DNA of 63,679 nt, the filler included, from Folioceros fuciformis (Eukaryota): the NCBI GenBank assembly GCA_049999805.1. It is 7 parts of 7 records of this genome, joined end to end, with 100 filler letters (N's around TTAATTAATTAA, not from the genome) between each part and the next. Parts side by side here need not be neighbours in the genome. Positions count along the whole stretch, not along the records: positions 16,623 to 37,807 come from JBNGIO010003505.1; 6 more parts are not named here. One strand, 5' to 3'. Positions 1-63,679 of the stretch are shown piece by piece (position 1 is the first letter of the stretch; each line of letters opens with the position of its first letter). The notes beneath the pieces are model-generated. The model searched no databases and was not told the origin of the DNA. It was given only the letters and a program-made list of their open reading frames with translations. The position numbers were made by a program, and so were the translations under genes.

Positions 1-3000
1 CTACATCAGAGCATAGACATATCCTGTACCTGCAAACGTCACAACCCAGTACCAAACCAGAATGTACCTGTTTGATTGGCCGTAAGCTGAGAAGCAGGTT
101 GTTCAGCTCCATCTCCACTTCCATGCTCTCGGCATCTAACTGAACGTCTGGAGAGAGCTTTTGGCCAACTTCACTGTAGAAAGCGGCCTCAAGCAAAGAA
201 TGGGCAGACTCTTGCTTCATGAGATTTGCTATCTCTGTCTTGCCAATGGCACTAGAACTTAAACTTCCCAGTACTGCCTGAAATTTTGATTGTTTGAGAA
301 AAGGTCAGACACAAGGTTGAACAATACATCTCCAGACTACAATCCTGAAGCCAGATACTACCTCTGTATATACTGCACGGCAGCGCTCTAGAGTTCGATC
401 TAACAGCGCATGCACCAGTTCCAGAAATTCTCCGGCATATACAGGCATTGACTGTGCCCATCCCAATACCTGCAAAAGCATTAGCAGTCACCCAACTGGG
501 TTATGCACAAAACCTTCAGGACACAACCATCTTGTGAAATTGGTCTGCCATTCAAGTGACCTTCATTCGATGGACTAAAATTCATCATGTACCTACAAAG
601 AAAAAAATCTCCAATTCGCAGGTAGGCCCGGCAGTACTTACTTCAGTAACAAGTTGATTTGCAGCCAGAGGGCCCTGCAGCACAGGTCGCCCTTTCTCAA
701 CAGAGGACCTGTATGATGCACCCACCCGTGATCTTGGCCGAAATGCAGCAGGGCCTGAACAAGTGGCATGCCCGCAGCTTAATTTTGCAAGAAGAGTGCT
801 GACGAGTGAGGAATTGACAAATACACCCGACAAGTCTCTACAAAACTTCTTTTCGACACATTACTTGCTAGGGCATCTGCCACTCGTGTGCGGTAATCAA
901 CCCGCACTATCGGCAGAAACTGATCTTTGATGAAATTCTCGATGAAACTTTGCAGACCATCCTTCCTGCTTGAACCAACAAAGAAATGAGAGACACATGA
1001 CCACACACCCAGTCTGGTTTTCAGAGAGTCAAGATAAAAGGCATTTCTAGGATACTCCTAGCAAACGTAAACTTGCTCCCTGAATAAACATCGAGTGTAA
1101 GAGATATGTACCCTAATTGCGAGTACTTCTTCGGAAGCAAATTCGAGACCTTATCTGTAAACTGCACATAGCCAGCCAGAAATCTCATCAGAGTTATGAA
1201 AGCCAGAAGACACATTGCGTTCTTCTCCTGCTTGTCAAAGCCAGCACCGTTAATGCAGCTCCTGTAAACCATATTTGCATTCACAAACCTGAAGAACGGG
1301 CCGATACACAGCAGAGGTGAGATAAATCCCCCTCTCTGAGAGTATACTAGCTGTTCCATAACCCTCCTGACCTCCAGAGGTACTTCTTCTGTTCCGTCCA
1401 TGCCGTAAACTATCTCCGCCAAGAGCCCTACTCAAGCTATCGCCTCCTCCTATCAGACAAAAGCAGAATCAGAAGCTCTGAAGCATCCGTGAGGAATATT
1501 CAGCCTACAGGAAGGAAGAAACTAAGAAATTTACCAGGAGATGAAAGAACTGTGTCTGTGAAGCGGAAGGCGAATGATAATCCCTCCTCAACAGCACCAT
1601 TGCTAAAGTCACAATTGAAACACATCAGAAACACTACCGCGTGATCACAAACAAAGCAATCGAGGACTGAGATTGGTGGTGGCACAAAGAAGCCAAGCGA
1701 GCTGTACCTCCCTATCAGCCACAAAAGGTTATCACCTTGAATTGTCAGGAGGCATTTTGCTTGCTAGGCGGGCTGTCTGGACAGCAGCATCTGCTGAGGC
1801 AGCATCTGGTGTTGCTCGAAGGATATCACAGATGAGCTGCTGGCATTCACTCTGACAACAAAGGTCGAATCAGTACATATCCGTAAGCAGTATGCATAAC
1901 GCCAGTGACAAAGAGCATCAGACCAATTCCTCACCTGCACCACAGTCAATGCAAAGCCCAAGCTGTAGCCACCAGTTGCACGGGCAATATCGGTATCTCC
2001 ATTCCAATGTGCATCACCATTTGGTTTCTTTGAAGGAGATGCACCAGTATCTGACACACTTGCCCTGGCTTCCAGCATCTCTCCAACTACAACATGATTT
2101 TCTACAGAGTTCGACATAACGCATCGTCNNNNNNNNNNNNNNNNNNNNNNNNNNNNNNNNNNNNNNNNNNNNNNNNNNNNNNNNNNNNNNNNNNNNNNNN
2201 NNNNNNNNNNNNNNNNNNNNNNNNNNNNGGACGGAGCAACAGGGCCAAAGACAGGGGTATCTGGAATAAATATATCGCCTTTGGATTTCTTGTTCTTGTA
2301 AGGCTTCTGGGCAGGTATCTTCTTGAACTTGATGACACCATTGACTCTGGGCAAAGCAAAGCCTGCTGTGGCGGTTTTGGAAACTTGCTCAACACGGGGC
2401 CTTGAAGCTTCAAGTGCTGCCGCACAGGCTTTGATCTCAGTAATTATAAGATCATGAACAGTGGGTCTAAGCCTTTGACTGCAACAACATTGTCCCAAGA
2501 GCAATTACAAGAAAAGAACTCGACCTGTTTCTGGCGTGGAACGATGTTGATAAACCAAAAACATCAAAATTGCACCCTGAATCTAGCAACCAGCAACTAA
2601 GTTATGCATTACCTTACTATTGCACCAGCAGCAGCAACCTTCCCCAGTAATGCGAGGCACTCCACCAGAGTTTGGAGGTACTTGACATTCCTAGTTGCTT
2701 CGCTTTTCATCATTACGTCCTGCATAGGCAGTAGAGCGACACAACTATGAAGCTACAGAAACACCTTAACAACCAAAACATTGACAGAAATTGCAAGCTC
2801 ATACAGTAAATTCATTTGGATTCGCCTCAGCTAGCCAAACAGGTAGCACTTTGGCATTCTTTTTGGCGTCCTTGCTTGCAGCATCCTCAGTAGATCCATT
2901 GGATAAAGGCCGCGTTAAGACAGTTTCCGACGAGGGTCCATCCGCAAGGTCCCCGTTCTGTGATTTGTCATCATCTCTACCATCCACTGACGAGCTGCAC

Positions 3001-5022
3001 ACAAAAGCTCGGTCAAAACAAAACACAGTAGACTCTCTCACAAGAACCATGGGGTTGAGAGCTCAGAACACTGGCGCTCACCCATCAACAGAACCACGAG
3101 CATCTGATGCCCTTTCAGAGCCAGACATTTGAGAGTCATGCCGACGCATTGTCCTAGTCCTTCTGGACACTGGTTGTGTTGGGGGAAGAGCAACAACCAA
3201 ATTGGATAGGTCATCATCCTTGTCATGCATGTCAGCCAGATTTTCACTGCAGACAGTAAGAAAGTTTTCAAATTAAGAGGTACAAACAGAACACTAGATT
3301 GCTGGGAACAGAATTCAGGCACTGTTTCCCTGCCGTAGAACAGAACCTCTCAAGGAAACCATCTACATAGTCCCTCCCACCAGCAAAGGATTCTACTACG
3401 ACTGAAAATAAAAATATAATTTCCTACGGTAAGGAGTAACCCCCGTACTACCTGTACTCGCCTTTGTTGTAAAGATGAAGATGAAGATCCTCAATAACTT
3501 TGAAAAATAAAACCCCTTTCAGTTTGGAGAGGTCTGCTCGGACATCCTGCAATGCGCCTACCTGCAGTGTGCAAAAAAACCATTTGACAAGCAAGAGAGT
3601 AAGGACGAATAGCGATTGCAACCAGAAAACAAAGAACCCCCTTAAGCCATCTGAGGACCACACACACTGGATCATGGCAATGCCCAAAAAGCTCCCAGAT
3701 AACATGTTCTTTTTGTGTTACTAATACAGAAGGCTGAGTCCTTATGCACCTTCTAGTGGGCAATTTAGTATACAAAACAACGATAACAAAGAGGTTGCCA
3801 AGTGGAAGACAGCAGCCAAGGATTCTCCGAATTCCCTACCACTCAAAATACAATTTTGGACGTGAGATAAAGAGGTAGGAGGAGGAAAGCAACTAGATAC
3901 TGGAGGGCAAGTCATGAAATGGATAGACTACATATGTAACAGATTATAAGACGGACTTCTTCGACCCGGAAACAACTGGCTCATCCTACATGAACTTTAA
4001 CGCTTTGATGAGTATACCAGCAGATAGAGCTTAGGTTGGGGAACAAGGTACCTGTCCCACCTCCTGGACAAAGCAGGTAGTGTGCTAAATCCAGACTCAG
4101 CTTCAGTAATTCGGGACATGATATATTCGACATTCAGGAGTTAGAAAATTTCAAGTGAGACTCAAAGTGAATTCCCTTATGTTTATTTGTGTTGGACAAG
4201 GAGCAAAGCCGACAACTTGCGCAGGACAGCCAAATGTGTTAATGAGTTCGTCAAGCATGTTCATACCGTCTGGATGCCTTCTCTTTCAAGCATACTAATT
4301 GACTGCACGTGGAGCTGCACAGCAGCATAATATCGCCGTTCCGCTATCAACTTGTCGATCCTTGCAGGGACCTGCGAGAAGAAGACAGGTGGTGAAAACT
4401 GACAACATTCCATGTCGCAAAAGAGCCAGCAGTCATGGCTGGAGACTACGTTGCAGAGGCGGATAAGGAGCCGTTTGAAGGAGGCGCATGTCCTGAATGT
4501 CTTGAAAACGAAGATGGCCGAGCTTCACCTTAGAGACATTGTCAATTTGATCAAGGAGTGCGATGACATGCCGCAAAGTAACAGATCGATACCACAGCTG
4601 CTGAAGCTGCTTGTGGCGCGTGCCAAGGAGGTTTTTGGCCTCCCCAAGGTTCCCCTTCAGCCCGCTGATGCTTGCCGCGGATTCACTAAACAGCCGCAGA
4701 ATCTGTGCAGCCCAAGAAAGAGCAAGCGTCCACTCAGTGTCCGTGCACAACCTGGCGCCACAGATCCAACACGAAGGGAGAAAGCCTTACACACCTGCGA
4801 GTAGTTGTGAATGGCCCTATTGAACCCATTGTGGTATCCCCTGACGACCTCGTCCACAAGCTCCTCGATCTCATCCCGCTGGTCCCGCAAGTGCTGCAGC
4901 GCCTCCTCAGGATCTTGGCACGTCAGAATTTTCACCACATGCGGCAGCGAATCGAAGCGAGCCTGCTTCCATGCGTCATCTATGCTATCGAGCTCTTCCT
5001 TCACAAATTCGATGTCACTCAT
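1..5022 (-). CDS. SEC8: Exocyst complex component SEC8 (multi-exon; 3' end runs off the window start)
   Basis: Spliced translation of exons about 5022-4795, 4702-4529, 4371-4267 and 3561-3452 gives MSDIEFVKEELDSIDDAWKQARFDSLPHVV...GFNRAIHNYSQILRLFSES...LWYRSVTLRHVIALLDQI...VGALQDVRADLSKLKGVLFFKVIEDLHLHLYNKGEY, matching the plant SEC8 N-terminus. Later exons include LRPTVHDLIITEIKA and FIENFIKDQFLP. The first four exon borders are GT-AG. Confidence 0.93.
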
Positions 5023-5608
5023 GGTCACCGCGCCGATATCCCGAGGACAGATCCAGCTGAGTGTTCTTGTACATGTTCAGGAGCGATCAGCCGGGGCAGG
5101 ACGTTCCTCGTGGCCTCGTCCAGGTGCTCCGATCATCTGCCTCGACAGCGCAGACCAGGTCTGTCCTTTCCGGACATCATCAATTCACAACGTGGTTGGT
5201 GGAATCCTTCACTCTCGACTTCACTCTGCTCGCCCTAACACGATTCGAAAACCAGTTCAAGGCGTTTTCCTCACAGCAACGCAAATACCGCTTTACTCAC
5301 TTCCGGGCTGGCTGTTTCTGCTGTCGTGATCCTGACACGCGCAGAAGCCGTCGTGATTCACGTCCCGTGAAAATGATGCACACGCTTGCTGCCTCTCACT
5401 ACGATCTACTCGTCTGTGTATTTGAGTGCATACATCTCTCTCTACAAGTACAGTTACACATGCACATAGAGACGTCGTGAACGGATGGATGGACGGATGC
5501 TCCTTCCTTCCTTTCTCGCTGCCATTCCTGTCGGTAGCTGGCTGCATGGAAACAGGCGTGGATTCAACACTCCGGCACTGTGGCACAGAAAAGGGGTTGC
5601 TTCGTTCC

Positions 5609-8155
5609 TCAACGATTGTCTCCACACGAGCACATGCCATCGTGAAAATGATGGGTTCGATGGGCATCTCTGACCACGATGTCTCTCTGTTCAAGCCTGG
5701 AGATGACCTTGGTTCCGTTGTGGCAATGGTCACACATCCTGAGGTTCTTCACGACCAGCAGAGAGGTGCCTTCGGGAGTGTTGAGGAGGCCGAAAGCCAG
5801 AGCCAGTTTCTCAGCATGACCACACAGTGCATCCCCCACTTCCCTTTGGCCTGATGAATTCAGCACTTTGGCAGTGTTGGGGTCACGGGCTGCATCAGTG
5901 GATTCCAGCTCCAAGCCTCTCAGTTTGGAGAACAGGTCATTCCTTTGTTCCCCAACCGTGAACTCGTGGACCTTGTTGTTCACTTCGATGAGAGCTTTGG
6001 CTGGCTTCTTCCTGGCACCTGCACACGCTCTCAGCAACTCTATTTCGAGGGCATGTTGGAACATGCCGGCATCCGTGTAGATGCTGGACATGAGTGCATA
6101 CCCGGTAGCTTGCTGAGGTTCCAGGTCTACAAGACAGTCGAAACATGACCTTGCTCGCACGATGTCACTGTGGCTGCCACAGGATCTTAGCAGAGACCTC
6201 CAACCAGCTGCGCTGTGCTTGAGTGGTATTGTCTGCAACAAGGCCTCTGCTTCAGCCAGACGGCCGGACCTGCCAAGGAGGTCGACCATGCAGGTCTGGT
6301 GTTGTATGGTGGGAGTGATGGAATACTTCTCCACCAGCATGTTGAAGTAGAGCTGACCCTCGTCCACCGAAGCCACGTGACTGCATGCGGTAAGGAGGGC
6401 TGTGAATGTGGCTGCATCAGGCTCGATTCTCTGTTGCTGCATTTGATGGAAGCAGTGGATAGCTGCTGTGCAGTCGTTGTGGTGGCCGTATCCGTTGATC
6501 AGTGCATTCCATGTGACCACGTTCCTCTCAGGCAACGCCTCAAACGCAGTCCTGGCATCCACCAGACTTCCACACTTGGCGTACATGTCCACCAGCGTGT
6601 TCCCGACAGAGACCAATCCTTGGAGCCCCCTTTCGAGCACGTGAGCATGAATGAGCTTACCCTCCTGTAGCGCTCCTACACTGCCACATGCTTTGAGGGC
6701 ACAAACAAGCGTTGCTTCATCCGGGGTGAAGCCTCTCCCTTTCATGGCTGCGTACAGGTCAAGAGCTTCCTGACCAAGGCCATGCTGGACATATCCCGAG
6801 ATCATGGCATTCCATGTCACAGCATCCGGACCCGACAATCTGTCAAACACTTTGCGAGCATCCTCCAAGCTCCCACACTTAGCGTACAGGTACACAAGTG
6901 TGTTGCCTGCAGACCCAGTCACTTCGAGTCCCATTTGCAGCATCTGCGCATGGATCTGTTTCCCTTCCTGCAAGAACCCAGTGCCGCCACAGGCTTTGAG
7001 AGCACTGACGAACGTGGCTTCACTTGGTGTCCAACCCTCGTTTTGCATGCTCGCATACAATGTGAGGGCCTCATGGCAAAGGCCCTGAAGCACGCACCCT
7101 GCAATCACTGCATTCCATACCACGACATCTCTGTCCGACAATCTCCGGAAGACGGTGAACGCATCACTCACTCTCCCACATTTCAAATACATGTCCAGCA
7201 GGGAGCTCCCCACAAAAACGTCTGCCTCAAGTCCTCTTTCCAGGATCTGGGAATGCAGTTGCTTCCCTGCTGAGACAGCTCCTATGCTGCTACACGCCTT
7301 GAGAACTATCACCAACGTCTGTCCTCCCAACTCAGTACCATGCTCTCGCATCTCCCCATACAGCTGGAGGGCCTCGTGCCCAAGCCCATGCTGAACGTAC
7401 CCGGCCATCATCGCATTCCATGCAGCGGCATCTCGCATCAGCAGTCTGTCGAACACCTTTCGAGCGTCTTCCAGGCTCCCACACCTCAGATACATGACCA
7501 CCAAAGCGCTACCCACAAACGCATTCGCTTCAAGCCCCTGTTCCACGATCTGTGCGTGAAACCGGATGCCCTCAAGCAGGGCTCCTACACTGCCACAAGC
7601 CTTAAGCAGAAAGACGAACGTAACACTGTTAGCCAGCGTGCTCCCATCCCTTAGCATGCTCGAGTAAAGATCAAGAGCTGCATGAGCAAGCCCATGCCGA
7701 ACATACCCTCCCAACATCACATTCCATGTCACCACGTTCTTCCTCGCCAGTCCACCGAACACTCTGCAAGCGTCTGCCAGCCTCCCACACTTAACATACA
7801 TATCCACAAGTGCGCTCCCGACCATCACACTGGACTCAACACCAGCCTTAGCCACAGCAGCGTGCACAGACCTGCCCTTCAACAGATCCCCAGCACTCCC
7901 ACAGGCCCTCAGGGCATCCACGAACATGCTGCTCGAATCTGTCATCTCAAGGACCAGATCCTCAGCCTGCTCCACTTCACCATGCTCCCAATCTGAGCCG
8001 GCTCTCACAAATGCTGATGGTAACTTGCCAAACAACAAGCGTGCCCCCTGCATCCCCGTCCATCTCCCAACAGCCACACCTACCTTCAACCCACATCCCC
8101 TCGGGCCACACAACATGTCCCTGCAAACAAGCCTGCCCTTGCCCTGTCTGGCCAT
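5609..8155 (-). CDS. PLS-class pentatricopeptide repeat protein with E1-E2 and a DYW:KP-type domain (organellar RNA editing factor); intronless
   Basis: About 17 L/S/P motifs (e.g. DMYAKCGSL..AR.VFD, DVVVWNAVI) ending P2-L2-S2-E1-E2, then KKPAKALIEV...CGHAEKLALAFGL...KNLRMCDHCH...HHFHDGMCSCGDNR*. First ATG at 8155. Confidence 0.95.
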   Translation of the reverse strand: MARQGKGRLVCRDMLCGPRGCGLKVGVAVGRWTGMQGARLLFGKLPSAFVRAGSDWEHGEVEQAEDLVLEMTDSSSMFVDALRACGSAGDLLKGRSVHAAVAKAGVESSVMVGSALVDMYVKCGRLADACRVFGGLARKNVVTWNVMLGGYVRHGLAHAALDLYSSMLRDGSTLANSVTFVFLLKACGSVGALLEGIRFHAQIVEQGLEANAFVGSALVVMYLRCGSLEDARKVFDRLLMRDAAAWNAMMAGYVQHGLGHEALQLYGEMREHGTELGGQTLVIVLKACSSIGAVSAGKQLHSQILERGLEADVFVGSSLLDMYLKCGRVSDAFTVFRRLSDRDVVVWNAVIAGCVLQGLCHEALTLYASMQNEGWTPSEATFVSALKACGGTGFLQEGKQIHAQMLQMGLEVTGSAGNTLVYLYAKCGSLEDARKVFDRLSGPDAVTWNAMISGYVQHGLGQEALDLYAAMKGRGFTPDEATLVCALKACGSVGALQEGKLIHAHVLERGLQGLVSVGNTLVDMYAKCGSLVDARTAFEALPERNVVTWNALINGYGHHNDCTAAIHCFHQMQQQRIEPDAATFTALLTACSHVASVDEGQLYFNMLVEKYSITPTIQHQTCMVDLLGRSGRLAEAEALLQTIPLKHSAAGWRSLLRSCGSHSDIVRARSCFDCLVDLEPQQATGYALMSSIYTDAGMFQHALEIELLRACAGARKKPAKALIEVNNKVHEFTVGEQRNDLFSKLRGLELESTDAARDPNTAKVLNSSGQREVGDALCGHAEKLALAFGLLNTPEGTSLLVVKNLRMCDHCHNGTKVISRLEQRDIVVRDAHRTHHFHDGMCSCGDNR

Positions 8156-8776
8156 CAAAGACCCCAAGCTCCTTCGTGTCCCTGCCCCAAAACTGCACTC
8201 TCACCCATGATCAAAATGCAAGGTGTGAGCCCAGCAACGACTGACCACCTGCTGGATGCACCAGATGGACGTGAGCTTGCTCATTGAACCCCGCGACATG
8301 CCTGCAATCCAGCCCCAACATCCATCAAGTTCGTTACCGTGCCATCGGCATGTGGGAACGTGATCCTGGACCTCCAGCTGCTCCCTTGCTTGTTGCATGG
8401 CTGTCCTCAGAGGTCCCATGTTACGGACGACTCAAATACATACATATATTAATTAATACTCAATGAGAGAATTTAAAACTAAAAGTTAACAAATGTGTAA
8501 CAACTCTTGTGCGGTCTGGACGTGCGCCGTAACCGTAATGCTTGTTCTCAAAAATAAAACCCGACGTAGAGAGGTCCTCATGATGTCGTGCAACGAGGTG
8601 TGCTACCTCTACCTTCTGTACGTACATATGTACATCTTTCCAACGTGGGATGTGCTCAGCGGGCGACAACCCGTCTCCCGGTGAAATCTTTGCTGGAAAC
8701 GCATTTACCAAGCCTGCAGCTTTTGTAGGCATTGCTGCTCTTGGGGGAAACGAGAGGCGGAGAGAGGAGAGGCGGG

Positions 8777-8876
8777 NNNNNNNNNNNNNNNNNNNNNNNN
8801 NNNNNNNNNNNNNNNNNNNNTTAATTAATTAANNNNNNNNNNNNNNNNNNNNNNNNNNNNNNNNNNNNNNNNNNNN
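8777..8876. other. Artificial contig linker (N-run/TTAATTAATTAA/N-run)
   Basis: Six-frame stop linker flanked by Ns; the same construct recurs six times in the window. Confidence 0.95.
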
Positions 8877-9005
8877 TGATCAAGAAGGGCCAGCGCATCA
8901 AACAGAGAATGGCATCATCCGCAAATGGTGGGTGGGTGGGTGGGCCTTTCTACAAAGTCCCCAACTGGAATACGGACCGGTCCCACGAAGACAGGAGGCC
9001 ACCCA

Positions 9006-10614
9006 TTATTGGTTGCTAGGTCGGAGGTTCAGCAGGTCCGAGATGGAGCGGACCGAGTAGCCACGTCGTCGCAATCCAGGTAGCAGTTTCCGCAAGACCT
9101 GCAACCGAAGAGGGTGTTATTTTACGATATCTGCGAGAGCAAACTCTGACGAAGCATGAGGCAGAAAGAGAGTGTTGCTACCTGTGCCGTTTGGTGCTGC
9201 TGGGGTCTTCGGTCGTGCAACACAATCACTGCTCCAGGATGAACCTGTGGGGAGACAAAGAGGGGCAGAGGGCGACATGAATGGATTGAATTCACACTTT
9301 ACCAAGAGGAGAATTGGGCCTGTGGCATTCGGTGGTTTCTCTCACCCTCCAAAGTAGATACTGGGCAAGGAGATTTCCCTGAGAGGTGAAGACGTTGTCG
9401 AAGGGGAACAGCGATCCGAGAGCCGTGCGGTATCCGTGAGACTTGGCCCGTTCCACCATAAGATTCGTGAAGAAGCCATACCCCTGCATCCAACCCAGCA
9501 CGTTAAGTGCTAGTGAATGAAAACTCGGTGGGCAACCACCAGCACGCGAGGAGCAAATATAGTGGAGCATCCTTCCGACATACAGGACGAAACCACTTGA
9601 TGGGATTGCCGTCGGAGTCATGGAAGTAGAATTTGTTGAGACGGTTATCCACGGCTACCAGCTGCTGCTCGAAATCTGTCTGCCATGGCCCCATCAGTGA
9701 GCACGAATCTCACGAAACTCCACAAGAGACGCAGAGACAGGCCAAAAAAGTGGGGCAGCAATAAGCTGTGAAAATACCATCGAAAGACGCCATGAAGGCT
9801 CGTCAAACATGGTGTGATTGCCGACCTCGTGGCCTGAATACATGGAAATAACAAGCCCTTCATCACACCAGTGTCAACAGCGATGAGACTTCCCTCTCTC
9901 TTCGCCACCATTACACAGGCCATCAAAGAGCCAACAAACAAGACAGCAATTCACTCGTTCGTTCACATGAGTTCAGAGCAGATAGATGCCTTCTTTGTGT
10001 ATTCGCTCCACCAGAGCAGGACAATGGTCCATATTGTGCCCTATGATGAAAAACGTTGCGTTGCTCTGATTCTCCCTCAAGATGTCCAGGAGCTGGCCAT
10101 CGCAACAGCATCAAAACATGAGCAGAAACCACAAAAACAATACAAATCCCGTCCAATCTATCAAATTCCACAAACTCCTGCCCAAAAAAACCTGCCTCAG
10201 GCGTGATGTCTTCATGAGGACCATCATCGATCGTGAGAGCCACAACCAAATCTGCATGCAAGTCCATTCAAATAAGACGGCATCATCCCCTGCCTCTCCG
10301 CCACCCGCCCTTCACAAACCGGCAGTTTCTGCTCTTACACCGAACCTGCCGTACCAGTGGTTGGCTTGAGGAACAGAAGATCCTGCCGCTGCCTCTGCAT
10401 CCACCTCACCAACCAGGTCGGCTGGAAGGCCAACCTGCGATTGCAAACAACACATGGAATAAAAACCCGTACTTCACCTTGCCACTCCATTCCACAACCT
10501 CAAGCATTGCAGTCCATCCACTCCAACTCACGAGAATCCAATGGCAGCGACGCCGATCAAGATGGTCCCCGCCGCAGTCACCGCCGCCTTGGTGCAAGCG
10601 CCAATCAGGCCCAT
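9006..10614 (-). CDS. NodB-like carbohydrate esterase family 4 (polysaccharide/chitooligosaccharide deacetylase) with an N-terminal hydrophobic anchor; 9 exons
   Basis: Manual splicing gives [91 protein letters not shown]...GHEVGNHTMFDEPSW...KWFRPGYGFF...GSLFPFD...VHPGAVIVLHDRR...LRKLLPGLRRRGYSVRSISDLL...NQ*. CE4 motifs 1 (TxDD), 2 (NHT), 3 (FRP) and 5 (LHD) occur in order. Confidence 0.85.
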
Positions 10615-12135
10615 GCTCCGGCGCTCCCGCACCGCTGCGCCCTACCATTTCCCAGCCCCCGCCAAATCAATTTCAAGAAATCCGCGACCGGCCATCCCCC
10701 GCCCCCCCGCACCTCAAAACNNNNNNNNNNNNNNNNNNNNNNNNNNNNNNNNNNNNNNNNNNNNNNNNNNNNNNNNNNNNNNNNNNNNNNNNNNNNNNNN
10801 NNNNNNNNNNNNNNNNNNNNCCCGCTTCCTCCACCCCCTCACATCGACGCTCTCCCGCTCGCGCTCGCGCTCCCGTTCCCGTTCCCTTTCCCGCTCACCC
10901 GTCGCAGCTCCTTCCAGGAAACTGGCCCTGCTCACTCGCCTCCCGCCGTCGCTCAGAATGGGCGCGCGATTCCCGGAATGCGCATCCTCAGGCCACGACG
11001 ACGTCATCGCCAGAGCTCGACATTGGCCCCCCCGGCAGCAAGGCCCCAGCACCTTCACCAGCAGGCAGGCCATGGCTCACGCCAAGCGGGCCTCGTCCGC
11101 GAGAGATTTTCTGAGCTCTATCTCCTAACTCGTCTCAGCCTTTCTGAGTTGGGTTAACCCTCACCTGGTTGGCTTCTGTGAGGTAGCCGCTTAACGTTGA
11201 ACGGAGCCGCGTGGCCCGTGGCCCGAGCTCGAGGCGTGCATGGAGTATATCCGGTTCTTTTCTCGATGTCGGGGAGCGAGCACACAGCACTAGATTTCTC
11301 TCCTTCCACGCCGGGCGAGGAGGATAAACGGCCCGCCATAGCCTCGGGCGAACGAGGACACGAGCTCCCTGCTTTGCATCCCGGGCCCGATTCCGACTCC
11401 GAACCCCGAGTCCTCGCAACAGATCTGGTGATCCGAATCTCGTTCCTCTGCTGCGAGGTGTAGCCTCATTCGAACCACGAGAGTTCTTGTTTTCTAGCCT
11501 TTCCTCCCTTTCTTTGCAACGCCGGGATGAAAGGCTTTCTTAGAGCTCGTTGAATGTGGAGAGCGGTTTCGTCTTTCAGGGCATGTGTGCAGGCGTGGGG
11601 AAGGAAGGCGAAGCTTTATGTATGAAAAGAGGAATTGATGTAGCCGATTGCCGTGTTCCTTCCTCAGGCTCAGGAGCTGGCCCTGTCACAGAATCCAAGC
11701 ACCACAAGGCACAGCGCAGAAGGAGAAGTCCCGTTTGATCTTGGTATCAAATTCTGGCCCGGCGGCAAAGGCGACACGGCAGGCTGTGCATAGCTTGCTC
11801 TGATGAAGTGGAGCCATCCGTCTCCGTAAGTCTCGAATCCAGTGTGTTAAGTTTTCCTTGAGGCGATACCACGAAGTGGCTAATTAAAGAATGACAGTAT
11901 GGTCTGTTCTTGCACGGCGCGCGGGGACAGGTAGCTGCATGGCGTGCGCGGCAAGCCGTGGTGGGCCATCATGTGCGGGCGAGGTTGATGAACGCAGAAT
12001 CGACGCGGCGAAACTGGACAACACCACGATGCGGCAGTCGGTTGTCCTTCCACGACGTCGTCGCTGTTATAAATTTATTAACGTGACGAGTCACGTAGTG
12101 CGAGTGCGAGCGCGAGAGAGCAATTTGTGAGGGAG

Positions 12136-13599
12136 ATGGCAGAGCCCGGGCGGGTGGTCATGGCGGACGAGGAGGGAGGAGAAGGGGAGATCGTCAAGGG
12201 GCTGAGTCTGTTGTGCAACGACGAGGATTTGCTGGGGAACATTTTGTCGCGCCTGAACCCGCAGACGCTGGTGCAGGCGCAGCTGGTGTGCAAGAAGTGG
12301 AACATGGTTGTGCGGGGGCAGCGGGCGAAGCAACGCGCGCCCTGGTTCTTGCTCAATGCAAATCTGCGATGCGGGACGGGGGTCTTGGATTCCCGGCGGC
12401 CCTTCCTCCCGGGGCCGGAGTGGTGGGAGTACCCGTGCGGGAAATTTCCCTTCTGCTGGGCTTACGATCCGGGTCTTGAGCGCTGGTTCCGAGTGTTGCT
12501 CCCGGCGTCTGTTGATTACCGGCATGTGCACTTCTGCGGGACCACGGCGGGTTCCGGTGTGGTGGCCTTCGTGGAGCGGGTAGGGTTCAGGCATTTGGAG
12601 TTTTCGCGGGCCACGGATCTGGTTGCGGAGCTGGATCAAGGGAAGTGGATGGTGGCCAAGTTGAACGCGCTGGCGGTGGAGGCGGCAGGTGCCGATCCTT
12701 GCGTCTACGACACGGTGTGGGTAGGGAACCCGCTGCGGAAGACGTGGCGGCGGGTTACGTGCTCCCGGGCGCCGCTCACGGACGTGGTGGTTTCTCGCAC
12801 GGGGAGCTTCAAGGTGGTGCAGCACCGCCAGACGGCTGGGCGCCGAGTGCCGTTGCATGCGTGCGCATGGGGCAAGGAGCTGGTGGACGAGTGCACCTGG
12901 GGGACGCGGGTGTTCGATTCCGAGACTGAGAGGTGGACGGAAGGCGCGCCGGTGCGGACCTCGGCCCCGGCGGCGGCCTTCCCGTTCGATAACAGCCGGG
13001 TTGGGGACGGTGGACTCGTCTTGTACCTCAAGGCGGCACATGTGCCGGAGCTAGGGTTTACCGTGGTGGAGGTGCTGAGCTACAACGTGGAGCGGGATCG
13101 GTGGAGCGTGCGGGCGTCGGCTGCGCCCCTCTCGCATTCCCAGGGCCGCCCTTGTTACAGGACTCTGCGCGTCTTCGTGCACCAGGGCGCGGTGGAGGTG
13201 CTAGCGGGGATCTATGTGCATGTGAATCTCTGCCGCATTGTCAGCATGTTCGGCTTTTACAGGTATGACTCCCGGGCCAAGGAGTGGGAGTGGGACAAGG
13301 AGACCGAGGTGCGACTGCTGGATCATTTCCTCGAGATCGATGTGGCGGACATGACGGGATTCTATGCCGTTGGCGGAGGCGGGCATGTGCAGCTCGTGTG
13401 TTTCAGGAGTAACGTGTCTGAGCGCAGGCGAGGGGCTCCGTTTTTGGAGGTCTTGAATTACGAAGCCAGCTCCAAACGCTGGACGAAGCAGCCCTCCATG
13501 TACTACCCTGACTGTCCTCAGAGAAGCGTCTGCGATAAGTTCTGGCAGGATGAGTTCGTCGCCTTCCATCCCAGGCTCGACTGCAGCACTTCCAACTGA
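12136..13599 (+). CDS. F-box protein with a C-terminal kelch-like/beta-propeller region; intronless
   Basis: N-terminal F-box pattern DEDLLGNILSRLNPQTLVQAQLVCKKWN; repeated blade-like motifs AYDPGLERW, VGNPLRKTW, VFDSETERW, SYNVERDRW. Confidence 0.8.
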   Translation: MAEPGRVVMADEEGGEGEIVKGLSLLCNDEDLLGNILSRLNPQTLVQAQLVCKKWNMVVRGQRAKQRAPWFLLNANLRCGTGVLDSRRPFLPGPEWWEYPCGKFPFCWAYDPGLERWFRVLLPASVDYRHVHFCGTTAGSGVVAFVERVGFRHLEFSRATDLVAELDQGKWMVAKLNALAVEAAGADPCVYDTVWVGNPLRKTWRRVTCSRAPLTDVVVSRTGSFKVVQHRQTAGRRVPLHACAWGKELVDECTWGTRVFDSETERWTEGAPVRTSAPAAAFPFDNSRVGDGGLVLYLKAAHVPELGFTVVEVLSYNVERDRWSVRASAAPLSHSQGRPCYRTLRVFVHQGAVEVLAGIYVHVNLCRIVSMFGFYRYDSRAKEWEWDKETEVRLLDHFLEIDVADMTGFYAVGGGGHVQLVCFRSNVSERRRGAPFLEVLNYEASSKRWTKQPSMYYPDCPQRSVCDKFWQDEFVAFHPRLDCSTSN

Positions 13600-14087
13600 C
13601 CTCAAATTTTTTTATTGCAGGGGCGGATTAATGTTTATTACTGTGACATCTATTAATTCTCCTCACCTAAAAGCAACTGCCGTTTTCCTTGTGAAAAGTG
13701 TCATCTTTGCCCTCTAGGGTCAAGTATGGCCATGACAGACGCAACGTTCACATTTATAACATTACCTTTGCCTGAAATCGTGGAAGAGAACGATAAAAGT
13801 AAGCAGAGAAATTTCTCGGCTGGCACACAGGTGTCAGTCACTACAGCTTGCTGCGAAAGCTGTCCCTACAAATGCGAAGCTTACACAGCTCTACAACCCT
13901 GAAAAACCTGGTCACCGTTGATGCCACAAAGTTCCTGCCCAGCTTCCGGAAATTCGACAGCAATTCAGTTGACACTCCTACAGACAGATGGCCAAACCTT
14001 CCTCTTCCAGAAGAAGCAAAATAGCAGTTCCCTCGCGTAGAGGAACCTCAAGTCTAAGCTTCTTCTACTTTCCTACTACATTTCCTT

Positions 14088-16438
14088 CTAATCAAGTTTT
14101 ACGGACGAGAAAAGGTAGTGCACGAAATAGAAGGACGCTAAAAACCCTATCGTACCTGTTGCCAGCATGATTGCTAGTACCATCAATATGGAGTAACCCA
14201 CGTAGAGGACAGCGGACACTGGACCGCTAAGGCTGTGCAGGTCAAACACCAGATAATTCAACGAATACAGGAACACGTACAGAGCTACCGAGCCGGATGC
14301 AAAGAAAGACTTCCACCACCAGCGCCAGTCCTCCACGCAGAGATGCATGTAAGTGAGCACCACCGATACCTCAGCACATACTATGACCAAGAGCACCAGA
14401 ACCACAAACAAGAAGCCAAACACATAGTACACCCGACCCATCCACATGCTTGACAAGATGAAGAACAGCTCGATGAAGAGTGTTCCAAAGGGTAGAGTTC
14501 CAGCGCCAAGCACGAGGAGCCAGGATGGATACTTCTGTGGTGGCACTTCCCGCGGAATCTGATTAGTGCGCACAGGGAAGGAGACAGCCTCAGCTCTGGA
14601 ACCAGCAAATCCTCCCAGCAGTGTCAATGGAACAGAGATGCCGAACCAGAGAGCAAAGAGCAGGAAGAACAGGTACAGGGGGATAGCTCCTGTGCTGTGG
14701 TTCGCCCAGAGAAGGAAGTTCAAGAGAGTGAGAATGGAGAAGGCTATTCCGGGGAAGAAACACGCCACCCTCCAGGCAATGGGCCTCCAGCCCAGCTCAT
14801 TCCCAGCCTTCAGGGTCTTCCACAGGCGCACTGCCACATATCCAGCCGCCACACCCAAAAACAAGTATAGGAACAACATTCCCGTGAGGAGCATGCCCCT
14901 AGACGCTGGTGACATGAACCCAAAGGCTGCGAACAATATTGTCACTATCGCCATTCCAGTGATCTGTACTCCGTCTCCCACCATGATGCAGAGAAGCTCG
15001 GGATGAGCTGGTGTCCTGAAGACATCCCCGACAACAAGCTTCCAGCCAGAGAGCTCTTCATTCATCTGTGCCTGTGCCTCCTTGTCAAGCTCTTCATACT
15101 TGGTCAAGTCCCTCCGCACTGTCCTCAGGAATATCACAAACACAATACCAGCCAGAAACGAGATGACCATAAGGGAGTTCAAGATGGAAAACCAGTGCAC
15201 TCTAGCCCCATCCATCTTCAAGTAAGCGTCCCAGCGACTGGGCCAGCGGATCTCACTGGATTCAAATGTCACATCGTATGAAAAAACGATACGCGCTCCT
15301 ACCTCCACCACTTGATGGCTGGCGTCTGAGCAACTCACCGTGGGCAACTTCCCGTACTGCTCCACCTTTTCAGCCTCTGCTGCATCTTGTGCGACACTGC
15401 ATGGCGCTACTTCAAACCCAACGACCATCGCACCTGTTTTGTCCGCTTCAGGAGCACTTACCCCGTCAAACCCCTCCCCTGTGCTCATCATGCTGGCAAC
15501 ACCTGAGTTTTCGTAGTTGTGGTACTTGATCTTGAACTTCAGATGGTTATAAACGTAATAAATCTTTTTCGCGTTGTCATCGATCGGGTGGTTGAACCCG
15601 ACAGGGAAACCTGTCCACTGGTTGATTTCATTCGTTTCCTGCTCCTGGGTGTACCGGATGACCGGCAGGTTATCCAGAATCAGATTGACCTACAGCCACG
15701 AAGAACATGATACCATCAGTCATCAGTTTACCAAGAACCTCAAACAGTAGAAGCGGCTACAACGAGAGGCCTAACAGGCGCATCCCACAAAGTCACAAAA
15801 ACATCACACGCACGTCACCTCTCCTCAAATACCACACCTAATGCCGAACAACACGAACAGAAAGAAGATCCGTGGACAACGATAACTAAGATTGACAGCG
15901 CAAGAACTTCCCCTTCCCCTTGCCCACACAGAACCTCGCTACTGTGACTAAAAAGAACACATGCCAGGCAGCAAGATGGACCTGCACATCACACCAAAGC
16001 GCAGACATTGACGACTTTCATCAACCCCAGCCAAAGCACCTGATAATACTCATCGATCCGCTGCTTGAAGGCCTTGACATCATCCTCCTTGAGTTCTTGC
16101 GTCACGCAGAGCTTCACCCCGGTCTGGTCCTCCTGCATCTTAAACTTGTACGGGGAGTTCTCGATCTGGTCTCCCATGAGAAGCTCCCCGAGGTTCTCCG
16201 CCACTTTCTTCACCCCTTCCGGCGGCTTGCAGTACGGCAGGCTGTAGTAGCTATACGGCAGCTCCGTGTCGATAGAGGTGAGCGAATTCACCTTGGCCTG
16301 GAGCTCCTTTCCCTTAGGCCAGGTGTGGAGGTAGCTCCCGGGGAGATAAAAACCCTGTGCCACGGCCACCAAGCACAAAAGGAACGCGGCGGCCAGAGGC
16401 AGACCACGGCTCCATCCCCGGGCGTCCATCCGCCCCAT
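14088..16438 (-). CDS. Transmembrane 9 superfamily (EMP70/TMN11-12-like) protein; 2 exons (16438-16040 and 15689-14088)
   Basis: Signal peptide then FYLPGSY, KVNSLTSIDTELPYSYYSLPYCKP, ENLGELLMGDQIENSPY, RWDAYL, HWFSILNSL, GWKLVVGDVFR, nine hydrophobic segments, and a C-terminal KLD motif (KxD/E type). Confidence 0.95.
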
Positions 16439-16522
16439 CTGAATCCTCCCGGCCACTCCTCTCCCCCGCGCGCAGGCGCCGAAAGCAAGGATCTTGCGCA
16501 CGGCCGAGCTCGTCTTCCTTCA

Positions 16523-16622
16523 NNNNNNNNNNNNNNNNNNNNNNNNNNNNNNNNNNNNNNNNNNNNTTAATTAATTAANNNNNNNNNNNNNNNNNNNNNN
16601 NNNNNNNNNNNNNNNNNNNNNN
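16523..16622. other. Artificial contig linker
   Basis: N-run/TTAATTAATTAA/N-run. Confidence 0.95.
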
Positions 16623-16758
16623 CAAAAAGTTTTTATGACACTTTAATAGCCTTTGTCAAAAAGTTTTTATGACACTTTAATAGCCTTTGTCAAAAAGTTT
16701 TTATGACACTTTAATAGCCTTTGTCAAAAAGTTTTTATGACACTTTAATAGCCTTTGT
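16623..16758. repeat. Perfect 34-bp tandem repeat x4 at a contig end
   Basis: Unit CAAAAAGTTTTTATGACACTTTAATAGCCTTTGT repeated identically. Confidence 0.9.
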
Positions 16759-17229
16759 CATAATTAGCATTGGGCTGACCCAAGTACAAGAATGTAACAA
16801 AGACTATAATTATAAGCTTAGGTTGTGATAATGAACTTTATTACACTTCATTTGGTTCATAAATAGGTTTGGGCTGATGCTTTGATTCACATGACTGCCA
16901 TGTGCAAGGCATGGAGCAAGCTCTCCGCTTTTAAATTTCTTGGCTTGACAGCTTNNNNNNNNNNNNNNNNNNNNNNNNNNNNNNNNNNNNNNNNNNNNNN
17001 NNNNNNNNNNNNNNNNNNNNNNNNNNNNNNNNNNNNNNNNNNNNNNNNNNNNNNCCCTTAGTGAGATGAATGATTTCAAAGTTTTTTATTAGGTTTTCAT
17101 TAATAAATTATCAAATCTTTGGTACAGGCATAATAAGGTTATCACTTGCTACAAGTTCCATCCTTTTAGTCCTGAAGTGTATTGATGTATAGTGAGTGAA
17201 GGCACCTTATGTATCCCTTTCGAAAATGG

Positions 17230-17540
17230 TGCAATGTACCACATGTAATTTCCTTGTAGATAGTACAACATATCGTATCGTATGTATCCTCCTTATAAAT
17301 GGTGCAATAAACCATATATAGTTTCCTTGTAGATAGTACAATGAATAATACTTATCCTTGTACCGTATATAGTTTTCTTGTAGATAGTACAATGAATCAT
17401 ACGTATCATTGTACCATACTAGTTTCCTTGTAGATAGTACAATGAATCATATGTATCCTTGTACCATATGTAGTTTCCTTGTAGATAGTGTAATGTATTG
17501 TATGTATCTTCCTCGTAGATAGCGCAATGTATTGTATGGT
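17230..17540. repeat. Degenerate tandem repeat, about 50-bp period
   Basis: Core TTTCCTTGTAGATAGTACAA recurs near 17249, 17322, 17372, 17422 and 17473. Confidence 0.75.
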
Positions 17541-17695
17541 GTAGGGCATTTGTTTCAAAGACATCGGTTATATCTTTTATTCACTCCTTCATGTGATAAC
17601 CATAAAGACACACACTTTGACTCTCTACAATCTTGTTGTGCACAATGTCATCCATAGTCCTATCGCCAAAAATGTCATGCTCATCTTCCTTCTTA

Positions 17696-17935
17696 TTTTT
17701 TAAGGGTTCCCATAATCTTCCTCTTTATAGCCATCCCCATCTTTATCTTCCTTCTCACTTTTTGAGGGTTCCCCATAATCTTCCTACTCGTAGCCATCCC
17801 CATCTTCATCTTCCTCCTCACTTTTTGAGGGTTCCCCACAATCTTCCTACTCGTAGCCATACCCATCTTCATCTTCCTCCTCACTTTTTGAGGGTTCCCC
17901 ACAATCGTCTTACTCGTAGCCATCCCCATCGGCAT
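17696..17935. repeat. 63-bp tandem repeat, about 4 copies
   Basis: Unit TTTTTGAGGGTTCCCCAYAATCTTCCTACTCGTAGCCATCCCCATCTTCATCTTCCTCCTCAC; gives 21-aa periodicity in the ORF track. Confidence 0.85.
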
Positions 17936-18249
17936 TATTAGTATCAACGGTTATGGCATCTATTGCTTCAAAATGATCTGTCGGTATGGCAAGGATGTTC
18001 CTTAGCCCATTTCGTGTTCCTTATTGTTACGGATTTTCTATTGCGCATAGTTAAACAGGCCCCCGCAATTATTGGCATTCATAGCCTAGATGGGTCATAA
18101 TTAAAGGTTCAGCTTTCGTGCATAACACTCTCCTCTTCTCTCGGTGGCGGAAGCATCTTTGAACAACATTCTCTGATAGGTTAAGGTCTTTGGCAAGCTA
18201 TCAGGTTGCAAGGTCAATTGGAGTAAGACCGGCATGATATGCTTAAATA

Positions 18250-20330
18250 TGGTAGGGGAGCCACCTCAATGCATTAGCCACATTATGAGGGTTTTGCCAC
18301 GCTCCACTCACAAGTATTTGGGGTTCCCCTTTCAAGAGGATGATGAGAATGGGGAGACAGGAAAATTGTATGCCTTAAATTTATTCGAAAAGCCTTGGGC
18401 TTATGGCTATTAGAGCTCAACCTTGTTAGAATGGTGGTAATTAACCACATCCTTTCAGCTTCCCTTTGGTATTATCAGTTTCTGTGGGCTCCTTCCAAGA
18501 TGGATGGGAAGAGGCTAAAACATGTTTTGACTTGATTTCTGTGGAGCAAATCTGGGAGCAGAGTTTCTGGGGTTCACAAAGTCGCATGGCAGCACATTAT
18601 TCTATCTCGACATTTGGGAGGTCTCAGGTTGGTGGATCTAGTAGCCAAGATGAAAATATTACATGCTCAATGAATTGTAAGGGCTGCTAATCTGTCCTAC
18701 TATCCCTAAAAGAGTCTTCTAACCCAACACTTAGGGCGTACCTAAGCGGTTCCTCAAGGGAGGAGGTCCATTGACAACAATTGTGCTGACAAGCCTGTGC
18801 TAGATACCTCAGAGTGTTCCCCTTTTTTCAAGTCAATCTAGAGCAGCTACTTGGAGGTCAAAAAGTTCATTGTCCTAGGTAACCCTACATGCATGGATGA
18901 TGTGCTTGGCATTCCCTTACAAGGTTTCGCAGGGCTTTGGACTTAAGAGTATACCTCAAGGGTTTACCATTGTTAGTTTTGGTTGGCTGTAAAGGTGTAG
19001 TTCAATTAGGCCACCTGTGGAACAAGTCGGAGTCCTGTTGGAAGGAGGTCGAGGAGGTTAAGGGGGAGTTTGACTTATTGACTAGGCATGTCAAATTTAT
19101 TTTTTCATGGTTGCAAGAGGGGTTAGATGGTCAAGTAAAGCAGGTGTTGTTGCAACAACCTACTATAGCCATTGAGGGCTGGTGGGCGTATTCTTTGGAC
19201 AGCAAGGGAGAGGAATCCGAGGCAGAAGAACAAGTGGAAACCGTGGAGTTGGATAGTGAGCTGTGGGTTTTTTCCACAATTAACAAAGAGCAAGTATGGT
19301 CCTTCAAAGTCATGTCGATGGAAGGGATACTAGATAGCTAGGGCAGAGATGAAGGTGGGGTTTAAAATGGGGATTTGAGTGCGATTATAGTTCTTTCTAG
19401 ATCCGTCCAAGTAGGGCAATTGTGTATTCAAGATGAGGTCCCTAGTGTATCGCAGATCCCAAACAAGCCAAGGGTACACTGCCGGCCAAGGGAAGCCATC
19501 AAGCTTTTATGGGAATGAGCTGGTATACCCCCCAAGGTTAGGCTGATAGTTTGGTGCTTCTTTCAAGCATGTTTGCCTAACACAGATAGATGGAATGGTT
19601 TATTAGTTGTAACATGTGAGGAGGTGTGTCGAATGTGTAGTGCTGTAGCCCCCAACAAAAGTCAGCACATGTTTTTCATTGCAACTTTGCTCAAGGGGTC
19701 TGGAGGGAGATTGACAAATGGTTGTAGAGGATCCTTCCTGACACTAACCTCAGGGTCATGGAACAAACAGCGCTTTATGAGTTAGATATTGTCTCGAACA
19801 AGCTATTGCTTTAGACTCGATGGTACGGCTTGTTGTGGTCTACTTGCCTTTCCTACCTATGGCTCAATTGGTCATCAGTTGTCTACGGGGGAAAGGAGTC
19901 GGAGTTCTCTAAGGCCTCACTGTGGCGCATTTGGGAGCAACTGTTGATTGCAGCAGAAGGTTTTAGAAGGGCATGCCAACACCAATTTAAGAAGAAATAG
20001 TGGAGGTTGGCTAGTTTTCTAGGTCAAGGAAATGACGGACACTAGAATTACGCGTGCCCTTGGGGACGGTAAGTCCAAGTGGTTTTCTTGGTTCGGAGGA
20101 GGTCAATGTTCTCTTAGAAGGCAGTAGATTTTTCCTGCAACAGTGGGAGGCTGATGCGTATGCAAATCTACATTGAGGTGGTACCCATATCTATAGATCA
20201 TCTGCTCTACAATGAGCAATGAAGATCCGGCCTTGATCCTCCCCAAATGGTAGAGTCTTTTCTGTATCTTTGGAAGGCTTTGTCCAATGCACTTAATCAG
20301 AATTTTTTTTGCAGAAAAAAAAATAAAAAT
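18250..20330 (+). mobile_element. Degraded L1-type LINE, 3' part of ORF2 (post-RT region and zf-RVT) with an A-rich tail
   Basis: Frameshifted fragments HKYLGFP, VVINHILSAS, GGLRLVDL, IPPKVRLIVWCF...LP...C..C......HMFF; A-rich run at about 20314-20329. Boundaries approximate. Confidence 0.65.
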
Positions 20331-20521
20331 TTATAAAGGTTGTACACCTTCTCTTGCTTGCCTCTCATTAGCGCTTCCTCTATGCACAAACACCCCGGGG
20401 TTGATCAACTCCTTGACGGATTTCTCTTTTTTCGTTACTATCCAAAGCTTATACATTTTTTATATAGAGATCTGAGGCAACCAAAATGACATTCCTCCTC
20501 AATGGTTTCCTATAGTACTTT

Positions 20522-20648
20522 TCAACAAACTTTTGAACCCATCTGACCTGTATTTCTCAACAAACTTTTGAACCCATATGACCTGTAGTTCTCAACAAAC
20601 TTATGAACCCAACTGACCTGTACTTCTCAACAAACGTATGAACCCAAT
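20522..20648. repeat. 35-bp tandem repeat, about 4 copies
   Basis: TCAACAAACTTTTGAACCCA.. starts at 20522, 20557, 20592 and 20627. Confidence 0.8.
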
Positions 20649-22649
20649 TTACTCGCCCACACTATCTTAATGGGTTGGGGCCCTCTCCTTTGCACTTTTC
20701 CCATCTTGCTTTAGGAACAATTGATGGTTTAGATGGGAGGAAGTTTCCATGTTGCCTCAATTCCAATCTTGCCCATATTAAAATCTCATTCCAAACAATG
20801 TTATTAGCCATGGGTGGCTTGAATTGAGCTCCCTTGTTTGGCCTACTTGCTTCTCCTCCAAAGATGCATGCTTTTGTAGCCTTCATGAATAAGCTATCAT
20901 GCCCTTGCTAAACTCTAAGCTTACAAGCAACTTTACCTCTAGATGCAAGAACTGTGTAGCCACTACATAGTTGTTTTCTTCTCGCAGAAGGCAACTTGCA
21001 CCGCTTACATAGTATTTCCAATATAGCTTTGCTTATATTACTTTTAAAGTAATAAGAAGCAATCTATCAACCACATTCTACCACAAATGCAATGGTTGAT
21101 GAAATCCATAAACCATTACTATATTTTGCTACAAGCTTATAGGATTGCAACAAATGTAACCTCATGGGATTTGCACACTTTGCATTGACCTTATGGTTGC
21201 ATACCTTTATTTGCATCGTAGATTAACAGCTTGGATCGTTTGCTTTGGTGTGTTGGAGCCGTGCTTGGTTCGAGTGAGAGTTAGATATCCATGTTGAGTG
21301 GGAACACTGAAGGTGCGTCAATGGTTGGAGCTCCTTAGCCTCAGGTCCTTAAGTGTGTGTGTTTCACATTTTAGCTTTAAATTTTATGGTAAGGTTGAAG
21401 GTGATGGGTTGACATTTTCATGTCCTTATGACATGATGCACAGTTGGCAAGACTTTTGTTAATGAATCCCTGAAGTCTGATTTTGGCATGGTGTATCTCA
21501 AAGGGGAACATACCATACTTCAAAACTTTTACAAATCAAGATTACAACGTCTGCAAGGATTACAACGCGGAATAAGACTGAGGAGGAGATATAAGAGTTA
21601 CGAGGCTTTTCATGAGCTTGTAGGCAATGGGGGTCCTTGCCATTAGTTGCTCTTGTTGGGTTGATAACTTTTGGTTTGTGTGCAGTTGTTTGCCAGACAC
21701 TATCGGTGTGAACAATGTAAGCATTGTAAACTTAGGAGGCTGTGAAGGCTAATTCCGGTGGAAACTTAGAAAACTCTCACTTCCTCTAGCTACCTCCTTG
21801 TGCTTCCTATGGAGAGCCTTCATCAAGATATAGACCAGTTCCAATGAGGCAAACATATAGGCAGTTATATATATATATGGAGGCAGGGGGTTTGTCAAAA
21901 GTCCTTGCCGATGAGATGGTGTCATTCTGCAAAATCAATGATGTATTGAGACCTGTCATGTGGAACTGGTTGAGGCGCCTACAAGGCCAAGTGACGGTTT
22001 CACCGAGTTTCATGAGGTTTTAGCTTCTCTATGACCAATCATGTGGAACTGGTTGAGGCACCTACAAGGCCGAGCGGTGGTTTCACTGAGTTCGATGAGG
22101 TTTCAGCTTCTCAACATTCTTTCAATGAGGTTTCAACTTCTCAACATTCTTTCAAGTTCAACAGGGAACACATCCTTTGGTTAGTTGGTATCATTTCTTA
22201 TCTCTTGACCAAGTAAGGCTCCATCTCGAGCTCCTTGTTGCACATATGGAGCTCTAGCATATGGTGTGCCAAAGCGGACACTCTCTCACTCTAACTATCT
22301 TAATGGTTTTTTCTGGATATCTTCGTGAATATTCTCTTTTGAGGCACAAGTTTTTAATTTCCCTTCTAGCAACCCTACCAAACTAATACCTGCACTACAT
22401 GCACCAAAGGATATGACTCAACCATTAGAATGATGTAGGAGCAGGAGTAGGTTACAACCCAAAACCGGACCCAAAGCCGGCTAGATGCCGAGCGGCCTGA
22501 CGGTCGGTAACCGTGGATGGGGGTGCGCCCGCGAAAGGTAAGCACAGGCACCGAAAGGTTTGCTTGCAATCTGCACAAATGCCCTCTTTGGCCTTGGCCT
22601 TTAAAACTCGCGTAAGCCCCAAAGGAACTCGTGTAGCCTATGTTTTGTA

Positions 22650-22869
22650 AAACAACCTAGAGAGAGGCAACATGTCCCTTTTTGGCATGCCATACATCAC
22701 TGGCCGTCTCAAGGCTTATAATGTCGGTCTTACTGCGGATACTTATATTTTTTTGGACAAGAAAGGGCGAATCAGGTGGCGAACCACTGGATCAGCCACC
22801 AGCGAAAAGGTCTCCTTCAACATGTCCTGTCCATCACGCCTTCTAAAGGCAGAGCAACCCAGTTTTTGA
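22650..22869 (+). pseudogene. Fragment resembling the C-terminus of mitochondrial ATPase assembly factor ATP10
   Basis: TYIFLDKKGRIRWRTTGSATSEKVSFNMSCPSRLL resembles the plant ATP10 ending as I recall it (GYIFLLDKxGRIRWQGxGxATxEE..L.SC...LL). No upstream exons are visible. Confidence 0.5.
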
Positions 22870-22934
22870 AGTCTGGAAAAATGTGTACATCGAAAGTATT
22901 CTTTTTGGAATATCAAATCTTAATTTGACCACCT

Positions 22935-25098
22935 TCACACAGTTTCTTCGGCACCTGGCCCTGGGGCCGTCTTCAGCTTCTGGAACCCTTCCCTCGATGT
23001 AGGTGGGACAACCTCTCCTGGGCTTATGGAGGAATGCAAGGAACTCCTGTATTCCTCGTTAGTAGCAGCATCGTAGGATGCGTGCAGGCCAGCTATGAAG
23101 TAGTAGGCCAGGATCGCAGCGGTCACAAACCCGAATCGGATGAAGGCACTGCCCTCCAGGGAGCCCAGGAGGAAACAGTTGACGACAATGGAAGCAGAGG
23201 GAATCCAGGGCATGAGAGGCACTCCCCATACCTTGGGCTTCTGACACTGAGGCAAGAACAGGGACAGACTAAGTGTTGTTAGGAACCACGCTCCCCCTGT
23301 AAGTGGATAGCCTATCCAGTCTTCTTCCCCTTTGGAGAGACCCCAGTACGCCCCCAGTGCTATGGAGGACGCGAGGATGAGCAGGATGTGCACGATGAGC
23401 AGATTCCTCAAAGCATGGGAAGTTTCCCCAGATACGTAATACCGGCGCACCAGCAGAGCTATGGCTACCAGTGTGAAGATTGTGAGCGTGCTCACAGACA
23501 GGAGAGTGGAGAGGACCTCGAGCTCGGTGAAAAGCGCCACTACACTTGTCATGCTAAGCATCACGAGGGTTGCTCGAATGGGAGTTTGGGTCTTGGCATT
23601 GACGTGGGCAAACCATGCCGGTATCATGTGGGTGCGGGCAATATGGGTGACGTACCTGGCCTGCACATTCAATTTGGTACACAAAGCACTGTCATATATG
23701 CCGAGAAAAGGAGCAGGCAGCCAATTACGTGGCTTTCCGGAGCATACCTGGCTGACGGACGAGACAAGCAGGACGGTGGTCATGCCTTTCAAGGCCCCAA
23801 GGGCCACAAGATACTGGGCCCAGTCCAGGCCGACGGCCTTGAATGCAAAGGAGAAGGGGGCATCGTGATTGATGAGGTTGTAGGGCTGCAGGAGAGAGAG
23901 CACCGTAGCCATGAGGCAGTAGATGATGGTCACGAAGGTCATGGATCCCAACAAGCCAATCGGAATGTCTCGAGAAGGATTCTTCGTTTCTTCCGCCATT
24001 GTGGCCACTGCATCGAAGCCTAGGTATGCGAAGTAGACCACAGCTGAGGCTTCGAAGATGCCTTTAACTCCGAACGGCAGGAACGGGATGAAGTTTGCCT
24101 TATCCCCCTTGACGAAGCCTGTGACAATCACAAAGGTTATGATTAAAACGCTCACGGCTGAGGCAATCCAGTTGGCAACGGAGGTGGCCTTGGTGCTGTA
24201 GACTGCAATGAGGCCTGTGACCCAGATCACGCCAACCGCTAGGGGGTCCAGCTCGTTGTAATTTTCAGCCAATTGATAGACTCGGATCCGAAGGTCGTTG
24301 GGTTGCTTGTTGATGAGAGTTGCGAGATAAGATGTCCAGGCCCGCGCCACGGCTGCTGCTCCTATCACGTACTCAGTGATGATGTTCCCTGCTGTGATGA
24401 AGGCGACGAAGTCACCGAGTTCCACTCGGAGGAAGGCGAATGAGCCCCCTGCCAGAAGCACAAGCACGCAGGGTGACACTGTTCAGTGTTATCCCAGGTT
24501 ATCATGTGAAGTTTGAAATTCTATGCGTGACCAGTCCTGAGATGATGCACAAGGTCTGAATCAGTTTGGGATGTACCAGCAACTGGAACCTCGACGGCGA
24601 ACTCCGTGTAGCAGAAGACGGAGAGCATAGAGGACACTCCCGCCACGACGAAGGAGAGAATGAGGCCAGGACCCACTACAGTGGATGCCTGCAAACCTGC
24701 GCTGGTGAGGCTGTGAGGAGGTTGGTGTGGGATTAGCAAACCTGGAGGGACTGGTTGGATATGAAGGTACCTGTCACCACAAAAATGCCGGCACCAACAA
24801 CAGCTCCAATGGACAGCCAGGTCAAGTCCCACCAATTCAGTGACCTCCTCATTTTGTTTTTGCTGCGCATCACCATGTCGCTTACTTCGCTTGCAACAGT
24901 GGCTCTGGCAAACACCCGACGGCGAAACCGTAGCCCAGTCTCAGCCACGGCCCTGCCATAGCTACCCAGGCTCTGGAAGGATGGTTCAGGGAACAAGTGG
25001 AATGCTGAATCGCTCGTGTTATGAGCAAGTCCTCCAGGACCTGCTGCAGCGTCCCTCGTTCCTCCATTCTTTCCACCACTCTGCTGCTCACCGGCCAT
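22935..25098 (-). CDS. Cationic amino acid transporter (CAT, APC superfamily); 4 exons
   Basis: FPEPSFQS, LNWWDLTWLSIGAVVGAGIFVVTG, CYTEFAVEVPVAGGSF, GFDAVATMAEETKNPSRDIPIG, WGVPLMPWIP. Exons about 25098-24771, 24696-24577, 24448-23748 and 23660-22935. Confidence 0.93.
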
Positions 25099-26503
25099 TG
25101 CATGGAATTCCAAATCAGGACGAGAAAAGGTCTAGACTAGCGCCCACGACGAGGGATGAAACTGAGCCTTTGAAAACTCAGGTTGTGTGTGCCGAATGAA
25201 AATGGAACAGTGCCCGATATCGAATCGAATTATGTTTGAGAATCGACGCCTGCAGCCTACCTCGCTGCACCTTCTCGTGGAACATGACCAGATAGATGCC
25301 TGACCCCACGGAAAGCGCCAGCAGCGGCTGAAGGAGGTAGGACGAATTTCTCTCTCTCTCTCTCCGTACTTGCACATTGTTATCAACGTACCAAACCTGA
25401 GAGCTTCAGCTGGGAGAAGAGACGAATGCCGGAACCTCGAGATCGCAGCTCACGAGTTTCTGTCTCTATGCATGTACATTCCTTACAAACGGGTGCTGGT
25501 GGCAGCTGGAAAGAGAATTCTAGTCTTGTTGTAATGCGCAACAACTCCAGTGGTTCTGCAGGCAAAAGACACCTTCCTCACACACTCAAAGCTCTGGTAG
25601 ACTGCCCGCCTTTCATCTATGATGTAACCGTTACTACGGTGCCGTCCCATGCAATGCGCTGGTCGTCAGCGTACAATCTCATAATGGTATCCGGAGATGA
25701 ATAACATCCACATTCAATAAGAGGGGAAAATTCATTTACCCGTAAAAGAAACATTAATCATGATAAACCGGTTTTAAAAACCGGTTCAAAAAAGTTTTAA
25801 ACTTTCTTCGAACCGATTTTTTCTCGGTTCAAAAACAAGCTTCGTAAGTATGCAGCTCATAACGTGCCGTGGAGCCCTAAAGTCCATATGTATGTAAAAG
25901 ATGCTATAGAATATTCATATAAAATATATAGTTGAAAAAAAAAAAAAAAACCTAATGAAGGACAGTCCATATGTATGTAAAAGGTGCTATAAAATATTCA
26001 TGTAAAACATAAAGAACCTGATGAAGGACAGTATGTCGATATGGGTATTCCATAGAACATCACATCAATATTTGGATAATAATCAGTTTTAAAAAAAAAT
26101 CTGATATTATTTATTTATAAGTAAAAATTATATTTATAAAGTCTTGCATTATATTATATTATATTGAAAGTGCGGAGAAATGTTGTTGCGGAGAAGGACA
26201 CATCTACTTTGCCTAGTCCCGCTTGCCACACGTACATAATCTCCGATAAATCTTGCGACTACGACTTCAATCCGTCCCAGGAGAGCCGGGCAATAACGGG
26301 CAACCGGAAAGACCGGTCTGCAGAGTTTTACAGAAAAGAGACAGGAAGACGAACTCTCTCCAGGCCCCACAACACAGCTTGACCGAGGCACGGCTTTCGG
26401 AGATCGAGTACCCTTGGAGTAATTGTGAAAGCAGTATTGAAAACAAGCTTGGACGCTCTAAGTTAGGATTTCGTCGCGGGTGGACTCGGTCTCGGCTCTA
26501 CCA

Positions 26504-28161
26504 ATGGACTCCAGCACAGCGCTGAATGCAGAAGAGGCGAAGGTAAAACTTGGATCTTGTCTCCTGTGAGTTGGCGTGTTTCATGTTCTTGCAGGCAATA
26601 GCTCCATGCTGGCCGGGATTTGATGCAATTTGAGGGTAACTGTGTTCTGGAAGTTCCATGAAGGCTCTCTTCCCTGGTGTGCTGGCTGACCACTGTGCTT
26701 CCCATCAGGCTAAATCGGCAGCAGTGGCAGCAGCCGTCGGTCGGGATGTCACGGTGTTTGTGAGGGAAGCTGCTGTCCCCAGCACCGAATCTGTTGGCCC
26801 TCGACCGTCTGATACAGGTGGGATTTTTTTGTCTTCCTCTGTGCCCCCTCCCCTTTCATGTGTGGGTCTTTAGCTTTGACTATTCTCGCCCGTTTTCTAG
26901 GGTTGCAACGGGTTCAAAATTTCATGAGAGGAATGGAAGAGAGCCTGAAATCTGTGATAAACAGAAATAAAGCAACAGGATCTGAGCGGGGTAATGCTCC
27001 CAGGTCAAGGCGGGAGGATCTCCTGGCTTGCTGTCTATGCATTTGTTGCTCTCTCGTGCTAAACCCTAGAGTCGTGGGGTTAGGCTCAGGGGCGGGAGGG
27101 CCTGCCTTCAGTACCAGAATGTGGCAGGCTTCCTAATACTTGGTTGTACGTGTGGTGTGGTCAGACGATCTCCCTGACTCCTTCTACGACCTGACCCCAG
27201 GTGACCTTGCACGTCTCCAGGCTGAGAAAAAGGAAGGTATGTTATGCCGAGGGTGGATTGAATCCGATGTGGAGTTCCTTCTATTCTGTCCTTGATGTGT
27301 TGCAATTTCTGCAGAAGTCTGAGAAGGATGGTGATCATTTGAACAGACAATTTTCTCAAGACAAAGAAGCACAGGGATGCAGAAGCTGCTGCTCGCCAAG
27401 CTCGTATCGTCCAGGTGGTTTTGAGACCTCTCGTTTCTTACGGATGCTTGGTATATGCAATTTGTTTCGTTCACAATCTGATGCTAGCTTTAGATTGTGT
27501 GCAGGCTGTGATTAAAATCCAATTTCCAGACAGTCTCATTGTGCAAGCTGAGTTCAAAGCATCTGACAAAGTGAGTGTACTTATGGACTTCCTACGCAAA
27601 GTGATTTCTCGACCTCAACTACCCTTTTTCATATGTAAGGTCACCCGGACACTTGCCTTACTTTATGTTATGACCTCAGTTTGAAGGACTCGTTTACCGA
27701 CGAGGTGCATTTCGTGGCTTGCCCGACAGATACAACACCACCTAAAATGCGTGTAAAAGATTTTCAACAAACATTATACGCAGCGGGACTTGCCCCAGGT
27801 GCACTGGTTTACTTCTCTCACGAAACTCCCAAAGGTACAACCGAGCTGCTGTTTTGGTGTGCTGTGTAAGCCGTTGATACTGTAGGTACCGTCCACTTAC
27901 GTCCAACGGTCACCCATGACATTTCAAACAGGTGCCACAAATGAGGATCATAAAGCTGCAGAAAGGGGGCCATTTGTGAAGCCAGAGATTGCCGAGTTGC
28001 GGGATCTTCACCGGTTGATAGCTAAGGAAGCGGAACTCACCCCGAGTGCCTCAGAATTAGAAGAGAAACCAGCAGACAAATCCGATTCAATTCCTCGCCA
28101 GGAGCCGATTTCGACCACGTCGAAAGGGAAATTGCCAAAGTGGTTCCGAGGATCCAAGTAG
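26504..28161 (+). CDS. PUX1: Plant UBX domain-containing protein 1 (CDC48 regulator); 7 exons
   Basis: Spliced: GRDVTVF..., DSFYDLTP, FLKTKKHRDAEAAAR, AVIKIQFPD, PFFIYTTPPK, AGLAPGALVYFS, KLPKWF; collinear with PUX1/ASPL. Confidence 0.85.
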
Positions 28162-28201
28162 ATGGACCAGCCGTTTCACGTGAGTGATTAATTACTTCGT
28201 T

Positions 28202-29305
28202 TCAACATGACATGCATGCCGTCATCTTTGTCTCCAATTCTCGTACCTTCAACTGTTGAAATGGGCTTTTGTAAGTCCAAAAAGGAGTGCAATAAAGGAC
28301 GCAACTTGAAGATGAGCACAGCTCATACTACCTGATGTGCCCTGGATCGCCTGAGGGACGTATCTAGCCGAGAAGCAAGCTGGTACGCAGCCAGCGCATC
28401 TGGGTATTTGCTCAAGGCAGAAAATGCTTCAGCCTGCCGAAGAAGAGCCTGCAAAACACCAAGGTGAGCTGAAGGCAAGGTCCGGACTCCCGAGCTAGCA
28501 AGGTGCGAAGGGTTGAATGTCTTACCCCAGCCCACCGAGGTGCGATTCTCGCAGCCTCCTGTGCATCCTCCAGGGCCGCAGCTGCATCCCCTCTAGCCAG
28601 GCGTGCAGCGGACCTGCCACAAGAACAAATATCATTTTGTTATCTCCCGGACGCAGGTCAAACAGTGGAGTTGAAGGAGCAAGAGCATGGCATAAGGAAG
28701 CACCTGTTGGCGTAGATAAAGTGGAGCCCGCCTGATGGCCTCATCTCGATCGCCTGAACAGGGACAGCAAGAAGGGTGAGCTGAGCCGGCAAGCAAGCTG
28801 CGGATACAGACAGGTGAACATCCACCAGGCCCACCTGCGAGTAGAGCTTCTCCGCCTGCGGAACGTCGCCATGCTCGAAGGCCTTGTTCCCCTGCTCCTT
28901 GATCCCCAGCGCGGCCAGGTTGTTCTCCGGATCCGCAGCCCCGCATTGCGCCGCCAGCAGCCGTGCCGCGTGCGCCGGCGTGCTGCAGTGGCTCACAATC
29001 AGCTCAGCAGGCAAGACCACCAGGTTGGGGCCATTGCCACATTTCCCCAGACATCCACACGACTCAATGGCCACTCCAGGCGGCGCCAGGCTCCTCATCA
29101 AGTCCAGCGTCTGTAAGCTCCCGCTCTTCCGGCACGCCCGGTTCACACACACTTGCACCTCAATCTCCTGCTGTCCCGCCCGCGCTGCTGCCAATTTCCA
29201 TTTGCTGTCACGGCCACGCGTGGGCCTTCGCGTGCCTCGGCCGAAATCGGGTCGCGCAAGCAACGCCCCGCACGGAGCACCAGCCCACATCGTCTCCAGC
29301 CCCAT
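28202..29305 (-). CDS. Probably plastid-targeted protein fusing a thioredoxin-like [2Fe-2S] ferredoxin domain to TPR repeats
   Basis: VQVCVNRACRKSGS...CGCLGKCGNGPN (four-Cys TRX-Fd motif), then TPRs (KEQGNKAF, YANRSAARL, LRQAEAF). The inferred last exon 28252-28202 encodes LKVRELETKMTACMSC*. Confidence 0.8.
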
Positions 29306-29824
29306 GATTTTTGCCGAATGCGTGCAACAGCCTGAGGTTCCGCAGAGATGGCCCAAACGCTGATGCGATGCTGATGCTGCTACCCCCAGAGGGTGGCACG
29401 ATGGACCCGCCGCAGCTCCCCGTCCACGTCGTCCTTGTGGTGAACATCGTCACCGGGTGCTGCTGGTGCCTGCTGGCGACATATCTCCACCATGGCCAAG
29501 TTGCTTCGAGGATGCCGCTCAATGCAGCGTGCAATTCGTTGAAGATGCAGCTACTTCCCGTGGCAGAATGATCCCTCGACGCATTCCCTTTCCTCACATC
29601 GGCACCTACCCATCCGGACCTCCACCTTTCCACTGTCCCACCTTTCCGTGGATTAGTTTTAGCTACCGGGCAGTATAGGAAACAATGTAGTAAACGTACC
29701 CAGAGAGTTAAATAATACATCATTTCTTGTTTAATTTTTCATTTTTTAATATGAAATAGCCCTACCAAAATAGGCTTTGCAGAGGTATTGTTGAGGGGAA
29801 GCACAACTTAAGCAAGATTATTAT

Positions 29825-30128
29825 TGTTGAGAAGAAGCATATCTATTTGGGATGTATCACAATGTAATTACTTCTTCTAGACCTTAACTTTTGAAGGATC
29901 ACTAGGGGAGCCACATGATGAAAGAAGAGAAGAGAAAGTAAGGTCTCTCACATTCTGTGTATTGCAAGGGAGCTCAAGAGGGTATTTATACCCTCTAGAA
30001 GAGCTCCCAAGGAAGCTTCACAAGAAGCTCACATGAAACTGCGTAAAAAGCTAATCTAAACAAATGATACTTAACTAGACACTAATCTTAGACTAAACAC
30101 ATTAGTCTAAACACATTGGACTTTAATA
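29825..30128 (-). mobile_element. Possible degraded solo LTR
   Basis: The minus strand reads AGGG-TTATTAAAG...TATAAATA...TCAACA over about 300 bp. No partner LTR or TSD confirmed. Confidence 0.3.
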
Positions 30129-31824
30129 ACCCTACAACTTCTTCTCGGCATAATGTGTTAGTCAAGAGAACTTGTTATATAAAAAAGGTAGCTAAAAGAA
30201 GTAGAGAAAAAAGTCAAAGGATCAAGAATTTTGAGAAGAAAGCAAGAGGAAGAGAACAAAGGAGAGAGAAAGAGTGTGAGAGAGGAGAAGAGAAGAGAAA
30301 AAAGCGGGAAAAAAAAACCTAGAGAGAGAGAGTGAGAGGAAAAGAGATAAAAAGAAAAATTGCAAAAGGCCTTGGTTAGAGCTTGAAGGGTTGGGGAAGT
30401 AATAATCAAGACTTATGTCCATGAAAGTGGGATTGCTACATAGTGGCATAGAGGGTTTGTGGGTGCTGCTATGTCTAATTATCATTTGTGGGTGCTGCTA
30501 TGTCAGATTATCACCTCTTCCGACAAACGAGACTACCATGCAAGTCACAGCAATGTAGGCAATATCACTTACCAAGAGTAAGTCATCTTGGGAGGTCGTC
30601 ATTCATGGAGTCAATTAAGCATCGGTTTAGAATAATACGTTTTGTTGATGCTAGGACGACATTCATCACTCCTTGAGAATGAAACCTCTTGTCGAGTGAA
30701 AGTTAATGAGGGCAAGATTAAAGGCCAACAACCAATTGCAATGCCCTTGGAAATTGATTTATGATATCACGTATGGTTCCTTAAATTTGATGTTTACTAT
30801 CATGTATGAAAAGAGCAACATCAATGTATTAAAAGTCCCATGTAGAATAAAGAAAAAGTTTTCATATATGCAACAAGAAATGGTGGACTAGGGCTCTCCA
30901 TATATTATGTGGATTTATATGAATTTTTTATCATGTTCTTGTAGCAATGTCGTTTCAAAAATTGGGGCTAGTAGACACAAATATTGATCGAAGTGTATTT
31001 CGAAAATATTTTTCTATTTTTTTCACACATATTCTTTGTAAACATCTTTTTCCTTGTTATTGTGTTGGGATTTTCAAATACCTTTAAAAAAAAGCCTATT
31101 TTCTTTCATTTTTCAAAAATAAAGTTCTTTATAAGTGCACGAGTAATAGGAAGGACTTTAGTGATCTTTTGGGTTTAGTTTTGCCTTTTATATTTTTCAT
31201 ATTTTTTGGGATTTATTTTTGTTAAGATTATTTTTATTGTTTTCAACCTTTTTGGCATAGCTTTGTAGTATAAATATGAGCTTTTGTTGACTAGTTCTCA
31301 TCTTTCTTCTTATGATCTAGACCTTAATTGAGGATTTTTGGAGCGTTTTGCATTTTTGTTTGTTTGGTTTAGGCTCGGCTATCATCGTAGATGGTGGTCA
31401 CCTTATCCTAGCATGGATTGTGGATTAAGAGCATTAAGTAATTGAACCCACTTTTGTATCAAAGTATGAAAAACAAATTCAATAGAAATCAAAGAGCAAG
31501 AGTAACATGAGGACAAACAAGGGAAAGATTGATTCAAGCAACAAAATTTTGAGCCTATTCCACAAAAACTCTATACATTTGTATTCCAACTCAACTCGAG
31601 AATATTCTTTATGCATAATATGTTCAAAATTCAATAATTTTAAAACTATATATATATATTCATATTCATTCAAGTTTTTCCAAACTTTGTTATCAAAGGA
31701 GATTTTTGGCAAAGAAAAAGGACTTTAAGTACAAAAGGAAGTTTCATAATAAACTTATTTCAACTTAGATATACTATTTGCGGGCTCATAGTAGGCAATA
31801 ACAAAAAGACCACCACCTAAAAGG

Positions 31825-32870
31825 GTCTCCGGAGGACCCGGGATCTCTTATCCTCACAAGCCCGTTGGTCATGTCTTCTTGTTCCTCCTTCCTTTGTGGG
31901 AGTATGACGGGACTTCAGGTCACCCTCATGGAAAAGCATTATGGGCAAGAGTTGCAGGCCCTCCTACTAGATTCCTCCAATGACAAGCAGGCCCGAGCAC
32001 GCCTTCGATCTTGTTCAGGGAAGGGCGCTGGCTCTTGGCCCATCCATGCATCAAGGCTTTCTGAATCGCATCAGCTTCTTTCTCTACTGCGATGAGGTTT
32101 CGCCTTGACTTGGTCTAGCCGTTGGCCTAGTCTCTCTCTTCTTGTAGCTGTGGGGTCCTCCTCGACGACCCCAAGACCCACCTGGCGCGTTACTCGATCG
32201 GCGGGCAATGCATCGCCACCCATAATGCAGTGAGGGACGATATGTTTTCTTTGGCCAAGGAGGCTAGTTTCTTCCCCTAGAAGGAGCGTCCATATACCTT
32301 GCTCAACGGCGGCTCCCTCATTGCAAACCTTTTCCTAACCAAGGGGGACCAGGTTTCTATAGCAGATGTGGTTGCCACAGACCCCACTCAAACAACCATC
32401 AGTAAGCATGTCATTATCAACTCCCCAAGTTGGGCAGTAGAAGGAAGCGTGACAAGGAAGACTTGCCAGTACATACCCCCTTGCTATTGAAACGCACAGG
32501 GCCATGAGTAAGAATTTTTCCAAGTTTTTGAAGACCTGCATAAAGGCCCATCATGTCAATAGAAGCGACGTAGGGCTTCCCCTATCTGGCGTGGTGGCAT
32601 TTTTGTGGCAATCGGTTTCGATTGCACTACAAAAGGCCTTCGCAAATGCAATTTTTCAAGCAATATCAAGCGCGGTGGATGCAATGACAACAGCCCCGGT
32701 GCTTGTACCTTATATCTAAATATGACATCTTGGGAATGATAGGGAGTTACAAGATAGGCGAACGATAGGGCTAGGCCCTCCATTCTTGGCTTTCCCCCAT
32801 TGCAGGTTGTTCCCCTTGTCACGGGGTAGATGAAACTTCCATCTCTTTTTTCCTATGCAGTCTTCAAATT
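31825..32870 (+). mobile_element. 5'-truncated CRE/SLACS-like non-LTR retrotransposon (C-terminal Zn-knuckle and restriction-like endonuclease remnant) with a 14-bp TSD
   Basis: Degenerate translation ARLRSCSGKGAGSW, STAMRFRL, CSCG..LD...HLAR....IATHNAVRD, ADVVATDP, RK...Y, AIET.G, WQSVSIALQKAFANAI. Direct repeat CACCACCTAAAAGG at 31811-31824 and 32871-32884. Confidence 0.75.
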
Positions 32871-33350
32871 CACCACCTAAAAGGTTGTCTTGTCTAGTGC
32901 ATGTGACTAATTCCAGGATAGAAATAACAAATCTTGAACATGCGTTCTTATGTATACATGTAGTTTAAGTTAAAAAATTCATATAGAAACTAGACAAAAT
33001 GAATAACGCTCCCCAATATTGTAACCAGCATCTCTAAGCTCCTCGAAAGTAATGCTCGAAGGTAATGCTCCTGGGTAAAGCTATGTAAGTATAGCTGTAG
33101 TTTGACACAAGCCTTAGTTTCACAAACAACCTCTAGTTTCTCAAACAAACCTTGGTAACTCCTAAAGAAACTCTAAACATAATTTGAAATAGTTCAGGTT
33201 TATCCACAAAAATGAGGTTTTGCTCTAATTCCAAAGGGTAAACAGTCATTCTTGCCATTGTACTTGGCTTTCACGGGTTTGTGTAGGTGGTAAAAGGAGG
33301 ACAATAGGCACTCTTTAAAATGCAATCACACCATGAACAATATGACGAGA

Positions 33351-33476
33351 CACGAGTGTAAGCATGCTTTGGTGCCACACTTTCGAACCAATTGGCACAT
33401 GTACAAAAGGTCACACGAGTGTAAGCATGCTTTGGTGCCACACTTTCGAACCAATTGGCACAGGTACAAAACGTCA
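33351..33476. repeat. 63-bp direct duplication
   Basis: CACGAGTGTAAGCATGCTTTGGTGCCACACTTTCGAACCAATTGGCAC at 33351 and 33414. Confidence 0.85.
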
Positions 33477-34841
33477 TGTTGTGCTCAAGAGAGCGAATGG
33501 TGGTTTGTATATGTATGTTATCTTTTCACGTTTCATTTTAAGTAATTACTTTTTACTGTTATGGAAAAATATATTTTTATGATTCATTATTTATGGTTTA
33601 TTTTCTACCAATATAAAAAAGTTACCTTTGTAATTTATAGTTACCTTCTTTTATTTGCAACTTCTGACTTCTTATATGCTCAGGATGGTGTAAGGTTATT
33701 TACAGGCTTCGACAGATGCATGCACATTCAGCAGGAGACGACGTGTTGCTGTCTCACTGCACCTCCGTGGCCGGTGGCCACTCTGGCACATGCGTGCGTG
33801 TGTGGTGGAGAGTGATGGGCATCGTGTTGGTGGAGCTGGGTGTAGAGTTGCTGGGGGTGGCGCTCTGGATTGCCGATGCAGGGTGGCGGGCTTCCCGGCT
33901 TTGCAACTGCAACGAGCCATGTTTGGCCCTCCTACCTTCCCATTGCAACCTTTCGTGGGTGACCACATGACGTTGCTCGAACCATGTTACTACTGCTAGC
34001 GATCATCCCCTACTTCTGCGGCTGTTGGATATCCAGGACAATCTGGCAAGAGCAAATAGATCTGTCTGTTGACACTTGTTTCTTTTGTGTTCTTGGTGCT
34101 CACTAGTTGCTACCATTGACCCTTGGCTGTGCATGCCACAGCTTGGCACCTGTCTCCACCTTCACTAGCCTGCAAGCCCCTTTAGATGTTTCTACTTGTA
34201 GTCTAATATTGTTTGACTTATTTCATTTATGTATACATTCTAAGAACTTAAACTTCAAACGTTGAAAAATAGTAAGCAAATCAACATGCATTAAAATTGA
34301 AATTGAAGAAGATAGTCTTAAGACAGGGAGGTCATTTTACTTCAAAGTTAATATATTAAAGTTTTTAAGGTATTGAGGATTGCATATAAGCATTCTACTA
34401 ATTTGTTGAGAAGTGTGTAAAATCTAGTGGAAGGTTTGACAATATATTGTAGATATGTTAAAGAGGCTTTTGTAAGTGGTAAGATAAGGCCACATGTGAA
34501 AAAGGTATGAGCCGTGGAGTAGTTCCTCTTCTCCCAAATGGATTTGTTGAAATTGTTCTTAGTAGGAGGTTAGTGGAAAGGAGGTCTACCTTAGATACAG
34601 CCTCAATTGTAGATCTCTACTAGATGACTGTGAGCTATGATAATTCATGCACTATAATTACTTAAGCACATAGGATTGCCAAGATAGCCATGATGATATA
34701 GAACTTGATTAGGCATTCGAGGTGCAAGATATTTAGGTGCTTTATATTATAAGGGTATGCTCAAGCAAACATCAGAAGTTGTAATACATCTTGTCACAAT
34801 GATTTGTGACGAGTCTTAATTGGTTGAAAGACTAATATATG

Positions 34842-35015
34842 GGAGCGGTGTGGCCTAGGGCGGAATGGTGGAGCGGTGTGGCCTAGGGCGAAGCGGTGGG
34901 GCAGTATGGTGTGGTGCACTACGGTGGAGCGATGTGGCCTAGGGCAGAATGGTGCACTACGGTGGAGTGGTGTAGCCTAGGGCGGAATGGTGGAGCAGTA
35001 TGGTGCGGTGTACTA
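34842..35015. repeat. G-rich mosaic minisatellite
   Basis: GGAGCGGTGTGGCCTAGGGCGGAATGGT-type units interleaved with GGTGCACTAC units. Confidence 0.7.
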
Positions 35016-35899
35016 TGATGGAAGGGTGTGGCGGTATACGCAGGAGTGTTGTAGAGCGTGTGGCCGTATACGCAGGAGTATTGTAGAGCATGGCCCAAGT
35101 ACGCGCTTTAAATAGGTCATGGCATACCTGTCATGAAGGTGACTGCCGATTAGGTAAGAAACCTTCAGCCAATGTTGTTTAGAATAGGATAGCAAATATA
35201 TGTTTTAAATGCTAGGATAAATAACTTAGCTTAGGTAGATATTTCGCAAACTAGCTTAGAAATAGCTAGATGTTTCTAGGCAAGTTGAGTTTGAACACAT
35301 GTTGGGTATTTCCCAACTTGTTGTTGGTGTAACCCTGCTGCCCACCGTGGCAACGTGGGGAAACAACAGAACTTAGGGTACTCTAGTAAGGCATCATGGA
35401 AGGAGTAGTGTTGATGCAAGGGCGTGAAGCCAACTCAGCTGGACGTTGGATCATGAAGATGGCTGGCGTTAGGCAAAAGGGGCAGCCATGGCAGAAGTCG
35501 ATAGTTGTTGAAGTTGTGCCGCGCAGCACTGTAACTAGGGGAAGGCAGCTCAAACCATGTTTTTGTGTTCTCTCGAATTGGGAGCTAGGATGAAGAACAT
35601 TTTTCAGTGCCTTTGATTCCAGTGTTGCAGTTCATGGCATAACTTACTAACTCACCAAGCTGCATGTGTCGCGCAGCTCCTTTCAAACCCAGATTGCTGC
35701 AAGGTTTTGCTACAATCTCTTCGAATCAGAATCTTTCATTTTCAAGCATGGACTGTCTTCACTTGCAGCCGATTGTGCTGGAATTTGTGACCTGGAGAGT
35801 AGTGGGGAAATAGCATTAGGATACAGGTACAAATGCTGAATGTGCAAGCCTAGAACCCCAAGCTTCAAGTGGGTGCTGGCCAGACTCAGGACTCACTCA

Positions 35900-36476
35900 T
35901 CATAACATTGCCCTAGCACGACATACCTTGTCAACCTTAGCTGACTCCAATCGAGATTTTGCTGCTAGTAGATCCTCCTCCTGAAGAGCTTGCCAATCTC
36001 CAGATCGAAAACGGCGAAGTCGAGAGGCCACCTCCCTATGACCTGATGGACCACCCCTAGAGCATCGAAGGCACCATCTAGGCAGGAAAAGGAACAAAAT
36101 CCAAGCACCCTCATCCCTCGAGTGCCGAGCAAGGCGATCCAAGGGAAGACGATAAGCAAGGCGAATATCATCATGTAGGCGCCTAGGGAGACGTCGAAAG
36201 AGGCGAGGACATGGAAAAGAGCCAACAAGTGATCATATTGCCCTCGAAGCCACAACCAAGCCTCTGGGGACGGCCCTAGAGGATCTGTTAGAAAAGGATT
36301 GGTAGCTGGTTCGGAGGAAGAAGCAAGTCGCACTTGTGCCACCCAAGTGGTCCTATCGAAGTCTTTATGCTTATGACCAATATGGCACTTCACCCCCTTG
36401 ACCTCAGAGTAAAGTTAAGAACACACACTGGGCAAGGGGTGTCCTTGACAGGTAAAGGCTGGGTGTCATATGCCAT
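35900..36476 (-). mobile_element. N-terminal part of a CRE/SLACS-like retrotransposon ORF (C2H2 zinc finger and pre-RT region), frameshifted
   Basis: ATG at 36476: MAYDTQPLPVKDTPCPVC-(frameshift)-YSEVKGVKCHIGHKH, then GAWILFLFLPRWCLR...GG...RLRRFRSGDWQAL, typical of the region before the CRE-type RT. Confidence 0.65.
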
Positions 36477-36584
36477 GTGATAGAGGCATGTAGAAAGTCT
36501 TGTAAATGATCAAAACCAAACAATTGTACTCCTTATTGTAACCCATAACCCTATAATGCCCTCCATATGCTCCACTCTAAGCCA

Positions 36585-37058
36585 CTCAACCCTAGACCCA
36601 TTTGCTCCACAATGTTTATAAAATGCTAAACCCACTTTTCTCGATGGTGTAACTAAACCCTAAACCTATTTAGCTCTGCCATGTCACGAAACCCTAAACC
36701 TATTTTTGCTTCATAATCCTGATAAAACCCTAATCCATTTTTCTCTACTATGTCGGTACACCCTAAACCCACTCCATCCTACTATACGGCTAAACCCTAA
36801 ACCTATTCTGCTCCATCATGTCGCTAAATCCTAAACCTATTTTTCTCCGTAATGCCTCTAAACCCTACATCCATTCTCCCCCGCCATGCCCTAAATCCAT
36901 TCTGTTACTGCCATGCTTGTAAACTATAAACCCTTGTTGCTCTGCCATGCCACTAAACCCTAATCTTATTCTGCTATGCCATTTTACTAAACACCAAACT
37001 CATTCCACTTTGCCCTACCACTAAACCTTGAACCCTACTTGCTTGCTCCACCATGTCG
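36585..37058. repeat. About 14 copies of a 34-bp minisatellite built on plant telomere units
   Basis: Consensus CTAAACCCTAAACC-TATTYTGCTCYRCCATGTCR; units start near 36653, 36687, 36723, 36756, 36790, 36824, 36858, 36919, 36953, 36987 and 37021. Confidence 0.85.
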
Positions 37059-37807
37059 GTATATGTCGCATGTTGGGCAGGGATGGTGAATATGCTCGGG
37101 CTGCTAGAGCATTGCGCTCAAAGCCAGCTGCATCTGCAACTGAGGACACCATTGCTGCACTTCGTGCCCTTCATCCAGAACCTCATGATACTATACCGCA
37201 AGATCTTCTTGACCACACGGTCGAGGAGCCTTTTTGCTTGGATAGGGTTGTTTTTGGGCATGCACTCTCTTCTGCGCCGCAACTTTCTTCAGGGGGTTTG
37301 TCTGGCACAAGTTATGACCATTTTCGAGATTATTTTTCTCCTGAGGATCCCTTAAGTGGTTTTTCGTAGCTTTATACACTAGCAGTTGCTGTGGCTAGGG
37401 GCGAAGTTCCCAATCGAATCTCTCAAGTTTTGGTGGCTAGTAGGCTACTTGCATTGGAAAAGCCAACCTCAGGAGTGCGCCCTGTTGCTGTGGGGGAGGT
37501 ATTTTTGTGCCTTATCAGCTGAAGTATCACAATTCAACTTTGGGAGTACTTCCAAGCGCATCTTGCACCCCACCAATTTGGGATTGCTACCCTAGGTGGG
37601 TGTAAATCTGCCACTCTCGGCATCCAGGCGGCCCTTGAGTTACATCCTCACGGGGTAGCTTTGTAGGTTGATATTGAGAATGCTTTCAATACCGTCTCTA
37701 GGGTCACCATCTTCTCGGGGCTCAAGAGTGCAGGAGGTCAATTAACAAGTCTTATCCCTTTTGTTTGCTCCTTCTATGGCTCGCCATCCAAGCTCTACTA
37801 CCAACAC
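37059..37807 (+). mobile_element. Reverse transcriptase region of a CRE/SLACS-like non-LTR retrotransposon; in-frame stops; cut by the contig end
   Basis: GEYARAARAL, ALRALHP, SSGGLSG, RLLALEKPTSGVRPVAVGEV, LAPHQFG..GG, VDIENAFNTVSR, SFYGSPSKLYY in one frame with about three stop codons. Confidence 0.85.
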
Positions 37808-37907
37808 NNNNNNNNNNNNNNNNNNNNNNNNNNNNNNNNNNNNNNNNNNNNTTAATTAATTAANNNNNNNNNNNNNNNNNNNNNNNNNNNNNNNNNNNNN
37901 NNNNNNN
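37808..37907. other. Artificial contig linker
   Basis: N-run/TTAATTAATTAA/N-run. Confidence 0.95.
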
Positions 37908-40318
37908 GATCTGATTTGTATGGCTTCATCTCAAAAGACAATTCATCTCAAAAGACAAGTACACCACGAGTCAGGATGTGTCGTGAGACTTACCACGTCG
38001 AGAAGCAAAGCATTAACTTCCTGCTCATCCACAGCTACAGTAGCAGCCACGGTGGTTCGAGAAGCCCTGCTGCTGCTGGTACTAATCACCACGTCTGTGT
38101 CCAAGCCCTGCGAAGGTGACGTGTTCGGAGGCAATTCAGTCAACGAGACTGGAAAAGCTTATTCCAGATTCGAACTAGCTTGAAAACCATGTTGTAACAT
38201 GTGGTTAGTCACCTGGACTGCTGAGAATATCTTCTCTAGATCTTTGGCGAAGCTTTCCAGATCCACTTCCTTGTCAGTGGCACCCATTTGATTCAGGGCA
38301 GCTGCCATTGCCTTGTATTGCCCACTTCCTAACGAGGTCAAAAAAACTTCCATTGCTGCCCATGTTGCTGGTGAAATGCGCCCAACAATGCCTGCTCAGG
38401 ACAATGTCGTTCACTGGTCAATGAAACGTTACAGAAACTCAGAATTGTGGATGTCGATTTCCCACTGTGGATGACATATTGGAGATAAAAATGTTTACCA
38501 AAGTCGATGAACCCCACCCGGCCGTCTCTCAGCACCAGTAGATTACCAGCATGTAGATCTGCATGAAAGCTCTCCGAAGCTACCAAGCTTCCAAACCTGC
38601 GTTTGGCAAATGGATCCGAGAGAATGATGAATTTCATCCCGTAAAATGATGGAAACTATGTCAAGGGAGCAGCAAAACGCATGCGTACCAAACATTCAGA
38701 GCCGATATTAACGTGGCCTCAGGATTGGGCACAGTTGCCCGAATGGCATCCAAATCTGTCAAGGGAACTCCATACAGACGCTCCATTGTCAATATCCGCC
38801 GTGAACTGCAATGAGGATATACGGTCGGGGCCTTGGCTTGGTTGGTTAGACCACTCCTCTCCAAGTATGTTCTAAACGACTGAATATTGATGGCTTCCTT
38901 CCTGAAATCAACTTCCTCCAACATGGATGTCCGGATGTCTCCAATGATTCCAACCTATCCACCATCACATTCTCAAAGTCTTAAGACACCATTGCCCCAA
39001 ACGAAGGGACGACCATCCACGCTCATCTCACGCAACCAGATGTCGGTAACCAGAGAAAGACATGGGTCAATTAACATACCAATGACGTGCGACTGAGTTG
39101 AGGATTCAGAAATTCCAGCACACGTGCAGTAATGTACAGGAAATTCAGATCTGCTGTTAGGATGTCCTCCGCTCCAGGTTTAAGGACCTTGATAACGACA
39201 TCTGCCCCAGTACCCCTGAGTCGTGCTGCATGAACCTGTACATGTGTAAGACCTTGGGCAATGGGGATGAGTACCTCAATAGCGCCAGGACAAAAAACAG
39301 CGAACATGGTGAAGCCAATGGACCTGAGCAACAGAAGCAGAAGCGATCGGTTGGGAGTCCACGTGCTCGTAGACTTCTTCCAAGGGCCTACCAAGCTCTT
39401 CACGTATGATGGCTTTTATGTCATCGAAAGGAACAGGTGGTGTTTTGTCGAGACAGCTCTGGAACTCTTTCACGTATTCTGCTGGGAAGAGCGTTGGTGC
39501 AGAGGCTATGAACTTACATACAAACAGGTCAAATGCCCAGAAACCTATCACCATCACTGAAACATCATAAAAGGAAACGAACCATCCATATCCTGACAAA
39601 TGCACATTCTGACCTGACCCAACTTGATGTAGGTTGCTCCCAGCCGCTCGAAAAGCTTCCGGAGCTGTGTGGGGCCGGGTGGAATAACTGCGAGACCGGC
39701 AACATTGCCAATAGCAGCTCCAGAATTCTGCACACCAGCGCAGAATTAGCTGCCATGGGCAGTCCTCGGACGCGAGAAATTACACACCTTCGTATCTTTG
39801 TGAGGAAGAAGTGAATACTTGTGACTGCTGGGACTGCTCCCGGATCCATTCAGCTCCAACGGTCACAACAGCTTCAATCCCTTGAAAGAGCCTAACAGCA
39901 CCCCTAGGGCCCGTGCTAACAGTGGTGCGTACCACTTCTTCCACCAATTCGTTGAACTTCTTGAACCTCTCTGCGATACCATCCCCACATAAAGTTCCTT
40001 CAACTTCCTTCCCACACTCACAACAGGAACCAGCGTGAGCCTCAGGGCGTCCTACCGTACATGGCAGGTCAGATCCTAGAAAATACCTTGTCCCTGCTTC
40101 TTGTCGAACGTAGTGGACGAGGAAGACGAAGTTGATGCTGCTGATGATGATCGAGCCCCCACCGCCCAGCGATTCTGCCTGCTCCCAGTCGCATTCTTCA
40201 GCGTTTGCGCTGCCCACTCTACGCTGTTGCGACGCAGCCACACTCCTTCCTGCCACAGCTCCGAACCAGTTAGGGGAATGTACGGATTTCTCACAGTGGG
40301 CAATACCTGCCCAGCCAT
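37908..40318 (-). CDS. ABC1/UbiB atypical kinase (plastid ABC1K9-like); multi-exon, 3' end cut by the contig edge
   Basis: [33 protein letters not shown] (KxGQ motif), PIASASVAQVH, VVIKVLKPG, EEVDFRKEA, FHADLHAGN, GFIDFGIVG. Confidence 0.92.
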
Positions 40319-41161
40319 CCATTCTCCAAATTCGTGTACTCAGTCAGTCAACAAACAGACTCCACGTTCAACTTTGTGTGCCTCCATCATTCATACCAAC
40401 ACCATACACAGCTGCCACGAATTCCTCCAGACCACCAAACCTGGCGAGTGAAAGAGGATGGAAAACGGGCGTATGTCGTCAGCGCCATGTTGGCCCTGAT
40501 GTGTAGACGACCCACCAAATTCACCTGCAGACAAGCTTCAAATCAAATTGAGGAGACGAAAGCCTGGATTGGACAAAACCTCTCATCCAATGCCAGAATC
40601 TTTTCCTCGAGAAGGACCGGTCTTTCGAAGGAGTGGTCCACGTCGACCACGTTGGACCATCCGCTACTTCCGAACTATTTTCGGAACAAGGCAATTGTGT
40701 CGTAGCAAAGCTCCAATCTTCCAGTCAACAAACCACACTTTAATAATATTGAATATCAAAACGCTAGCGGATAATGCTAGCAGGAGACGATTTGCTCCTC
40801 AAAATATCAACACATAACGTTAATGAGTTCCCAGATCAGCATATCTACTCGGGACCCTGTGTCGAAGTATAGGTGTATGTCCTACTGAGCACAGGATCTC
40901 CACAGAAGACACATCTTTACATCTTTGGTGCACTCCGATTCCAGAGATTTCCCGTCCTCACAGCAAGACCAAAAACCGTAAAATCACACATAGCTATAGC
41001 CGAAGTAGAAGATCACAACTATATCCCGAAGAGCCGCCGCATATGGTATGATCTAACCTGCGTGACGGTTTCCCAGAGCAGCACCTTCGTACCTTGAGTC
41101 ACTGCATCTGGCTGTGCGCACTAGTTTGTTTTCTGATTCTGTTGAGCTTGATTGGACTGTC

Positions 41162-44100
41162 TCATGCCACCGCTTTTGCTGACACGAGACCAGATGCTTT
41201 CTTTTCAGGTGGAGCCTGCAGCACGGCTTCAGCAACATGTGCATCGTTGACAAAAGGTTCGATTTGAGCTTTCTTCTCCTGCTTCTCGATGACGTCCTCC
41301 GAATCATTGGCCCGGGGCACAGTGCTTGCCTGGACCACGAGGACAACAATTTAATTTTTAACAACCCCTTTGTTATCAAGTAAGGCACCGAGAAGGAAGA
41401 ACTAGACTCACCAGAGCTCGGAATTTCAGGATGTAAAACATTTCAAGGTAGCGTCTGGTATCACGCCGACCAAGCTCGGACACGTATTTCCAGAATCCGT
41501 AGACTTGACCCAGTGTCAACAGCCTGTCCGCGTAGATGTTCCAAGTGTACCTGTAGAGAGGACGTGAGATGACCAGCGTACCATGAAAGGGTGTGCACGG
41601 TCGACAGACATTGAACAATCTACTTACTTGCTGTAAATCCTCTTCAGACTGTCATTGGAGATCTGGTCCCAGTAGCCAGGCTCTGCTTTGCATTTAGTGA
41701 AGAACTCCAGAATGACCTTGCTAGCGGCATCCCCGTGGTACGGATCAATGTGGAAGCCAGAGATGCCATTTTCAATGATTTCAGCAGGTCCACCCTGCGA
41801 GGTTGCAATTGTCGGAAGCCCGCAGCTCATCGCTTCCACCACCGTCAACCCGAAAGCCTCGTACAATGCAGGCTGCAATAGGACAAACAAGCCCATCAGC
41901 ATGCTGCACTCCACCAGCATTTCGAACGTTCGTAACAGGAGAACGCGGGATGGTCTGCTGCAATGATACCTGCACAAAAGCACCGCGAGTGTCTGCAATG
42001 CAGCGGTACAGCTCTCCGTTTCGAACAGGATCCTTCTGGGCGCGGATCCATCTGAACTCTCCTCCATTCAGGTTGTACTTCTTTATCAACTCATGCATCT
42101 TCAATATCTCCTTCACCTCCTCACGGTCCTTGGACTTCTCGGGGTTGATGTCCCCAGCTACCACAACCAAATTCACCAAGCTCCTCAGCTTTGCATTCTC
42201 CCCGAACCACTCGACAAGGCCAGTCATGTTCTTCACACGATCCAGACGTGCCATTGAGAATATTATGGGCTTTGCCTTGTCGGTCAGCACCCCACTGCAA
42301 ATCGCAAGAGATGAAAAAAACGTCAATAGCAACGCTTTCAAATGTCGCCTGTCTCTCCCAGACAAATCATCTCTGCGGAGAACGAAGTAAACAGAAGACA
42401 GCAGACGGGCGCAGCGAGTGGCACACACATGTGTTCGTCTGTCTGAGCATCGTTGTACAGCAAATCCTGGATCTCTGGCTGCAGATGTTTGAGGCGCTTC
42501 GCATCCTGAGAGAAGGGAAAGTAGATAGACTCCTCCGCTCCAGGGGACACGATGTTGAATTTGGGGTCGAAGACGTCGATCCCATTCACAACTCTGTAAA
42601 GCCCAGGAAGAGTGAAAGCAGTATGGCTTTCGTACTGCCCCACAGTGTTCTCGCTGCCATGAGAACAGAGTGATCAGCAACGACAAGGAACGACGCACTA
42701 CCACGAAGTTCGCTTTGCACAATCACACAAGCACAATTGTCAGACAGACCTTCCAGCAATCTCCTGATACGAGCTGGTGATGATAAAATCCGCGTGGTTC
42801 ATTGCAATAAGGTCCGCGGTGAACTGGCACGAGAAATGGTACTTCTCCTCATAGTTGCGCCAGTAGAGATCTGAGTCGGGGTACTTCGTCTTCTCCAATG
42901 CATGAGCTATGTTGCACTGAAACACGGCAGGCATTCGTAAATCTCGGGTGCATCGCGAGAGCACTCACGTACACGAGTGCATGATCCTCAAAACAACGTA
43001 TGTACAACCACCAACACACCTGTGTGATCTTCAACCTGTGCGACAGCAATGTAGCCACCAGATTTCCGTCACTGTAGTTCCCAATGATGAAATCAGGCTG
43101 GCGTGTAAATTCGGAGCGCATCTCGTTGGCAACATCCTGCAAATGAATTCCAAAAGTTTAGAGGCATGCAGATGCAGGGTCATCCGACAACGACACCATT
43201 ACATCACACACCTCTGTGAAGCGTTCGAGGTATGGCCAGACATCAAAACGAGAAATCCAGCGCCGCAACACAGACCCGTCTTCGTTACGGAAAGGAACTC
43301 GCAGTATGCGAGCGTACTCAGTGCCATGAACTCGCTCGATCCTCTGGTTGCAGGTCGTGCCTTGAGCTTCAGGAATGAGGCGAGTTACCTACATCAGGAT
43401 AAGTTACGTCAGTCAAGCTTACGGGCAGAAAATGAGCACGCGCCATATGCAGTATCGAGAAAACCAGAGGCTGAGATCAGCTTACGATGACAATCTGCGG
43501 TTTGATGTCCAAACCCTGCTCCTGAATTTTCCTGATCATAGCTTTCTCCAGCGCGCGAACTTGATCCAAGATATACACCACCTGAAAGACGAGAATGAGC
43601 AGCTGGAATCCACGCGAATACAGCTCAAGCCTCGCAAACCACGTGAGGGTGGTCATGAACAAACATGCACAGGACTCACATCATCACAGGTGCTGACAAT
43701 GTCTCCGTATCGTCCCCTTGCAAAAGCGGAGTCTAGTCTGAGTGATTACACAGCTTACCTGACCACCTGTGTCGGGTAAGCCCAGCACATTCTCCTGGCC
43801 AAAATATCCATGAGGCGAGAGAATAAGCACACTGAAAATCACAGGTACTTTTGCCAAGAACTTTTCCAAAGTATCTGGGTCTGGCGCCTGCAGGATGTCT
43901 AGCAGCAGCCGGATGGTGTCCAGGGTTCGGTCTGCTGTGTTCCCCCATCCTTTCTCCAGGCCCAGCTGCTGCAGTCTGGAAGCGGAAACAAAAGCCGCAT
44001 GAGTCACAACCAAGCGTCGTTCATCTTCCAACAGCCAGGGACCAAGGAGCGTAACGCAATCAGTAAAGAATGGGAGTAGTTACCGTGCTTCGAACTCAGT

Positions 44101-45257
44101 GTAAGGAGTTTCTTTGGGATACTTGGACAGGATCTCTTCAGCCCTCACCAAGGAGGGCCGCAGCCTGCTGATATTGGTGATGTGCTCATTCAGCATCAGA
44201 CTCTGCGAACACCGCAATCAAACAAGGTTCTCGTCACTTCACACCTACGGGCTCTGGTAAACCAATTACCACGTACCTCGCCGGGTTCGCCAAACGAAAC
44301 GCACCTGACCCTCGTACTTGTGAAGCTGGAGGAAGTTGAACAGCGGCTGCATGCTCTCTGCATCCCGAAACAGCCGGGAAGACAGATGCCTGTTGAGAAA
44401 TTGCACCCCGTTCCCGATGGAACTGGACCTTGTGAGGCGAGGGAACAGCGCATTAAACGGTTCGAAGTCCACTTCCAGCACAGTGAAACGCTCAGCACTC
44501 CTGCAAAGGCATCAACCTCCTTAATCAACATGTGGAACACAAACACAAAGGACTTGGCTTCCATTCAAAACAAAGAGAAGACTGCAACAAAGTACCTCGC
44601 GCAAGGGAACCGCGACTTTCCAGTAGCAAGGCACTCCTTGAACTCCAAGTACTCGGAGGCTCCCAGATGCTGAACCTCTAGAGTGTCCACATTGAGCAAA
44701 ACGTAGTCCCAGACCCCCGGACGAGGCCGCACAGCCAGCCCGACCCAAGGGGGCAGCACAATTCCTTCCTGCCATGGCCAAACACCAGAAAAACTCAGCC
44801 CACAAGACCACGGCCTCCTCCTTATCCTCNNNNNNNNNNNNNNNNNNNNNNNNNNNNNNNNNNNNNNNNNNNNNNNNNNNNNNNNNNNNNNNNNNNNNNN
44901 NNNNNNNNNNNNNNNNNNNNNNNNNNNNNAGAAGCGATTCGGAAGGGAAGCAATCCAACATACCTGAGCGGAGTCCAAAATGCGGCGGAAAGGAGCATCC
45001 GCCCGGTCGATAACCTTCACCGCTTGGTCCAACAGCTGGTGCGGCTGCAGAATACGAGGCCCCAAATCAACACACCTGCAAGCAAGCTCCGCGGTCAGGG
45101 ACAGGAAGGAAAATGCGGAACTGGAAAGACCGGAGCAGCACGAAATGCGGAAATGAGCATACTTTCCCAACAAGCTCCGGATGACGTTCTTATCCTCCAC
45201 CACCGCCTCCTGCACGCGGTCCCTGAAGCTGCTACTGCGCGCAACGAGAGCCGCCAT
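41162..45257 (-). CDS. SUS: Sucrose synthase; multi-exon, contains one N gap
   Basis: [110 protein letters not shown]. The last exon ends ...AKAVA* at 41162. Confidence 0.97.
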
Positions 45258-46243
45258 GGCCGGCTCCCCGACGACGACTTCAGACCCGCTGGTGGCGCAG
45301 AAGGAGGAAGGAGGAAGATGACGCCCCGCTGACGCCAACGCAGACGGAGGAAAGGGCAGGCAACGAAGAGGGACGACGAGAAGGTAGCCGCTGCTCTGCA
45401 GGGAGGACCGACTTCCAGCACGCTTTCATAGACGGACTTCCAGTGTCCGTGGACAGGCCAAAACGAAACGTGAAAACCTGGCAGAGCAGGGCGAAGGGCC
45501 GCGTGGCGAGCCGGGCCCCGCCCAAGTGGCGACCCAAGGCGTCCGGGGCCGGGCCGGGGTGACCGATCTGGTTCCGTTGCATTCACGCCAGTGTGTCAGA
45601 GAACGCGACCGGCAGTGACGTGTGGACGGGAGGTGCAGTTGGCAGTCGCAACTCGCGAGTCCTGACAGTCTCACTGCTGTGCCTTGTGCCCGTGCCGTAT
45701 TTATCCTCCTCCTCCTCCGATTCCTGCCTTCTGATTCCCGTCTCCCGAGTCTTCTTGGAGTCCTGCCTTCTTCGCATTGCCACCACTGTCTGGGCTGGGT
45801 TGGGCTGGGCCGGGCCGGACAACGATACGCTGCTGTTTGCGTCTGGTACTCCCCTGTCCGTGGTGCTGTCTCGTTCATGATCCGTTAACGGTCCTTTCGG
45901 AGAAGGAGCGGGGGAGGTTGCGGGTCGGTTGCCTCTAGGCTCTGCGGCCGAGTTTCGGGAGCAGGCCCGGGCATCGGATGGTTTTTTATGCGCGGTAGCA
46001 GGGGCCCGATGCGGATCCGAAGGGTGACGTAACTGCAGGGGCGGCGTCCGGACGGGGAGTGGAGTGCGGTGGAGTGGATTGGATTGGACGCAGGGCGGCG
46101 GGCTTTTTTAAGGAGGCGTGGGCGAATGATTGTGTCGCCGCCACTGACGCTGCCGACAGTTCTCGCAGGCTTGAGGTTGCGTGCGGCGGAGGAGGCGGGG
46201 CCACTTGGGAGGTGTCGGAAGTGGGGGCTGGTGGGTTGGTGAT

Positions 46244-46421
46244 ATGTCGCCCCTGCTGCTGCTCATCAATGTGTCCAAGCTGGTGGGGGTAGCTGGTGCC
46301 ATCACTGTAGCTGCCAACACCCTCGCGTTCCGTCACTTTCGGAAGAAGAATTTGGGGCCGTTGCGGGTGGTGCTGGACGAGGAGCAGGAGGTGGTGGCCA
46401 GCTTCCCGGTGGATAGGGATG
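46244..46421 (+). CDS. SFR2: First exon of SENSITIVE TO FREEZING 2 (galactolipid:galactolipid galactosyltransferase, GH1); rest lost at the contig end
   Basis: MSPLLLLINVSKLVGVAGAITVAANTLAFRHFRKKNLGPLRVVLDEEQEVVASF resembles the SFR2 N-terminus (..TVGANVVSYSRFRRQNL..FRSPIDESKEVLADF). A GT donor follows at 46422. Confidence 0.75.
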
Positions 46422-46547
46422 GTACGGTCGTGCTGGGCTTTTCGTGTGCGTGGATTTGGGTGCTGGGCGGTGGGAATTCGGGCTTGGCTGGGGAATTGAC
46501 GACGTTGTGGTGGTGGGTTTTGGATTGTGTCGTGCAGTGGATGAGGG

Positions 46548-46647
46548 NNNNNNNNNNNNNNNNNNNNNNNNNNNNNNNNNNNNNNNNNNNNTTAATTAAT
46601 TAANNNNNNNNNNNNNNNNNNNNNNNNNNNNNNNNNNNNNNNNNNNN
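46548..46647. other. Artificial contig linker
   Basis: N-run/TTAATTAATTAA/N-run. Confidence 0.95.
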
Positions 46648-48246
46648 TCGCAGCGCAGGTAATGGGTTTCGTGAATTTGTGACGTTGTTTGCTCTCTTGG
46701 TGCTGGAGATGCGGGTATGCGGGACTGGTGAGTTGTGGCTCGAGTTCCGTTTTGACAGTTGCGGTTCCACTGCGCAGGGTGGCTTGGGATTTGACGATGA
46801 TTCTGCTCTGGCAATTTCTACTGAGGTGGAGAGTGAGGAATGTGGGCCGGGGCATGTTGTAAAGAAGCCGAGATTGGGATTGGCCGAGTCTGAGGATGTT
46901 GGAGGCGGCGGTCCTGCAGTCAGGTAGGAGAGGGCGTTGCAAGTACAGTTTTGGTGCAGTTAGTGAAAGGTAGGTATGGTATTTTCGTTGTTGATAAACG
47001 ACCTTGAGGGTGATTGTGCAGGTCAGGGAGCAAAGAGCGTGGTGATCGTGGTAAGGACGTTGGAGGGGATGCTCGATCTGATTCTGTCAAGGAGGAAGAT
47101 GATGCTCGAGAGATTGAGAAAGGGACTGAACTCCTGCAGGCCATGCATCAGGTGTTCGCTGAGGCTGGCGTTCGGGGTCTCACTGTAAGGAAAGCTGTGG
47201 ACTTAATTGTGGAGGCAGGTCTTGCTGGGTTCAAAGAAGATGGGGCAGCTGAGCGGGCTGCAGTGGGGAAGATTGTCCGGGAGTCTTCAACATTCACACG
47301 GTTAACAAGGAAGACCTTTGCACTTCTCAGTGCTTTCCCGGAGGACAGCAGGCCATCCCTCTGGACCTCGTCTCCGCACGTCCCTCCTGAGTCCACGGAT
47401 GAGGGAGAGGAGACGTGTGATGGTAAAGGGGACAATATGAAGGGCAAAGGCAGCGGTGGTGACCCCCTGGGATTGTCTCAGGCGGGGATGAACAGGATGA
47501 GAGGGGGCACCAAGGATAGGCGGATGGGTTTCACCGCTCAGGCAAGTCCGGAAGAGAGTGGGCAGGGATCAGCATCCGAGACCACCATCGAACCTCCTTC
47601 CTCAGGTACCCGAGCTACAGATTGGGTGAATGTGACATCCACCACACCACAGCTTCACGAACGCTTCTCACCGTCCCATGCAGAGTGGAGCAAGATTAAG
47701 GTTGAGGTGGTGTCTGCAGAAGTGCCTGCTCCAGCACCGCAGTTTGTACAGGGTGATGAAGGATGTGGGACACCGGATGACTCTGCGGTCACCATGTTGG
47801 AGGAACGTTTCTCTGACAGCAGGAGTGATGGCAGCCATGTCGGAGGCCTCGCCGCACACGTGACCCAACCAGCTAGTGCGGATGTGCCCGCATCTCCAGA
47901 TCTATGTGAGCCGTGCGTCTCTCGAGAAGCAACTCAGACGAGCCTGTGTGTGAAGGATTATGCTGGAGAGCCTTTGCACACTGTCGCAATAGATCAGGCC
48001 AATGAACCTCTCTCCCTGCTGGAGGGACCAAAGCAGCAGGGCCCAAAGATTCTCACCAGTGAGGTAGAAGGATGTGGCCAGACAAGAGGAAGTACACAAC
48101 TACCTGACAACTACTTCAAGAAAGAAGCTATGCCTGAATGCCGCCCTGTAAAAGTCATGTCCGCTGAAACCCACTCGCCTTCCTTCAAGGAGACTGCCGT
48201 GGCAATGCAAATGAGTTACTTGGGGAGTCGGCTGTGTGGTAGCTAG
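46648..48246 (+). CDS. 5'-truncated gene for a largely disordered protein with a HARE-HTH-like winged-helix domain
   Basis: Long open last exon (about 47022-48246) and an upstream exon (about 46778-46923) with AG/GT borders. The segment AMHQVFAEAGVRGLTVRKAVDLIVEAGL...SSTFTRLTRKTFAL resembles the HARE-HTH of RLT/HB1 proteins. Confidence 0.5.
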
Positions 48247-50839
48247 CACTAGAAGGGGATGGCAACATTCTACACCGATCAGGCATATGGCAGTGCGATC
48301 AACAAGCCAAGCTTTCCAATCAGTCTAGACCAAGTTTGGATCAGTCTGGACCAAGTTTGGACCCACCAGGTCTGGGCATCGTTGCCTCATCTTCATCATC
48401 TCCGTAGAGACAAGATCAGTATGTCCACATTGTCGACGTGCCATTTGCAGTAGGAAGGGCAGCATGTGAAGGATCATCTTCGGAGCAAAACAGCCCACCA
48501 TCCTGGAATCCGGATACCTTGAGGCACAGGGAAAACAGAATTTCATACTTCTGTGGGGAGCAGGCAACTTTTTGGCATCCGGCTCATCTCACCCCCGCAG
48601 GTCTCCACATCCCCAGTGCTGAGAATACATTGAAGGCAATTGAAATGTGCCGCAATGATAAAGCTCAACATTTCAGCAAAACATTCAACTTGAACTTCAT
48701 GCCTGCATGATACATCCACTCCTTCATCTGCTGCCTTCAAGGTACACACAGTATGTACATTCGCAAACAGTGGCCTCGAGCAGATGAAAGATTCCTGATG
48801 CGAGCAGATCAGACTGAAAATGGAGATGCGTCCAGGTCATCAGCCAAAATGCGAATGACCCCAGGAAAGGCAAGATTGCTCTAATTTTAGTACCTGCAAC
48901 GTCGTCCAAGTTTTCCATGCCCACTTCCGCACACAAGCCTGTAAAAGCATACATATTTGTGTCATACTCTTGCCCTTTCCTGATCTTCACGCAGGAATCT
49001 GAACCTTGTTCCACGGCATTCCTATATTTAGCATTCCTGATCAGACATTTCCTGCATGTGCTTACAACTATCCCGCCATCCAGCTGTTCGACAGCGGTAA
49101 AGAAACAAAACAGAAACGGACAGTCAGCACTCGCATCCTTGATACAGTGACTCTATGCTTCCCGAATCCTGCACCTTGAGAAAAGAACCTCTGACCCGAC
49201 CACGAATGCTACAGACTGCGCAGAGTATGTTCTACAATGTTGCACGACGCATTGCCGTCCGTCTCTTCCCACCACAGCTGCAAAGCACAACCAGATCCCA
49301 AAACACAGCTTCTGACAGCAATCTGCACCTCCCCCACGCAATGGAGGAGAAAAGTGGGTCGAGCATCCTCAGAACCCACACCAACGTCCGCCGCCCCTTT
49401 CATCCCATACTCCGAAGTGTCCAACTCCGTAACCGGAACGCGAGCAGGCAGACTCGAGTTGCCCACAAACTGATCATGAGAGGACGATATCAGACACCAT
49501 CACCGCCTCCGCATCGCATATCCCATTACACCCACACCGTTCGGGCAACCCACACCCACTCAGGCTCCAGCGAATCTAGCACCGGGCTGCTCAAGAGCCC
49601 TTCCTCGTAGAACACACCCTCACCTCCCCATCGTAATCCACCCTCAGAAACCGCGCAGGACAGCCATTCGCTCCTCCATTCTGCAATGGAATAGACTCGC
49701 TCCCGCCACAAGGAAGCGATGCCGCTTCCGACAATACACACAACTCCTGGGACAACGAGCATCGCCTTGCTGAAAATACGAGACCGAGGTACTGGCCACC
49801 AGCCTCCCGCCGGCTGCAAGCGCCTCGGCCCGGCAGAGGGGAATTCGAGGGCTTCAGAAGAGAAATCGGTTGAAGCTCTGCCAAAGGGGCTTAGTGCCCA
49901 GGCTGCCCTTGCCGATGATCCCAGATTCCCGTAATCCAGGAGCTGGAATCTGGTAGCCGCCAAAAGGAAGAAACTGAGTGACCCAGACCCTGCTGCCCTT
50001 GCTGTCGTGCAGGCAGATTGTGGTCCGGCCCGACCACGAGCGTGGCGCCCTGCTGCACCGGGCTGTTGCAGATGAGGGGCACACAAGCAGAGAATGTGGG
50101 CANNNNNNNNNNNNNNNNNNNNNNNNNNNNNNNNNNNNNNNNNNNNNNNNNNNNNNNNNNNNNNNNNNNNNNNNNNNNNNNNNNNNNNNNNNNNNNNNNN
50201 NNCAGAGAATGTGGGCACACAGTGTGAGATTTAACTGCTATGGCCGTTGGCATTGGCATGGACGGACGCTGCTTCTTCTCCACTCACCTTCCCCAGCGAA
50301 ATGGAGACGCGCGGAAATGGAGATGGAGAGGTAACACACCGGGACATTGTACCCTCCAAGCCGGACAAGAACGTTCCGAACGAAACAGGCGGGGAAGGGC
50401 TATGACGGACACTTCCTACCTTCCTCTCCTATATCCACGTACTCCTACCTTTGGACAGATAGTAAGTCTACTTAATGCTATTAGTGCACGAAAGAGTGGG
50501 ACAGCGTAGCACGGTGGGTATCATTACCCATATGCATAATTTCGTTTTTTCGTGTTTTTTCTCAATCATTTGTGATACGTGAATACTCTATGTATCTCTC
50601 ACATAGGAATTTTAGGATTCCACTTTACATTATTATTCTAGAATATAGATTAGGATTCCACTTTACATTATTATTCTAGAATATAGATTTTTGTTTCTTC
50701 TATCTTGTTACCATGTGGACATTAGAAATAATGAATATTTGTTTTCTAGTCCATAACTTTCTTTCTTTCTGGTGCCCAAGCTTGGTGATGTTATTTTTTT
50801 CTCACATCGTATAGGAAATCCTAGGACCTTGGTTCATTA

Positions 50840-51470
50840 TCCCACCAAATTGCATTGATCTTGCAAATTGTCTTGCAAAGGGTAGAATTTGTAGGTTGTC
50901 CTTGCACAATGGGTTGTAAATTGTCCAAGCACCCTATGTTGCAGATGGTCCATGCACACTACGTTGCACAATGTCCTTGTAGATTGCAGATGGTCCATGC
51001 ACACTACGTTGCACAATGTCCTTGTAGATTGCAGATGGTCCATGCACACTACGTTGCACAATGCCTGTGTAGATTGCCCTACAACTTGCCATGCATATTG
51101 TCAATTGTTGTGGGTGTTGCATTGGAGATTATAGGACCCTAAAGGCTTGCAAATAGACCGGAATTTGCAGATTGTCTTTGCAAACTGCGTTGCCCTTGTA
51201 GATTGACCTTGAAGACCGTGTTAATTGCAGATTATTCCAACAAATTGCGTTGAACTAGCAGATTGTCCTTGTAGATTGTGATGACCTTGCATATTGCCGC
51301 CTACACAATGGGTTGCATATTGTCTCAACACACTCCATTGCAGATGGCCCATGCAAAGTATGTTGCAAATGGTTCATGCACACTGTGTTGCACAATGTCC
51401 TTGCAGAATTACTATCTAGCTTGCCCCTCATATTGATTTGCATATTGCAAATTGTTGTGGGTGTCACTCT
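50840..51470. repeat. Degenerate repeat block with a 45-bp unit x3 (50939-51073) and a larger partial duplication
   Basis: TTGCAGATGGTCCATGCACACTACGTTGCACAATGTCCTTGTAGA in tandem; 50840-51120 resembles 51235-51465. Confidence 0.75.
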
Positions 51471-52628
51471 CTCACACACCCTACGGTGAACAGCTATAGG
51501 GAGGGATTGGAGGGTATGATTTCAGCTTATGGTGTTGTGTAGTTGGGCTTGCAAATGGCCTTAAGGGTTGCAAGAGTATTGTGTAGCTATTGACCCTAGT
51601 TGTAGATTTTCCTACAGATGGTAGGTCTAGATTGTCTCATAAATGGCCTTGCATCATGCAATTGTAAAGAACAAGTGGAACCTGTACTTGAGGATTGCAT
51701 ATGTAGGTTGCCTTGAAGGTTATGGCTGCAGTTTTCCTTGTTGTTTGCATTGCATGTTTCATGTTGCATATAGCCTAGCAAGTTTAGGGTGAATATTCCC
51801 TTGGTACAAGCCTTGCAGAACGCTTGAACATTGCATTGCACATGGCTAGATCCATTGTAGTGCAGGAGTAGGATGGAGCTATTGGAGATGTACCTACAAC
51901 CATGGATGGAGGAGGGGGTCACTCCTTGGGTGTGGAGTGGCATTTGTCTTCTTTGATTTTGCTTGTAATATGTTGTTGGGTCATCTTGCCCTTCTAGGCT
52001 TGAAATAAAGACTATATGGTTCCATTCCCCCTACTTTCCTGTAGCAAGACTGTATGGTTCCATTCCCCCTACTTTTATGTAGCAAGACGGTGCTGTAACA
52101 CAAGCTTTGCCTCCAGGGAGATGGACCTAGCTAGCCACCAACCTTGCCTCAAGGAAGAATAGAATTGGTTCACCAAAAGGAGGTGACAGCAAGCATGATG
52201 ACTTGGTTAGCATCTTGTGCCCTTGAACTCTAAAAACAGAGAATGATTCCACAAAGAAAGAAAAATCTTTTGTCGGGTGATTACCAGAGATCTGGGATGC
52301 CCTAATAGCAAGAAAGAAATATGGGAGGGATCGTATGTTCCATACCTGACTATGATATAATAAACCTAAATGCTGTAATAAATATTTAAAAAAAAACCTT
52401 AAACTTGATTAAGACGTAATAAATTCTTTTTTGAAAAAAAAAGCTTTGCCATACCCTCACATTCAAATATGGGAGGGATGATTTGATCAATGTTGGAAAG
52501 GTTTCTCCCCTGCAGAAGGGAAGCATCGAGAATTTCAACCGCTGGTCCATGGGCACTAATGCTTGAAAAACTGCAAAGAGGGCACATCTACTAACAAAAT
52601 GCTAATGATGATTGGGGGATCCGCAGAA

Positions 52629-54389
52629 TTAGGGTGGCAATGTTGCAGGAACCCAAGCTGTGGCGAAGACTACATTGTGGCCCTTCCAGGTGAGGAGTAG
52701 GCACTCTTCTTCCTCCTTGTGGCCCCAGCCTGCAGCATGCTCGTCCAGCATTTGCTTCACCTCGGACACCACGTTCTGGCTGAAAGGAGTGGGCTTGAAC
52801 CCGGCCCTCCTCATGCGCAGCACCCACTTCTCCTTGGACTCCATCCGCTCGGTCCTATCCAGACCCTCGCAGGCTATCACGTTGTCGATTCTGTAGGCTA
52901 TGTCCCCCTCGTACTGCAGCCGCTGGATGCTGTTTCTGGCCAGAAGTGTGTCCAGGGCATCGAAGGGGATCCACATGTAGTTGAAGGCCACCTTCAGTCT
53001 GGAGACGAGACTGGGAACGGAGAGGTTCGAGTCTTCTTCCACCAGAGTCACGATGACGGGCTGCAGGGACCTGATCATCCTGAGGATGATGTCCCGTGGG
53101 GACGACGAGTCGGCAGACTCGTCCGTGAAGCAGTGTAATCGTGCCAGGCAGTTGACAGCCACAGCCTCACCCTGTCGCAGGCCCATCATTGCAGGAACCA
53201 GGTTCTCTGCCTCGCCAGTAATGACATGGAACTCCAACGGCACGTTCTTCATTCTTGCAAACTTGCGCAGCCTGTCACCTAGCTCATCGTAGGAGACGTT
53301 GAGAATAGGAGGCACCTGGGTTTCGGAGTGGTGTACTGTGAGGCGGATGTACGGAGGCCCCTCCGGCCTGTCGGCCAAAGCCTGTATCAGGGTGGGCCAC
53401 TGCATACAGTGGGTGGTGCTGAAGTCTATGATGTGCACCCTGTCCTTGCCCTCGAAGGCATCGATCATGACGCCGTTGGCTGCACAATACCCGAATCTGT
53501 ACCAGGGGGTGACATCCACATGCCCAGCAAGCTCGTTGGGAGACAGGAATTTGTTCAGTGTCGGTGCTGCTGGGAGTCTGCCCAGGAGATTGGAACCCAT
53601 CTTGGCTGCCCTGTTCACAAGGGCCCTGAGGAAGTAGTATGTCACTCTCTGGTTGGTGTCACCATCCGGATCTGCAAAATTGTTCAGCACCCACATTATC
53701 TGCTGTGCCAAAGTCACGTCCTTGATTTCCAGAGCCGCAGCACAATGCACCAGCAGCTTCTCCATGCAGTTAGCATCGTTTGCCCCGCCAAGGGTGCCCA
53801 CTCCCTTGGCGGAGATCCCCTGCAAGGGCCAGCTCTCCTCGAGGACTCTGGGAGGAGGAGCACAGTCAGGACCTGCAATGCCAGGGGACTGCCTTTTAGG
53901 ATCAGAGGAAGGCCTGCTGGCAGACGAGTGGAGCCTCTGGAGAGTTTCGTTGATATCTTGCTTGTTCACCTGGCGTGACTTCCCATGGCCAGGCTTTTGT
54001 GCACTGGTTTCCATGCTTGTAGAGCCCAGTTGTCTGACGGTGGATAAGCCCTCATGTCGAGGACTGTACCTTGAATGCCCCGGAGAGCCGGCGGCTGACG
54101 ACCCATGGCTGTCCACACGGATCCGCTTGGTGAGAGGTGGAGATGTGGTAGCATTCCAGTCGGTCCCAAAGGACGGACCGAACGCGGCAACGTTCTGAAA
54201 CATCAACCCATCCGAGCACCCGAGCTGAGGAACGATGTAGTTCACCGCTGCCCAATCAACCATCGTCTCCATCTTTGGAGGCCGATTGTAACTCAGTGCG
54301 CTGCTGCCCTCCCCTTGCTCTTTCTGTCGCTGCTGACTCCCATACCCGGGCTGTGGTAGCTGCATGACTTGACCGTTGGGTGGTGCCAT
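52629..54389 (-). CDS. GRAS transcription factor, SCL32-like (SHR-related branch); intronless CDS
   Basis: ANCMEKLLVHCA...LAQQIMWVLNN...DGDTNQR, DVTPWYRFG, VHIIDFSTTHCMQWPTLI, WIPFDA, LDEHAAGWG...LTWKGHNVVFATAWVP. Confidence 0.92.
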   Translation of the reverse strand: MAPPNGQVMQLPQPGYGSQQRQKEQGEGSSALSYNRPPKMETMVDWAAVNYIVPQLGCSDGLMFQNVAAFGPSFGTDWNATTSPPLTKRIRVDSHGSSAAGSPGHSRYSPRHEGLSTVRQLGSTSMETSAQKPGHGKSRQVNKQDINETLQRLHSSASRPSSDPKRQSPGIAGPDCAPPPRVLEESWPLQGISAKGVGTLGGANDANCMEKLLVHCAAALEIKDVTLAQQIMWVLNNFADPDGDTNQRVTYYFLRALVNRAAKMGSNLLGRLPAAPTLNKFLSPNELAGHVDVTPWYRFGYCAANGVMIDAFEGKDRVHIIDFSTTHCMQWPTLIQALADRPEGPPYIRLTVHHSETQVPPILNVSYDELGDRLRKFARMKNVPLEFHVITGEAENLVPAMMGLRQGEAVAVNCLARLHCFTDESADSSSPRDIILRMIRSLQPVIVTLVEEDSNLSVPSLVSRLKVAFNYMWIPFDALDTLLARNSIQRLQYEGDIAYRIDNVIACEGLDRTERMESKEKWVLRMRRAGFKPTPFSQNVVSEVKQMLDEHAAGWGHKEEEECLLLTWKGHNVVFATAWVPATLPP

Positions 54390-55457
54390 GGTCGACACTT
54401 AGAATTCACAAAGCCACTCCGTCATGAAGTCTGTAGATTGTGCTATCTACCACATGTTTCCAGCAACCAGGAGTTTAAATCCAAACAACCCAGCATCAGA
54501 GCTTCTCTAAGATGAGCTGCAAACCGACCCAACTATCGTAAACCACAAAGCTGGCGTGGCCAGCAATGACTATCTCGTAACGTTCCAAATCAAGACAAGT
54601 GACCTGGAGCAAGAGTCAACGAGCAGCGGCGACCTCACGGATCCACGATCCACGAAACAAGGTGCCGCAGCAAGGAACCAAAGGCAGGTTCCAACTCCGA
54701 TCTTGCAAATCACACAGAGAGGCAATCAGCTAAGTGAAGGCATCCCAGTAGCCCACCAGACCTATGGGAGAAGCAGGGATGAGAGTGTGAAAACCCTTGA
54801 ACATCACACGCTGGCTGGAACAGAAGGCGAAAACAGAAAGCAACGCCAGCACAAACCGGAATTGGCAATCACAGCTTCCGGCCAGCGCCATCAATTCCAC
54901 CTTCACCACACAAATCCCCATCACAACCCACCAGCGCAGCTGCACCTCATACTCCCCGAAACCCAGCCTCACGCAGCACCCACAATCGCAGCAGCATGAA
55001 AAAGCACCGCCCACAACCCCGCCCCCGCATCCGTGGCCATGACAAGCCCAAATTCCCCTCGCCCACAATTTAAGCACCGCTCCAATCGGGCTGCGCGCAC
55101 AACCGCTTTGTCGCGCGCTCAGGCAAACGAACGAGAAATTCCCGTAGCCCGCCCCACCGATCCGTGCCAGGAGGCGGAGGCAGAGGCGGAGACAGCCCCG
55201 GTGCGAGGCGGCAGACGCCGGACGCAAACGCCGGACCCAGACGCCGGACGCAGACGGAACTCCCTTATGTCAGCACCCCACGCCCAGACGGCCCAGACGG
55301 TCTCGATAGGGACAAAGCGCCTCCTTTATCAGCACCGCCAGATCGAAAAGAATGCAGCAGAACACAGAGCGGTTGTAACTGCATGGCAAATCCATCCAGG
55401 AGTCCGCCTCAGCAAAGATTCACGAGTCGTCACCGCCAAAGCTGGAACGAACGAACA

Positions 55458-55493
55458 AAGGAAGGAAGGAAGGAAGGAAGGAAGGAAGGAAGG
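55458..55493. repeat. (GAAG)n microsatellite upstream of the GRAS gene
   Basis: About 8-9 tandem GAAG/AAGG units. Confidence 0.85.
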
Positions 55494-58487
55494 AGGGAGT
55501 CAGGGAGTGGGAGTCAGTTCAGTACATACGGGCACAGGCACAGCCACACGCAGGTCTCTCAGTCGTAAATCGTCGCACACACTCACCCGGACCCACATCC
55601 GCTCAATCACCCATCGCCCATCAAACGCCCCCAGCCTTGTGATCATCATCATCGCCCAACATGCAGGCCAGGCAGGCATGCCGATCCCTCGTTCCGGACA
55701 CCGCGACCTCAACACTTCCTAATTCCGGAACATGTGTACGGCTCATCTCTCCATTATCATATGCACATATTTGCCAACAGCATATACCTACCTATGTATA
55801 TATTCTAATTTTACTGCTCTCGTATTTCTCCAAATTTCGCTCTATTCTATTAATAGTACTCGTCTCTTCCCTATCTTTCTCTTTCTCTTCCTCTTCGCTT
55901 CTCTTCTGCGAAGATTCTGGTCCTCCTTCCTTCAAACATCCATTATTCAATTTAATTACCACAAAATTTTAATAATAATAATAATCACAAACCAAGAAAA
56001 AGAATTCGCAAACTTGCACATAAATCGTACCATATTCTAATTGTCTGGATATATATTCTTAGATTCATTTCTTACTTGTAAATCGTACAACACGTACAAA
56101 TAATGTACTTTCTAGGACTGACGAAACTTATATATAACATGAATATAATAAATTTTTTAAGAATCAAGGAATATTTGACTAATTCTCTTTTCTATTCTCC
56201 AAATATTGATTATTTTATTTATTTTTAGACATTTTAAATGCATTAGCTTGGGATTCTGATGAGATATAAGCTTAAGTCATTGGAATATGTTCTATTCTAA
56301 TATTTAATTTTTATTTTTCATTCCAATAACTTTTGTCCAAACATGAGATGTCCATCTTCGAAGTACAAAACTAAAACGAATAAATTGAGGAAAAAGAAAG
56401 TTAGGTTTAAAAGTACTTTTTGGATGTTGGGTCAATGATTTTTGGATAAGATTAAGGAATTATAAAATCCAATAATATGTAGCTATTGTTGAGACCTTCT
56501 CATGGCGCCTTGAATTGAACCCTAGTTTTTTAACGAGTTTCAAAACTAACATCCTAAGTACCTTGAATTGAGGATGATTAATTTCTATTATTGAAAAAGA
56601 GATAAAAAAAATCCCAATAATTCAAGCAGGGCCACAAGCCAAAAGGGTATTTAGCCCCTTTGAACATCATTCTCAAAATTAGCTCCTATTTCTCTTTCTT
56701 GGAAAGAAAAAACCTAAATATTGGACTGGTGGGAAGAAAAAACCTAAGTATTGGACTAGTTGCAAGAGTGGCTTTAGAAGGGAGAGTGGAGAGTTTGGTG
56801 TGAAAAAGATAGAAAAAAACCCACGAAGGGACGTGCTTTCTTGCAATGGATCATGGAAGGAGTGGAAAAAGGAAAAAAAAAAAGGATGTGGTGTGTATGG
56901 TTGAGGCACCCGGTGAGAGAAGTCTTGTGGTGAAGAAAAGCTAGGCAAATTAAGTGGAGTGGGTGTACTGGTATTATTGGTAAATAAAAAAAATGATGTT
57001 GGAGGATGGACTAAAAATAATAAAAGGAGGGAGGGCTTATGTTTGCATGCATCAGCCGAGGACAGGCGGCTCCGAGGTTGCCCAACAGACACATGACCAC
57101 GAGAGATGCATCACACCTGCGCAGTATGGAGGAGCAGTATTGCGTGCCACATCGTGAGAGGGAGGAATATTCCAGCAACCCCTGTTCGGGATGTAACAAT
57201 GTAGCATGAGAACAGGAGGACGAAGATGTGGTGCAGAAACCCTAACCTGCCTCGATGTGGCATTGGGCGGAGGAGGGGTTCAGCTACTGTTGCAGGGACG
57301 ATGGCTAGATGAACCCGGAATTTCCAAACCGCGTGGTCCCCGACGTTCGTGTGGGTCCGTCCTGCAGGACCTGACTGCTGGAGGTGGTAAATCTTTCTTG
57401 CAGAGTCCATGTTGAGAAAAGCTGGTGCTCGTCTCCACCCCTGTGACCTGTTGCGAAGCTTCGATTCTTTCCACCCACCTTCTGACCAGTGCGCTTGTGT
57501 ACAGTACCCGGCTTCAGACGATGATCATCAGGCGCTGCCTTAGGCCGGTGGTTTGGGGGCGTAAAGTGAACGCAGCACCAGCATACAGTCTGTACTGTAC
57601 TGGAGTGTACTGTTGTGCCTCCTTGCTTGGCCCCAGGTAAACCACAGCCGGTAGGGTATGAGAGCCACAAAGCCACTTTCGGGCACGGTGATGCCTTGAG
57701 ATCCAGTTCTGTCATGGAGGAGTATGCTGAGAGTGTGGCAGCTGGCGCAACAGGGAACAAGCACGTTAACAGACGGCAGGTGCCAGAGAGTCGGGACTCA
57801 GTAAGGGGGCAGAGATCCGCGAGTGGCGGGAGCCACCAGCCCTTCGGGGTGCCTCCAGATGAGAGACGAGACAGAGACCGACATACGACGCCTTTCAGCC
57901 AAGTGTCCAAAGCTAACAGGGGTAACAGGAAGGATACCTGGCTCTGAATGCGATCCATGCATATGTGCCTGTGTGAAGGCAGCCCTAAGACGATGATCCA
58001 TCACGCAATTTGTCACGGAGAAGAGTTTAGGCAAGGGCCTTGTGGGCCCACAGAATATCTCCGAACGGCAACATTCGGAGGTACCATTTTCATCAGGTAC
58101 AAAGTGTGTCACTGTTTCAGTTGGCCTTGAGTATCCTTTGTACCGTGGAAACACAAAAACATTAGATAGGAGCGGAGACACAGCACCTAGAACACCTTGT
58201 GCACGGGAACGACATGTGGAAGAGGAGTGAACGGATACAAAGGCTTGAATAGTACAACTTCCTGTTAGCAGAGAGGTCCACAAAGTTGGACCACATGAAT
58301 GTCTGGGCACAACAGATCCCCATGGAGGGGGAGTGAAGGGGCGACCGCCCCCATTGACGTGTCATGCACGATAACAACCTACAGAATCGACTCTTCTGTA
58401 CAGAAAAGTCCCCGGAAACAGACGGGACCACCGACTCCGGACGGCTGCAACTATGTTTGAAAGCCTTTTATATACTACAAGACACAT

Positions 58488-60108
58488 TTAACTTTCTTGA
58501 GGCCGTCTGTAAGGCATATATCTACGATCCTTTGCAGCATTTTTCTTCCGGCGTTTGGCAAGATATGCTTCCAATTTTCCACTTTCCTGAGATAAGAACG
58601 TACGAGCCCTTTAGATCGTGAAGCAAAGAGAAAATTTTGCTAACTCACACGGGCTGCAAGGATTGCCAATTCACCTTCAGTATCTTGAACTTCTCAACCA
58701 GCTCCTGGTTCCGCAATTCAGCTGCGAAGAACAGTGCCAGCAGCAATAATTGAGTATGGGATGAGGAAATCAGCCGACATACATAATGAGGGACTGCCAA
58801 GATACGTACATTGTTTCGGATAATATGGCCGCTTCCCTTTCTTCACAGCCTCTTTCTCTTTTTTCCGCACCTCAGCTGCTTTTGAGGTCTGCTCTCTCCT
58901 TACAGCCTCTTCCGTCAGTTGTCTATTCTGTTCAGCAGGAGGCCACCACAACCAAGTCAATCATGAGTACGTGCCACATACTCGTACTGCTAGCCAAAGT
59001 AACCCTGACAGATAAATGACTCCCAGTTACAACAATAAACCAGCAATGGAAAGTCGTTGCTAACAAAGCAGGGAACTCACAATCCATGCTAGACTCTCTT
59101 TCAGCTCTTTGGTGTCCTCTGAGCCCTTCTTCGATCGCATCAGTTTCTGCAACCTCTGCACAGCGAGGCACAAGGAGACTACCTCTTTAGCTATGATTCT
59201 TATGTAAGTCAAGTACATCACCATGGTTTAGAACCACAAACGATGAGTTCAGAAACATAAACAATAACAACAACTTATCCCGCCCTGAAAAAGAGATTGA
59301 TACCTGCCGTTCAGCAGGAAGCTCTTCATCATATAGGAAGCTGTATGATTGCTTGAACCTGCACACCACAACACATTCAAGCAAGATGAGAGGACGATCC
59401 CTCGCATCACTAGGAGAATCAAAAGTCAAATTGGAGCGGAGCCCAACCTTTTCTCATCGAAGGTGCCACTAAGAAACTCAAATCTTGGATCACGAATCAC
59501 CTGACAGCAAGTACAGGAGCCCTTTCAGATGACAATCCACGCATGATCATTTCTGAAAACAGACTAGTAACCGACGGCCTTAGCAGACACGACAATGTGT
59601 CTCCAACCTTCTTCGGGGTTTGCATAACCTCCCTATATCTAGCCACCGGTCTCTTGCTCGTTACCTCCATGGGCCTGAAAAGTAGGACAAAAGTTAATGA
59701 GCCCATCACACCACCACATTGCCCGCAAACCCGACATGCCCAAGACCATTTACAAACCTATTTTTATTAGCCCGCTTGGTGTTAACTTTCCAAGACCGGG
59801 AGAACACAGAAGCGTGGCCGTCAGCGCGGGCCCGCTGCAATATCTCGAATGGAACATCAGCAACTTGCTTTTGCAGTTCCTCCTGCGTGCAAGGAGATGC
59901 ATCGTGTTACTCACAAGCACAGCAGCGTTTGCAACTTTCAAAACATACAACAGCTTCGGAACAACTCCCGAACCTCTTCACCGTTGCTCTCTGAAGCCAC
60001 TTCATCTTCCTCGTTGATCTCATCGTCTTCGCTGCTTTCTGCAGCGCCATCGTCATTCATCTTAAAAAAGCCGCCACCAGAATTCAAGACAGCCGATCGA
60101 CCCGCCAT
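58488..60108 (-). CDS. RRP36: rRNA processing protein 36; multi-exon
   Basis: Acidic N-terminus, ADVPFEILQ, RANKNRPMEVTSKRPV, RDPRFE.LSG, FKQSYSFLY, KKGKRPYY, ESGKLEAYLAKRRKKNAAKDRRYMPYRR. Confidence 0.9.
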
Positions 60109-60179
60109 TGCACCACGGAGACGCTTACAGGTCACTTGCAAGGGTTCAACACACACATATATATATATGTATATATAGG

Positions 60180-60279
60180 NNNNNNNNNNNNNNNNNNNNN
60201 NNNNNNNNNNNNNNNNNNNNNNNTTAATTAATTAANNNNNNNNNNNNNNNNNNNNNNNNNNNNNNNNNNNNNNNNNNNN
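60180..60279. other. Artificial contig linker
   Basis: N-run/TTAATTAATTAA/N-run. Confidence 0.95.
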
Positions 60280-60726
60280 CGATGCTTCTTCGGGCTCAAA
60301 GCTGCGCGGTAAAGTGCACGAAAACTAACATGGCTTCTCGGATTGTATTTTACAGTAATTATATAGTTGAAAATTACCGTAAACTGTATTTTTATTTTAC
60401 ATACATATGTAATTTTATAATATACGATGTAATTATATGATATGTAATTAAATTTTTCTTTATTATAAAATATAAGTATAAAATAAGATTTTATCATATA
60501 ATAGTAATTACGATAGTAATTATCACCCAAAATGGGTCTTACCCATAATACCCACAAGCCTAGACGAAACCTCCTCTCGTGGCCACTGGGAGCACCTTCG
60601 CTGCACCATGGGAGTACCTTAGCTACACCATAGAAGTACCTTAGCTGAACATGGGAGCACCTTAGAAATAGTCGACATGCCAACTATAGTCAGAAATCTT
60701 CTTCCATTCCATTATTACGGCTTCTT

Positions 60727-60996
60727 CTATTCCATTATTAAGGCTTCTTCCAACAGTTCCCATTTCGATCTGGACTGGTGAGGGGAACACTTGGATCTAC
60801 ACTGGTCAGGGGAAGCATTGGTATCATGCTTCACACAATAAGTGGCTACAGCATCCCACCTCACCATTGTAGACTTCATCTTCTCCTTTATACCACCAAA
60901 TGCCCGTTTCTCCTCTTCAATTCTCTGCTTGAAGCATGAGCCAATCGTTGTTTTTCCAAGACATTCGTGTTGGTGGAGGTGGAGGCAATGGAGCAA
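60727..60996 (-). pseudogene. Degenerate Myb/SANT (trihelix-like) fragment, possibly TE-derived
   Basis: RWDAVATYCVKHDTNASPDQCRSK-(duplicated SPHQSRSK)-WELL resembles the trihelix W..V...C......QC..KW pattern. Confidence 0.4.
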
Positions 60997-61925
60997 AGGG
61001 AGGAGAAGGTCTATGTGGAACTAAAGAAGGCAATGGAGCAAAGGGAGGAGGAGGTCCATGTGGAACTAAAGAAAGCAGAAAAAATTACTGCGATTGAAGA
61101 GTAGGTTGCTTGGAATTGAGAACCAAGGGTTGATTGAATGCCATTGTTGATTCTGTACCTCTTGTATGCTACGTATAGCCGTAGTGCACGACAATCTTTG
61201 CAATGGAGAAAAAACAATGTGGTTGCTCCACAAAGTGACGGGGTGTGCCAGTGAAAGGCACTGCCCATAGCCCGTAAGGACGCCAAATGTTGGTGCAAAA
61301 AGCACAAAGGAGAGTTGGGGAGGCCAAAATTTATGAGGGAATCTTTCCTCCCTCCAAAAGTGGATTGCCCTATTTTAGTAGNNNNNNNNNNNNNNNNNNN
61401 NNNNNNNNNNNNNNNNNNNNNNNNNNNNNNNNNNNNNNNNNNNNNNNNNNNNNNNNNNNNNNNNNNNNNNNNNNNNNNNNNGCTCTCTGAGCTAGTTGTT
61501 TAGCTAGTAGGAACTTGAAGTCTCTCTCTAAGAAACTCACATCTTCCAATAATAATGAATGGAGACTTGGTACAAAACACGATAAAGAAACGATTAAAGG
61601 ACTTCACGATATGGGAATATGTAGATGATGTGGGACAAAGTGCGAAACACAGGTTGTGCTAAAGTCGCCGTCTCATTTTTAAGGAGGAGGGTTTGCAATA
61701 ATGTTTTCAAGCAGGAGGGTTTGCGAAGTTCTTCAGGAAAATGAAGAAGTCTATTTAAGTTCCAGGTACTTAACAACTTATACCTAAGTAAAGGTTGCTA
61801 GCATCCCCTATCCTCTCTCCAAGGATTTTTACAATAGCCTCCCCAAGGCACTTGCTAAAAGGCTATTGCCTTGGAGGATCTACGAGGAGGATTTATATTG
61901 GTAATCTCTAAGATGCCATGGCTCA

Positions 61926-62025
61926 NNNNNNNNNNNNNNNNNNNNNNNNNNNNNNNNNNNNNNNNNNNNTTAATTAATTAANNNNNNNNNNNNNNNNNNN
62001 NNNNNNNNNNNNNNNNNNNNNNNNN
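61926..62025. other. Artificial contig linker
   Basis: N-run/TTAATTAATTAA/N-run. Confidence 0.95.
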
Positions 62026-62082
62026 TTATCAGGTGTGAGTACTCAAGAAAGGATTGAGTGTCAACCTTGAGTGGTGGCAAGA

Positions 62083-63679
62083 ATGGCCAGTGACAGTATT
62101 AACCAGATCGTATAGGAGAAGCTGGACAAAAACAACTTCCATGCCTGGAAGTTTCGTTTTACAAACTTTCTTATGGGAAAGGGTTATTGGGACTACATTG
62201 AGGGGGAGCATGAAAAACCCCCTGTAGTACTTGAACGGAATGCAACAGCGGAGCAGATTAAGGCGCTGANNNNNNNNNNNNNNNNNNNNNNNNNNNNNNN
62301 NNNNNNNNNNNNNNNNNNNNNNNNNNNNNNNNNNNNNNNNNNNNNNNNNNNNNNNNNNNNNNNNNNNNNTGTAGTACTTGAACGGAATGCAACAGCGGAG
62401 CAGATTAAGGCGCTGAAGGATTGGAGTCAAGGATCTCGGAAGGTCATGTATTGGCTGTCAATCAGCATTCATGACACCATGATTGGGCACATACAGGATG
62501 CAGAGTCGCCCAAAGAAGCATGGGATGAGTTGGTAAAACTCTATGAGACTAACACGAAGGCGAGAAAACTGCAGTTGAAGAATGACTTCAACACAGTTAT
62601 GAAGAAGAACTTATCAATCAATGAGTACGCGTTAAAGATCAAAGGGATAGTGGAATCCCTTGCGTCCATTGGTGTCAGTGTGGAAGATGATGACAAGGTC
62701 GAAGTTTGCTTGCGCGGGTTAACACCTGCCTACAAGCAGTTCAAGACTTCCATACAGACTCGGGAAAACATTCCCAATTTCTCAGACCTGATTTCTATGT
62801 TGATCATAGAGGAGAAAAACCTAGGCGAGGAATCATCCTCTAAGCCTAAGGAAAACTCTGAGCAGGCCTTCTACTCTGGCAGAGGCAGAGGTAGAGCCCA
62901 AGGTGGCAGAGGGCAAAGAGGTGGTAGAGGTCGGAATCCCTACCAAAATCAACAACAGAATCAGGAGTCCCAGTACAAGAGTACACGTGGAAGAGGAGAA
63001 AATTCTCGAGGCTGGGGGAGTCAAAGAGGACGTGGAAATCAACAACAAAATGATGCAAATGCAGACAATAGTGGTTGCTGGACTTGTGGTAGGTTAGACC
63101 ACTTCGAAAGAGACTGTCCAAGGAGAAATCAAGGCAACAGGAGGCAGCAGAACAATTATGCCTCTAGCAGCAGTCAGAATGACTCAGAAAACTTGTTTGT
63201 CATGCAGCATATGCTTAACTCTGTGTCTGCTAATGGATCCAACAATGGTGAGATTGTGTGGTATGTGGACTCAGGAGCTTCGAACCACATGACATGCCAT
63301 GGGGAGTGGTTCAAAGAAATGCAAGTGCTTGACAAACCTGGATATGTAGAAACTGGAGATGACACAACACATGCAATTGTGCATACAGGAACTGTACCTC
63401 TGAAGATGCAGGATGGCAAAGTGAAGTGCCTGGTAGATGTTCTTCACGTACCCAACATCACAAAGAACTTGGTGTCAGTTGGGCAGATGGTTGAGCAAGG
63501 ACTGCAGGTTAGATTTACACCTGCAGGACTCTTTGTTGAAGAGTGCAAGAAAGGCGGTCGCTTGATTGCTCAAGGACAGAAGGTTGGACGGATGTTCACC
63601 TTGAACGTGGAGGTTCCTAAGCTGAAGTCAGCCATGTTTGCGAAGGGTACAAGGGTAGTGACAGACCTAGAGATGTGGC
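62083..63679 (+). mobile_element. Ty1/Copia LTR retrotransposon gag-protease region (runs off the window end)
   Basis: KLDKNNFHAWKFR...GYWDYI, SPKEAWDELVKLY (UBN2 gag), zinc knuckle CWTCGRLDHFERDC, protease WYVDSGASNHMT, VLHVPNITKNLVSVGQ. There is an in-frame TAG at 62113-62115. Confidence 0.93.

Follow-up and report, generated by a model that had tools for sequence, protein, structure and literature searches.

A dead, internally inverted copy of a probable CRE-like retrotransposon family with a telomere-motif array in its leader

The window studied here, a stretch of 63,679 nucleotides of DNA from Folioceros fuciformis, contains at positions 34842-37807 one copy of a retrotransposon whose parts lie in alternating orientations. 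The copy opens with a distal 5' leader of type A that is un-inverted (34842-35099, plus strand) and consists, according to TRF, of G-rich tandem repeats of 28/38/32 bp. An internally inverted block follows (35100-37063, minus strand), comprising the array, the ATG and the N-terminal part of the ORF. The last ~29 nt of the inverted ORF piece (35100-35128, minus strand), which include a left TSD, TACC, are severed from the remainder by a later insertion, a 795-bp solo LTR from an element of the Ty3/Gypsy type (35129-35923, plus strand) with TG...CA ends and a 4-bp TSD. The N-terminal ORF piece itself (35924-36476, minus strand) starts at an ATG at 36476, where an ATG-context pattern was present in 15 of 16 copies, and encodes a C2H2 finger, the motif GDWQAL and the pre-RT helices. 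Next comes a telomere-motif array of 34-bp repeats in 15 units (36502-37036, minus strand; TRF period 34), which is the proximal module of the 5' leader. The RT piece (37064-37807, plus strand) keeps its original orientation and shares 82-93% nucleotide identity with 20 other copies; it stops at an assembly gap with linker (37808-37907) at the end of contig G000:C3505, where the 3' part of the element is unassembled, so the 3' end of this copy is unseen. A previous, sequence-only reading had placed an ATG at 36476, the finger and GDWQAL on the minus strand and the RT piece on the plus strand, immediately beyond the array, and had called the copy dead. All these pieces are present, and the element is a dead copy, with frameshifts and a stop in the N-terminal piece and three in-frame stops in the RT piece.

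Both pieces of the ORF are consecutive parts of the protein, as they had seemed to be, and the inversion is real. The sequence corresponding to 35922 onward is found, at 19 of 19 other RT loci, ~31 nt upstream of the counterpart of 37064 and colinear with it, and the equivalent of the 37063/37064 junction, reached by 22 of 24 other loci, was read through in all 22. The ~30 nt absent between the ORF pieces were found reversed at 35100-35128, a segment that corresponds to element positions -10 to -43 in 15 of the 20 long loci, and at the breakpoints this copy lost ~89-107 nt from its leader and 9 nt from its ORF. Moreover, the sequence at 34842-35099 showed 85% identity, in sense orientation, to the leaders of the colinear copies L061, L051, L060 and L053, and 12 of the 14 contigs matching it bear the element, the flanks being unread in the other two (C3190 and C1536). 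This sense leader gives the order flank, leader A (+), inverted block (-), RT (+) and gap. Thus, the inverted 5' half of the earlier description holds as an inversion but not in its limits, which are 35100-37063 instead of 35900-37058; as un-inverted leader precedes the block, the inversion is internal and not one of the 5' half.

Most simply, an internal 1.2-kb segment would have been flipped after insertion by two breaks, end-joining and small deletions. An origin in the integration process itself, through template switching or an event akin to twin priming, seems unlikely to us. Both breakpoints lie inside the element, each with a small deletion, and 5'-inverted copies form a known class in L1, which would fit such an origin; however, twin priming joins the flank directly to the inverted part, whereas here 258 bp of sense leader separate them, so that two extra switches would be needed, and the breakpoints are common to no other of the 142 loci with matches. 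A simple 5' inversion by twin priming was discarded on account of this un-inverted leader. A misassembly of repeat copies might be suspected in an assembly fragmented in short contigs, at an element that enters a gap, but we give it very little credit: the left junction (34938-35174; 160 + 75 letters) is spanned at a single-copy depth of 11.3 by a separately assembled contig of a public run (X1), possibly of the same sample as the assembly, and the breakpoint losses (9 and ~100 nt) are consistent. The right junction was not found among the listed bridging pieces of the public-run contigs.

The 795-bp insertion within the inverted block is flanked by TACC at 35125-35128 and 35924-35927, and many genome copies with the same ends were found, the best of them 95% identical. 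A full relative, L162 (G000:C6131:167026-171757), encodes RT, RNase H, integrase and a PHD finger and has a 4-bp TSD. Probably, a Gypsy-type element inserted into the window copy, where a solo repeat of it persists. That this insertion is the younger of the two is suggested by the higher identity to its own family (95% vs 92-93%), and as 35129-35923 is a later insertion, the 'CR' of the protein end previously read as 'KVCR' is derived from it. The ends of the Gypsy-type element were read at L162 plus L123, L125, L126, L128 and L130: the 3' ends at three loci comprise a G-run, part B (597-795), two bases and the full A+B repeat, and at two loci part A (1-594) stands alone before the common internal sequence. 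This layout is reminiscent of the split direct repeats that characterise elements of the VIPER/TATE type (PMC12278014, partial text), but it occurs in an integrase element.

The RT piece had 119 matches in its own 87-Mb genome, and a first, loose count gave 501 candidate 3' ends. Judged from twenty loci of 8-10 kb, the family element is ~4.2 kb long, reaching from about -1.6 kb to +2.65 kb relative to an anchor at 37064, and consists of a G-rich tandem-repeat leader, one ORF (C2H2 - RT - CCHC - RLE) and a short 3' UTR; 5' truncation is frequent. The 3' end is fixed at ..TCATAGAAAATA (..TAGAAAATA) and is followed by pyrimidine-rich letters; the poly(A) seen in the trypanosomatid CRE elements was not found at the family 3' end. 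None of the 20 long loci holds an intact ORF, the longest open frame being 463 aa, and none of the Rfam families, ribozymes included, matched four copies and the window locus at E<=0.1. The leaders of older subfamilies are different G-rich, C-poor repeats. Among 19 divergent loci, six had other G-rich repeats upstream of the ORF and one (78% nt identity in the RT) a telomere-motif array, while the missing leaders in many of the others say little, since these loci are truncated or interrupted. The older subfamilies that lack the telomere motif are also dispersed, and therefore this motif is not needed for mobility. Individual copies showed some peculiarities: in L051 (G000:C6148:138200-148100) a long leader-A array is joined straight to the ORF at ~-505, lacking the 34-bp array and the ATG, and L051 and L062 share a 64-bp triplication near the 3' end.

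Overlapping natural frames (P0001-P0006) together cover C2H2-RT-CCHC-RLE, the domain set by which the family falls in the R2 group, whose elements have a single ORF with a PD-(D/E)XK-like endonuclease after the RT and lack an APE. The RT (P0003) matches RVT_1 with an E value of 3.4e-14, and the N-terminal finger, C-X2-C..H-X4-H in P0006, gave a weak Zn-finger Pfam match (E 3.7e-4) below the cut-off. The RLE motif, C-X1-C-X9-H-X3-C-X8-THD-X19-E-X11-RAD-X12-D..KVHKY, was read in L053 and L059, the only 2 of the 20 loci with an uninterrupted stretch. The CRE pattern, given as C-X1-3-C-X7-8-H-X3-4-C-X9-10-RHD/N-X19-33-E-X9-21-R/KPD-X12-14-D/E in the accessible part of PMC12857005, is nearly matched, apart from the substitutions R>T and P>A and two spacings that are off by one residue. 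The C2H2 finger, the RVT_1 match and an RLE spacing close to the SLACS/CRE and MoTeR patterns bear out the earlier view of a CRE/SLACS-like protein. With the trypanosomatid CRE clade (CRE1, CRE2, SLACS, CZAR) the family shares a single ORF, an RT with C-terminal RLE, an N-terminal zinc finger and internal repeat regions, here modules A and B and the 34-bp array (PMC12278014, in the part seen), as well as a close RLE motif spacing (PMC12857005, partial text). It differs from that clade, whose target is the spliced-leader genes, in having no fixed target, no poly(A), the TSDs known from that clade in only a minority of copies and a land-plant host, and in THD replacing RHD with one-residue differences in spacing.

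The nearest named relatives come from a liverwort, Riccia fluitans (44-48%), and a zygnematophyte alga, Closterium (34-36%); these RT proteins are annotated only as hypothetical. Both fall in the same part of a quick tree of 72 rows, where the query lies in a 17-row clade (97% support) with four Riccia rows, Closterium forms the neighbouring clade and dinoflagellate-labelled rows are further off; one row (P0316) was dropped as too short, and the rows comprise no named CRE, SLACS, MoTeR, NeSL or R2 references. Such references were likewise not returned for CRE, SLACS or MoTeR by the protein homology searches. A PDB search yielded weak matches only, to a group II intron RT and to R2, and the protein atlas returned RVT_1 clusters, one of them commonest in Streptophyta, which we take as a lead only. 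We find it probable that the dead element of the window belongs to a dispersed streptophyte family of the R2 group that is CRE-like, lacks poly(A) and has a modular repeat leader. No land-plant CRE family and no telomere-motif leader was described in the literature searched, which lay outside most subscription papers and Repbase/Dfam. The family can be described as a variant of the CRE-type RLE retrotransposons, dispersed, streptophyte and with a telo-box array in a modular leader, which may already be catalogued in Repbase/Dfam.

The telomere-motif array that had been noticed at this locus is real. Between 36502 and 37036 there are 15 anchored units, 12 of them 33-36 bp long and the last two degenerate, each with a core GGTTTAGGGTTTAG on the element sense strand, made of two TTTAGGG-type units, and a spacer of ~20 nt. 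The exact heptamer GGTTTAG is present 11 times, whereas 2000 dinucleotide shuffles contained it 0.36 times on average and never more than 3 times. The cores contain TAGGGTTT, the reverse of the telo-box, in 5-9 exact occurrences per copy, and the units are only ~65% alike (TRF). Across 12 units, conservation was 0.86 in motif columns and 0.64 in spacer columns, a comparison biased by the anchoring of the units on the motif. In the genome the array had 46 matches, and at the best 29 other loci of the 46, which were read, it lies inside the element in 29 of 29; the ORF follows directly downstream in 26. Of the remaining three, two lie at contig ends and one is interrupted, and each is preceded by a leader module. 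Of the two possibilities originally offered, an array carried as 5' leader or an array targeted, the first is the one that these loci bear out. A free satellite is ruled out for the same best 29 of 46 matches. Upstream of the array, other copies have repeat module A or repeat module B, and their colinear order of leader, array, ORF and RT shows that the array lies 5' of the ORF in the G-rich sense, as had been predicted. In the young clade, the 34-bp array is a fixed module of the 5' leader, next to the ATG. The idea that its unit arose from leader A or leader B through C>T changes was discarded, as 23 and 25 of 300 shuffles, respectively, reach the score; with the older leader L169 the figure was 5 of 300, in one of 7 tests. 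The G3 quadruplex pattern is absent from the array and the leaders, and a G-quadruplex role was rejected.

The 3' junctions showed 41 distinct flanks of unique sequence, a small number of which, in divergent subfamilies, are perhaps only loosely matched, and with 41 different flanks there is no site-specific insertion in a tandem host array. Among 25 two-ended copies, 7 had a TSD of at least 10 nt (two of them weak) and 18 had none, compared with 2.2% positives in mismatched controls; the TSDs measure 10-14 bp and occur in a minority of copies, and one further TSD of 13 nt was found at L118. Where visible, the TSD begins 4-11 nt beyond the fixed 3' end (e.g. L052:7010, L053, L113, L118). Past the 3' end, pyrimidines occupy positions 1, 2 and 6 in 35, 33 and 32 of 41 cases, the background being about half, and the letters differ between copies, as might result from non-templated purine addition by the RT or by C/U tailing of the RNA. 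HERO, EhRLE3 and YURECi of the R2 group are likewise RLE elements that lack a specific target (PMC3636483, partial text), but they differ from this family in clade and host. R2-group elements integrate by target-primed reverse transcription, in which DNA is nicked by the RLE and the RNA is copied by the RT (PMC3636483, in the same portion), and the enzymes of the present family would act in this way with little target specificity.

The sequence-only reading had also suggested a telomere-associated family that targets the array, comparable to the fungal MoTeR1/FoTeR elements. With these the family shares the domain order, the RAD-X12 motif and variable tandem repeats concentrated 5' of the ORF (PMC12857005, partial text). 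A telomere-targeting family of that type, with the array as its target or the remnant of a target, would agree with the CRE-like RLE protein, with an array core made of two TTTAGGG-type units and with the (TTTAGGG)n arrays present on 18 contigs of the genome, including contig ends; true subtelomeres, moreover, are poorly assembled in a genome of 7240 contigs. The junctions speak against it. None of the 41 3' junctions adjoins a telomere array, and a single heptamer lies within 40 nt in 1 of 41; MoTeR1/FoTeR have telomere repeats as their target, and C-rich repeats flank them on either side, whereas the junctions here consist of unique DNA. The telomere motif lies inside the element at the best 29 of 46 array loci, following other leader modules, and it is G-rich on the sense strand, the opposite of the FoTeR junction repeats (PMC12857005, in the text available). 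Nor was the 34-bp array present at any of the 18 (TTTAGGG)n loci (128 kb around them) or the element at any of the 7 terminal ones; two short 3' fragments were found at interstitial (TTTAGGG)n loci, against ~0.7 expected from the loose 501 ends. Telomere targeting by the family, and with it the supposed subtelomeric location, is not supported, and we regard this explanation as extremely improbable.

The array may have a role in expression. R2-group elements mostly lack a promoter of their own and depend on a transcribed target (PMC3636483, as far as the accessible text goes). As the present family does not lie in a transcribed host array, its modular repeat leader is most likely its own promoter, a putative internal promoter of a dispersed family. 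In the account that we find probable, the youngest clade gained a telo-box array, possibly a promoter or chromatin-binding module, whose telo-box-like cores could be bound by host TRB/Myb telomere-repeat proteins. A single telo-box suffices for TRB binding. TRBs, which have links to PRC2 and PEAT, are present from the streptophyte algae on, although none was found in hornworts or liverworts (10.1101/2022.11.23.517682, partial text). Plant telo-boxes are known as short sites in host gene promoters (same source, same portion), whereas here ~15 putative sites are arrayed at 34-bp spacing upstream of the ATG of a transposon.

Whether the telomere motif does anything is doubtful, and we lean against a function. 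Without one, an interchangeable G-rich leader repeat, one of several, would have drifted to a TTTAGGG dimer, or once picked one up, and have been carried along by the last successful master element; we regard this as a serious possibility, if short of an even chance. The other G-rich, C-poor repeats of the older-subfamily leaders fit this account, as do just 5-9 exact TAGGGTTT per copy and units ~65% alike, from which the array would already have been decaying before the last burst. On the other hand, the sampled young copies that reach the array keep its position, except L051, conservation favours the motif half over the spacer half in the biased comparison given above, and the unit has no significant homology to leaders A and B (23 and 25 of 300 shuffles). 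A more elaborate proposal, which we put forward as a speculation with a low chance of being right, is that the lineage left array-specific insertion by building a promoter from swappable repeat modules, and that the phased telomere-repeat array of the last clade recruits TRB/Myb. With telomerase, PRC2 or PEAT partners, these proteins might control or shelter transcription, a telomere mimicry for regulation and not for targeting. As a separate observation, leader B (e.g. L047, L049, L064) has TGGGCC adjoining TAGGGTTT, which presumably resembles the site II + telo-box pair of plant translation-gene promoters.

Taken as a family, this is an ancient RLE-type LINE at high copy number in a land plant, dispersed and not site-specific. 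A 2025 review states, in the part available, that telomeric retrotransposon arrays of such kind are unknown in plants (PMC12477314); the reading of a plant MoTeR at telomeres fails, and the locus leaves that statement unchanged. The questions it raises concern a telo-box array as a regulatory module of a transposon and the transcription of R2-group elements outside host arrays.

Beyond the assembly gap, an ABC1-type kinase-like gene, so labelled on what we take to be its motifs, and a sucrose synthase lie on the minus strand of the window at 38100-43500. By its sequence matches, the sucrose synthase marks the host as a land plant; it is divergent, with no listed relative above 79%, and its top matches carry lycophyte, fern, gymnosperm and angiosperm labels, so the previous assignment to a seed-free plant is compatible with the matches but is not proven by them. 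On the other side of the element, 2 kb upstream, the window holds a second, more divergent family fragment (31844-32704, plus strand; RLE region, 50-61% aa identity, with stops). Two copies or fragments within 1-2 kb of each other, in tandem or inverted, were also seen at G000:C5939, C4256, C3018, C6247, L118, L019 and L181, and such pairs at several loci may reflect local clustering.
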